From IMG/VR virus record IMGVR_UViG_3300031841_002694, positions 1 through 40,716 of that record: a stretch of 40,716 bases of DNA; one strand, written 5' to 3'. The stretch's first letter is position 1; every line of letters begins with the position of its first letter. The position numbers and the translations under genes were made by a program. This document shows positions 1-40,716 of the stretch, one piece after another. The notes beneath the pieces were generated by a model. That model was given only the letters and a program-made list of their open reading frames with translations, searched no databases and was not told where the DNA came from. Source of the DNA: a virus (taxonomy: Duplodnaviria; Caudoviricetes).

Positions 1-132
1 GCAGAGCGATAGCCGCCGCATAGCCGCAGAGCGATAGCCGCAAAATGGCCGTATTTAAGCGTCTGGCGGGGTTTATCGGTCAGCTAGGGTAGGGTACTAA
101 GGGCAAAAAAAAGCCCCCAAATGGGGGCATAG
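1..132. repeat. Left copy of 132-bp imperfect terminal direct repeat (partner 40585-40716)
   Basis: Direct comparison gives identity except at positions 91, 98 and 122; contains 25-mer units and a terminator. Confidence 0.95.
105..128 (-). terminator. Rho-independent terminator for leftward early genes
   Basis: Minus strand GCCCCC-ATTT-GGGGGC followed by T8, just after the stop at 153. Confidence 0.85.
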
Positions 133-152
133 ATTGGATTGCTGAGAGGGGT

Positions 153-548
153 TTAGAATGACTCTTCTATCATGGGGTAGCGATGGCGTAACCGCTCCCA
201 ATCTTCTATATCTAGCTGTTCATACAAAACATCGGATTCGCCAAATGTCTCCGCTCTGCGTTGCAACCAATCGCGTATGCAGTCTTTATAGTAATATCTG
301 TCACGATCCCAAAACCCAGTACCGTGACCGTTGCGCGATAGCCAAAAATCATGTCCAGCTTGCTCAATTGCTTTGTCACACAACATATTCTCAGCGTAAA
401 CAAAAAACGCGAGACACTCTAGCACCTGCTCACGCTTCCAAATTTCACAAAATTCTGCATCGTGATCTTCACGCGCTTCGGTAAATCTCACGGCTTCAAA
501 ATAGGCACGAATGAACCGTGTCTCTTTTTTGGTGGTTTCAATTTTCAT
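153..548 (-). CDS. Conserved phage early protein (GHDFWLSRNGHGTGFWDR motif), function unknown
   Basis: ATG at 548 with GGAG RBS and ATGA overlap with the upstream stop; motif recalled from podophage early regions. Confidence 0.8.
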   Translation of the reverse strand: MKIETTKKETRFIRAYFEAVRFTEAREDHDAEFCEIWKREQVLECLAFFVYAENMLCDKAIEQAGHDFWLSRNGHGTGFWDRDRYYYKDCIRDWLQRRAETFGESDVLYEQLDIEDWERLRHRYPMIEESF

Positions 549-781
549 TTTAATAGCTCCAGAGTCGCCACATAGTCGCCGTTTGGGAGTGAACCAAATC
601 CCGTAGGCCGATCCCATGCGTATTTTTTGCAGTATGCTTCGGCTAATGCCAACGCGTTATGCTCGTGGTCAAGCGCGTAATCATATGGCGCTGTCATTGA
701 TCCGGCTTCGGTGAACGCTTTAAAACGCGAACCCTTTGTGTCGGTAGGAGCTAGATATCTAATTTGAATTGCTTTCATCAT
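545..781 (-). CDS. Small phage early hypothetical protein (AIQIRYLAPTDTKGSRFKA family)
   Basis: ORF with GAGG RBS, coupled to the downstream gene. Confidence 0.8.
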   Translation of the reverse strand: MMKAIQIRYLAPTDTKGSRFKAFTEAGSMTAPYDYALDHEHNALALAEAYCKKYAWDRPTGFGSLPNGDYVATLELLK

Positions 782-822
782 TTACACCTCGTTTAGTTGA
801 ATAGACAATTAAGTGTTGTAAT

Positions 823-1296
823 TTAATATTCAGAAAATAGATCAAAAGCTTGATCAAGTGGTTTTGATAAATGGGGCACTATCTTGGCTGTATTTTTTTG
901 GCACAGCAGGTAAAGATCCAATGCTCTGCGGCTATCTGTGTCGTACCCTAAATCAGCGCAGAAATTAGCGAACGATTGATCAGAATAAACAGAGTCGAGA
1001 ATAAGCGAATGTAAAACATCGTCAAGCTTCGGAGCGTGAACAACTATTGTGTTGTGCCGTTGATTGCCTCGCTTGGATCTGTGGCCTAATCCGGTTCTAA
1101 ACTCGAACAGACTGCCGTTAATGCCGACAGTAAACAGATCATGCTCCCAACCATCCTGATCACTCAACCCTAAATATTGGACATGATAAGTATCGAATGT
1201 CTGGTTTAGAACGTTGCTATGTGATGCCTGATAAGCATCACGCGCTTGCCGTGTTTTGATGTCGGCAGGGTAATTACTAAAAACGATATTTTTCAT
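823..1296 (-). CDS. Phage early hypothetical protein
   Basis: 157-aa ORF, GAGG RBS, start overlaps the upstream stop. Confidence 0.8.
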   Translation of the reverse strand: MKNIVFSNYPADIKTRQARDAYQASHSNVLNQTFDTYHVQYLGLSDQDGWEHDLFTVGINGSLFEFRTGLGHRSKRGNQRHNTIVVHAPKLDDVLHSLILDSVYSDQSFANFCADLGYDTDSRRALDLYLLCQKNTAKIVPHLSKPLDQAFDLFSEY

Positions 1297-1556
1297 TAGT
1301 TACCCTCCGTTTTAGTGGTGTATCCGTGAACGGTGCAACAGTCTGTTGCTAGTCCGAATAATGGGTAATTTTTAAAGCCGCCATTCTCTAGGCTGTCTGC
1401 ATCAATATCCCACATAATTATTTCGCTATAGCGTAATAAAAATTCGTCTAGCGTCTTTATATCCTCATCGGATATACCGCTATCATCGCCATTGATGAGC
1501 GCAGATAGCGCCCATTTAGGAAAATCGTAAAACGTGTATTTATGCTCAATACTCAC
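1296..1556 (-). CDS. Small acidic hypothetical protein (WALSALINGDDSG motif)
   Basis: GTG start with GAGG RBS, overlaps both neighbours by 1 nt. Confidence 0.75.
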   Translation of the reverse strand: MSIEHKYTFYDFPKWALSALINGDDSGISDEDIKTLDEFLLRYSEIIMWDIDADSLENGGFKNYPLFGLATDCCTVHGYTTKTEGN

Positions 1557-1768
1557 TATGCAACCTCCTCGCTATCAAATGGCGCAAGCAAATCGGCCAC
1601 CGTTTGGCGTCCGTGATCTGGCAGATAATTTAAGAGCACGTTCAAAGCATTTAGCGCATTTTCTATTGTCGCCAGTTCTGACTCTCGACTTAACCGCACT
1701 GATGAGTCGTGATGTTCGAGAATCATGTTCAAGCTGTTAATTGTTGTTGCTAGTTCAAAATATGTCAT
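1556..1768 (-). CDS. Hypothetical protein
   Basis: ORF with AGAGGT RBS in the early operon. Confidence 0.7.
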   Translation of the reverse strand: MTYFELATTINSLNMILEHHDSSVRLSRESELATIENALNALNVLLNYLPDHGRQTVADLLAPFDSEEVA

Positions 1769-1807
1769 CGTTGATACCTCTATTAGTTGGTTGTACTACT
1801 GATTGTT

Positions 1808-1855
1808 GTTAATTCACGCGACAGCACTGCAAGCAATGCTATCTGGTTAATTAAC
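1808..1855 (-). other. Long intergenic RNA hairpin, candidate RNase III processing site
   Basis: Minus-strand RNA forms a ~20-bp stem with an internal loop and a G(CUUG)C tetraloop; no U-tract. Confidence 0.55.
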
Positions 1856-1857
1856 GA

Positions 1858-2100
1858 CTAGTAGCCGTTGCTGTACGCCCAATTTTTAATATTGGATATT
1901 TGCTTTCCCGTTAACGTTAGCCCCTCTCCGTTGTCATAAATGACGTAATCTGTGAGCGGGCAATCTTCGATTTCGTGCAGATTTACATAGCTGTCGTAAT
2001 CAGCGTTGCTATATATGTCGCAACGCGAATAACCCTCTTCGCAGATATCAACCTCTACTAAATAACCGTACATTTTTGTTTTATTGATTGTTTGCATCAT
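1858..2100 (-). CDS. Hypothetical protein, first gene of the leftward early operon
   Basis: ORF with AGAGGT RBS. Confidence 0.7.
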   Translation of the reverse strand: MMQTINKTKMYGYLVEVDICEEGYSRCDIYSNADYDSYVNLHEIEDCPLTDYVIYDNGEGLTLTGKQISNIKNWAYSNGY

Positions 2101-2132
2101 TGTTACCTCTATGTATGTATAAATGTCTCGCG

Positions 2133-2161
2133 ATTACACCACAATAAAGTAGTAATTACAA
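2133..2161 (-). promoter_or_regulatory. Sigma70-like leftward early promoter
   Basis: TTGTAA-N17-TGTAAT. Confidence 0.55.
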
Positions 2162-2173
2162 CTATTAGTTGAC
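2157..2173. promoter_or_regulatory. Operator-like palindrome TACAAC-N5-GTTGAC
   Basis: Exact copy of a motif recurring at phage promoters; a second copy at 2213-2229 lies upstream of TATAAT (2237-2242). Confidence 0.7.
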
Positions 2174-2276
2174 TATAGAGTAAACCGCCAGAGTCAACCG
2201 ACCATAGGACACAACAACAAAGGGTTGTAAGCGCGATATAATGCGCCTCATTCGCTATTTAACGGGAGTTATTACA

Positions 2277-2657
2277 TTGGCTAATACAAAGGATATTGAT
2301 CTGGATCGGCTGTATAACCTTGCCAAAATGGGGTTATCAGAAGATCAAATTGCAACGTCATTGGGCATATCGCGGTCAACTATCAGTAGGCGCAAACGCG
2401 AGGACGATACATTTGCCACCACTTTAATGCGCGGCAAGCAAAAAGGGGTAGAGACGGTGACTAATGCGCTGTTTGAGAACGCTACTGGCGATAAACCTAG
2501 CACATCGGCGCAAATATTCTTTCTAAAGAACCGCGCAGGATGGCGGGATAGGCAAGAAGTAGACGCTAACCTCTCAGGCTCAGTCGCTGTCGATCACGAT
2601 ATTGAGTCAGCCCTACAAGCTTTAAAGGATGCGGGTATAGACCCGTCAACGCTGTGA
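2277..2657 (+). CDS. terS: Terminase small subunit (HTH)
   Basis: HTH (EDQIATSLGISRSTI), AQIFFLKNRAGWRD motif, upstream of terL; TTG start after GGGAG. Confidence 0.85.
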   Translation: MANTKDIDLDRLYNLAKMGLSEDQIATSLGISRSTISRRKREDDTFATTLMRGKQKGVETVTNALFENATGDKPSTSAQIFFLKNRAGWRDRQEVDANLSGSVAVDHDIESALQALKDAGIDPSTL

Positions 2658-2688
2658 TCGCTCCTATTGGTAGTCGGACGAATATCGT

Positions 2689-2723
2689 TATAAATCAATG
2701 ACTTACAAGCATTTGGTACAGTT
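2689..2723 (-). repeat. Inverted copy of the attP left arm (IHF site + integrase arm-type site)
   Basis: TATAAATCAATGACTTA-N8-TGGTACAGTT is the reverse complement of 25354-25388 in both boxes. Confidence 0.75.
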
Positions 2724-2846
2724 AGCGGATCATTACGGTTTGAAACTTGGCAGGATCGGCGCTTTTAAACCCGATCCGCAAAATTGGGACTCCGGCCTCG
2801 CGGCATACACCCCCACATATCTGAGTACACATAGGGCGGCTTTATT

Positions 2847-4337
2847 TTGACAGAATCGACTTCAAAAAAATCGACTTCAAAAAAGAAAGTACCCGCTTTA
2901 ACAGAGTCGCAGAAAAATAAGGCGGCGAAAATTGCGGAAGCGATGCGCGTGGTGAAACTGCACAAAGCGCAGAACCGTTTGCAGTATTGGGAGCCATACG
3001 AATGGCAAAAAGATTTTTACAAAGCGGGTACTGATAACAAGCAACGTATGCTCATGGCCGCAAACCGTGTAGGCAAAACTGCTTCACAGGCCGCAGAAGT
3101 TGCATTCCACTTAACAGGTTTATATCCAGATTGGTGGGAAGGGATCAGATTCACGCGCCCTACAAAGATTTGGTGTTTGGGTGTGTCGGGTGAGCAGTTA
3201 CGCGATGTAATCGTTAAGGAGTTGATGGGAATCTACCTTGGCGAAGGTAAATTTGACGGCTCTGGCCTCATACCTCAAAGGCTCATCTACCAAGTAACCC
3301 CTGCGATGGGTACGCCAAGGTTACCCAGAGATGTGGCGGTGCGGCATTCGGCAGGAAATACAAGCTTAGTAAGTTTTAAGTCCTACACGCAGGGGCAACA
3401 CGTCCTCATGGGTTCGAGTCAGGACTACATCTGGATCGATGAGGAGCCAACCGACCCCACAATATACCCACAGTGTCTAACGCGAACAGCGACAGGTAAT
3501 GATGGAAAGGGCGGCTACCTTGTCGGTACTTTAACACCGGAAAATGGCATGACTGAGTTGGTCAGCCAGTTCATGGATCACCCGAACAAGGGTCAGTATC
3601 TCCAGAATGTTACTTGGGATGATGCGCCCCACATCACGCCAGAGACTAAAGAGCAGTTGTTGGCGGCTATCCCTGAGTACCAGAGAGATATGCGCTCCAA
3701 AGGTATTCCAGTGTTAGGTGAGGGGATGGTATTCCCAATCGCGGAAGAGGCGATTAAGTGTGAGCCGTTCGAGATACCCGCGCACTACAAAAAACTGTGT
3801 GCCGTGGACTTCGGTATTACACACCCAACAACCTGTGTTTGGACAGCATACGACCCTGACTCAGATGTTATCTACGTTTATGACGCGTACAAAAAAGAAG
3901 GCGAGATTCCCGCAGTTCATGCCACGGTGATTAAAAGCCGTGGCAAGACTATCCCGTGTATCTATCCACATGACGGGGATAACACGGAGAAAGGCTCAGG
4001 TAAGACACTAGCAGAGATGTATCTGGAGGCGGGGGTGCTGATGATCGGCAAATTCACCAATCCAGACGGTACGAATTTTGTCGAACCTGCACTGATGGAG
4101 ATGTTGGAAAGATTCAGAACTGGGCGGTTACGAGTGTTCAGCAATCTGGTTCCGTGGTTTGAGGAGTTCCGCAGATACCACAGGAAAAAAGGAAAGATCC
4201 ATAAGGAGTTTGATGACCTTATGGATGCAACACGATATTCAGCTATTAGCGTAACGCGGTTCGGGCAGAACCAAGTAGAGCGAGAGCAAATAACTAACGG
4301 TTCAACAGGGTATACGACAAATGAATATAGCTTCTGA
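2847..4337 (+). CDS. terL: Terminase large subunit
   Basis: Walker A AANRVGKT, Walker B IWIDEE, TLTPENG, nuclease VDFG and DDLMDATRY; exact start uncertain. Confidence 0.95.
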   Translation: MTESTSKKSTSKKKVPALTESQKNKAAKIAEAMRVVKLHKAQNRLQYWEPYEWQKDFYKAGTDNKQRMLMAANRVGKTASQAAEVAFHLTGLYPDWWEGIRFTRPTKIWCLGVSGEQLRDVIVKELMGIYLGEGKFDGSGLIPQRLIYQVTPAMGTPRLPRDVAVRHSAGNTSLVSFKSYTQGQHVLMGSSQDYIWIDEEPTDPTIYPQCLTRTATGNDGKGGYLVGTLTPENGMTELVSQFMDHPNKGQYLQNVTWDDAPHITPETKEQLLAAIPEYQRDMRSKGIPVLGEGMVFPIAEEAIKCEPFEIPAHYKKLCAVDFGITHPTTCVWTAYDPDSDVIYVYDAYKKEGEIPAVHATVIKSRGKTIPCIYPHDGDNTEKGSGKTLAEMYLEAGVLMIGKFTNPDGTNFVEPALMEMLERFRTGRLRVFSNLVPWFEEFRRYHRKKGKIHKEFDDLMDATRYSAISVTRFGQNQVEREQITNGSTGYTTNEYSF

Positions 4338-6426
4338 GATTAATGAGGGTGAGTTGCTTGCCTCATTAGAAAATAGCATCAACGCCGCTGACTCATACGC
4401 TGAAAGTGAGATTGGTCATCAGCGTGATAAGGGTCATCGCTATTATTACGGTCAGCCACTGGGCAATGAGCGCACTGGCAGATCGCAACACGTCAGCATG
4501 GACGTTTTTGACGCAGTTGAGTCGGTCAAAGCGATGCTTATGGAAACTTTCTCGGCTGATAGAGATATCTGCCGATTTGATCCACAAACCGCAGAGGATT
4601 TTGTTCCTGCGAAGATGGCGACTGCACTGACTAACTACATCTTCTACCGCGAAAACAAAGGCACGAAGATTCTGCATGATGTTATCCATGATGCACTGGT
4701 CGCTAAGACGGGCATTGTTAAGCGTTACTACAAGAACTACTACGAATATGACGAGGAAACCTTTGAGGGCTTAGACGAAGCAGGGTTTTCGATGTTGGCT
4801 TCGGATGAGTCTGTGACAATCACTGAGTACGCCGAAGAAGCGCAAGCGGTACAGGTGCAAGATCCACAGACAGGTCAGATTTTAGAGATGGCGCAAGTCA
4901 TGTACAGCGGTGAGCTTGTGCGGAAGATCGACAAGAGCAAAGTGTGCGTTGAAGTTATACCGCCTGAAGACTTTCTCATAACACCACGCGCCACGTGCGA
5001 AGAAGATGCAGACTTTTGTTCGCACCGTACTAGTAGAACGCGGGGCGAGTTACTAAGTGAAGGTTACGATCCTGAGTTAGTACAGCGTCTTGATGAGGAC
5101 AGGGATCTGCATGAAGACGGATCACTTGGCCGTGATTCCGTTGATAACTATCGACACGATGATTCATATGAGTCTGACAATGATCGTGAATATGTGACGA
5201 TCTACGAGTCGTACATGAAGAAGTATCGTGATGACTTGCAGAAGTGCGTGGTGCTGAAAGTGCTTCACAGCCGCAGAGTCTTACTGGACTTAGAAATCGT
5301 CAGCGAAAATCCTTTCCGCTACTTCACACCTTTCCCATTGCCTCACAGGTTCCACGGTATGAGCCTTGCGGATGTGTTGTTTGACATCCAGAAAACGCAG
5401 AGCAGTTTGAAGCGTGGTGTGGTTGATCATACGTTTATGACCAACACCTCACGGTTCATCGCAAACCTGTCGTTGGTTAAAAATCCACGCGATCTGTTGG
5501 ACAACAAGGTAGGCGCGATTATCGATGTGAACTCACCGAATCCTGAGAACGTGGTGCGTCCTATGCCGATGCCCAACCTGTCAGGCACTGTGTTCCAAGC
5601 GATTGAGAACCTAGAAACTGAGAAGGAAGCGCGTAGCGGCATGAGTCGTATGGCGCGAGGAATGGACAGCACTGTCGTGAGCAAGCAGAACAGTTCTGAC
5701 TTGATTACTCAGTTTATGAATGCCTCTAACCGCAGAATTATGGTGATGGCGCGTAACTTGGCAGAGAACTTTTTGAAGCCACTGATGCACGATATTTACA
5801 GGTTGGCGATAGAGAACGAGAAAGCGGAAAAGATGATTCAGTTGGACGGGCAGTTCGTGCCAGTGAATCCTCAGTTCTTGGGTGATCGCACAGAGATGTC
5901 AGTTGCAGTTGCGCTGACACCTGAAGAGCAAGCGCAAGAAGCGCAGTTGCTGTTATCGTTAGACGGGAAGTTCACGATGAACGCTAACGATCCAACTCTG
6001 GGTGGTATGTATAACGCACCGCAACGTCACGCGATGCTGAGTCGAGCTTTTGAGTTGTTGAACATTAAGAACGGTGCTTCGTTCTTGTTTGATCCGAACA
6101 GTCCTGAGTACCAACAGCAACAGCAAGCGATGCAACAACAGCAGATGCAAGCTGAAGAAGAAGCCAAACTTTTGGCACAGCAACAAGCTGAGTTTAACGC
6201 TGATATCACCAGTAGGCAGGTATCGGTGCTTGAAGGCCAGTTAGAACTGGATGCGTTAAAAGAACAAAACAAAATGGTTTTTGAAACTCAGAAGCAAGAA
6301 CACTTGGAAGAAGAGAAGGACAGCAGATTGCTCATGGATGTTGAGAAACAAAACCATGATATGCAAATGGATGAGAAGGAACTCGCTGTCGAAAAGCAAC
6401 AGAAACGTAACGTATCAATCGGGTGA
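4321..6426 (+). CDS. Portal protein (P22 gp1-like)
   Basis: 701 aa directly after terL, Gln-rich C-terminal coiled-coil barrel. Confidence 0.9.
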   Translation: MNIASEINEGELLASLENSINAADSYAESEIGHQRDKGHRYYYGQPLGNERTGRSQHVSMDVFDAVESVKAMLMETFSADRDICRFDPQTAEDFVPAKMATALTNYIFYRENKGTKILHDVIHDALVAKTGIVKRYYKNYYEYDEETFEGLDEAGFSMLASDESVTITEYAEEAQAVQVQDPQTGQILEMAQVMYSGELVRKIDKSKVCVEVIPPEDFLITPRATCEEDADFCSHRTSRTRGELLSEGYDPELVQRLDEDRDLHEDGSLGRDSVDNYRHDDSYESDNDREYVTIYESYMKKYRDDLQKCVVLKVLHSRRVLLDLEIVSENPFRYFTPFPLPHRFHGMSLADVLFDIQKTQSSLKRGVVDHTFMTNTSRFIANLSLVKNPRDLLDNKVGAIIDVNSPNPENVVRPMPMPNLSGTVFQAIENLETEKEARSGMSRMARGMDSTVVSKQNSSDLITQFMNASNRRIMVMARNLAENFLKPLMHDIYRLAIENEKAEKMIQLDGQFVPVNPQFLGDRTEMSVAVALTPEEQAQEAQLLLSLDGKFTMNANDPTLGGMYNAPQRHAMLSRAFELLNIKNGASFLFDPNSPEYQQQQQAMQQQQMQAEEEAKLLAQQQAEFNADITSRQVSVLEGQLELDALKEQNKMVFETQKQEHLEEEKDSRLLMDVEKQNHDMQMDEKELAVEKQQKRNVSIG

Positions 6427-6429
6427 TTT

Positions 6430-6639
6430 ATGCCAGTCGATGAAAAAGCATTTGAAGATTTTATCAAGAAGGCGCACGACAAGAAGTACGCCAAAAAGAA
6501 AACGCGGAAACAGGCGTTTGATGATTTTGCAAAGTGGAAAGAAGGAAAGTTAGACAAAGATACTACGTTGCCAAAGCCTCCAACACGGGGGCGTATGGCG
6601 AAAGCTAAACCAAAGGCTAAACCCAAACCAACCACCTAA
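6430..6639 (+). CDS. Small Lys-rich hypothetical protein
   Basis: ORF in the head operon. Confidence 0.65.
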   Translation: MPVDEKAFEDFIKKAHDKKYAKKKTRKQAFDDFAKWKEGKLDKDTTLPKPPTRGRMAKAKPKAKPKPTT

Positions 6640-6652
6640 GTGGAGTTTACAT

Positions 6653-6907
6653 ATGAGCGATGAAGAAATAGGCGATATGGCTAGGACAGCAGAGGCCGCA
6701 AAAGAAATGTTAAACAGCGAGGTGTTCAACAGAGCGTTTGAAACTATGAATCGTCAGATCATGGATCAGATACTCGCATCACCACCAGAAGCTGATGCTG
6801 AAAGGGAGCGTTTGTACGCCATGTTTAAGGCGGGACAAATGTTTGTACAACAGTTTGCCGGACTCATAAACAACTATGAGTTGGCGATACAAGAAGAAGT
6901 TGTGTAA
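6653..6907 (+). CDS. Conserved head-region hypothetical protein
   Basis: GGAG RBS; lies between portal and scaffold. Confidence 0.75.
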   Translation: MSDEEIGDMARTAEAAKEMLNSEVFNRAFETMNRQIMDQILASPPEADAERERLYAMFKAGQMFVQQFAGLINNYELAIQEEVV

Positions 6908-6922
6908 AATAGGAGAATACCC

Positions 6923-7891
6923 ATGTCAGACGAACAAACCGCAGTACCGGACTCGGCTGAAGCAGGTGATAACGATATTATCGCTAGACTTACGGCAGTG
7001 TTGGAATCCGAAGATGGACAACCCCCATCGCCTGAAGAAGAGCAAGAAGTAGTTGAAGAAACTACTGATGAAGTGATCGAGGAGTCACAGGAAGTCGAGG
7101 AAGAAGCTGAAGAGACTGAGGAGGTCGAAGACCCAACCGAAGAATCTGAAGAAGAAACCGAAGATGAGCCTGAAGTCATAACCGAAGGTGTGATTGAGAT
7201 TAACGGAGAGCAAATATCCGTTGACGAAATCAAACTTGGGTATATGCGACAAGCTGATTACACCAAGAAGACGCAAGCAGTGGCCGAACAGCGTAAGGCG
7301 GCTGAAGAACAAACCGCCAACTACGAATCCACACTCAACGCACTTCTTACTGCCGCAGGAGCAGACCTTTCACGTTTTGACAATGTGAATTGGGAGCAAG
7401 CGGCAGTGCAAAACCCTGATCAATACAAGCAAGCCAAGGCGATGTACGAGCAGACTAAGCAGACGCACGATTTTATTCGCGCACAAGCTCAGGAGCATCA
7501 CAATCGCGTTCAAGCACAGCAACAGGCGGCTATGAAAGAAAACGCCAAAGAAAGCCTGACTGTTCTTAAATCTACAATCCCGAACTGGAATAACGATTTG
7601 TACTACTCCATAGGCGAGTACGCTACAGAAGCGTTAGGTGTCACCACTGAAGAATTTAATGATGTGCATGACCACCGCATGATTACGGCACTGTACAAGG
7701 CTATGCAATTTGATAGGGCTAAAACGGAAACGCAAAAGAAAGTGAAAGCGACTCCGAAGAAAACTTTATCGGGCAAGAAAGCAGAACCAAAGGATTTAGG
7801 TAAGAAAGACAACTATCGCAAAGCGCGTGAGCGTCTGAAAAAGTCTGGATCTATGGAAGATGCTGTTCAAGCCCTCTTGAATAGAACTTAA
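6923..7891 (+). CDS. Scaffolding protein
   Basis: Acidic N-terminus, GYMRQADYTKKTQ motif, precedes the capsid gene. Confidence 0.9.
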   Translation: MSDEQTAVPDSAEAGDNDIIARLTAVLESEDGQPPSPEEEQEVVEETTDEVIEESQEVEEEAEETEEVEDPTEESEEETEDEPEVITEGVIEINGEQISVDEIKLGYMRQADYTKKTQAVAEQRKAAEEQTANYESTLNALLTAAGADLSRFDNVNWEQAAVQNPDQYKQAKAMYEQTKQTHDFIRAQAQEHHNRVQAQQQAAMKENAKESLTVLKSTIPNWNNDLYYSIGEYATEALGVTTEEFNDVHDHRMITALYKAMQFDRAKTETQKKVKATPKKTLSGKKAEPKDLGKKDNYRKARERLKKSGSMEDAVQALLNRT

Positions 7892-7908
7892 TTTTAGGAA
7901 ATTTAATC

Positions 7909-8808
7909 ATGCCAGTAGTAGCAAATACCCTTAAAACCTACGATCAGGTAGGTAAGAAAGAAGATATCGAAGATATCATCTATGACATCAGCCCAACGCT
8001 GACTCCATTCACATCTTCAATCGGCTCAAGTTCAGCGTCAGCCACTTTACATCAGTGGCAACAAAGTGAGCTTGCGGCTGTCGGAACCAATGCGGCAGTT
8101 GAAGGCGCAGACGCGGGTGCGGCGAGCAACAACACCACAACCATGAAAAACGCTAACACGCAGATTTTCACCAAGGTTGTTCAGTCTTCAGGTACTTCTG
8201 AAGCCGTTGCCACCTATGGCCGATCTTCTGATTTGCAGATGAACATTGCGATGAAAGGAAAAGAGTTGCGTAGAGACATCGAACATGCGTTCGTTGGCGC
8301 TCTGCAAGCAGGAACTGCGGGTAACGCAACAACTGCTCGTCAGCTTACTTCTGCTCAGAACCAGATCGATGCTTCTACAACTAGCACCGCAGGTTCTAAC
8401 CGTGCGTTTACTGAAACTCTGCTTTTGGGCGTTCTTCAGGACGTTTATGAAGCAGGTGGCGATCCCAACCAGATCCAAGTTACTCCATCTCACTCTGTTA
8501 CTGTTGCCAACTTCGCGGCTTCAGCAGGTCGTGAGCGTGACTTCAGCACTGGCACTAAGATCGTGAACTCAGTTGATCTATACGTGTCGCCATTTGGTGA
8601 GTGTTCTGTTGTTCCAAATAGATTCCTTCAAGCGAATACTTGTTTGGTACTCGACACTGAGTATTGGAGCCGTGCTGTTCTGCGTCCAATGCAGACTATC
8701 GTTCTTGCCAAGTCTGGTGACTCTGACAAGCGTCAGATGCTCACTGAGCTTACTTTGGTTTGTGAGAACGACAAGGCTTCCGGTCTTATCGAAGCACTTA
8801 CTGCTTAA
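7909..8808 (+). CDS. Major capsid protein (SU10/DUF5309-like)
   Basis: KEDIEDIIYDISP..TPF, NTQIFTK, KELRRDIE, YVSPFG motifs; followed by a terminator. Confidence 0.9.
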   Translation: MPVVANTLKTYDQVGKKEDIEDIIYDISPTLTPFTSSIGSSSASATLHQWQQSELAAVGTNAAVEGADAGAASNNTTTMKNANTQIFTKVVQSSGTSEAVATYGRSSDLQMNIAMKGKELRRDIEHAFVGALQAGTAGNATTARQLTSAQNQIDASTTSTAGSNRAFTETLLLGVLQDVYEAGGDPNQIQVTPSHSVTVANFAASAGRERDFSTGTKIVNSVDLYVSPFGECSVVPNRFLQANTCLVLDTEYWSRAVLRPMQTIVLAKSGDSDKRQMLTELTLVCENDKASGLIEALTA

Positions 8809-8821
8809 TAGCAACAAAACT

Positions 8822-8857
8822 GGGTGGCTCTTCGGAGCCATCCTTTTATTTCTTTTT
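8822..8857 (+). terminator. Terminator after the capsid gene
   Basis: GGGTGGCTC-TTCG-GAGCCATCC plus T-rich tail. Confidence 0.85.
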
Positions 8858-8867
8858 GAGGTTCTGC

Positions 8868-9167
8868 ATGTCTAGTGAGTTAAAAACAAAGCTTCATCAC
8901 GATCAGTCTGAAGACAAATTTCATATTAGCCATTCGCAGGATGTCAGTGCTGTTTTAGCGGCTAACAAGAGAGCCAGAGAGCAAGCAGAAGGTAAAAAGA
9001 TGGGCGACATGGTTCGTGTTGCATCTATACCTGATGTCGTTGCTATCGAGTGGATGAACGAAGGCATCAACGTCTTGTCTCCCAATCGAGAAGATTTAAG
9101 ACGCATGAAAAAGAAACTCAACTCACCTGAGTACGCTTACTTGCGTACAGGCGGCGGCAGACTATGA
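8868..9167 (+). CDS. Conserved virion-region protein
   Basis: ATG after GAGG; VASIP...LNSPEYAYLRT motif typical of the post-capsid gene. Confidence 0.75.
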   Translation: MSSELKTKLHHDQSEDKFHISHSQDVSAVLAANKRAREQAEGKKMGDMVRVASIPDVVAIEWMNEGINVLSPNREDLRRMKKKLNSPEYAYLRTGGGRL

Positions 9168-9763
9168 GTATGACAACATACGATGGCCTCAAAGCCTCAA
9201 TCGCTAACTGGTTAAACAGAACTGACCTGACAGCGGAAATACCAGATTTTATTGAACTTGCGGAAAACAGAATAGCGCACGAAATCCGCATCCCTACGAA
9301 CGAAAGAAGCGCGATCATCTCTGTAGACTCAGAGGGATTCACAACGCTACCAAGCGATTTTTTAGAATTAAAAGATGTCTTCTATAACTATGAACCTTTG
9401 ACTCGCGTTTCATTGTCAGACCTTTACAGCTACAAGCCACAGTCTGGCAAACCCGCATTGTTTGCGAGAGAAACGTATAAGTTAAAGTTTTTCCCAACTC
9501 CCGCACTTTCTGCGTCTGACGAACTTCGCATGATTTATTACTACGATGTTGGTCGATTGAGCAACTCACAAACAACAAACCCACTGTTGTCACTAGCACC
9601 AGAACTTTTTCTGTACGGCTCGTTAGTTGAGGCGGCTAACTTTTTGAATTCTGACGCGCAGAAGTGGGAAATAGGTTTTCAAAGCGCAGTTGGAAGATTA
9701 ACGAAACACGCGAGAGATTCTGAGTTCTCAGGAGCTACATCAATGGTCAACAGCGGGTATTAA
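9164..9763 (+). CDS. Head-tail adaptor / tail tubular protein A-like
   Basis: TYDGLKASIANWLNRTDL...FIELAE and PELFLYGSL motifs. Confidence 0.8.
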   Translation: MSMTTYDGLKASIANWLNRTDLTAEIPDFIELAENRIAHEIRIPTNERSAIISVDSEGFTTLPSDFLELKDVFYNYEPLTRVSLSDLYSYKPQSGKPALFARETYKLKFFPTPALSASDELRMIYYYDVGRLSNSQTTNPLLSLAPELFLYGSLVEAANFLNSDAQKWEIGFQSAVGRLTKHARDSEFSGATSMVNSGY

Positions 9764-9764
9764 G

Positions 9765-10982
9765 ATGAGTGGTTTTTACGAAACGATAAGTACCAACACT
9801 GTAGTAGAGGCGGCAGAAGCCGATGCCCTAGCATCTAAGAATGCGGCTTCAGTATCTGAATCTAACGCGGCTACATCAGCGGCTAATGCGGCTACATCTG
9901 CTATTAATGCCGCCACGTCAGCAACCAATGCCGCAAATTCTGCTGGTTCTGTAACAGCGAGCGTTCAATCAGCGGCTAACGATGCGGCATCAGCACTTGC
10001 ATCAAAAAATGCGGCTGAGACAGCGAAAACAAATGCTGAAACAGCGGAAACAAATGCTGAAACAGCGGAAACAAATGCGGCATCGTCTGCAACGTCTGCG
10101 GCAACATCTGCCACCAATGCCGCGTCATCCGAATCTTCTGTTGCGGCAAACGCTTCTGCCGCATCCACTTCAGAGAGCAACGCGGCATCAAGTGCATCGT
10201 CTGCATCGACATCAGCGGCAACCGCGACAACTAAAGCGGCTGAAGCCGCTACATCTGCATCAAACGCTTCGACCTCAGAAACTAATGCGGCATCAAGCGC
10301 ATCATCAGCATCGGCATCGGAGACATCTGCACTTGCATCAAAAAATGCGGCATCTACATCAGAATCAAATGCGGCTACGTCAGAGGCAAATGCGGCTACG
10401 TCAGCAACAAATGCGGCTTCATCAGCCACAGCGTCATCAAACAGCGCATCATCAGCCACAACCGCTCAGTCAGCGGCAGAAGCGGCAAGAGATGCCGCAT
10501 TAGCGGCATTTGATTCGTTTGATGATCGGTATTTAGGTCAGAAAGCGTCAAACCCGTCTACCGACAATGATGGCAACCCACTTGTTGCAGGTACCTTGGT
10601 GTTCAACACCACGACAGATGAGATGAAAGTTTATGACGGTAGCGCGTGGTTAAACGCATACGCATCGCTATCAGGAGCATTAATAGCAACTAGTAACTTA
10701 TCTGATCTGAACAATGTCGGCACAGCCAGATCAAACTTGGGGTTAGGCACTGCCGCTACGACAGACGCAAGTGCATACGCCACCGCCGCTCAAGCTGATC
10801 AGACTGTCGCACTAACAGGCGCAGGGGCTACTAGCATATCTGGTACATACCCCAACTTCACGATCACCAGTACCGACACTGTTTATTCGTTACCATCTAA
10901 TGTTGGAACACAATCTGTTGTCACGACAGCACCAACAAGTGCGAGTGGCTTTGCTAACGGACACGTTTGGTATGTGGTCTAG
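9765..10982 (+). CDS. Tail fibre protein with Ala/Ser-rich coiled coil
   Basis: AATSATN heptads, FDDRYLG, NLSDL..ARSNLGLG fibre motifs. Confidence 0.8.
   Translation: MSGFYETISTNTVVEAAEADALASKNAASVSESNAATSAANAATSAINAATSATNAANSAGSVTASVQSAANDAASALASKNAAETAKTNAETAETNAETAETNAASSATSAATSATNAASSESSVAANASAASTSESNAASSASSASTSAATATTKAAEAATSASNASTSETNAASSASSASASETSALASKNAASTSESNAATSEANAATSATNAASSATASSNSASSATTAQSAAEAARDAALAAFDSFDDRYLGQKASNPSTDNDGNPLVAGTLVFNTTTDEMKVYDGSAWLNAYASLSGALIATSNLSDLNNVGTARSNLGLGTAATTDASAYATAAQADQTVALTGAGATSISGTYPNFTITSTDTVYSLPSNVGTQSVVTTAPTSASGFANGHVWYVV
10027..10078 (+). repeat. 21-bp in-frame tandem repeat (2.5 copies, one heptad each)
   Basis: AAACAAATGCTGAAACAGCGG x2 plus a partial copy. 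Confidence 0.9.
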
Positions 10983-10991
10983 GTCGCTATT

Positions 10992-12191
10992 GTGTCTATT
11001 AAGGTTAACGACAGCGGTACTTTAAAAGACCCAACCCAGATTTTTGTAAAAGGGGATCAGGGGACGCTTTACGGCGTTAACTATGTGGTCGCTAACAATA
11101 ACGGTACGTTAGCTACTGTCTGGAATGCCGTTTATAGCACTAGCCGCAATACCTCGACAGCGCACTCTACGACTACCTCTTTCAACACAACCACTACGTA
11201 CACAACCACGTTCGCCACAGGAACATCTCGCGCTACTACGACTAGCTACACCACCTCGTACAACACGAGTCGTGCTACAGGGACTTCGAGAGCCACTACG
11301 ACTTCGTACAACACAAGTCGCGGTACTTCTCGCGCTACAACTACGAGTTACACAACTTCCTACAACACTAGTCGAGCCACAGGCACTTCGAGAAGCACCA
11401 CCACCAGTTGGACTACGACTTACGGAACGTCACGTGGAACATCTCGCGGAACAGCCAAAACGACTAGTTGGACTACAAGTTGGACTACTTATTGGAGTAG
11501 CACCACAAGGCAACCGTCTTCAGGTGAATACTATGGCGGTGCGCCCCCGCTTTACTCAGGCACTTACTATTACTGGGTTGTCGGCGGCAATTGCTATTGG
11601 GCGGGTAGCCACGTTTTCACATCTGGTTCTTCAAACACCTCTCAGACAGCAGGAGGATGGACTTATTACCGTGGTTCGCACAGGTACACGTACTACGGGG
11701 CTTATCACGGCATTTATAGAACCACAAGCTCCTCTCATTCACGTGGCACATCTCGCGGCACAAGCCGTAGCACTACTAAGACGACTAGTTGGACAACGTA
11801 CTTTAATACGTCACGCGGAACTTCTAGATCGACTACTACTTCGTTTAACACGACAACTACTTTTGGAACATCTCGCGGCACTTCTAAAAGCACCACCACC
11901 AGTTGGACAACAACATACGGTACAAGTCGAAGCACAACGACATCGTTCAACACTACAACTACGTTTGGAACATCGCATGGAACAAGCCACAGCACGACTA
12001 CAGCGTTTAACACCAACACTACGCGCTCCACTAGCCATGCAACAGGCACTAGTCGGGCGACAACGACAAGTCAAGACACTGTAACAGTCGTATACGAGAG
12101 GCTGACCGCAACTGGAAATCAAACCGAAGTTACCAGTGGAAGCGCACATAACGGTCGATATTGGGATGGGTCGCAATGGACGGAAGATTAA
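10992..12191 (+). CDS. Thr/Ser-rich fibre-tip protein with mirror-complementary arms and a central aromatic knob
   Basis: 399 aa; TSR/TTTSF repeats at residues ~50-168 and 251-361 flank a Tyr/Trp/Gly-rich domain; follows the fibre gene. Confidence 0.75.
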   Translation: MSIKVNDSGTLKDPTQIFVKGDQGTLYGVNYVVANNNGTLATVWNAVYSTSRNTSTAHSTTTSFNTTTTYTTTFATGTSRATTTSYTTSYNTSRATGTSRATTTSYNTSRGTSRATTTSYTTSYNTSRATGTSRSTTTSWTTTYGTSRGTSRGTAKTTSWTTSWTTYWSSTTRQPSSGEYYGGAPPLYSGTYYYWVVGGNCYWAGSHVFTSGSSNTSQTAGGWTYYRGSHRYTYYGAYHGIYRTTSSSHSRGTSRGTSRSTTKTTSWTTYFNTSRGTSRSTTTSFNTTTTFGTSRGTSKSTTTSWTTTYGTSRSTTTSFNTTTTFGTSHGTSHSTTTAFNTNTTRSTSHATGTSRATTTSQDTVTVVYERLTATGNQTEVTSGSAHNGRYWDGSQWTED

Positions 12192-12331
12192 TGAGCCAAC
12201 AAGCCATGAACGAAAAACTTGAAAATGCTCTAGAAATTATTATGGAGCATTTTAGTGAAACCGAAGATCGAATAGCTGACCTTGAAGACGAGGTTTTGAG
12301 GCTACGAGATGAGCTTGAAGAAACTCGCTGA
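12191..12331 (+). CDS. 46-aa acidic coiled-coil protein (absent from the ORF track)
   Basis: MSQQAMNEKLENALEIIMEHFSETEDRIADLEDEVLRLRDELEETR; TAATG coupling to the upstream gene. Confidence 0.7.
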   Translation: MSQQAMNEKLENALEIIMEHFSETEDRIADLEDEVLRLRDELEETR

Positions 12332-13211
12332 CAATGACGAGCTAGGTAACTCCGTTGCCCATTTTTTCAAATCTGGAAACGTGTTGCGGAGTAAGGCTAA
12401 CGACAAGCTATCGGAGCTTAAATTTCTTTTGCCAGAGAAAGGGCTTAACGGAACGAAAATTGAGTATGACGTTTGGTATGACTTTTCAAGCGACAAACGA
12501 ATTCACGGATATGTGTATACAGATGTCCTAACGCAGTTTTTATATCTGCGAGTGGCAAGCAGTGTGTGGGCGACAAAAGCGATGCTCAAAGCCGCTAACA
12601 CTAGCGTCACAGAAGAAGGTGAACAGATTTTCGCTGAAATGGCGAAAAACAGTAGAGATAAGTACCGCCTTAGAAAAAAAGATTCTACGCACGAATACGT
12701 CATCTTTCTGGCAGGGACTAACATTTTAAATAAGGTTACTGATTGGGAAAAAGTGAATAAGGCGGTTGAACAGGGTGCAAAACTAAAATGTCACCCCCTC
12801 ACAGCCGCACCTGCATATCAGCATCTAGTACATAAATACGGTGACGCTGTGCTTGAAAAGAAAGCGTCAGGGCATGAGCTTTTAAACAATGCATCGATAG
12901 TTGGCTGTTGCGATAACAGTGAAATGGGTATGGCCGCACTTGCGAAAGGTAAAACGGTGCATAGGTTTGGGAAAGACTCTGAGTGGTGTACCTACAGCGC
13001 GATTTACAGGGCGTTATTGGATAAAGGCGGGTTAAGCCAAGAAAAGCTGAAAGCAATTTTGTCTTGCAAGGATTCAGGACTTATACCTGCAAGCATTGAC
13101 AATCCCCATGAACGGATTGATCGATTTTTTTTGCAGTACCGTGGGGAGGAACACGTTGCGCCTAAAAATTTTAGTGGTCGAGTGCAACAAGCTAACCGCG
13201 TTAACGGTTAA
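12309..13211 (+). CDS. KpsC/KpsS (Capsule_synth)-like glycosyltransferase
   Basis: KCHP motif followed by ELL..A.IV...NSEMGMAALAKGKTV..FG pattern. Confidence 0.6.
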   Translation: MSLKKLADNDELGNSVAHFFKSGNVLRSKANDKLSELKFLLPEKGLNGTKIEYDVWYDFSSDKRIHGYVYTDVLTQFLYLRVASSVWATKAMLKAANTSVTEEGEQIFAEMAKNSRDKYRLRKKDSTHEYVIFLAGTNILNKVTDWEKVNKAVEQGAKLKCHPLTAAPAYQHLVHKYGDAVLEKKASGHELLNNASIVGCCDNSEMGMAALAKGKTVHRFGKDSEWCTYSAIYRALLDKGGLSQEKLKAILSCKDSGLIPASIDNPHERIDRFFLQYRGEEHVAPKNFSGRVQQANRVNG

Positions 13212-13863
13212 CAGTATTCGTCACAACATGCCCGATTGGGAGTATGAAGTTGTTCCGTATCAGAATGGTTTCATACAAACGGCACTGCTGAACAGTGAGG
13301 ATCTTTGCTTAGTAGTAAAGAGCGGCATCATCTTGGACATAAAAGATGGTGATCTTCCTGACCGATCAAAGCTTGAGCAGTACGACATATGTGTAAGTCG
13401 TGATGGGGTGTTTACAGACAGCCCCACCAGTAGACATATATATGGATTAATCGGTTGTCCTTTAAATGAAAAGGCTATGGATTTATCGATCTTTTGTATA
13501 AATCCGAAACGATGGGTGCGGATACCTGACTCAGACACAGGGGTTCTGTCACGGGTAAAGCGGCTACGAATGCCACGCCACATGAACCACAAATGTGACC
13601 CTATTGTCGCTAAAGCTATAAGTGCGAGGGAGGCTATTAATTACGGAATGCTTGCAGAAAAAGCCTCTGCACTAAATTACATCCCTGTGTTTGAGCGGGG
13701 GAAGGTAAACGGTAATGAGATGTTTGCCTACGCGCTTGAGAAGGCTATTCCGTTCTTAGACGGTTTACCATCGGAGGAGATGAGCACAGTAGAGGCTATA
13801 GGGCGCAGAACTGAAAAGAACGTATCTAAATTAAGAGTTAGATTAGCAAACATATTTTTATAG
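13156..13863 (+). CDS. Divergent GT-A fold (GT8-like) glycosyltransferase-like protein
   Basis: TTG after GGAGG; TVNSIRHNMP, DLSIFCINPKRW and MPRHMN patterns; no canonical DxD. Confidence 0.45.
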   Translation: MRLKILVVECNKLTALTVNSIRHNMPDWEYEVVPYQNGFIQTALLNSEDLCLVVKSGIILDIKDGDLPDRSKLEQYDICVSRDGVFTDSPTSRHIYGLIGCPLNEKAMDLSIFCINPKRWVRIPDSDTGVLSRVKRLRMPRHMNHKCDPIVAKAISAREAINYGMLAEKASALNYIPVFERGKVNGNEMFAYALEKAIPFLDGLPSEEMSTVEAIGRRTEKNVSKLRVRLANIFL

Positions 13864-13873
13864 GAGAACACCA

Positions 13874-14236
13874 ATGCACATTGATTACACAGCCAGTATT
13901 GATCAAACAAAAGTTATCCCTGAACAGGGGGGCTTTGAAAATATAGTCAAAAAAGTCATTTGGGAAATAACTTTTTTCGACACAGAAAACCCTGAATCCG
14001 TCCAGAGTGTTGCGCGGGTCGAAACATTTTTAGACACCGATTCGATAAATGCTGATACTTTCGTTCAGTGGGAGTCGCTTACTCAACAAAGCGTATTGCA
14101 GAAGTGCCTAGACAGTCATGGCGGCACTGCATTTTTGGACGAGCTTTTAAACAACGGCCATCACCAGATGTTGGAACAAAAGCTGACGGAGCTGTCTTTG
14201 GTTGAAAAAAGCGCGGATTTGCTTGCCGTAGAATGA
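13874..14236 (+). CDS. Tail-region accessory protein (possible fibre chaperone)
   Basis: AGGAG RBS; NIVKKVIW...FVQWESLT pattern seen next to phage fibre genes. Confidence 0.6.
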   Translation: MHIDYTASIDQTKVIPEQGGFENIVKKVIWEITFFDTENPESVQSVARVETFLDTDSINADTFVQWESLTQQSVLQKCLDSHGGTAFLDELLNNGHHQMLEQKLTELSLVEKSADLLAVE

Positions 14237-14820
14237 AAATAACGGCCAAGACAAAAGCGGATAAGCATTTTTACCCGCCAAACCCGTTGGAGGGGCGGGA
14301 TATCCCAAAGTGGGGCTCTGTTTATGATTTTATGAGGTGGTGGCATGACGAGGGCTGTCCAATGATGCCGCCAGATAACGTCATAACCTGTACTGACGAT
14401 GCGACTTCTATCTCATTGTTTAGGTGTGGGCAGTTCCAAGTCGAACTGTACTTAATTCACCCTAGTCCTAACTTGCCTATCCATGAGCACCCAGATGTAG
14501 AGGTCATAAAACTGAGATTGGACAGCTACCAATTTGCTGATGGACAGTTTCGCAATCTAACTGATTGCTCTAGCTCAAAGACACTTTTGCAGGGAGAAAG
14601 CCACGGGGCAGGGATAAATTTTAAAGAGCAAGAAAACGGTATGCCAACGGGGTTTTCCTTGTTGGCGTTCCAGAAATGGAAAGACGGTTTGAAAGTTACC
14701 ACTGTGGCTTCACGTTGGAAGGGCAAAACTGTCGGTGGAAAACAAGAGAAATTGATTAAAAAACTAGTGCCTACAGCGATTGTGCGCGAAGGGTACGCAG
14801 ACACAACAGGAGCGCCATGA
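14233..14820 (+). CDS. Cupin-fold protein (putative dioxygenase/isomerase)
   Basis: FQVELY...PIHEHPDVE...HG metal-binding pattern. Confidence 0.65.
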   Translation: MKITAKTKADKHFYPPNPLEGRDIPKWGSVYDFMRWWHDEGCPMMPPDNVITCTDDATSISLFRCGQFQVELYLIHPSPNLPIHEHPDVEVIKLRLDSYQFADGQFRNLTDCSSSKTLLQGESHGAGINFKEQENGMPTGFSLLAFQKWKDGLKVTTVASRWKGKTVGGKQEKLIKKLVPTAIVREGYADTTGAP

Positions 14821-15542
14821 TGTTTTTAAGTCGTAAACACAAACTGATATTTATCTCGATCCCACGGACGGGATCAAACGCTGTGCATCACGCACTGATA
14901 AATTCTGATTTAAGGTCTGAGGATGACATAATTCATACACTGTTTAACCCCTCAGTAGATGTGTTCTTCACGCCTAGTCAGTCAAAAATAACCAAGTTTC
15001 ATATGACCCCCCAACAGATAGTTGATTCGGGCTTGATCACCAAAGATGAACTTAGCGAATATAAAATGTTCGCTTTCATACGCGAACCCAAAAGACGTTG
15101 GTTGTCAGCGTTCTTTATGGGCATTGGTCACTTTGCACAGTTCGGAGTTGAAACTTTAGAACAAATGACCAGAGTGATAAGAAATGACGATCTTTGGTCT
15201 AGGTACTTCGGCACTGGAGAACCCACAAGCAAGCCGTTTTCTGGTGAGAGATACGGTTTTGAAGACTTCCTATACAAAAACTACCTTTTCGTAGATGGCG
15301 AGAAAGTTGTTGAGACATACCGTTATGAGAACATGGCTGAAATCCTACACGCGCTGATAGCGGATAAAACAGGGGTTACGTCTGACGTACAGCTTCAGCA
15401 CGTACAGATGCACTCGCGTGGAGTCCCTGAAGCCTTTGAAAATCCAATGTCTGATTGGATGCCAAGCGATTGCCTAGCTAAGTTAGAAACCTACTTGGAG
15501 CAAGACAGGTCGTTCTATGATGAGGCACGTCTGAGCTATTGA
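14817..15542 (+). CDS. Sulfotransferase (Sulfotransfer_2-like)
   Basis: 5'-PSB-like FISIPRTGS and 3'-PB-like FIREP.RR.LS motifs. Confidence 0.8.
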   Translation: MMFLSRKHKLIFISIPRTGSNAVHHALINSDLRSEDDIIHTLFNPSVDVFFTPSQSKITKFHMTPQQIVDSGLITKDELSEYKMFAFIREPKRRWLSAFFMGIGHFAQFGVETLEQMTRVIRNDDLWSRYFGTGEPTSKPFSGERYGFEDFLYKNYLFVDGEKVVETYRYENMAEILHALIADKTGVTSDVQLQHVQMHSRGVPEAFENPMSDWMPSDCLAKLETYLEQDRSFYDEARLSY

Positions 15543-15605
15543 GTCAGCGGATTTTTTGGGTATAAATACAACTTACGGTAGAATATACGTCCATGAGGTG
15601 TATTC

Positions 15606-16013
15606 ATGGATAGTACACAGATTGGACAGGCAGGTGAGTATCTAGCCGCCGCAGTGCTACAACGTCATTTCCAGACGATAGCTTTTCCCGACAGACCCTC
15701 CGCATACGACTTACTTGTCGAAACTCACAGCAACAGTTTTCTCCGATGCCAAGTTAAGACCAGTGACTCGTTGAACACTGTAAGCGGTAATCACTATTAC
15801 CGATTCCATACACGGAGCAGATCAGGCGCATACACAAACAAAGAATGTGACTTTTTCGCATTTGTTGTTTTACCAACCAGAACGGTTGTCTTTGCAAAGC
15901 CTGAAGATATTACAAGCGCGGTTTTTCGGGTAAAGCAAGACGCATCGACACTAGATACCGAAAACCAAACTTTGCTTACAACATTAGGTGAGTGGCTTTA
16001 TGAGCGACTTTAA
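15606..16013 (+). CDS. PD-(D/E)XK endonuclease (PDDEXK_5 / homing-like)
   Basis: G.AGE, YDLLV, QVKT, CDFFAFV motifs; GAGGTG RBS. Confidence 0.75.
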   Translation: MDSTQIGQAGEYLAAAVLQRHFQTIAFPDRPSAYDLLVETHSNSFLRCQVKTSDSLNTVSGNHYYRFHTRSRSGAYTNKECDFFAFVVLPTRTVVFAKPEDITSAVFRVKQDASTLDTENQTLLTTLGEWLYERL

Positions 16014-16353
16014 ATATTTCAAGCGAGAAGACTTTGACTGCCAAGAAACAGGCGAAAACCGTATGGAAGACGAGTTTATTTACAAACTTGATCACCTACG
16101 AACCGTGTGTGGTTGGCCTTTCATTGTCACCAGTGGGTACAGGAGTCCAAGCCACAGTTTGGAGATAAAGAAAGCTTCTGGTGGAGGTAGTCACACGAAA
16201 GGAATTGCCGCTGACATCAAGGTGACAAATGGGAAGCAAAGACACGAAATTGTAAAACACGCAATGGCACTTGGCTTCAGTGGCGTAGGAATCGCTAAGA
16301 CCTTTGTTCACGTTGATATACGAGAGGACACACCTGTCGTATGGACTTATTAA
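16000..16353 (+). CDS. Endolysin, peptidase M15A
   Basis: VTSGYRSP.H, SH.KG.AADI, FVHVD motifs. Confidence 0.9.
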   Translation: MSDFKYFKREDFDCQETGENRMEDEFIYKLDHLRTVCGWPFIVTSGYRSPSHSLEIKKASGGGSHTKGIAADIKVTNGKQRHEIVKHAMALGFSGVGIAKTFVHVDIREDTPVVWTY

Positions 16354-16364
16354 TAGGAAACAAA

Positions 16365-16532
16365 ATGACAGAAGAAGCTAAACAAGCGGTAGATGTTGTT
16401 GCCGCAAGCACTGCAATCGGTTCATTGGTTGCTTGGCTACCACCACTCGCTTCGCTCTTCACCTGCATATGGATGGCGATAAGAATTTATGAGTCAGAAA
16501 CCATTCAGAAGCTGTTAGGTAAATCTGAATGA
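16365..16532 (+). CDS. Small membrane protein, putative holin
   Basis: Hydrophobic helix, IRIYES motif, adjacent to the endolysin. Confidence 0.65.
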   Translation: MTEEAKQAVDVVAASTAIGSLVAWLPPLASLFTCIWMAIRIYESETIQKLLGKSE

Positions 16533-16912
16533 ATATCTTGGGGTCTTTAATTGCTCCGGTTACTGGTCTTTTAGATAAGTTCATTGAGGATAAAGATCAG
16601 AAAAACGCTTTGGCGCATGAAATTGCGACATTGGCGCAGAAACAGGCGCATGAAAGTGCATTGGCACAGCTAGAAGTCAACAAAGTTGAGGCGGCACACA
16701 AGAGTCTTTTTGTTTCTGGATGGCGGCCTGCGGTCGGTTGGTCATGCTGTTTCGCCTTAGTCTATTCCACGATTCTTGCGCCAATACTTGGCATCTGGTT
16801 CACCGTCCCTCCAGTAGATAGTTCTTTGCTAACAACTGTTCTTATGGGAATGCTTGGGCTTGGCGCGATGCGTAGCGCAGAGAAGGTCAAAGGCGTTCAG
16901 CGCGATAGATAA
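16529..16912 (+). CDS. Holin of 3TMs (GTA-type)
   Basis: FVSGWRPAVGW and GMLGLGAMRS.EK motifs. Confidence 0.85.
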   Translation: MNILGSLIAPVTGLLDKFIEDKDQKNALAHEIATLAQKQAHESALAQLEVNKVEAAHKSLFVSGWRPAVGWSCCFALVYSTILAPILGIWFTVPPVDSSLLTTVLMGMLGLGAMRSAEKVKGVQRDR

Positions 16913-16930
16913 TTTATAGGATAAATACGA

Positions 16931-17614
16931 ATGGCATTAGAAACTTCAACGTACATTAACGGCTTAGTCGCTACGAATCCAACTTCTACAGACAATGTAG
17001 GCGATGGAGATAACCACATTCGTTTGCTGAAAAGCACTATTAAGGCAACATTTCCAAACATCTCTGGCGCACTCACAGCTAGTCACACCGCGATTGATGG
17101 GTCTGTAAGCACGGTAAATGCGGCAACAAACGCGAACACGGCATCTACGCTTGTTAAGCGAGATGGCAGTGGAAACTTTTCAGCAGGAACTATAACAGCC
17201 GCACTAACCGGAAATGTGACGGGCAACGTAACAGGTGACGTAACGGGGAACGTCACAGGTAATTTGACAGGTGATGTCACAGGTAACGTGACAGGTAATG
17301 TTACAGGTTCGTCAGGTAGCTCAACTGGTAACGCGGCTACCGCTTCAAAATGGGCGAACGCTAGAACAATTACATTAAGTGGTGACGCTACAGGTAGCGT
17401 AAGCATTGACGGTAGTGCGAATAGAACACTCTCTGTATCTATTGATGACGATTCTCACAACCACATTATAGGTAACGTGGACGGTTTGCAGACCGCGCTA
17501 AACGGTAAGTTGGGATCTACATCGACAGCCGCAAATTCCACAAAGTGGGGCAACTATAACGTATCAACAAGCGCGACAGGGGCAGACTCCAACACGATTT
17601 ACTTTAGGACATAG
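16931..17614 (+). CDS. Second tail fibre with G(N/D)VT repeats
   Basis: GDNHIRLLKS anchor, (GNVT)n shaft, ARTITLSGD and SHNH..V.GLQ.AL motifs. Confidence 0.8.
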   Translation: MALETSTYINGLVATNPTSTDNVGDGDNHIRLLKSTIKATFPNISGALTASHTAIDGSVSTVNAATNANTASTLVKRDGSGNFSAGTITAALTGNVTGNVTGDVTGNVTGNLTGDVTGNVTGNVTGSSGSSTGNAATASKWANARTITLSGDATGSVSIDGSANRTLSVSIDDDSHNHIIGNVDGLQTALNGKLGSTSTAANSTKWGNYNVSTSATGADSNTIYFRT

Positions 17615-17617
17615 ACA

Positions 17618-18064
17618 TTGGCTATCTATATCGGAGGTAATGAAATTACCGATATTAAAATCGGTAGCAGTGACATCAACAGTGTTTGGGTTGGCGGTAC
17701 TGAGGTGTGGAGTCGGAATCTAGGCCAATCGACTGTCACTGTTGGTCGGTACAATGACGGCTACGTTGAATACTATGGGTACAGTAATCTTGACTCCACG
17801 TTCGGCAGTATTTCGGGAAGCACCGCATCGTTCCTAAACAACGCAACTATCCAAGAGATTGCTTTCTCCTACGGTTACGTGACTTTCGTGGTGTCTGGCA
17901 CACAAAACAACAGTGGGTGGACAAACATGGATATAGCAGGGACTAACTTCAGTCGATCAAGCGCGTCATACGCCACCGCAAGTGGGAAGACATACTGGTC
18001 ATGGATTGATAACAACCCATTTGGAACGACTACTGGCGCAACCAAAACGGTGACATGGACATGA
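17618..18064 (+). CDS. Fibre-tip adhesin-like protein
   Basis: TTG start; N-terminal IYIG..I..IKIG...VWVG..EVW motif; aromatic beta-rich domain. Confidence 0.65.
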   Translation: MAIYIGGNEITDIKIGSSDINSVWVGGTEVWSRNLGQSTVTVGRYNDGYVEYYGYSNLDSTFGSISGSTASFLNNATIQEIAFSYGYVTFVVSGTQNNSGWTNMDIAGTNFSRSSASYATASGKTYWSWIDNNPFGTTTGATKTVTWT

Positions 18065-19617
18065 GCTATATACCTCTAAGGCAGATAGGGTCTGGCGGCT
18101 TAGTTACTGACCAAAACCCATACGATCTGGAACTGACACAATTTCCTTCCGGTAACAACGTGCAATTCCACGATGGACGCATAGGAAAAACGTTAGGTTA
18201 CTCCCAGACAACCAGTGTCCCCGTAGCACCGACACATGTTCAAGGGTGGCGATACGAAGGTAACGACTCCATTGTCATAGGATCTTTGCAGAAGCTATAT
18301 AGGTTCGATGGCGGCACTGTTACTAACGTAACAAAAACATCAGATTCAACCAACTACAGCAACTCTCCACGTTGGCAGTCAGAGCAGTTAGGTACTGCGA
18401 TGATGTTTAACAACGGGGCGCAAACACCGCAGTATATGTTGCCAAGCGGTTCTCGTTTCGCTGATTTACCATCATGGCCTTCTGGTGTCACGACTAACTG
18501 CTTAAAACCGTACAAGTCTTTTTTGGTTATGGTGGGGTACTCAACATCTGGTACTGAGCATCCGTACACAGTTCGTTGGTCTGATGAGTATGAGCCGACA
18601 GGCGTTCCAACAGATTACGCCATAACAAGCACCACTAATCTTGCAGGTGAGAACGTCCTGTCAGGTAATAACGGTGAGCTAGTAGATCAACTAACCCTAA
18701 ACAACGCACAGATAATATACGCAGAGCGCGGTGTGTTCGCTATGGATTTCATAGGCGCACCGCTTGTTTTCTCATTCCGTGAAGTGTTCTCAGACGATGG
18801 AATAATTAACAGGGGCGCGGTCGCTGAATTCTTCAACAAACACTTAGTTGTAGGACATAACGACATATATGTGCATGATGGCAACCAGAAGCAAAGTGTT
18901 GTTGATAAGCGTGTGCGGAGAACCTTTTACAATGAGTTAGCGGATACAAGAAGTGTTTTCTGTCAGACAGTTAACGACAGATCAGAAATATGGATTTGCT
19001 ACGCAGACGCAGACGCACCGAACTCAGAAAGTGCAAACAGGGCGTTAGTATACAACTGGGCGCAGAATGCTTTTACCTTCATCGATTTACCGAACATCCG
19101 CGCACTCACCGTATCCGAAACACTTGATGCAAGCGGTGGTTGGGATGACGTTGCGGGTTCGTGGGGGCAGTCTTCAGAATATTGGTCAAATGCTTCCCAA
19201 ACCACACAAGCCAACAGTTTGCGAGTTTTTTCGGCAGGGTATGTGGACTCCAAGGTTTTCCAGATGGGAGACACACACGGGGCATCTGGCGCACCAATAG
19301 CCGCGTTCCTCGAAGCTACAAAGATCGATCTGGATGAGGTGTTGGGTAAAGCAACCAACAACATCAAGCAGATCAACGGAATCATGCCTCAAATTGAAGG
19401 GCAAGGGACAGTTAACATATCTGTTGGGGTGTCGAATGCTCCACAGGATGGCGTGACATGGCAGTCAACGACAAGCTATAATATAGAAACAGATCACAAG
19501 ATTGATGTGCGCTCTTCAGGCAGATACTTTGCTTTACGAGTAGAAAGCACAAGTGCCTCTGACTATTGGAGACTTACGGGTCTTGATATAGACGTTCAAG
19601 AGGTCGCAGGACGATGA
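18061..19617 (+). CDS. Tail tubular protein B / P22 gp10-like stabilization protein
   Basis: ~518 aa, beta-propeller-like, VRWSD, EIWICY, GRYFALRV motifs. Confidence 0.75.
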   Translation: MSYIPLRQIGSGGLVTDQNPYDLELTQFPSGNNVQFHDGRIGKTLGYSQTTSVPVAPTHVQGWRYEGNDSIVIGSLQKLYRFDGGTVTNVTKTSDSTNYSNSPRWQSEQLGTAMMFNNGAQTPQYMLPSGSRFADLPSWPSGVTTNCLKPYKSFLVMVGYSTSGTEHPYTVRWSDEYEPTGVPTDYAITSTTNLAGENVLSGNNGELVDQLTLNNAQIIYAERGVFAMDFIGAPLVFSFREVFSDDGIINRGAVAEFFNKHLVVGHNDIYVHDGNQKQSVVDKRVRRTFYNELADTRSVFCQTVNDRSEIWICYADADAPNSESANRALVYNWAQNAFTFIDLPNIRALTVSETLDASGGWDDVAGSWGQSSEYWSNASQTTQANSLRVFSAGYVDSKVFQMGDTHGASGAPIAAFLEATKIDLDEVLGKATNNIKQINGIMPQIEGQGTVNISVGVSNAPQDGVTWQSTTSYNIETDHKIDVRSSGRYFALRVESTSASDYWRLTGLDIDVQEVAGR

Positions 19618-19865
19618 GTTTTTTGCCTTCGTCCACTTCAGCAACAACCGTTGCGGATTTGCGAACATGGATTAGTAACGAACTGAATCGCGTTGCTAAC
19701 GCCTTCACCACTTCCTCGCAAACAACCACACTCCCCGTATTAACCGCCGCACCTGCAAAGCCTCAGATCGGACAAGTCGTGTTTGCAGACGGCACAAACT
19801 GGAATCCTAACTCTGGCCGTGGTCTTTATTACTACGACACAGGCGGGTGGGTTCACATAGCATAG
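19614..19865 (+). CDS. Small tail protein
   Basis: ATGA coupling; FADGTNWNP.SG.GLYYY motif. Confidence 0.7.
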   Translation: MSFLPSSTSATTVADLRTWISNELNRVANAFTTSSQTTTLPVLTAAPAKPQIGQVVFADGTNWNPNSGRGLYYYDTGGWVHIA

Positions 19866-19875
19866 GTAACAAAAA

Positions 19876-20949
19876 ATGGGTTTATTTAGTTTCGGTGGAT
19901 CAAAATCGAAAAGCTCATCACAGAGCGCATCAAACACGTTTGTAGATCCAGATCAAAAACCGTATCTCAGTGATATACGAAACCAAGCGAGAAATCTGAA
20001 CAATCAAGGTATGCCCGTTCAGGACGTGGCGGGTATTAACCCCACGCTAATGAACGCTTTGGATTTGAGCAATCGTTCGGGTCTTGGGCAGACGGGTGCG
20101 GGTGTTAATGTGATGAACATGGGAGCTAACCAAACTCAAGGAACTGGCAATGCTCTTAACTATGCAAACAACGCAATGAACTCTAACCCTTTTGGTGGCA
20201 TCGGGACAGCCATAGGAACAGGGAATATATTTTCTCAAGGAGCAGTTGGCACAACAGCCGCGAACAACAGCGGAATCAACATGAATAATGTTGGCAGTTA
20301 TATAAACAACGACATCATAAATGGTCAGGTCGATGCGGCCAGTAGAGATGTCATGCGTAACCTAACAGAGTATGAACTACCTCAAATCGCAAGCAATGCG
20401 GCAGGAACGGGCAACTCTGGATCTAGTCGAGCAGGAATAGCTGAAGGTGTTGCAATACGAGGTGCGGGTGATCGTGTCGCGGATATCTCTACCGCCATAC
20501 GCGCTCCCGCATACAACACTGCGTTAAACATTGGCGCGAACCAAGCCTCTCAAAACGCAGGGTTTCAGCAAGACACTAATTTAGCAAACATGAACGCATA
20601 CAACACCGCTCGTCAGTTTGGAACGGGTGTTGGTCAAAACGCCTTTAACACCAACCTTTCAAACCAACAGTTTGGCGCAACCACCGCCAACACTATTGGA
20701 CAGCAGGGTGTGAACAACATGGTCACAGGGCAGAACATGATGAACACAGGTATTGGACTGTCGCAGGGCGCGGGTCAGTACATGAGAGATTACGATCAAC
20801 AGTTGTTAGAGAGAAACTACCAAGCGGCAATGTCGCCATACAACAGCTTGAACTTCTACAACCAGATTGTGGGTGCGCCTAACAATCTCAGTCAGGCCAC
20901 ATCATCGTCTAAGGGTAAATCATCGTCCATCAACATGGGCTTCGGTTAA
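19876..20949 (+). CDS. Internal virion / DNA ejection protein
   Basis: MG..FGGSKS N-terminus, Gly/Asn/Gln-rich, GSSRAG motif. Confidence 0.7.
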   Translation: MGLFSFGGSKSKSSSQSASNTFVDPDQKPYLSDIRNQARNLNNQGMPVQDVAGINPTLMNALDLSNRSGLGQTGAGVNVMNMGANQTQGTGNALNYANNAMNSNPFGGIGTAIGTGNIFSQGAVGTTAANNSGINMNNVGSYINNDIINGQVDAASRDVMRNLTEYELPQIASNAAGTGNSGSSRAGIAEGVAIRGAGDRVADISTAIRAPAYNTALNIGANQASQNAGFQQDTNLANMNAYNTARQFGTGVGQNAFNTNLSNQQFGATTANTIGQQGVNNMVTGQNMMNTGIGLSQGAGQYMRDYDQQLLERNYQAAMSPYNSLNFYNQIVGAPNNLSQATSSSKGKSSSINMGFG

Positions 20950-20964
20950 TAGGTATAGATAAAT

Positions 20965-22305
20965 ATGCGTAATTATTTAACAAGTGGCGGGTTGCTAGAA
21001 GAAGGACGAGCCTTTAGGGATTCTCAGTTTGAGGGGCAACAGCAAGCAGACTCTGATTTCGAGTCTATGCCCCCAATGCGTCCAAGAAATCCTGCTGAAG
21101 ACGAGTATTTTAGACGCACTATGGTTCATGTCGGGCAAGACGCTGACGGAACGAATCTCTATCACACGCCAGAACGTTCTATCTACATGAAGAACAAACT
21201 GGAGTATCAAGCACAGCTTGGTGCGGCAGAAGACGCATACAACAAAAAGATGAACAATCCGTTCTTCAAAGCCACAGACTTTGTTACCGATTTAGTTCGT
21301 AACACTGTGGGCGCACCGTTTAACTTCCTGACAGACGGAGTGGCTTTTCAGTCAGACCCTAGTAAGTCTGCGCTACAAGGCTATAAGGCTAAGATTCAAG
21401 AGTTAAGCGATCTACAGGAAATGAATCTTGAGTATTTCTCTAAAGGCAGGAAAGACAGAGCGGAGGCTTTTGCCAATTCTGTTGCGGGAATAAACGATAT
21501 CACGCCTTCGCATTACACCGCTGAGTCTTTAGCTAAATACAGGGATTCAGGGAATATTGAAGATCTCGTCAGATACAATATGTTTGAAACGATCACTGAC
21601 AACAACACTGGCGAAATTTACCAAATCAACAGAAGCACTGGTGAAAAGATAGTCATTAAATCTGTAGAACAAGCCCAAGCAGATTCGAGGGCTAAGTTGA
21701 TAGCTGATGACTATGTGAAGCATCAAAGTACATTCCGAAACAATCAAAGTAAATTGGCGGGTAGCTTAACCACTGCTCAAGCAAAATCGAAAAACCTCTC
21801 TAATCAGATACAGGCGGCTGTTGCAATAATCAGTAAATACCCTAATCACAGCACCGGATTTGGTGGGTTGATGCAAATAATCCCCGATACAGAAGCAACG
21901 CAGTTAAAGGCTTTGTTAGACACTGTGAAATCTAATGTCGCGTTTGCCGCGTTGCAGGAGATGCGGAATAACAGCCCGACAGGTGGCGCACTAGGCAACG
22001 TGTCTAATATTGAGATTGAGCTTTTGTATCAAAATATCGCACCGCTTTTGCAAACGGGTAGTGCTCAAGATCTCATAACCTCACTGCAAACAATCGATCA
22101 AATGTCGAAAGACACATTGGCTGTGTACGAACGCGCATACAGAGAAGACGAGCGTTACTACGGAGGCAGGGAAGGTTTTTCAATGCTCAATACGGAGCAA
22201 CCTACAAGTGATACGCAAAACACGACTCAAGCACCAGTTATAGACGAGGAGACGCAACGTATTATGGATGAAATAGCTGAACTGGAAGCGAAACAAAAGC
22301 GATAA
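20965..22305 (+). CDS. Internal virion / DNA ejection protein
   Basis: SPTGGALGNVSN.E motif; position in the ejection cluster. Confidence 0.65.
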   Translation: MRNYLTSGGLLEEGRAFRDSQFEGQQQADSDFESMPPMRPRNPAEDEYFRRTMVHVGQDADGTNLYHTPERSIYMKNKLEYQAQLGAAEDAYNKKMNNPFFKATDFVTDLVRNTVGAPFNFLTDGVAFQSDPSKSALQGYKAKIQELSDLQEMNLEYFSKGRKDRAEAFANSVAGINDITPSHYTAESLAKYRDSGNIEDLVRYNMFETITDNNTGEIYQINRSTGEKIVIKSVEQAQADSRAKLIADDYVKHQSTFRNNQSKLAGSLTTAQAKSKNLSNQIQAAVAIISKYPNHSTGFGGLMQIIPDTEATQLKALLDTVKSNVAFAALQEMRNNSPTGGALGNVSNIEIELLYQNIAPLLQTGSAQDLITSLQTIDQMSKDTLAVYERAYREDERYYGGREGFSMLNTEQPTSDTQNTTQAPVIDEETQRIMDEIAELEAKQKR

Positions 22306-22315
22306 AGGTAAATCT

Positions 22316-23779
22316 ATGACAGAGCAAGAGTATTTACAAAAGGCAAAAAAACTGACTGATGCGGGTCAGTTTGACGCTTTGAAAAGATTACACAAAGTGT
22401 ACACCGACAGTCGCCCTGTTGATTACGAATTTAGTAAGTCCGTAGAAAACTTTTTGCCATCGCTTGCGTCCGCAGGTAGCGACTTGTATCAAGCTGTACG
22501 CCACCCTATCAACACTTTGTCAGCAGTAGGCAATTTAGCTTTAAGCGGTGGGGCTAATTTGGTTCAAGAGGCTGTGGATCTCACAGGCTCTGACTATCAA
22601 GTTCCTAATCAAGAGGCGGGTGAAGCCTTTGCGGGAATGCTTGATGAGCGTTACGGCTCTATGGACGCGCTGAAAACAACTGCGATGAATGACCCTGCGG
22701 GTCTTTTGATGGATCTGTCTTCTGTGTTAACAGGTGGCGGTACAGCGGTAGGCAAAGTCGGTTCAGTCGCCTCGAAGCTAGACGGTAATCTAGGAAAGGT
22801 CGGTGAAGTAGTTGAGAGTGTGGGCGACACTGTGGCAAGTGTGGGCAACGTTATAGACCCTTTAACCGGAGCAGTGAAAGCACCCACAGCGGTAGTCGAG
22901 GGCGTTTTAGGTGAACCAATATCGCATAAGCTTTACGGAAGTGCGTTCAAGCCAACAACGGGTCTAAAGCCTGAAGTTAGGGAACAGTTAATTCAGGACG
23001 GAATAGATTTGAGAGCAAAACCAACGCTCAGAAGCACGAAAAAAATCGAAAAGGAAAGAAAAAAGATTCAGAAAAAACGCGAGAAGGTTTTGGATGAAGC
23101 CGCAGAACTTGGGCGTTTGGTGGATGAAAGCGAATTATACGTCAACATTGATGATGTCAGAGCGCAATATGCTCCACCAAGACCCTCTTCAACATACGCC
23201 CCGCAGATAATCGATGATGTTGTTGATGAAGTGTCGCAGGGCATATTTAACAACGGGGGGCGGAAGCTGACCATTGAAGAAATAAATGACATCAAAATGG
23301 ATTTAGACGAAACGATTAATTACAAAAAGTTGAATCGTTCTGGCGAAAGCAATGCCAACCGTGGCGATATAGATGAGAAAGCACGAAAAGCGATAGCGAA
23401 TGCGGCTAGACAAATAATCTATAAACACGCCCCTGATTTAGATCCACTTAATCAGCAATACGGAAAAATCAGAAACGTACAAAATAATTTGCAACATCAG
23501 GGTACGAGCAGAAACCAGAACGCTGATCCACTGGGTTTATTTCAAACCACTGCGGCGGCTGTTAATCCAGTTGCGGGTGTACTTTCAGTCGCCAACCGTC
23601 CTGTGCCAAAGACCACATTAGGGATTTATGCCTCTGATGTAGGTAAAGCTGTCAGAGCGAAAAACAACCCGTTCAGGTCGGCATCACTGGCAGGGCGATA
23701 TGAGCAAGCCGCTCTTGCGGATAAAGAAGAGCGTGAGAGAGAGAAACTAGCGAAAGAACTTAGAAGGAAAGACAACTAA
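22316..23779 (+). CDS. Internal virion / DNA ejection protein
   Basis: Helical Gly/Ala-rich, DP.G..MDLS motif; position. Confidence 0.6.
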   Translation: MTEQEYLQKAKKLTDAGQFDALKRLHKVYTDSRPVDYEFSKSVENFLPSLASAGSDLYQAVRHPINTLSAVGNLALSGGANLVQEAVDLTGSDYQVPNQEAGEAFAGMLDERYGSMDALKTTAMNDPAGLLMDLSSVLTGGGTAVGKVGSVASKLDGNLGKVGEVVESVGDTVASVGNVIDPLTGAVKAPTAVVEGVLGEPISHKLYGSAFKPTTGLKPEVREQLIQDGIDLRAKPTLRSTKKIEKERKKIQKKREKVLDEAAELGRLVDESELYVNIDDVRAQYAPPRPSSTYAPQIIDDVVDEVSQGIFNNGGRKLTIEEINDIKMDLDETINYKKLNRSGESNANRGDIDEKARKAIANAARQIIYKHAPDLDPLNQQYGKIRNVQNNLQHQGTSRNQNADPLGLFQTTAAAVNPVAGVLSVANRPVPKTTLGIYASDVGKAVRAKNNPFRSASLAGRYEQAALADKEEREREKLAKELRRKDN

Positions 23780-24222
23780 TGGGCATGTTAAATTTTTTCC
23801 AAAACGTAGCTGACAAGATGCGTAAAGAAAAGTCAGAAGTAGATAAGCGAATGGATGCCTATGACGAAAAATATGGGACTAACGCATTAGGCTTCATACA
23901 AGACCAGTTTCAACCTGCTCAAACCGCAGAGATGATTGATTCAGCTAGTCTCATGGCTCAAACGAATAATGCGGCAGGTATAGCAAACCCTGCGGCATCA
24001 TTGCTTCAAAGCAACGCTACTGCGGCTCAAGCAACTACTCCCGCTTTGTATGATCCACGCAGTAACAACAAACGCGCAGGTTTGCTTGAAGACCCTGATG
24101 CAGAGACAGAGCAAGAAAGACTGCTACGCGAAAGCTATGAGGGTGTTCAGGACTACCCGCTGATGTACAACAACGATGTCCAACCCTATGGCGCAGACCA
24201 ACCCTTAAAGGTTTACGGGTGA
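23779..24222 (+). CDS. Hypothetical virion-region protein
   Basis: TAATG-coupled ORF. Confidence 0.65.
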   Translation: MGMLNFFQNVADKMRKEKSEVDKRMDAYDEKYGTNALGFIQDQFQPAQTAEMIDSASLMAQTNNAAGIANPAASLLQSNATAAQATTPALYDPRSNNKRAGLLEDPDAETEQERLLRESYEGVQDYPLMYNNDVQPYGADQPLKVYG

Positions 24223-24228
24223 TCGCCT

Positions 24229-25344
24229 GTGGGAATGCTTGGCGTTGTTTCTAAAGCCTTAGAAGAGGGGCGTAAAAAGATCAGAGCCTATCACGGCTCT
24301 CCGCACGACTTTGACAGATTCTCTACTGACAACATCGGCACTGGCGAGGGCGCACAGGCGTATGGTCGTGGCCTTTATTTTGCGGAGCGTGAAGGTACGG
24401 CTCAAAGCTATAAAGGAAGCACCAACTACGCAGACAAGAAAAGACAATTTCAAAATGAACTACCTGATGACGCTGACATAGACGAAGTAATGTATATGAA
24501 CAGGCAGGGTTCATTTTCTCCAGAAATGACAGAACTTTTAGACGCGCTTGAAGAAGATGACTTTTTAGGTTTCGACTACCCATCACAAGCAATCACTGCC
24601 GCTTTTGGTAGAAACCTTACAGACTATGATCCTTCGCCTCGTTTGTTAAAAGCTATAGATAGCGGTCATATGTACGAAGTGAATATAAATGCTTCGCCAG
24701 ACGAGTTGCTTGATTACGATCTACCTTTAAGTGAACAAAGTGATTTTGTAAAAAGCAGACTACCGAAGGAGTTGTTAGATAGGGAGGGTGCGAGAGGTAT
24801 CAACGCTGTAAAAGACTTTCCGATACCAAACTCAGAGATGATGAGCAATGCTGATTACAGTCAAAAAGCGGCAGATGCACTACAAGAGTCTGGCATTAAA
24901 GGTGTAAAGTATGCCGATGCTCAGACTCGGTTCTCTCCAAAAGGTAAAACACACAACTACGTTGTCTTTGATGACAAGCTAGTAGAAATAGCTCGTAAGT
25001 ACGGTGTGACGATGCCAGTGGCGGGGGCAATTCTTGCGGGGACAATGACACCGGAACAGGCACAAGCGGGTGTTGTCACACCGCAAAAAGATGGTATTTT
25101 AAAAGACACGAGCGATGTTGCGCTTGAAACTGTGTCGGGTATCAACCGCGCAGTGGTAGACGGTTTAAACTTCTTCACAGCCGATCAGGTAAACAATGTT
25201 TTAAACCTTGTGGGAAGCGATAAGCGTATACCTAACCTGTATGATGTACCTTATATAAAGGAAGCAACACAGGGTAACTATATGGATGATGGGCTACCCA
25301 GAGATGTTGTGCGTACCGGAAGTGAATTTTTATCTCCGTTATAA
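24229..25344 (+). CDS. ADP-ribosyltransferase-like (ART-PolyVal-like) domain protein
   Basis: AYHGS..FD.F...GTGEGAQAYG.GLYFA and GI.G..Y.D...NYVVFD motifs. Confidence 0.6.
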   Translation: MGMLGVVSKALEEGRKKIRAYHGSPHDFDRFSTDNIGTGEGAQAYGRGLYFAEREGTAQSYKGSTNYADKKRQFQNELPDDADIDEVMYMNRQGSFSPEMTELLDALEEDDFLGFDYPSQAITAAFGRNLTDYDPSPRLLKAIDSGHMYEVNINASPDELLDYDLPLSEQSDFVKSRLPKELLDREGARGINAVKDFPIPNSEMMSNADYSQKAADALQESGIKGVKYADAQTRFSPKGKTHNYVVFDDKLVEIARKYGVTMPVAGAILAGTMTPEQAQAGVVTPQKDGILKDTSDVALETVSGINRAVVDGLNFFTADQVNNVLNLVGSDKRIPNLYDVPYIKEATQGNYMDDGLPRDVVRTGSEFLSPL

Positions 25345-25657
25345 CTGTACCAAAACTGTACCATCGCATTATAAGTCATTGATTTATAGAGTAGTTGCTA
25401 CTATCGAGCATGGGAGCTACACAAAATTTCCTGTTAATTTTCAATAACTTAGCCTTATCGTTCCTAATTTTAATACATTTTAAATAATTCTATAACTCGT
25501 TGATTTATAACGATTTATACTTTATTAGCATTTTAAATATTTTTAGAACTGTACCACAAACTGCACCAAAATTAATAGTCAATTATTACTTGTATCCGTT
25601 GTATTTCCTAGCGTAAAACATATAATTGACATTTAAACATAAAACAAAGGTGTACCA
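25343..25657. mobile_element. attP region: arm-type repeats, IHF sites, dusA-like core
   Basis: AACTG(T/C)ACCA at 25343, 25354, 25547, 25559 and TGTACCA at 25651; IHF-like boxes near 25372, 25438, 25493; AT-rich. Confidence 0.85.
25403..25444 (-). other. Replacement 5' end of host dusA (MKINRKFCVAPMLD) within attP
   Basis: TTG start after AAGG; FCVAPMLD matches the conserved DusA N-terminus; similarity ends after D. Confidence 0.85.
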
Positions 25658-25658
25658 A

Positions 25659-26693
25659 ATGGGCATAATTCAGAAACGTGAAGGCAAATCTGGGGTAGCA
25701 AGCTACAGGGTTTTGATCAGACGCGCAGGAAGCCCCTCAATAAGTAAAAGTTTTAAAAAGAAAGCATTAGCTAAGGCGTGGATGGCCGCCACAGAAAACG
25801 CACTGGACACTGATTCATTTCGAGAAGATAAAACGCTTTTTAAAGCAATGATTGATAGGTACGTTGCTGAAATAGGGCAGATCAAACCTTTTGGTCGAAC
25901 AAAAAAATACGTCATTGACGCTCTCAGAGTCGCGTTGGGTCATTATGAACTTAAAGAATTAACCGCTGACGTGCTTATGGATTTTGCGTTACGCAGGAGA
26001 TTAGATTGCTGTCCTAGCACGGTTAAAATGGATATGCAGTACATTGGCGTGGTTTTATCTACCGCTGAAAACATGTGGGGTTTGAAGCCTAAGTTCGATG
26101 AGTACCGCAAGGCTATGGATAACTGCGTTAACTTACAGGTAATTGCATCTAGCGATGAGCGAGATCGCCGATGCTCAGACGAGGAAATCAGTGAGATTCT
26201 GGCAAACGTCAGTTCTGCCCTGCCTGTCGCTGAGTGGGTAAAATTTTCTTTGGCAACAGCGATGCGCGTGGGGGAGATTGGGTCGTTGCGTTGGAAAGAT
26301 TTAAGCAAGGACGGTAAAAGCATAATAATACGTCAGAGAAAGCACCCCCGTAAAAAACGCGATGAGGTTGTCCCACTGGTTCCAGAGGCGCGTGAAATTA
26401 TATCTCGACAACCCATATCCATTAAATCGCCTGATCTTATCTTCCCGCACAACCCAAAATCTATTACTGCGGCATTCCGCAAGGGTAGAGAACGATCAAG
26501 CGTTGAGGATTTGCGGTATCACGATCTGCGACACGAGGCCATATCACGGCTTTTTGAGCTAGGGTTTGACAGTATGGTAGTCGCAACCTTTAGTGGGCAT
26601 AGAAATATTAACATGCTCAGACGATACACGCATATCAACGCTAACAAGGTGCTAAACATACTCGAAGAGCAGAGCAGGAGAAAAGCATCATAA
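25659..26693 (+). CDS. int: Tyrosine integrase, dusA-associated type
   Basis: Catalytic R (TAMR), K, HDLRH, SGH, RRY; ATG after AAGGTG; adjacent dusA-like attP. Confidence 0.95.
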   Translation: MGIIQKREGKSGVASYRVLIRRAGSPSISKSFKKKALAKAWMAATENALDTDSFREDKTLFKAMIDRYVAEIGQIKPFGRTKKYVIDALRVALGHYELKELTADVLMDFALRRRLDCCPSTVKMDMQYIGVVLSTAENMWGLKPKFDEYRKAMDNCVNLQVIASSDERDRRCSDEEISEILANVSSALPVAEWVKFSLATAMRVGEIGSLRWKDLSKDGKSIIIRQRKHPRKKRDEVVPLVPEAREIISRQPISIKSPDLIFPHNPKSITAAFRKGRERSSVEDLRYHDLRHEAISRLFELGFDSMVVATFSGHRNINMLRRYTHINANKVLNILEEQSRRKAS

Positions 26694-26726
26694 AAAAAAG
26701 CCGCGTAATGCGGCTTATTTTTTTTA
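26692..26726. terminator. Bidirectional terminator
   Basis: A8-GCCGC-GTAAT-GCGGC-TTA-T8 between convergent genes. Confidence 0.85.
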
Positions 26727-26743
26727 CTGATTGATGACACTGT

Positions 26744-27052
26744 TTACATGTGGCATTCCGGTACGCCGTGTTCCTCAACATCTTTTATCAATTTGTCTAA
26801 GTACCACGCGGCCTTTTTCAAGTCACGAATTTTGCCTTCGTCTGTTTCCGACTTAAATCGCCATCGGTGTAAATATTTTTTGAGTGAGCCTTCTAAATAA
26901 TAACCGAAACCTTCATCAAGCGTATCTGATATATAGTCGATAGCTTCTATGGTGGTTGCGGTGTAGTGTGCGGGTTTATCGACTAAAGGGTCACGTTCAT
27001 CTGCCGATTTTTTAATGCCTGTTTCGTTTTTTCCGTTGTTGCATTTATCCAT
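26744..27052 (-). CDS. DUF3310 family protein
   Basis: V..P.HY...IEAID...KY..R...K....DLKKA.WYL motif; start uncertain. Confidence 0.85.
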   Translation of the reverse strand: MDKCNNGKNETGIKKSADERDPLVDKPAHYTATTIEAIDYISDTLDEGFGYYLEGSLKKYLHRWRFKSETDEGKIRDLKKAAWYLDKLIKDVEEHGVPECHM

Positions 27053-27165
27053 TTGTACGTTTCCCGTATTGTTTATGCGCTTTAGGTGCACACGTGTGTT
27101 TATAAACTGAGCCTACTAATGAATATATATTACTCACGGTTATATAGTCAATCGATTGTTGTAAT

Positions 27166-27384
27166 TTAATTTAAAGAAATAGTTGTTTCGGCAAGCTGAG
27201 ACAACCCCATTGCCCTACGGCTATCGAAATACTTCTGAACTACCAGTTTATCCGCAACTCTAAATTTCCCCATTTTGTAAGTTGGAACGGGAAATCTCTC
27301 TTCGTGGATAGAGTTTTGCAAGCTTTGAGGTGTCAACCCAAAAAGGCTTGCCAGTTCCACCATTGTTAAATATGGTTTTTCCAT
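27166..27384 (-). CDS. Excisionase / AlpA-like wHTH protein
   Basis: YLT..ELA.LFG.....L......FP.P..K.G pattern; near int; AGGAG RBS. Confidence 0.7.
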   Translation of the reverse strand: MEKPYLTMVELASLFGLTPQSLQNSIHEERFPVPTYKMGKFRVADKLVVQKYFDSRRAMGLSQLAETTISLN

Positions 27385-27392
27385 AATATCTC

Positions 27393-28022
27393 CTAGATTA
27401 TTAAAGGTTGTAAAATTTTCTTGCCACTTTTATAGCGATTGTTTTTTTGGTCAAGCTTAATTCGTGTTTTGCCTTGCGGCAAATCTGTTAAATCTACAAA
27501 ATCGTATGTAATAGACGATTTATTTAAGTGGTCTTTAAAAACACACCCGACTGCGGTAACGCCTTTTTTGGTGCCTTTGTTTTCTATCTCAAACTCAGCA
27601 GTGTTGTTGCAAATAGCGGTAGATGTCAGTGCTAAAAACTTAAACAATTTACCATTAGAAACAGCAGTAATGTCGCTGTCGTCCTGCGGGTCTTCGGTAA
27701 AAGCAACAGTACATCCTGCGGATAGCAAAAAACTTGTTAACGCATAAACCCCCGCATTTTGATATCGGGCTACTGCTCTAAATTTCTCTGTACCAAGCAG
27801 TTCTGCACCTATTGAAAGCCACGCATAATCTACATTTAGAAGCGCAGAAAGCTTTTTCATTGCCTTATCCCTTGGTTTGGACTCGCCAGAAAACCATTTA
27901 CGAACACCTTCCTGTGATACGCCCAACGCTTTTGCTATATGCACTTGGCGACCATACCCGTGGTCGGGTATATCAACGCTTGCATCGCAACTTTTTATAA
28001 ATCTATCTCTAAAATCTTCCAT
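27393..28022 (-). CDS. XRE-family HTH repressor with an atypical C-terminal domain
   Basis: IAKALGVSQEGVRKWFSGESKP...LNV..AWL..G; no S24 peptidase motif; GAGGAG RBS. Confidence 0.8.
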   Translation of the reverse strand: MEDFRDRFIKSCDASVDIPDHGYGRQVHIAKALGVSQEGVRKWFSGESKPRDKAMKKLSALLNVDYAWLSIGAELLGTEKFRAVARYQNAGVYALTSFLLSAGCTVAFTEDPQDDSDITAVSNGKLFKFLALTSTAICNNTAEFEIENKGTKKGVTAVGCVFKDHLNKSSITYDFVDLTDLPQGKTRIKLDQKNNRYKSGKKILQPLII

Positions 28023-28069
28023 ATCAATACTCCTCTCTAAGATGGGGTCATTCCTTCAACCCATGACTC

Positions 28070-28114
28070 TCAACCTTAAACCACCTTTAAGGTTGAAGTC
28101 AAGTATTTGTTGTA
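28070..28114 (-). promoter_or_regulatory. Repressor promoter with operator and 11-bp inverted repeat
   Basis: TTGACT-N18-TAAGGT; operator at 28098-28114; TCAACCTTAAA-N5-TTTAAGGTTGA at 28070-28096. Confidence 0.55.
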
Positions 28115-29451
28115 TTAATATGTTCAACAACATGTAAAAGCTTATCTTGTACCGTTTCTTTTTCCGCTAAAACCGTTAAAACAGCGTTATCTGCTGTATT
28201 CTCAGCCAAAATATGTAGAACTCTGACGGGTTTGGTTTGCCCCTGCCTATGAAGTCTTGCGTTGAATTGTTGGTATAGCTCAAGGCTCCACGACAGCCCG
28301 TACCATACGATAAGACTGCCGCCTTTTTGCAGATTTAGTCCATGTCCTGCCGAAGCGGGGTGCGCCAGAAGGATAGGGATGTCACCATTGTTCCATTTAT
28401 CCAATACGGAGTTGTCGTTGTCTATAACGACAGCCTCTGGAAATTCTCTAGTCAATATTTCTAAATCTGATTTATAGCTATAGGCTACAAGGAGGGGTTC
28501 GTTTGTTGATTCTACAATTTCACGAAGCGCGTCCAGTTTTGCCGCGTGAATCTTAATAAAGTCGCCATCTTCTGTGTACAAATTACCGTTGGATATTTGT
28601 AACAACTTGTTGATCTGCACTGCCGCATTGACAGAAAGTATCTCGCCGCCGTCATACGCGACTAGAAAGTCACGCTTCATGTCTTCGTATATTTTTCTTG
28701 CTTTGGGTGGTAAGACCACAGGAACGGTCACATCTATTCGTTTTGGCAAATCAATATAGTCATCAGCTTTCATCCGCAACACAACATCGGCCACGGCTTT
28801 GTGGATAGCGTCAGCGCGGTCAGGTTTTACTGCCCATTGATTCCACTGAGGGTTGCCTATTAACGTGCAGTATTTAGCTAGAAACTTCCCACGCGTGTTC
28901 TCTAATCGCTCACCCTTGTCGAGCAAGTATATTTGCGGCCACAGTTCTAGTAATGCGTTAGGCGCGGGTGTGCCAGTAAGCTGAATCATGCGCTTCACCT
29001 TGCCGATAACTTTGCGTAGAGACTTCCAACGCTTCGATGAGTGGCTTTTAAAACTGCTACTCTCGTCAATCACAACGCAGTCATACGGCCAACGCTGACC
29101 AAATTGTTCTACCAACCACGGTATGTTTTCGCGGTTGATGATGTGAAGGTCGGTGTCTTCGTCTAGGGCTTCGCTTCGTTTAGCGGCAGACTTTCCTGCG
29201 ATTACCGTGTATCGCAGATCGATATGCGACCAGTTAGATATCTCTGTCGGCCATGTGTGCGTTGCAACTCGCAGTGGCGCAATAACCAGTGTTCGTTTGA
29301 TGTTTTCGTCTGCGGCTAAATCGCTCAAAGCTGTGAGGGTACTTACTGTTTTGCCTAACCCCATATCGATCCACAGTGCGGCTTTGGGATTGTCCTTAAT
29401 GAACTGTACAGCCTTATGCTGATAGCCGTGTAGGTTTTCTCTTGTCAGCAT
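28099..29451 (-). CDS. SNF2-like SF2 helicase
   Basis: MGLGKT, DESS, LTGTP, GHGLNLQ, ARLHRQGQ motifs. Confidence 0.95.
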   Translation of the reverse strand: MLTRENLHGYQHKAVQFIKDNPKAALWIDMGLGKTVSTLTALSDLAADENIKRTLVIAPLRVATHTWPTEISNWSHIDLRYTVIAGKSAAKRSEALDEDTDLHIINRENIPWLVEQFGQRWPYDCVVIDESSSFKSHSSKRWKSLRKVIGKVKRMIQLTGTPAPNALLELWPQIYLLDKGERLENTRGKFLAKYCTLIGNPQWNQWAVKPDRADAIHKAVADVVLRMKADDYIDLPKRIDVTVPVVLPPKARKIYEDMKRDFLVAYDGGEILSVNAAVQINKLLQISNGNLYTEDGDFIKIHAAKLDALREIVESTNEPLLVAYSYKSDLEILTREFPEAVVIDNDNSVLDKWNNGDIPILLAHPASAGHGLNLQKGGSLIVWYGLSWSLELYQQFNARLHRQGQTKPVRVLHILAENTADNAVLTVLAEKETVQDKLLHVVEHINTTNT

Positions 29452-29708
29452 AGCAACGCTTTACCTTTTTCTATGCTGTCGATGATGTGGACTTCCCAAC
29501 CAACTGACTCCAACCTGCGATGAATTGCTTGTTGGTATGGGGTTGGCTTTTTGTTTGGCGCTTTAAACTCCACGATCATCAGTTGTCCGTTTTTAAAATA
29601 GAGTCGGTCAGGCACACCGCGCTGTGACGGTGACACCCACTTATAAGAAAGCCACCCATTAGCTTTTGCGGCTTCGGTGACTTTCTTCTCAATGTATGAC
29701 TCCCTTAT
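29445..29708 (-). CDS. VRR-NUC nuclease (apparent ATA start)
   Basis: IRESYIE...GVPDR...VEFKAP...Q motifs; in-frame stop 5 codons upstream of the ATA. Confidence 0.8.
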   Translation of the reverse strand: MRESYIEKKVTEAAKANGWLSYKWVSPSQRGVPDRLYFKNGQLMIVEFKAPNKKPTPYQQAIHRRLESVGWEVHIIDSIEKGKALLC

Positions 29709-31603
29709 TTTCTGTACCTCTTAGACTCATATCCTTCCGCTGTCACTGGCAAACCTTCAGCCCATTCCGGTAAAACACACATCAACTTTTCAAACTCTTC
29801 AAGCGTCCCAAGATCGTCTGGTACATCAGCAACAATTTCATCGTGAACGTGTAGAACCACGGGGTAGCCTGACTTCTCAAGTCTCAGAACGGCCTCCGCA
29901 AGAATGTCTCTGGCAACAGCCTGAGTGATCGACTGAACCAGTGAGCCGCCATACGCTTTGATCTCACCCCATTTATGTGTGTGGTTATTCATTCCGCTGT
30001 AAACGAGATCCATGCCCCTGTCACCCTGAGTCATTTTTGCTTCAGGAAATGACAAGATGCGCCCACTGGGTAGCTTGAATAACAGGTCATCGCTCACAAA
30101 CTTAAACGAGCCTTTGGCCGCAGGGAACTCTTTGCCTTTATAACTGACAGCGTTACGGGCGGCTTTTTCTGTCGCTATCCACAGGTTCTTAATAGGAGTG
30201 TTGGCATCACGCCAGTCGTTACGAATCTTCAGCGCCTGATCTTCAGACACTTCAACGCCGTATGCTTCTGACATTTTTTGGAAGGCGCGAACACCGCCTT
30301 GATATCCAAGCGCCAGTGTTGCCACCTTGCCAACAAAGCGTTGGTCGTAATCGACCTCGCTGTACGCTATTCCGTACATGTTGGCGGCTGTAAATTTGTA
30401 GATGTCTTTGTCATCTCTGAAAATGTTGAGTACATCTTCATGGTCAGCAAGCCACGCAAGCACACGCGCTTCTATCGATGAATAGTCGGATACTATGAGT
30501 CTATGATCATCGGAGGCTATGAGCATTCCGCGTAAACAGCTTGCCAACGCTTCCATCGGTTCGCCATCAATCTGCTCTGGATCACGGTGCTTCATTTGCT
30601 CGATCACAGCATCAACATCGTCTATGGTTGGGCGTGGGAGGTTTTGAGGTTGAAAGTGCCTACCCGCCCATCTGCCTGTCGCCGCGCCGTGATACATGAG
30701 AACGCCACGCGCTCTGCCATCACTTCCAAGCACCGTTTTCATTGCGTCATATTTCTTTGTACTAGACTTCGACAGAGCCTGTCGTATTTCAAGAAATTTC
30801 TTGACGTTGGCAGGGCACTCATCGTCTGCAAGCGCGGCTGATATGGTCGCTTTGTCATAACCTGCCAATGGGTAGTTTTGATCTTCACACCACTGCAACG
30901 CTTTGGCGCGTGAGCCTGTGGAGTCCATGAATCCTTCGGTAATCTTTTCAACTTCTTTGTTTAGCTTGAAGCTGTGCTTGGCGATAATGTCTAAAGCGTT
31001 ATAGATTGCTGTTCGATCTAAACGCACACCTCGCCAGTTAATTAGTTGATCCGTTTCCCAGACTTGTTGCTCCAAACCTCTGAGGTTGCGGAGCTTGTAG
31101 CGGATCTCACGTTCTGCCACGACATCTTGCAAACAGTAGTCGTAAAGTTCTTGTAAAAGTTCAGGGTCTTTCCTGCGCTCTCCGCGATAGGGTTTGCACA
31201 GTCTCTGAATAAGAATCTTGCCGCGCTTCGATTTCGCCGCATCACCAGTAAGACCCAGTGCTTCACCACACTTACCAAGGGCGCGGGGGTACGCTTGTGC
31301 GGCGGCAAGGGCGGCGGTATCACGCCACTGTTTAATAGGGACTCGCGGCCAATCGAGAAGAACATTCCAAATGCTCATTTCAAAAAAGGAGTTCCACGCC
31401 CACAGTGTTGCGCCTTCTTCTATAAGACTAAAAAGTTCAGTAGGAATCGGATCTTCTGGAGTCCAAAGCTGTGCGGGTTGATCGTCAACAGCCCAAGCAA
31501 GACACAAGACTTCGGTGGTGGTGTGATCTGCGTATGCGTATGCGCCAGACTTGAATATGTCGCACTCACTGTATGTCTCAAAATCAATAGAAATATTTTT
31601 CAA
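29705..31603 (-). CDS. Family A DNA polymerase with 3'-5' exonuclease
   Basis: DFET (ExoI), DYSSIEAR (motif A), K...LALGY (motif B), HVHDE (motif C); likely TTG start overlapping the upstream stop. Confidence 0.95.
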   Translation of the reverse strand: MKNISIDFETYSECDIFKSGAYAYADHTTTEVLCLAWAVDDQPAQLWTPEDPIPTELFSLIEEGATLWAWNSFFEMSIWNVLLDWPRVPIKQWRDTAALAAAQAYPRALGKCGEALGLTGDAAKSKRGKILIQRLCKPYRGERRKDPELLQELYDYCLQDVVAEREIRYKLRNLRGLEQQVWETDQLINWRGVRLDRTAIYNALDIIAKHSFKLNKEVEKITEGFMDSTGSRAKALQWCEDQNYPLAGYDKATISAALADDECPANVKKFLEIRQALSKSSTKKYDAMKTVLGSDGRARGVLMYHGAATGRWAGRHFQPQNLPRPTIDDVDAVIEQMKHRDPEQIDGEPMEALASCLRGMLIASDDHRLIVSDYSSIEARVLAWLADHEDVLNIFRDDKDIYKFTAANMYGIAYSEVDYDQRFVGKVATLALGYQGGVRAFQKMSEAYGVEVSEDQALKIRNDWRDANTPIKNLWIATEKAARNAVSYKGKEFPAAKGSFKFVSDDLLFKLPSGRILSFPEAKMTQGDRGMDLVYSGMNNHTHKWGEIKAYGGSLVQSITQAVARDILAEAVLRLEKSGYPVVLHVHDEIVADVPDDLGTLEEFEKLMCVLPEWAEGLPVTAEGYESKRYRK

Positions 31604-31887
31604 AGCAGTGACCTCTTCAACCACTCAGTAGATAGCGTGTTGTCATCATCTGGATATTTAAGGCGATGTGAGCTTGTTGGTTTATTGCGCTTTTTTGGCT
31701 CAAGGTCTTTATCTTCGATATAAACAGAGCGCAGTGACCCTGCTCTTTTCTTCTTCATACCCATGCGGTTTTTAAGCAGGGTGTAGGGAATGTCGGCCAG
31801 TTCAGCAATCTCTTTTACTATAACGCTTTTGCCTGTCAATTCTGGGTAGCGTTCACCAACGTAGGGGTAGCTAAGTGTTGCTTTCAT
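31600..31887 (-). CDS. Hypothetical protein (possible HTH)
   Basis: ORF with AGGT RBS; VKEIAELADIPY.LL segment. Confidence 0.65.
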   Translation of the reverse strand: MKATLSYPYVGERYPELTGKSVIVKEIAELADIPYTLLKNRMGMKKKRAGSLRSVYIEDKDLEPKKRNKPTSSHRLKYPDDDNTLSTEWLKRSLL

Positions 31888-31969
31888 CGTTCTGCACCTA
31901 TGCAGGGCTTATAAAAGCCCCGCATCTCTTGCCAATTTAACACCATAATTACAACTAAATGGTGTATCT

Positions 31970-32518
31970 TTAGACCAAAAAATCATCAGTTTCTGCGTCA
32001 GCCGCTTGCTCAGATGAAATGTCATCAAAGACATCATTCACTTTCACGCCGCCGCCTCCAAACGACTCACCATCTTTAACAAACTGGAGAGCCAGTAGAT
32101 TGGAGTTAACGCGCTTACCAAACTGATTGTTTTGTATCCAGATTGAAATGGCCGCGTTGACATAACACCCTGCGTATATCTTTTCGTCTTCCTCAACGAG
32201 AGGAGTGCGGTCGCGGTCAATGATGGTGGGGCGCTGACGGGTAGAGCAGGAGACAAACATGGCGTTTTCATAGCCATCATACGCTTTGTCATTGCCATCG
32301 CCTAAAAAGGTTTTTAACCCTTTCGGGATCTCACCATTAAAGCCAACCGTTGCGGCTTGCTTGATGGCTTTCTTCAGCTTTTCGATCTGCTCTTTATCTG
32401 CATCCTTATCTAGCAACAGGTTGGCAGAGTATTTCGCTGTCTGGCCTTCCATGTATGCTTTTGGAGTCCAGATTTGTGGGAATGATAAACGTACATTTTT
32501 CAGGGTTATTGTAGACAT
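31970..32518 (-). CDS. DUF2815 ssDNA-binding protein
   Basis: NVRLSFP, YAGCYVNA, QFVKDGE motifs; acidic tail. Confidence 0.9.
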   Translation of the reverse strand: MSTITLKNVRLSFPQIWTPKAYMEGQTAKYSANLLLDKDADKEQIEKLKKAIKQAATVGFNGEIPKGLKTFLGDGNDKAYDGYENAMFVSCSTRQRPTIIDRDRTPLVEEDEKIYAGCYVNAAISIWIQNNQFGKRVNSNLLALQFVKDGESFGGGGVKVNDVFDDISSEQAADAETDDFLV

Positions 32519-32529
32519 TAAGACTTTTC

Positions 32530-33657
32530 CTATTCTATATCAGTAAAAAAATCAGCCGCTTCTGGCTTAACAGCAGGACGTGGGTCTGTGTCCGGTGCAA
32601 GCTGTGGGCGACCTTCGGGTTTGTGGATGAGATCAACGATCTCTCCGTACTTCGCCTTCCCAAGCGCCTTTTCTGCTTGAGTGGGTGAAATCAGTTTTGA
32701 TGTGTAGGCTTCATCGCCTAGCATCTGAATGAGTTGTTCTTCGGCAACGTCAGCGTCTAACCATTTGCGTTGCCCTCTACCCGCTACCAGTTTGTAGTTA
32801 GGCAAAATGCCGCCATCCATCAGAAGCTTATGCGCGTGTTTCTGAACGCCCTGCGCCCATCCGATTAGCGCATCCATTTTAGGGAGTAGGTTGCTTATCT
32901 CTTCAACATTTAAGGTGTGAGGCACTTGTACAAGCAGAGGCTCTTCTAAATTGTCAAAGCTCGACAAAGTGAGTTCGTAGTTGTGCTTCGCCAGTGCGCG
33001 GCAAGTCGCCTTCGCTTTGCAAAAGTGACACGCTTTTTTGCTTGGGTTGAACTCAGGCTCTGGCGACATAGTTCTACGGGCGGCGGGTTTTACCACCTCG
33101 TCAGCCCACTTAAATAGATCCTTGGCTCTCATCGAATATGTATCGATATGATCTAGCCTTGGCTGAACGATGGTCATGCTCACGGTATCCACTTTATCTA
33201 TAAACTCGTAAGCCGCTCCTAGTCCATAGAGCATTAGTTGCTCGTTGCGGTTGGCGTTTACCTTTAAGCCTTGGCCGTATTTGAGATCGATGACGTGCAA
33301 TACGCCATCGTGTAGCACAACAAAGTCAGCCGTTCCGAATCCACCGCTTGCCCATTCTGAATAATCCACTCTCAACTCAACGTGAGCCTCGTCAGATTCC
33401 TGCGCGTTGCAAAAATCGACATAAGTAGCAACGTGTGAGGCCATGACTTCATCAACAACAAAGCCCTCGAACTCAACGCCTATGAAGTGCTCTGGTGGTT
33501 TCTGTTTCAGTAAACACTCTTCAGCAAGCGCATGGGCGGCAGTACCTTCAGCGGCATAAAAAGATTCTTGATCAGGAATTGTAGCTTCTAGTTGGATAGA
33601 GGCAGGGCAGGTCATCCATCTGTGCGCCTTACTTGCACCTAACATTGCGTGTTTCAT
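32530..33657 (-). CDS. DUF2800 Cas4-like PD-(D/E)XK exonuclease
   Basis: HA.L.AS.AHRW..CP, EGT.AH, GT.D, IDLKYG, QL.LY, C.FC motifs. Confidence 0.9.
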   Translation of the reverse strand: MKHAMLGASKAHRWMTCPASIQLEATIPDQESFYAAEGTAAHALAEECLLKQKPPEHFIGVEFEGFVVDEVMASHVATYVDFCNAQESDEAHVELRVDYSEWASGGFGTADFVVLHDGVLHVIDLKYGQGLKVNANRNEQLMLYGLGAAYEFIDKVDTVSMTIVQPRLDHIDTYSMRAKDLFKWADEVVKPAARRTMSPEPEFNPSKKACHFCKAKATCRALAKHNYELTLSSFDNLEEPLLVQVPHTLNVEEISNLLPKMDALIGWAQGVQKHAHKLLMDGGILPNYKLVAGRGQRKWLDADVAEEQLIQMLGDEAYTSKLISPTQAEKALGKAKYGEIVDLIHKPEGRPQLAPDTDPRPAVKPEAADFFTDIE

Positions 33658-33684
33658 TAAAACCTCACTAAAAGTAGCAAATAC

Positions 33685-33742
33685 AACCATTTGTGGTTGA
33701 CACAATATTCATCTGTAATTATTGTGTCAACCTCAAATGGTT
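33685..33742. promoter_or_regulatory. Symmetric bidirectional sigma70 promoter formed by a 23-bp inverted repeat
   Basis: Arms match 22/23 with a 12-bp spacer; both strands read TTGACA-N17-TATTGT. Confidence 0.8.
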
Positions 33743-33768
33743 AAATTTATTTTCAAAAAGGAAAATTT

Positions 33769-34050
33769 ATGATTTACGTTTCGGAGTACGCACCTGCCGT
33801 AAAGGAAGCGATTAACAATGTTTTAGTCGCGTCTGACATTAAAAACTTTAACGCTCTTGCAAGACGTTTAGATGTGTCTAAGCAAGCATTAAGTAAGTGG
33901 CGGCAGACGGGAATCGTTCCCGCGCACCGCGCCTTGCAAATGGAGTTGCTCTCAGGTGGCAAGGTCAGTTGGAAAAAGATTTGCCCCGACATTGTTGCAG
34001 AATTTGAAAATGCGTCTGAGGTGATTCACTCAAGCAGTAGAGTTGGTTAA
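33769..34050 (+). CDS. Cro/YdaS-like HTH regulator
   Basis: ALARRLDVSKQALSKW...VP..RA..ME..S.G.V....CPD. Confidence 0.85.
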   Translation: MIYVSEYAPAVKEAINNVLVASDIKNFNALARRLDVSKQALSKWRQTGIVPAHRALQMELLSGGKVSWKKICPDIVAEFENASEVIHSSSRVG

Positions 34051-34083
34051 TGCGTTTTTGAACTGTCGGAGAGGTAGGCGCAA

Positions 34084-36351
34084 ATGGCGTTTTTGAAAGA
34101 GCATGGGCATCAGTTGGTCGATAGAGGCTACGAGATTGTCCCGATTATGAAAGGGAAAAAAGCACCCATGATTAAAGGGTGGCAAGACATACGCGCAACG
34201 CATGACGATGTAGATAGGTGGCTGTCGAACGGTCACTCCGATGGTGGTGTAGGCATTCTTTGCCGAAACACCGTTGCCGTTGATATCGACTGCTTAGACG
34301 CACCACTAAATCATAAGCTTTTGCGGTGGCTCGATGAAAACGTAGGGCGGTCTGCCGTTCGAGTAGGCCAAAAACCAAAGTGCATTCTACCGTTTAGGGT
34401 AGAAGGTAAGTTCTCAAAGATTAGAAGCTGTGAGTATGAGGACGCGCTTGGTAGCAAACACGCAGTTGAGGTGTTAGCCGAAGGCCAACAGTTTGTGGCG
34501 TTCGGGATACACCCTTCTACTAATGAGCCTTACAAGTGGGTCAGAGGCAAAAGCATTGCCGATATGTCTCAGGCGGAGTTGCCTGTCATTAGTAAAGAAC
34601 AAGCTGAAGCGTTCGTTGCCTACTTTGAAGAGTTGGCAAAAGAGCAGGAAGGATGGGAATTAGCTCGTAGAGGCATGTCTGCGGCAGATATTGATCCCGA
34701 TGATCTGTCGATGTTTAAGCCGAAAATGGACATGGACGATGAAGCGGTGCGTGACTTACTCGCTGTTGTTGATCCTGACACTCACCATGACGAGTGGGTG
34801 AGAGTTGGGATGGCGTTGCATCACCAATATGACGGCTCCGATGAGGGATGGATGCTCTGGGATGAATGGTCATCTCAAGGTAGCAAATACCGTGAAGGTG
34901 AGTGTGAGCGCAGATACGCCACGTTCGATGCGAAGGGTAGGACACCAATCACTTTGGCATCGGTCAAGGCGATGGAGAAGGAAGCTGTAAGCCATGAAAT
35001 AAAGGAAGAGCGACTTCCGAAAATGCTTAGAGAGTGGGCTTTTGTGCATGTTGAAGGGTCTGCCCGTGTCATTCGTGAGGACATCAACAAGCACAACAAC
35101 ATCGTGCTGTATAAGTTGGAAGATTTGAAAAAAGAACATATGAACTGCCGTGTTCTGTCGGGCGATGAGAAGCCTAAGCTGATGAACCTCGTGGATTTGT
35201 GGTTGGAGCATCCAGACCGTAGAACCTATGCGGCAGGGCTGACGTTTGCACCTGATATGCAGATCCTAGAGCGTTACAACCTCTGGCGGGGTTGGTCAGT
35301 CGAGGCTGAAGAGGGTGACGTTGAGCCGTGGCTCGATTTCGTTACGAATGTGATCGCTGACGGCAACGAAGCCTACGCTACTTATATCATCGCGTGGGCG
35401 GCACAAATGATCCAGAACCCTATGACGAAGGTGGGCGTGGGTCTGGTACTGCGAGGTCGTAAAGGCACAGGTAAAACAAAGTTTGGTGAGCTACTTGGCG
35501 GTCTGGTTAAAGCACACCACAAGATTGTGAGCCGCGCTGAACATGTGACCGGAAACTTTAACCGTCACCTCGAAGACACGCTACTCTTGCAAGCTGACGA
35601 GGCTTACTGGGCAGGAGCAAAAGCCTCTGAAGGTGCGCTCAAAGATTTGCTAACCAATCCAAACATTACGATTGAGCGGAAGGGCGTTGACGCATACACC
35701 GCCGCAAACTACACCCGAATCCTGTTTACGAGTAACGAAGAGTTTGTAGTTCCTGCGTCACTTGATGAACGCCGCTTTGCTGTGTTCGATGTGGGCGAAA
35801 GTCGCAAGCAAGACAGCGAATATTTCTCTGCACTCGACAACTGGTACAACTCTGGTGGTGCCGAAGCACTGCTTCATTACCTACGAAATTTTAACCTGTC
35901 CAATATCAACTTGCGTCTTGTCCCTCAAACTGACGCGCTGACAGATCAGAAGTTAGAGGCACTCGATAACGTCACTGAATGGCTCTACAACTGCCTACAG
36001 AACGGAGAGATCAGAGAGAACAGGGTAGGCGGCAACGTCATCCAGTTTGGCACAGAAGCTCCAAAGGCTGAGATATACGACATCTACGCTAGTAGCCTGA
36101 AAGGTAATAAGTTTGAAGTGCCAGTGAAGTCAGCACCGTTCTGGAAGAAGCTAAAAATGTATGGCGATCTATTTGCCGATGGCACTCAGAAGTGTGATGC
36201 AGGGCATCGGTATCGCACGATGAAGATCAACACTGCTGAAGCCTCGCGCTTCATTTTCGCGGCGACCAATAAACTCAACATCGAATGGGCAACGCTCGAC
36301 ATGGGCGCAGTAAATGATGACCCCTTTGATCCTAATAACTGGGAGGACTAA
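34084..36351 (+). CDS. Prim-pol + PriCT-2 + SF3 (DUF5906/D5-like) primase-helicase
   Basis: VDID, HP, WVRVGMALH..WDEWS..G.KY, GRKGTGKT, ADE, ERRF motifs. Confidence 0.92.
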   Translation: MAFLKEHGHQLVDRGYEIVPIMKGKKAPMIKGWQDIRATHDDVDRWLSNGHSDGGVGILCRNTVAVDIDCLDAPLNHKLLRWLDENVGRSAVRVGQKPKCILPFRVEGKFSKIRSCEYEDALGSKHAVEVLAEGQQFVAFGIHPSTNEPYKWVRGKSIADMSQAELPVISKEQAEAFVAYFEELAKEQEGWELARRGMSAADIDPDDLSMFKPKMDMDDEAVRDLLAVVDPDTHHDEWVRVGMALHHQYDGSDEGWMLWDEWSSQGSKYREGECERRYATFDAKGRTPITLASVKAMEKEAVSHEIKEERLPKMLREWAFVHVEGSARVIREDINKHNNIVLYKLEDLKKEHMNCRVLSGDEKPKLMNLVDLWLEHPDRRTYAAGLTFAPDMQILERYNLWRGWSVEAEEGDVEPWLDFVTNVIADGNEAYATYIIAWAAQMIQNPMTKVGVGLVLRGRKGTGKTKFGELLGGLVKAHHKIVSRAEHVTGNFNRHLEDTLLLQADEAYWAGAKASEGALKDLLTNPNITIERKGVDAYTAANYTRILFTSNEEFVVPASLDERRFAVFDVGESRKQDSEYFSALDNWYNSGGAEALLHYLRNFNLSNINLRLVPQTDALTDQKLEALDNVTEWLYNCLQNGEIRENRVGGNVIQFGTEAPKAEIYDIYASSLKGNKFEVPVKSAPFWKKLKMYGDLFADGTQKCDAGHRYRTMKINTAEASRFIFAATNKLNIEWATLDMGAVNDDPFDPNNWED

Positions 36352-36353
36352 TT

Positions 36354-36608
36354 ATGGGTAAAGGTAGCAAAGCAAGACCGATAAGCATTACTGCGAACGA
36401 GTTTTGGGACAACTGGGACAGGGTGTTCGGAGATAAAGAAGAAAAGCGTTATGAGTTCCACTGCAACAGGTGTGGTGGCCTTGATAAGGTGGACGTTTAC
36501 GAAGAGATCGAGATTAACTGGGAGCCTTACGGTGACCAGACAGTGCCGCGACCTGTGGCTAATTTAAGCTGTGAGCGTTGTGGTGATGAAGTTGAATATG
36601 TTCTGTAG
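36354..36608 (+). CDS. Small Zn-ribbon protein
   Basis: CNRC...CERC; GGAGG RBS. Confidence 0.75.
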   Translation: MGKGSKARPISITANEFWDNWDRVFGDKEEKRYEFHCNRCGGLDKVDVYEEIEINWEPYGDQTVPRPVANLSCERCGDEVEYVL

Positions 36609-36641
36609 TTCCCCCTGAAGCGGCCACCTCTCCGCTTCCTT

Positions 36642-36671
36642 GCCTCGACCCGAAAGGGTCGGGGCTTTTTT
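36642..36671 (+). terminator. Terminator of the cro-primase operon
   Basis: GCCTCGACCC-GAAA-GGGTCGGGGC-T6. Confidence 0.9.
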
Positions 36672-36678
36672 ATGGGCG

Positions 36679-36701
36679 AAAAAAACCCCTCCGAAGAGGG
36701 G
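36679..36701 (-). terminator. Terminator for leftward genes
   Basis: Minus strand CCCCTC-TTCG-GAGGGG-T7. Confidence 0.85.
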
Positions 36702-37059
36702 CTGTTAGGTTAGTCATGCTAACCTCGCGTCTTGGCAAAGTATTTCTCAACGTGTTTGGGGTAGTCACCCTGCAATGCACCATGGACTATCGGGTACATA
36801 TCACGGTCTACAAGTCCCTGCTCGTCATTACCAACATCCACCCAGATTTCTATCATCGTGCGTCCATCGATACGAGCCGCACAACCTAGTGCGTCATGGT
36901 ATGTGTTAGCAAAGTCATAGTCTTGGATGTCACCATGCTCATCTAATTCCGCAATCGCGTACTCGTATGTACGTTCGAGCGGCTTGTTGTGTGAATCAGC
37001 TAATACGTTCATTTTATTTCCCTCAGTAAATGCCCCTCCGAAGAGGGGCTGTTAGGTTA
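36686..37059. repeat. 27-bp direct repeats (36686-36712, 37033-37059) flanking one gene
   Basis: CCCCTCCGAAGAGGGGCTGTTAGGTTA identical in both copies. Confidence 0.9.
36719..37012 (-). CDS. Hypothetical protein
   Basis: ORF with GAGGG RBS. Confidence 0.7.
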   Translation of the reverse strand: MNVLADSHNKPLERTYEYAIAELDEHGDIQDYDFANTYHDALGCAARIDGRTMIEIWVDVGNDEQGLVDRDMYPIVHGALQGDYPKHVEKYFAKTRG

Positions 37060-37239
37060 CTCATCAGATAATCTGGTTACTGGTTCATCTGCCTTAACGT
37101 AAAATCTGCCTACGCTACCTTCAGGGCAATGGATCATTCTACCTGTATTCCACCAAATGCCATGTCCCTTTTCCATTATCTGACCTTCTTCATTTCTGAA
37201 TACATCGCAAGCGTTTAACTTTTCAAAAGTTGTTTCCAT
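37057..37239 (-). CDS. Hypothetical protein
   Basis: ORF with GAGG RBS downstream of a strong promoter. Confidence 0.7.
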   Translation of the reverse strand: METTFEKLNACDVFRNEEGQIMEKGHGIWWNTGRMIHCPEGSVGRFYVKADEPVTRLSDE

Positions 37240-37300
37240 TGGTCACTTCCTCATTCTAGTTGTTAAAGAACTGCCGACACTTTCCCCCATCGACAAGTCG

Positions 37301-37341
37301 ATTATATCAACTATAGATAGATAAGTCAACTAAGAGTTGTA
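37301..37341 (-). promoter_or_regulatory. Strong sigma70 promoter with overlapping operator
   Basis: TTGACT-N17-TATAAT; operator GTCAAC-N5-GTTGTA at 37325-37341. Confidence 0.85.
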
Positions 37342-37426
37342 TCCCGTTTGATCCAGTCAGCCTGTGCGGTTACTTTCAATGGGCATTCCTACTGCTGTCA
37401 GGCGTATTCCAAAGGTATGTGGTAAA

Positions 37427-37467
37427 TACAACAAGTAGTTGACACGGGTGTGACGGTTGGCTAGTAT
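37427..37467 (+). promoter_or_regulatory. Sigma70 promoter with overlapping operator
   Basis: TTGACA-N17-TAGTAT; operator TACAAC-N5-GTTGAC at 37427-37443. Confidence 0.8.
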
Positions 37468-37499
37468 GTCACCTCATTCAACAAAAAGTGAGAAGTGAT

Positions 37500-37799
37500 A
37501 TGAAGATAGAAATGTATCAATTTGAAGTGATGGACGCGATTGCCTTTTATGCCAAAGAAAAGCTTGGTTTAAACATGAATCCTCACTCTGCCGACTCCCG
37601 CATCAGTTTAGACGTTAATGAGTGGAAGCCACAGTATCAGAAGCACAGCAACGGTAAGTATGTGCGCGATGAAAACGGCCACGCCATTCTGAGCGATGAC
37701 GCTGAACATTGGGTCAATCACAAATTAGAATTTGGTGACATGGACACGATGTCGATCTACTTCTGGACTGACGAAGATGATCAGGAGGTGGCGGCATGA
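37500..37799 (+). CDS. Hypothetical protein
   Basis: ORF downstream of the promoter; start at 37488 or 37500. Confidence 0.7.
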   Translation: MKIEMYQFEVMDAIAFYAKEKLGLNMNPHSADSRISLDVNEWKPQYQKHSNGKYVRDENGHAILSDDAEHWVNHKLEFGDMDTMSIYFWTDEDDQEVAA

Positions 37800-37978
37800 T
37801 CGACTCCAAGCCCGTCATCGATATTCAACTTGAACCAATCGAGGTTGCGATCCGCAGAGAGCGCAACCGCGTTCAGGATATTGAATTTGAAACTGGCGTT
37901 ATGCCGTCCACTTGGCTGATCGAGTACATGGTCAGCGAACGTGGACGCGGCATAACGACATGGCCTATTAACCTTTAA
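37796..37978 (+). CDS. Hypothetical protein
   Basis: GGAGG RBS, ATGA coupling. Confidence 0.7.
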   Translation: MIDSKPVIDIQLEPIEVAIRRERNRVQDIEFETGVMPSTWLIEYMVSERGRGITTWPINL

Positions 37979-37987
37979 GGAATTAGC

Positions 37988-38158
37988 GTGGTATTAACAT
38001 CAAGAGAACGTCTGCAATTAACGCCGAAGAAAATAAAAACTGTTGGGAACTATCACTTTGAGGAAGAGCAGGATCGCAGGGCGTACTGCAAGTGTAAGGT
38101 ACACAACGGTGACTGGACTACGGGATGCCGCACTTGCGGCAGAAGGATACGCCCGTAA
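37988..38158 (+). CDS. 56-aa Zn-ribbon protein (absent from the ORF track)
   Basis: GTG after AAGGA; CKC...CRTC; fills the operon gap. Confidence 0.6.
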   Translation: MVLTSRERLQLTPKKIKTVGNYHFEEEQDRRAYCKCKVHNGDWTTGCRTCGRRIRP

Positions 38159-38197
38159 ATACAACTAAATGTGGTAACATCAACTAAAGGAGATGAT

Positions 38198-38356
38198 ATG
38201 AATAACATCAATTTTTGCCATAAGAAAGCTTGCGAAGACCGCGACAGACGCGCTGAGTTGAAGCGCGAGGTTATTGGGACACTGCAAGGTGTTGGTGTCT
38301 GCGTTTTTATACTGCTCATTCTGGGCATCGAAGATTGGATTGAATACATCGTATGA
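38198..38356 (+). CDS. Small membrane protein
   Basis: AAGGAG RBS; C-terminal hydrophobic helix. Confidence 0.65.
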   Translation: MNNINFCHKKACEDRDRRAELKREVIGTLQGVGVCVFILLILGIEDWIEYIV

Positions 38357-38634
38357 CGAAGAAGGTGGTGGATCTCAGGGCTGTGAAGCCGTCAGAACCG
38401 GAAAAGCCGAAGGGCATAGATCCGAACATGCTGATCACTATGGCTGAGTTCACCGCCATCATGGAAGCCTATGAAGCAAAAGCTTTTGCGGCTGTCGCTG
38501 TTAACAAAGACGGTCACGTTATAGACACTTGGTACACAGCGATGCCGCACTGCGCTCTCATAGGCGCAATGGACATGATGAAAAATGATTACCTAATGAA
38601 TCAGTGGATGGCTGATCAAGAAGAAGACGAATGA
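38353..38634 (+). CDS. Hypothetical protein
   Basis: ATGA coupling. Confidence 0.7.
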   Translation: MTKKVVDLRAVKPSEPEKPKGIDPNMLITMAEFTAIMEAYEAKAFAAVAVNKDGHVIDTWYTAMPHCALIGAMDMMKNDYLMNQWMADQEEDE

Positions 38635-38656
38635 ATTTTCTCCCCTAGCAATCCTT

Positions 38657-38678
38657 GCCGCCTTCGGGCGGCTTTTTT
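38657..38678 (+). terminator. Rho-independent terminator
   Basis: GCCGCC-TTCG-GGCGGC-T6. Confidence 0.9.
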
Positions 38679-38703
38679 GTGCGTGACCGTTTGAGCCTTT
38701 GCG

Positions 38704-38745
38704 GTCAACTATATGTGGTGAATACAACTGATAGTTGACTATAAT
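38704..38745 (+). promoter_or_regulatory. Promoter with tandem operators
   Basis: TATAAT at 38740-38745; exact operator at 38723-38739 and a degenerate one at 38704-38720. Confidence 0.65.
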
Positions 38746-38781
38746 ACAAACTCAAATAACGAAATAGTTAAGGGGGATTGC

Positions 38782-39351
38782 ATGACTAAGCTATATAAAA
38801 GAGATTGCTACAAGTGCCTTGGTACTGGCTTCTTGCCAGAGTACGCAGGTATCTTTAACGGCACTTGCTTCAAGTGCAACGGTCTAGGCTACCGTGCTGT
38901 TAAGACCGATCCTGCGATTTTAGATGCTCGTAACGCCAAGGCCGCTGAGAAGCGTGAAGCCAAGCGTGAAGCAGAGCGTCAGGCGTACATCAAGCGCAAT
39001 TTCTGGAAAAAGATCGCCAGTGGTATCCGTCAGGCAGTGTGGGCGGCAGAGCGTGAGATTGAAAAAGGTAATGCAGAAGCTATCGTAAACGGTAAGCAAA
39101 TCATCACTGGCGAAATCATCAGCACCAAGATGGTCAATGGCTTTGCATACGGTCAGCGCGTTCTGAAGATGGTCGTTAAGGACGACCGTGGCTTTAAGGT
39201 GTGGGGTACAGTGCCGCAAGCCATCATCGAAGCAAATGACGATCCGCTGAAAGGTCAGCGCGTCACATTCACCGCCACTGTCCAAGCGTCAAATGACGAT
39301 GACAAATTCGGCTTTTTTAAACGTCCAACCAAGGCCGCGATTGCGGCCTAA
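38782..39351 (+). CDS. Zn-finger (CxxCxGxG x2) + OB-fold-like protein
   Basis: CYKCLGTG...CFKCNGLG; C-terminal beta domain ending GFFKRPTK. Confidence 0.75.
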   Translation: MTKLYKRDCYKCLGTGFLPEYAGIFNGTCFKCNGLGYRAVKTDPAILDARNAKAAEKREAKREAERQAYIKRNFWKKIASGIRQAVWAAEREIEKGNAEAIVNGKQIITGEIISTKMVNGFAYGQRVLKMVVKDDRGFKVWGTVPQAIIEANDDPLKGQRVTFTATVQASNDDDKFGFFKRPTKAAIAA

Positions 39352-39587
39352 TACCTCAAAAGCATACCCCTCATAGCCGCATAGCATTAGTGCTTGCGGC
39401 TTTCATTTTTTATAATACCGCCTCTTATTTAACCTGATAGCCTTTGAGGATTTGTTGTGATTTTGTGGTGCGTGTACGTGGTGACAATGTTGGTGTTTAT
39501 CGCCGTGGATGATTCCCATCTGGGAAAATATTGGAACCGTGGGAAAAGTGATTAAGTTAGTGGATACTAACCTATGCGGCATCAACT

Positions 39588-39879
39588 CGCACAGGCAACC
39601 CCCCAAACGCACAGGGTCGCACAGGTGCATTTTTTTACCTTGTGCGAGTCTAGCCCCCGTGGTTACTGGGGCGCACAGGTAGAACAGGTTATTTCTCTTT
39701 TTTATTTAAATAGATAATAAAAGACTAATAAAGCCTATAAAGACTTTAAAAATTTCCCAACTGATTTTTTCCGTGTTTTACCTGTGCGCCTGTGCGGATC
39801 GCTGAAACCCACTGGTGACGTGGCCTAGGCTCGCACAGGGTAGAAATACGCACCTGTGCGCCCCTGTGCGTCCTGTGCG
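39588..39879. repeat. Mirror-symmetric CGCACAGG/CCTGTGCG iteron array around an AT-rich core, putative replication origin
   Basis: 10 exact and 2 degenerate octamers in both orientations flanking AT-rich 39690-39780. Confidence 0.7.
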
Positions 39880-39881
39880 GG

Positions 39882-40349
39882 CTATTTGTCGCTGAGAAGG
39901 GCTACGGTTATGAAGGGGAGGAGGGTGAGAACCACCAGTGCCGCACCGGATATTGCCAGTATGTTGATGATCATTTGCTTTCTGGCGGCTTTGGCTTTGG
40001 CCGCTTTGATCCTTGCATCTTTTATCGCTCTGCGTTCTCGAAGCATGGAAACGTAAAACTCTTCTCCCGCTGACCAGAGTATCAACTCCCGCAACTGAGA
40101 TTCAAATTCAGCAATCTGTTTTTTAGCCGCGACAATCTTCAAAGCTTCAGCCTCGACTGATCCCGATGCTAAAAATCCCGATCTGGTTTTGTTGGCGGCT
40201 TCAGCCGCAAGTATTTTGTCTCGACTGTCATAAAACGCCGCGACTCTATCTGTGAGATCCATAATGCTGTTACCCGCATTAACGGATTTGGTAATAAAAC
40301 TATGGGCTGTCTTGGCGGCACTAACCGCCATTGTAATTTCTGCAATCAA
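39882..40349 (-). CDS. Conserved phage coiled-coil protein with C-terminal TM helix
   Basis: TTG after GGAG; helical, hydrophobic C-terminus. Confidence 0.7.
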   Translation of the reverse strand: MIAEITMAVSAAKTAHSFITKSVNAGNSIMDLTDRVAAFYDSRDKILAAEAANKTRSGFLASGSVEAEALKIVAAKKQIAEFESQLRELILWSAGEEFYVSMLRERRAIKDARIKAAKAKAARKQMIINILAISGAALVVLTLLPFITVALLSDK

Positions 40350-40424
40350 TGGTCGGCTCCGATACGGTTGGCTTGTCTGCCAGAATAGGCAGTAGACCAT
40401 TATATCACCCCGATTTTTGTGTCT

Positions 40425-40486
40425 ACCCCGACACCCCGACACCCCGACACCCCGACAGCGACACCCCGACACCCCGACACCCCGAC
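40425..40486. repeat. ACCCCGAC tandem repeat (4+3 copies)
   Basis: Read directly; one AGCGAC interruption. Confidence 0.95.
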
Positions 40487-40509
40487 AGCCGCGAAGCTGC
40501 CGAAAATCC

Positions 40510-40625
40510 GCAGAGCGATGGCCGCCGCATAGCCGCAGAGCGATGGCCGCCGCATAGCCGCAGAGCGATAGCCGCCGCATAGCCGCAGAGCGATAGCCGC
40601 CGCATAGCCGCAGAGCGATAGCCGC
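40510..40625. repeat. 25-bp tandem repeat GCAGAGCGATRGCCGCCGCATAGCC (4.6 copies)
   Basis: Read directly; also present at 1-41. Confidence 0.95.
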
Positions 40626-40716
40626 AAAATGGCCGTATTTAAGCGTCTGGCGGGGTTTATCGGTCAGCTAGGGTCGGGTACGAAGGGCAAAAAAAAGCCC
40701 CCAAAGGGGGGCATAG
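40585..40716. repeat. Right copy of the 132-bp imperfect terminal direct repeat
   Basis: 129/132 identical to 1-132. Confidence 0.95.

Follow-up and report, generated by a model that had tools for sequence, protein, structure and literature searches.

How two distant arms of a single gene can expand in step, without symmetry in the DNA that encodes them, is the evolutionary question raised by a threonine-rich gene of a tailed marine phage. The window analysed here, the whole stretch of 40,716 nucleotides, is a complete 40.7-kb virus record (IMGVR_UViG_3300031841_002694) which encodes an SU10-type portal, capsid and adaptor, plus a DNA polymerase A module and an integrase. The SU10-type adaptor gene is followed by an Ala/Ser-rich tail fibre and then by the gene under study, referred to as the hairpin gene after the fold proposed for its product, a 399-residue protein containing 120 Thr and 65 Ser (30% and 16%). 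The SU10 adaptor, gp11, bears long fibres built from trimers of gp12 and gp13, and the genes numbered after it encode the long tail fibres, proximal and distal (PMC9509320). Because the SU10 adaptor carries the gp12/gp13 fibres, the hairpin gene can be assigned to the distal-fibre slot. Its components, with the evidence that delimits them, are the following:

10992..12191, + strand: self-complementary Thr-rich protein gene, 399 aa, GTG start (homologues)
10992..11144, + strand: conserved N-cap, residues 1-51, three short beta-hairpin-like repeats (conservation; residues 1-38 modelled)
11145..11495, + strand: outgoing arm, residues 52-168 (register and null tests)
11496..11741, + strand: hypervariable Gly/Tyr/Trp-rich central head, residues 169-250, at the predicted hairpin tip (identity and model)
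11742..12092, + strand: returning arm, residues 251-367, complementary to the outgoing arm at i+j=419 (register and null tests)
12093..12191, + strand: conserved C-cap, residues 368-399, with a Trp-Asp-Gly hairpin at its end (adjoins the N-cap in register)

The hairpin protein gave no significant match in Pfam, PHROG, NCBIfam or PDB sequences, and no match was retrieved from deposited phages by tblastn with the query and one protein of a second type (low-complexity filter on). The ESM Atlas returned three viral clusters, all below 0.9. In four seawater runs, belonging to two studies, contig pieces span parts of the gene with no differing letters listed, and no RNA data set carrying it was among those listed. 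Elsewhere in the window a tyrosine integrase (25626-26693) makes it likely that the phage is temperate, and a protein with a weak ART-PolyVal N-terminal match (24229-25344) lies among ejection-type genes.

Complementarity of the two arms

The starting point was an earlier note on this DNA, which had listed 24 facing pairs of residues at a constant i+j=419, 22 of them aromatic opposite basic. All residue identities and sums proved correct and the 22 aromatic-basic pairs were recovered from the arms, the next-best registers reaching 10; the query arms contain one like-like pair, K156-K263. The stem is slightly longer than first claimed, extending from about R52-V367 to W168-R251 (117 rungs). When the shuffle test proposed in that note was run, 22 pairs were reached in none of 20,000 trials of each of four nulls: the maximum was 11 upon shuffling of residues, 14 upon shuffling of modules, 20 upon shuffling of blocks of 2-3 modules and 21 (mean 11.9) when aromatic/basic identity was permuted with the spacing kept. 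Rather than the regular period and parallel stacking that are the hallmark of a beta-solenoid, the arms show an aperiodic 4/6 spacing, and their best parallel register scores 10 versus 22 for the antiparallel one.

The claim that no DNA inverted repeat matches the arms was likewise upheld, since only two inverted pairs of 12-16 nt occur in the DNA; the reverse-complement fraction between arms peaks at 37% (median 23%), at an offset that differs from the protein register. The gene does contain direct repeats. Given arms without a matching inverted repeat, the symmetry sits at the protein level, and a DNA hairpin or inverted duplication as its origin is ruled out by the inverted-repeat and arm reverse-complement tests.

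Conservation of the register and of the pairing code

The homologue survey covered 32 proteins, 63 viral loci, at least 77 metagenome loci and one bacterial locus. Out of 168 candidates, 53 that were incomplete or without the anchor motif and 19 duplicates were dropped, leaving 96 distinct complete homologues. For each of them a register was predicted using nothing but the two terminal anchors and the offset seen in the query. The predicted register was the unique best one in 88 of the 96, so that homologues do keep one register; the other eight comprise two proteins that are one residue off, three short weak stems and three stems with bulges. Gapped alignment of each arm against the other one reversed was gap-free in 91/96, the rest being one anchor offset and four unmatched bulges of 16-34 residues. 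Two bulge sites lie on exact repeats of 37 and 110 nt, which may be assembly slips, and another one on a 21-nt repeat; the fourth, in L104, has no junction repeat. Complete proteins outside the anchor pattern are also coded, with 72-88 aromatic-basic versus 2-3 like pairs. Stem lengths range from 65 to 836 rungs. At 0.33 nm per residue this would make the stalks some 21 to 276 nm long, or less if they are coiled, and that of the query 37-42 nm; two of the proteins (L030 and L049) reach 1,408 aa. The own second arm outscored all foreign arms in only 40 of 69 proteins, a result that divides by stem length into 39/44 stems of more than 100 rungs and 1/25 shorter ones. A further protein (P0015), in which the N-cap and a short arm are fused to a porin-family domain (PF13609), is probably an assembly chimera.

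The pair table was compiled from 54 representatives, with one bulged member excluded and two shifted by one residue. Among its 5,362 patterned-face rungs, 2,875 are Thr-Thr, 1,560 aromatic-basic, 14 aromatic-aromatic and 3 basic-basic, and the mutual information between facing residues amounts to 1.30 bits, versus 0.16 on the other face, which is built of S/T/A/N/G/D with less than 1% bulky residues. Basic residues stand opposite an aromatic one in 92% of cases, and aromatics opposite a basic residue in 75% and opposite Asn/Gln in 12%. Non-Thr rungs are spaced by 4 (1,797), 6 (1,353) or 2 (250) residues and never by more; towards the tip positive charge increases and acidic residues decrease. 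The cation-pi basis first suggested for the pairing agrees with the aromatic-basic rungs, but the code is wider, being mostly Thr-Thr and including aromatic-Asn/Gln rungs. Thr and aromatic cross-strand pairs at non-hydrogen-bonded sites are known to stabilise designed beta-hairpins (PMC7915549).

Changes in stem length

The compensatory aromatic/basic swaps anticipated for homologues were found: 34 full swaps occur at 1,608 aligned sites of 51 nearest-neighbour pairs, 15 of them in two distant pairs where repeat misalignment is possible, and the same sites show 6 changes to basic-basic and none to aromatic-aromatic. When the two arms were aligned separately, indels of identical size (e.g. -4/+18, +16, -54 or +32/+14) were obtained in 14 out of 29 hand-picked pairs of relatives, one of them being without indels; the remaining pairs matched in part or were blurred by the definition of the stem end. 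Length change exclusively through paired indels, as originally postulated, is thus supported by the mirrored indels and the 91/96 gap-free stems but contradicted by the unmatched bulge in 4/96, and the pairing of indels reflects strong selection rather than an absolute rule.

The sole bacterial locus, a prophage region in the SAR92 isolate H921, carries recent 60-nt tandem arrays at mirror positions of both arms (6.0 copies at 96% and 7.3 copies at 94%, with tandem runs of 309 and 313 nt at >=95% identity); its register is unbroken, with 63 aromatic-basic and 0 like pairs. In a tree of the linked transferase, covering 37 of 69 representatives, stem length differs between nearly identical neighbours (272 versus 400 rungs). 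On this view, an insertion in one arm alone would bulge out of the stem, and selection would disfavour it until a module of the same kind arose in the opposite arm.

Modularity of the protein and its gene neighbourhood

The N-cap, 88-94% identical in close relatives, is inferred to be a docking module; the C-cap has a weak DUF2510 match below the cut-off. Heads are only 22-41% identical where caps are 81-100% identical, and they range from 4 to 90 residues without shifting the register. A head is lacking from 7 of 69 representatives and from cultured Vibrio members, and is therefore not essential. In one protein (P0106) the same head is inserted without any stalk in another base, with a profile match of 95.9% probability, and the profile search also retrieved the same stalk, with or without head, on other bases. 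Such stalks and/or heads were seen in P0106, P0098, P0100, P0133 and P0041-P0053, the alternative bases being a phrog_30374-like module, a short pair of N- and C-terminal motifs and, in an inverted form, a base that lies centrally.

The hairpin gene is flanked by the following features:

9765..10982, + strand: Ala/Ser-rich tail fibre, directly after the SU10-type adaptor gene (PHROG tail fibre matches)
10902-10979, + strand: conserved motif, the last ~26 residues of the upstream fibre (precedes the hairpin gene in relatives)
12191..12331, + strand: predicted coiled-coil gene, 46 aa, overlapping the hairpin stop codon (55/64 loci)
12309..13211, + strand: KpsC/KpsS-like (Capsule_synth, PF05159) putative CMP-sugar transferase (conserved His-Pro motif)
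13096..13863, + strand: second conserved cassette gene, ~240 aa (homologous to DLP6 gp003, E 1e-5)

The terminal motif of the upstream gene was present in all 54 distinct loci with upstream DNA, on bodies that may be a collagen, a coiled coil or a domain of 76 aa. Where the hairpin is longest (640-836 rungs; L030, L033, L060 and L061), the gene before it encodes a minimal 76-aa adaptor, in which a tail-fibre N-terminal domain is joined to the putative docking motif; it looks as though the hairpin stood in for the fibre shaft.

The transferase lies downstream in 54 of 64 loci; in the remaining 10 the available sequence stops at that point. In a search with the PF05159 profile the window protein itself gave no match and 4/17 relatives gave a weak one (best E 8e-4); in the ESM Atlas it scored 0.95, sharing 186 features with the PF05159 type. 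Conversely, among the best 80 transferase loci a hairpin gene lies one or two genes upstream in 66, a count biased by a query alignment that was built from hairpin loci; the other 14, and also DLP6, have the transferase with no hairpin gene next to it. Both podo-like and sipho-like contexts harbour the cassette. The second cassette gene had no significant profile or database match and by eye alone its motif looks glycosyltransferase-like; KVP40.0257, considered as a homologue, is not homologous. Genes for DUF7936, cupin-like and sulfotransferase proteins (13874-15542), which follow the cassette in many close relatives, are possibly further surface-modifying enzymes.

Structural modelling

AlphaFold2 gave a pLDDT of 33.7 on the single sequence and of 46.3 with a 36-row alignment, obtained from 55 candidates by dropping duplicates and automatic alignments that break the register (67% register-consistent). 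In the latter model residues 1-38 and 196-248 are predicted at pLDDT ~80, as beta hairpins (N-cap) and a small beta domain (head), and the stalk stays below 50. Foldseek with this model retrieved no match at E 0.001 in PDB or BFVD; the best VIA Z score was 3.2, an outcome that shows neither a new nor a different fold, and PDB sequence searches with three alignments gave nothing significant. The antiparallel hairpin proposed in the earlier note is therefore backed by the register of homologues, the swaps and the mirrored indels, but not by the low-confidence model of the stalk; since AlphaFold2 did not model this part, the fold rests on covariation and known strand chemistry. That both AlphaFold2 and family libraries miss the stalk suggests a blind spot in current structure prediction. 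Off-register peaks at ±4 follow, by reasoning only, from autocorrelation within each arm and cannot separate a ribbon from a barrel.

A fold-back ribbon and its alternatives

Taken as a whole, our data tip somewhat towards a fold-back two-stranded ribbon mounted on the upstream fibre, likely in one copy and with a variable head at its tip. The chain would fold back into a single antiparallel beta-ribbon of ~40 nm at most, whose joined N- and C-caps would dock on the terminal motif of the upstream trimeric tail fibre, so that the variable head, likely receptor-binding, would be held at the hairpin tip. The aperiodic code would keep such a repetitive chain from zipping out of register, much as sequence does in a nucleic-acid stem, and a glycosylated Ser/Thr stalk would shield the free strand edges. 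The components of this proposal differ in strength: the beta-hairpin geometry of the arms, deduced from covariation, is very probable; location in the virion, on the C-terminal motif of the upstream fibre, is probable; receptor binding by the head and the tip-ward positive charge is rather likely; the idea that the cassette enzymes glycosylate the Ser/Thr stalk is slightly favoured; and a single hairpin chain per fibre, suggested by analogy with gp38 on gp37 and based on the gene order and the three N-cap repeats, is evenly balanced. Similarly, we would give even chances to the broader proposal of a widespread phage architecture, a free ribbon that "base-pairs" with itself, tunable from ~20 to 275 nm, carried by several unrelated bases, glycosylated by a dedicated phage CMP-sugar transferase and extended by tandem duplications that match between two distant stretches of the gene.

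The main competitor keeps the same hairpin and code but has three chains wrapped into a closed barrel of six antiparallel strands, whose lumen would be lined by the small residues and whose outside would carry the Thr and aromatic-basic rungs, thereby continuing the threefold axis of the fibre. Such a barrel would leave no backbone hydrogen bond unsatisfied even in a stem of 836 rungs, and the face nearly devoid of bulky residues fits a lumen as well as a free ribbon; the distal fibre that occupies this gene slot in SU10 is trimeric (PMC9509320), and the gp37 needle is a six-stranded antiparallel trimer (PMC9659904). However, the three hairpin-like repeats of the N-cap would better suit one chain capping a trimer, head and N-cap reach pLDDT ~80 when modelled as monomer, the query stalk is without His-x-His metal pairs, and the stalk has been grafted onto several unrelated bases, all of which leaves the barrel an unlikely but substantial alternative. 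Covariation by itself cannot distinguish pairing within a chain from pairing of arm 1 with arm 2 of another chain, as in a palindromic duplex or a domain-swapped polymer that would yield dimers or a filament in place of a hairpin, which we nonetheless regard as improbable because both conserved termini meet in register as a base, heads of 4-90 residues leave the register unshifted, and the same head exists as a stalk-less insertion in another base (P0106).

Function could also be read differently, the stalk being a glycan scaffold, i.e. a shield, a decoy or a drag/adhesion filament on tail or capsid, and the head being incidental and not the receptor-binding end. The tight linkage to the KpsC/KpsS-like transferase, the existence of headless members and the KVP40-like cassettes apart from tail genes would fit this role, which is compatible with, rather than exclusive of, the fold-back ribbon; as the full account it is a shade less probable even than pairing between chains, given that in the query family a fibre gene with the conserved terminal motif invariably precedes the hairpin gene and that the head is as hypervariable as receptor-binding domains are. 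Lastly, the low-confidence AlphaFold2 stalk and a weak serine-rich family match far below the cut-off would be expected of mucin-like disorder or a beta-solenoid Thr/Ser repeat, the mirror being a by-product of periodicity or of an inverted DNA duplication. This is extremely improbable: the four nulls keep composition, spacing or modules, the anchors predict the register in 88/96 homologues, swaps and mirrored indels are observed and no DNA inverted repeat matches the arms, so that the artefact is effectively refuted by the anchor-register, null and swap results.

Comparison with described systems

The tip needle of T4 gp37 is a six-stranded antiparallel structure of three chains with a head at the tip (PMC9659904), corresponding to RBPseg classes TC6/TC7 (PMC12143355). 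As proposed for the hairpin protein, its chain runs out, forms a receptor-binding head and returns antiparallel at the distal end of a long tail fibre. Nevertheless, the hairpin shows no sequence or fold match to it and is a separate gene product, and the needle is short and of fixed length, whereas the hairpin code holds over 65-836 rungs with a length that varies by mirrored indels. The gp37 needle is held by metal sites of the His-x-His type. No His-x-His pairs were found in the query stalk, whose only His residues (58, 249, 329, 333 and 349) face aromatics.

A different likeness is provided by S16 gp38, a single adhesin that caps trimeric gp37 (PMC6851490). Both it and the hairpin protein are small products of a gene of their own, which lies behind that of a trimeric fibre, and in both the attaching end is conserved and the far end hypervariable. 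By this analogy, the hairpin protein would likely follow the same 1:3 logic. The adhesin attaches through three helices with three Trp and is built of a beta-helix and a polyglycine sandwich (PMC6851490); in contrast, both termini of the hairpin protein contribute predicted beta-hairpin repeats to its cap, and a hairpin stalk would make up its body. The N-cap is modelled as hairpins with one Trp in residues 1-51, in place of a three-Trp helical attachment, no glycine-rich motifs or Gly_rich match were found in the query, and no homology between gp38 and the hairpin protein was detected. SU10 (Kuravirus) gp13 shares the slot after capsid, adaptor and proximal fibre, but it is a trimer and bears no similarity to the hairpin protein in the phage collection. 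Designed beta-hairpins such as tryptophan zippers share Thr/aromatic cross-strand pairs on one face (PMC7915549), although they are short synthetic peptides and the hairpin code is natural, evolving and hundreds of rungs long. The cassette transferase resembles PF05159 enzymes by a weak Pfam and a strong ESM-feature match and by its His-Pro motif. Known members of PF05159 extend glycolipid or capsule sugars, unlike the protein acceptor that we propose, from sequence, for the cassette enzyme.

No description of the hairpin code was found in the literature listings, abstracts and databases searched. The main text of the RBPseg fibre atlas does not contain "hairpin", "antiparallel", "threonine" or "ribbon" (PMC12143355), nor does the Lullwater-like phage paper contain "threonine" or "glycosyl" (PMC11053796), and passages from a further article add nothing on the hairpin (PMC5537660). 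As far as searched, the hairpin would therefore represent a new protein architecture, strong at the sequence level and structurally unproven. If correct, it would provide a new fibrous fold whose antiparallel strands pair by a rule that can be read from sequence, as the heptad pattern can in coiled coils, with thousands of natural rungs as training data. A natural beta-zipper of this kind, programmable like a nucleic-acid stem, would also allow phages of dilute marine hosts to tune their reach cheaply over an order of magnitude.

Members in cultured phages

Following the linked transferase led us to deposited phages, and coded hairpins were identified in the cultured phages KVP40, VH1_2019, VS2, D479, F86 and Lullwater, which makes the architecture testable. 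The numbers of aromatic-basic and like pairs are 9/0 for KVP40.0254, 10/0 for VS2, 13/0 for D479, 11/0 for F86 and 10/2 for Lullwater gp41; these hairpins are closed by a tight turn and have module-shuffle p values of at most 2/5000. In KVP40-like phages the cassette lies apart from the tail genes. The Caulobacter phages BL198/DCM carry a Thr-rich gene with no clean register, and the gene of Quill is shorter, with most of the second arm missing. The Stenotrophomonas phage DLP6 has the cassette enzymes and no hairpin in the stretch examined; an unannotated open frame of 550 codons at its genome start (L143:3-1655), directly before the coiled-coil and transferase genes, ends in a sequence that resembles a Hint-type domain. 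In the Vibrio phage D479 (L232:1106-1620, + strand) and in F86 (L233:1055-1620, + strand) the Thr-rich hairpin ORFs are unannotated; in both of them two Cys flank the tight turn, and the coiled-coil and transferase genes lie downstream.
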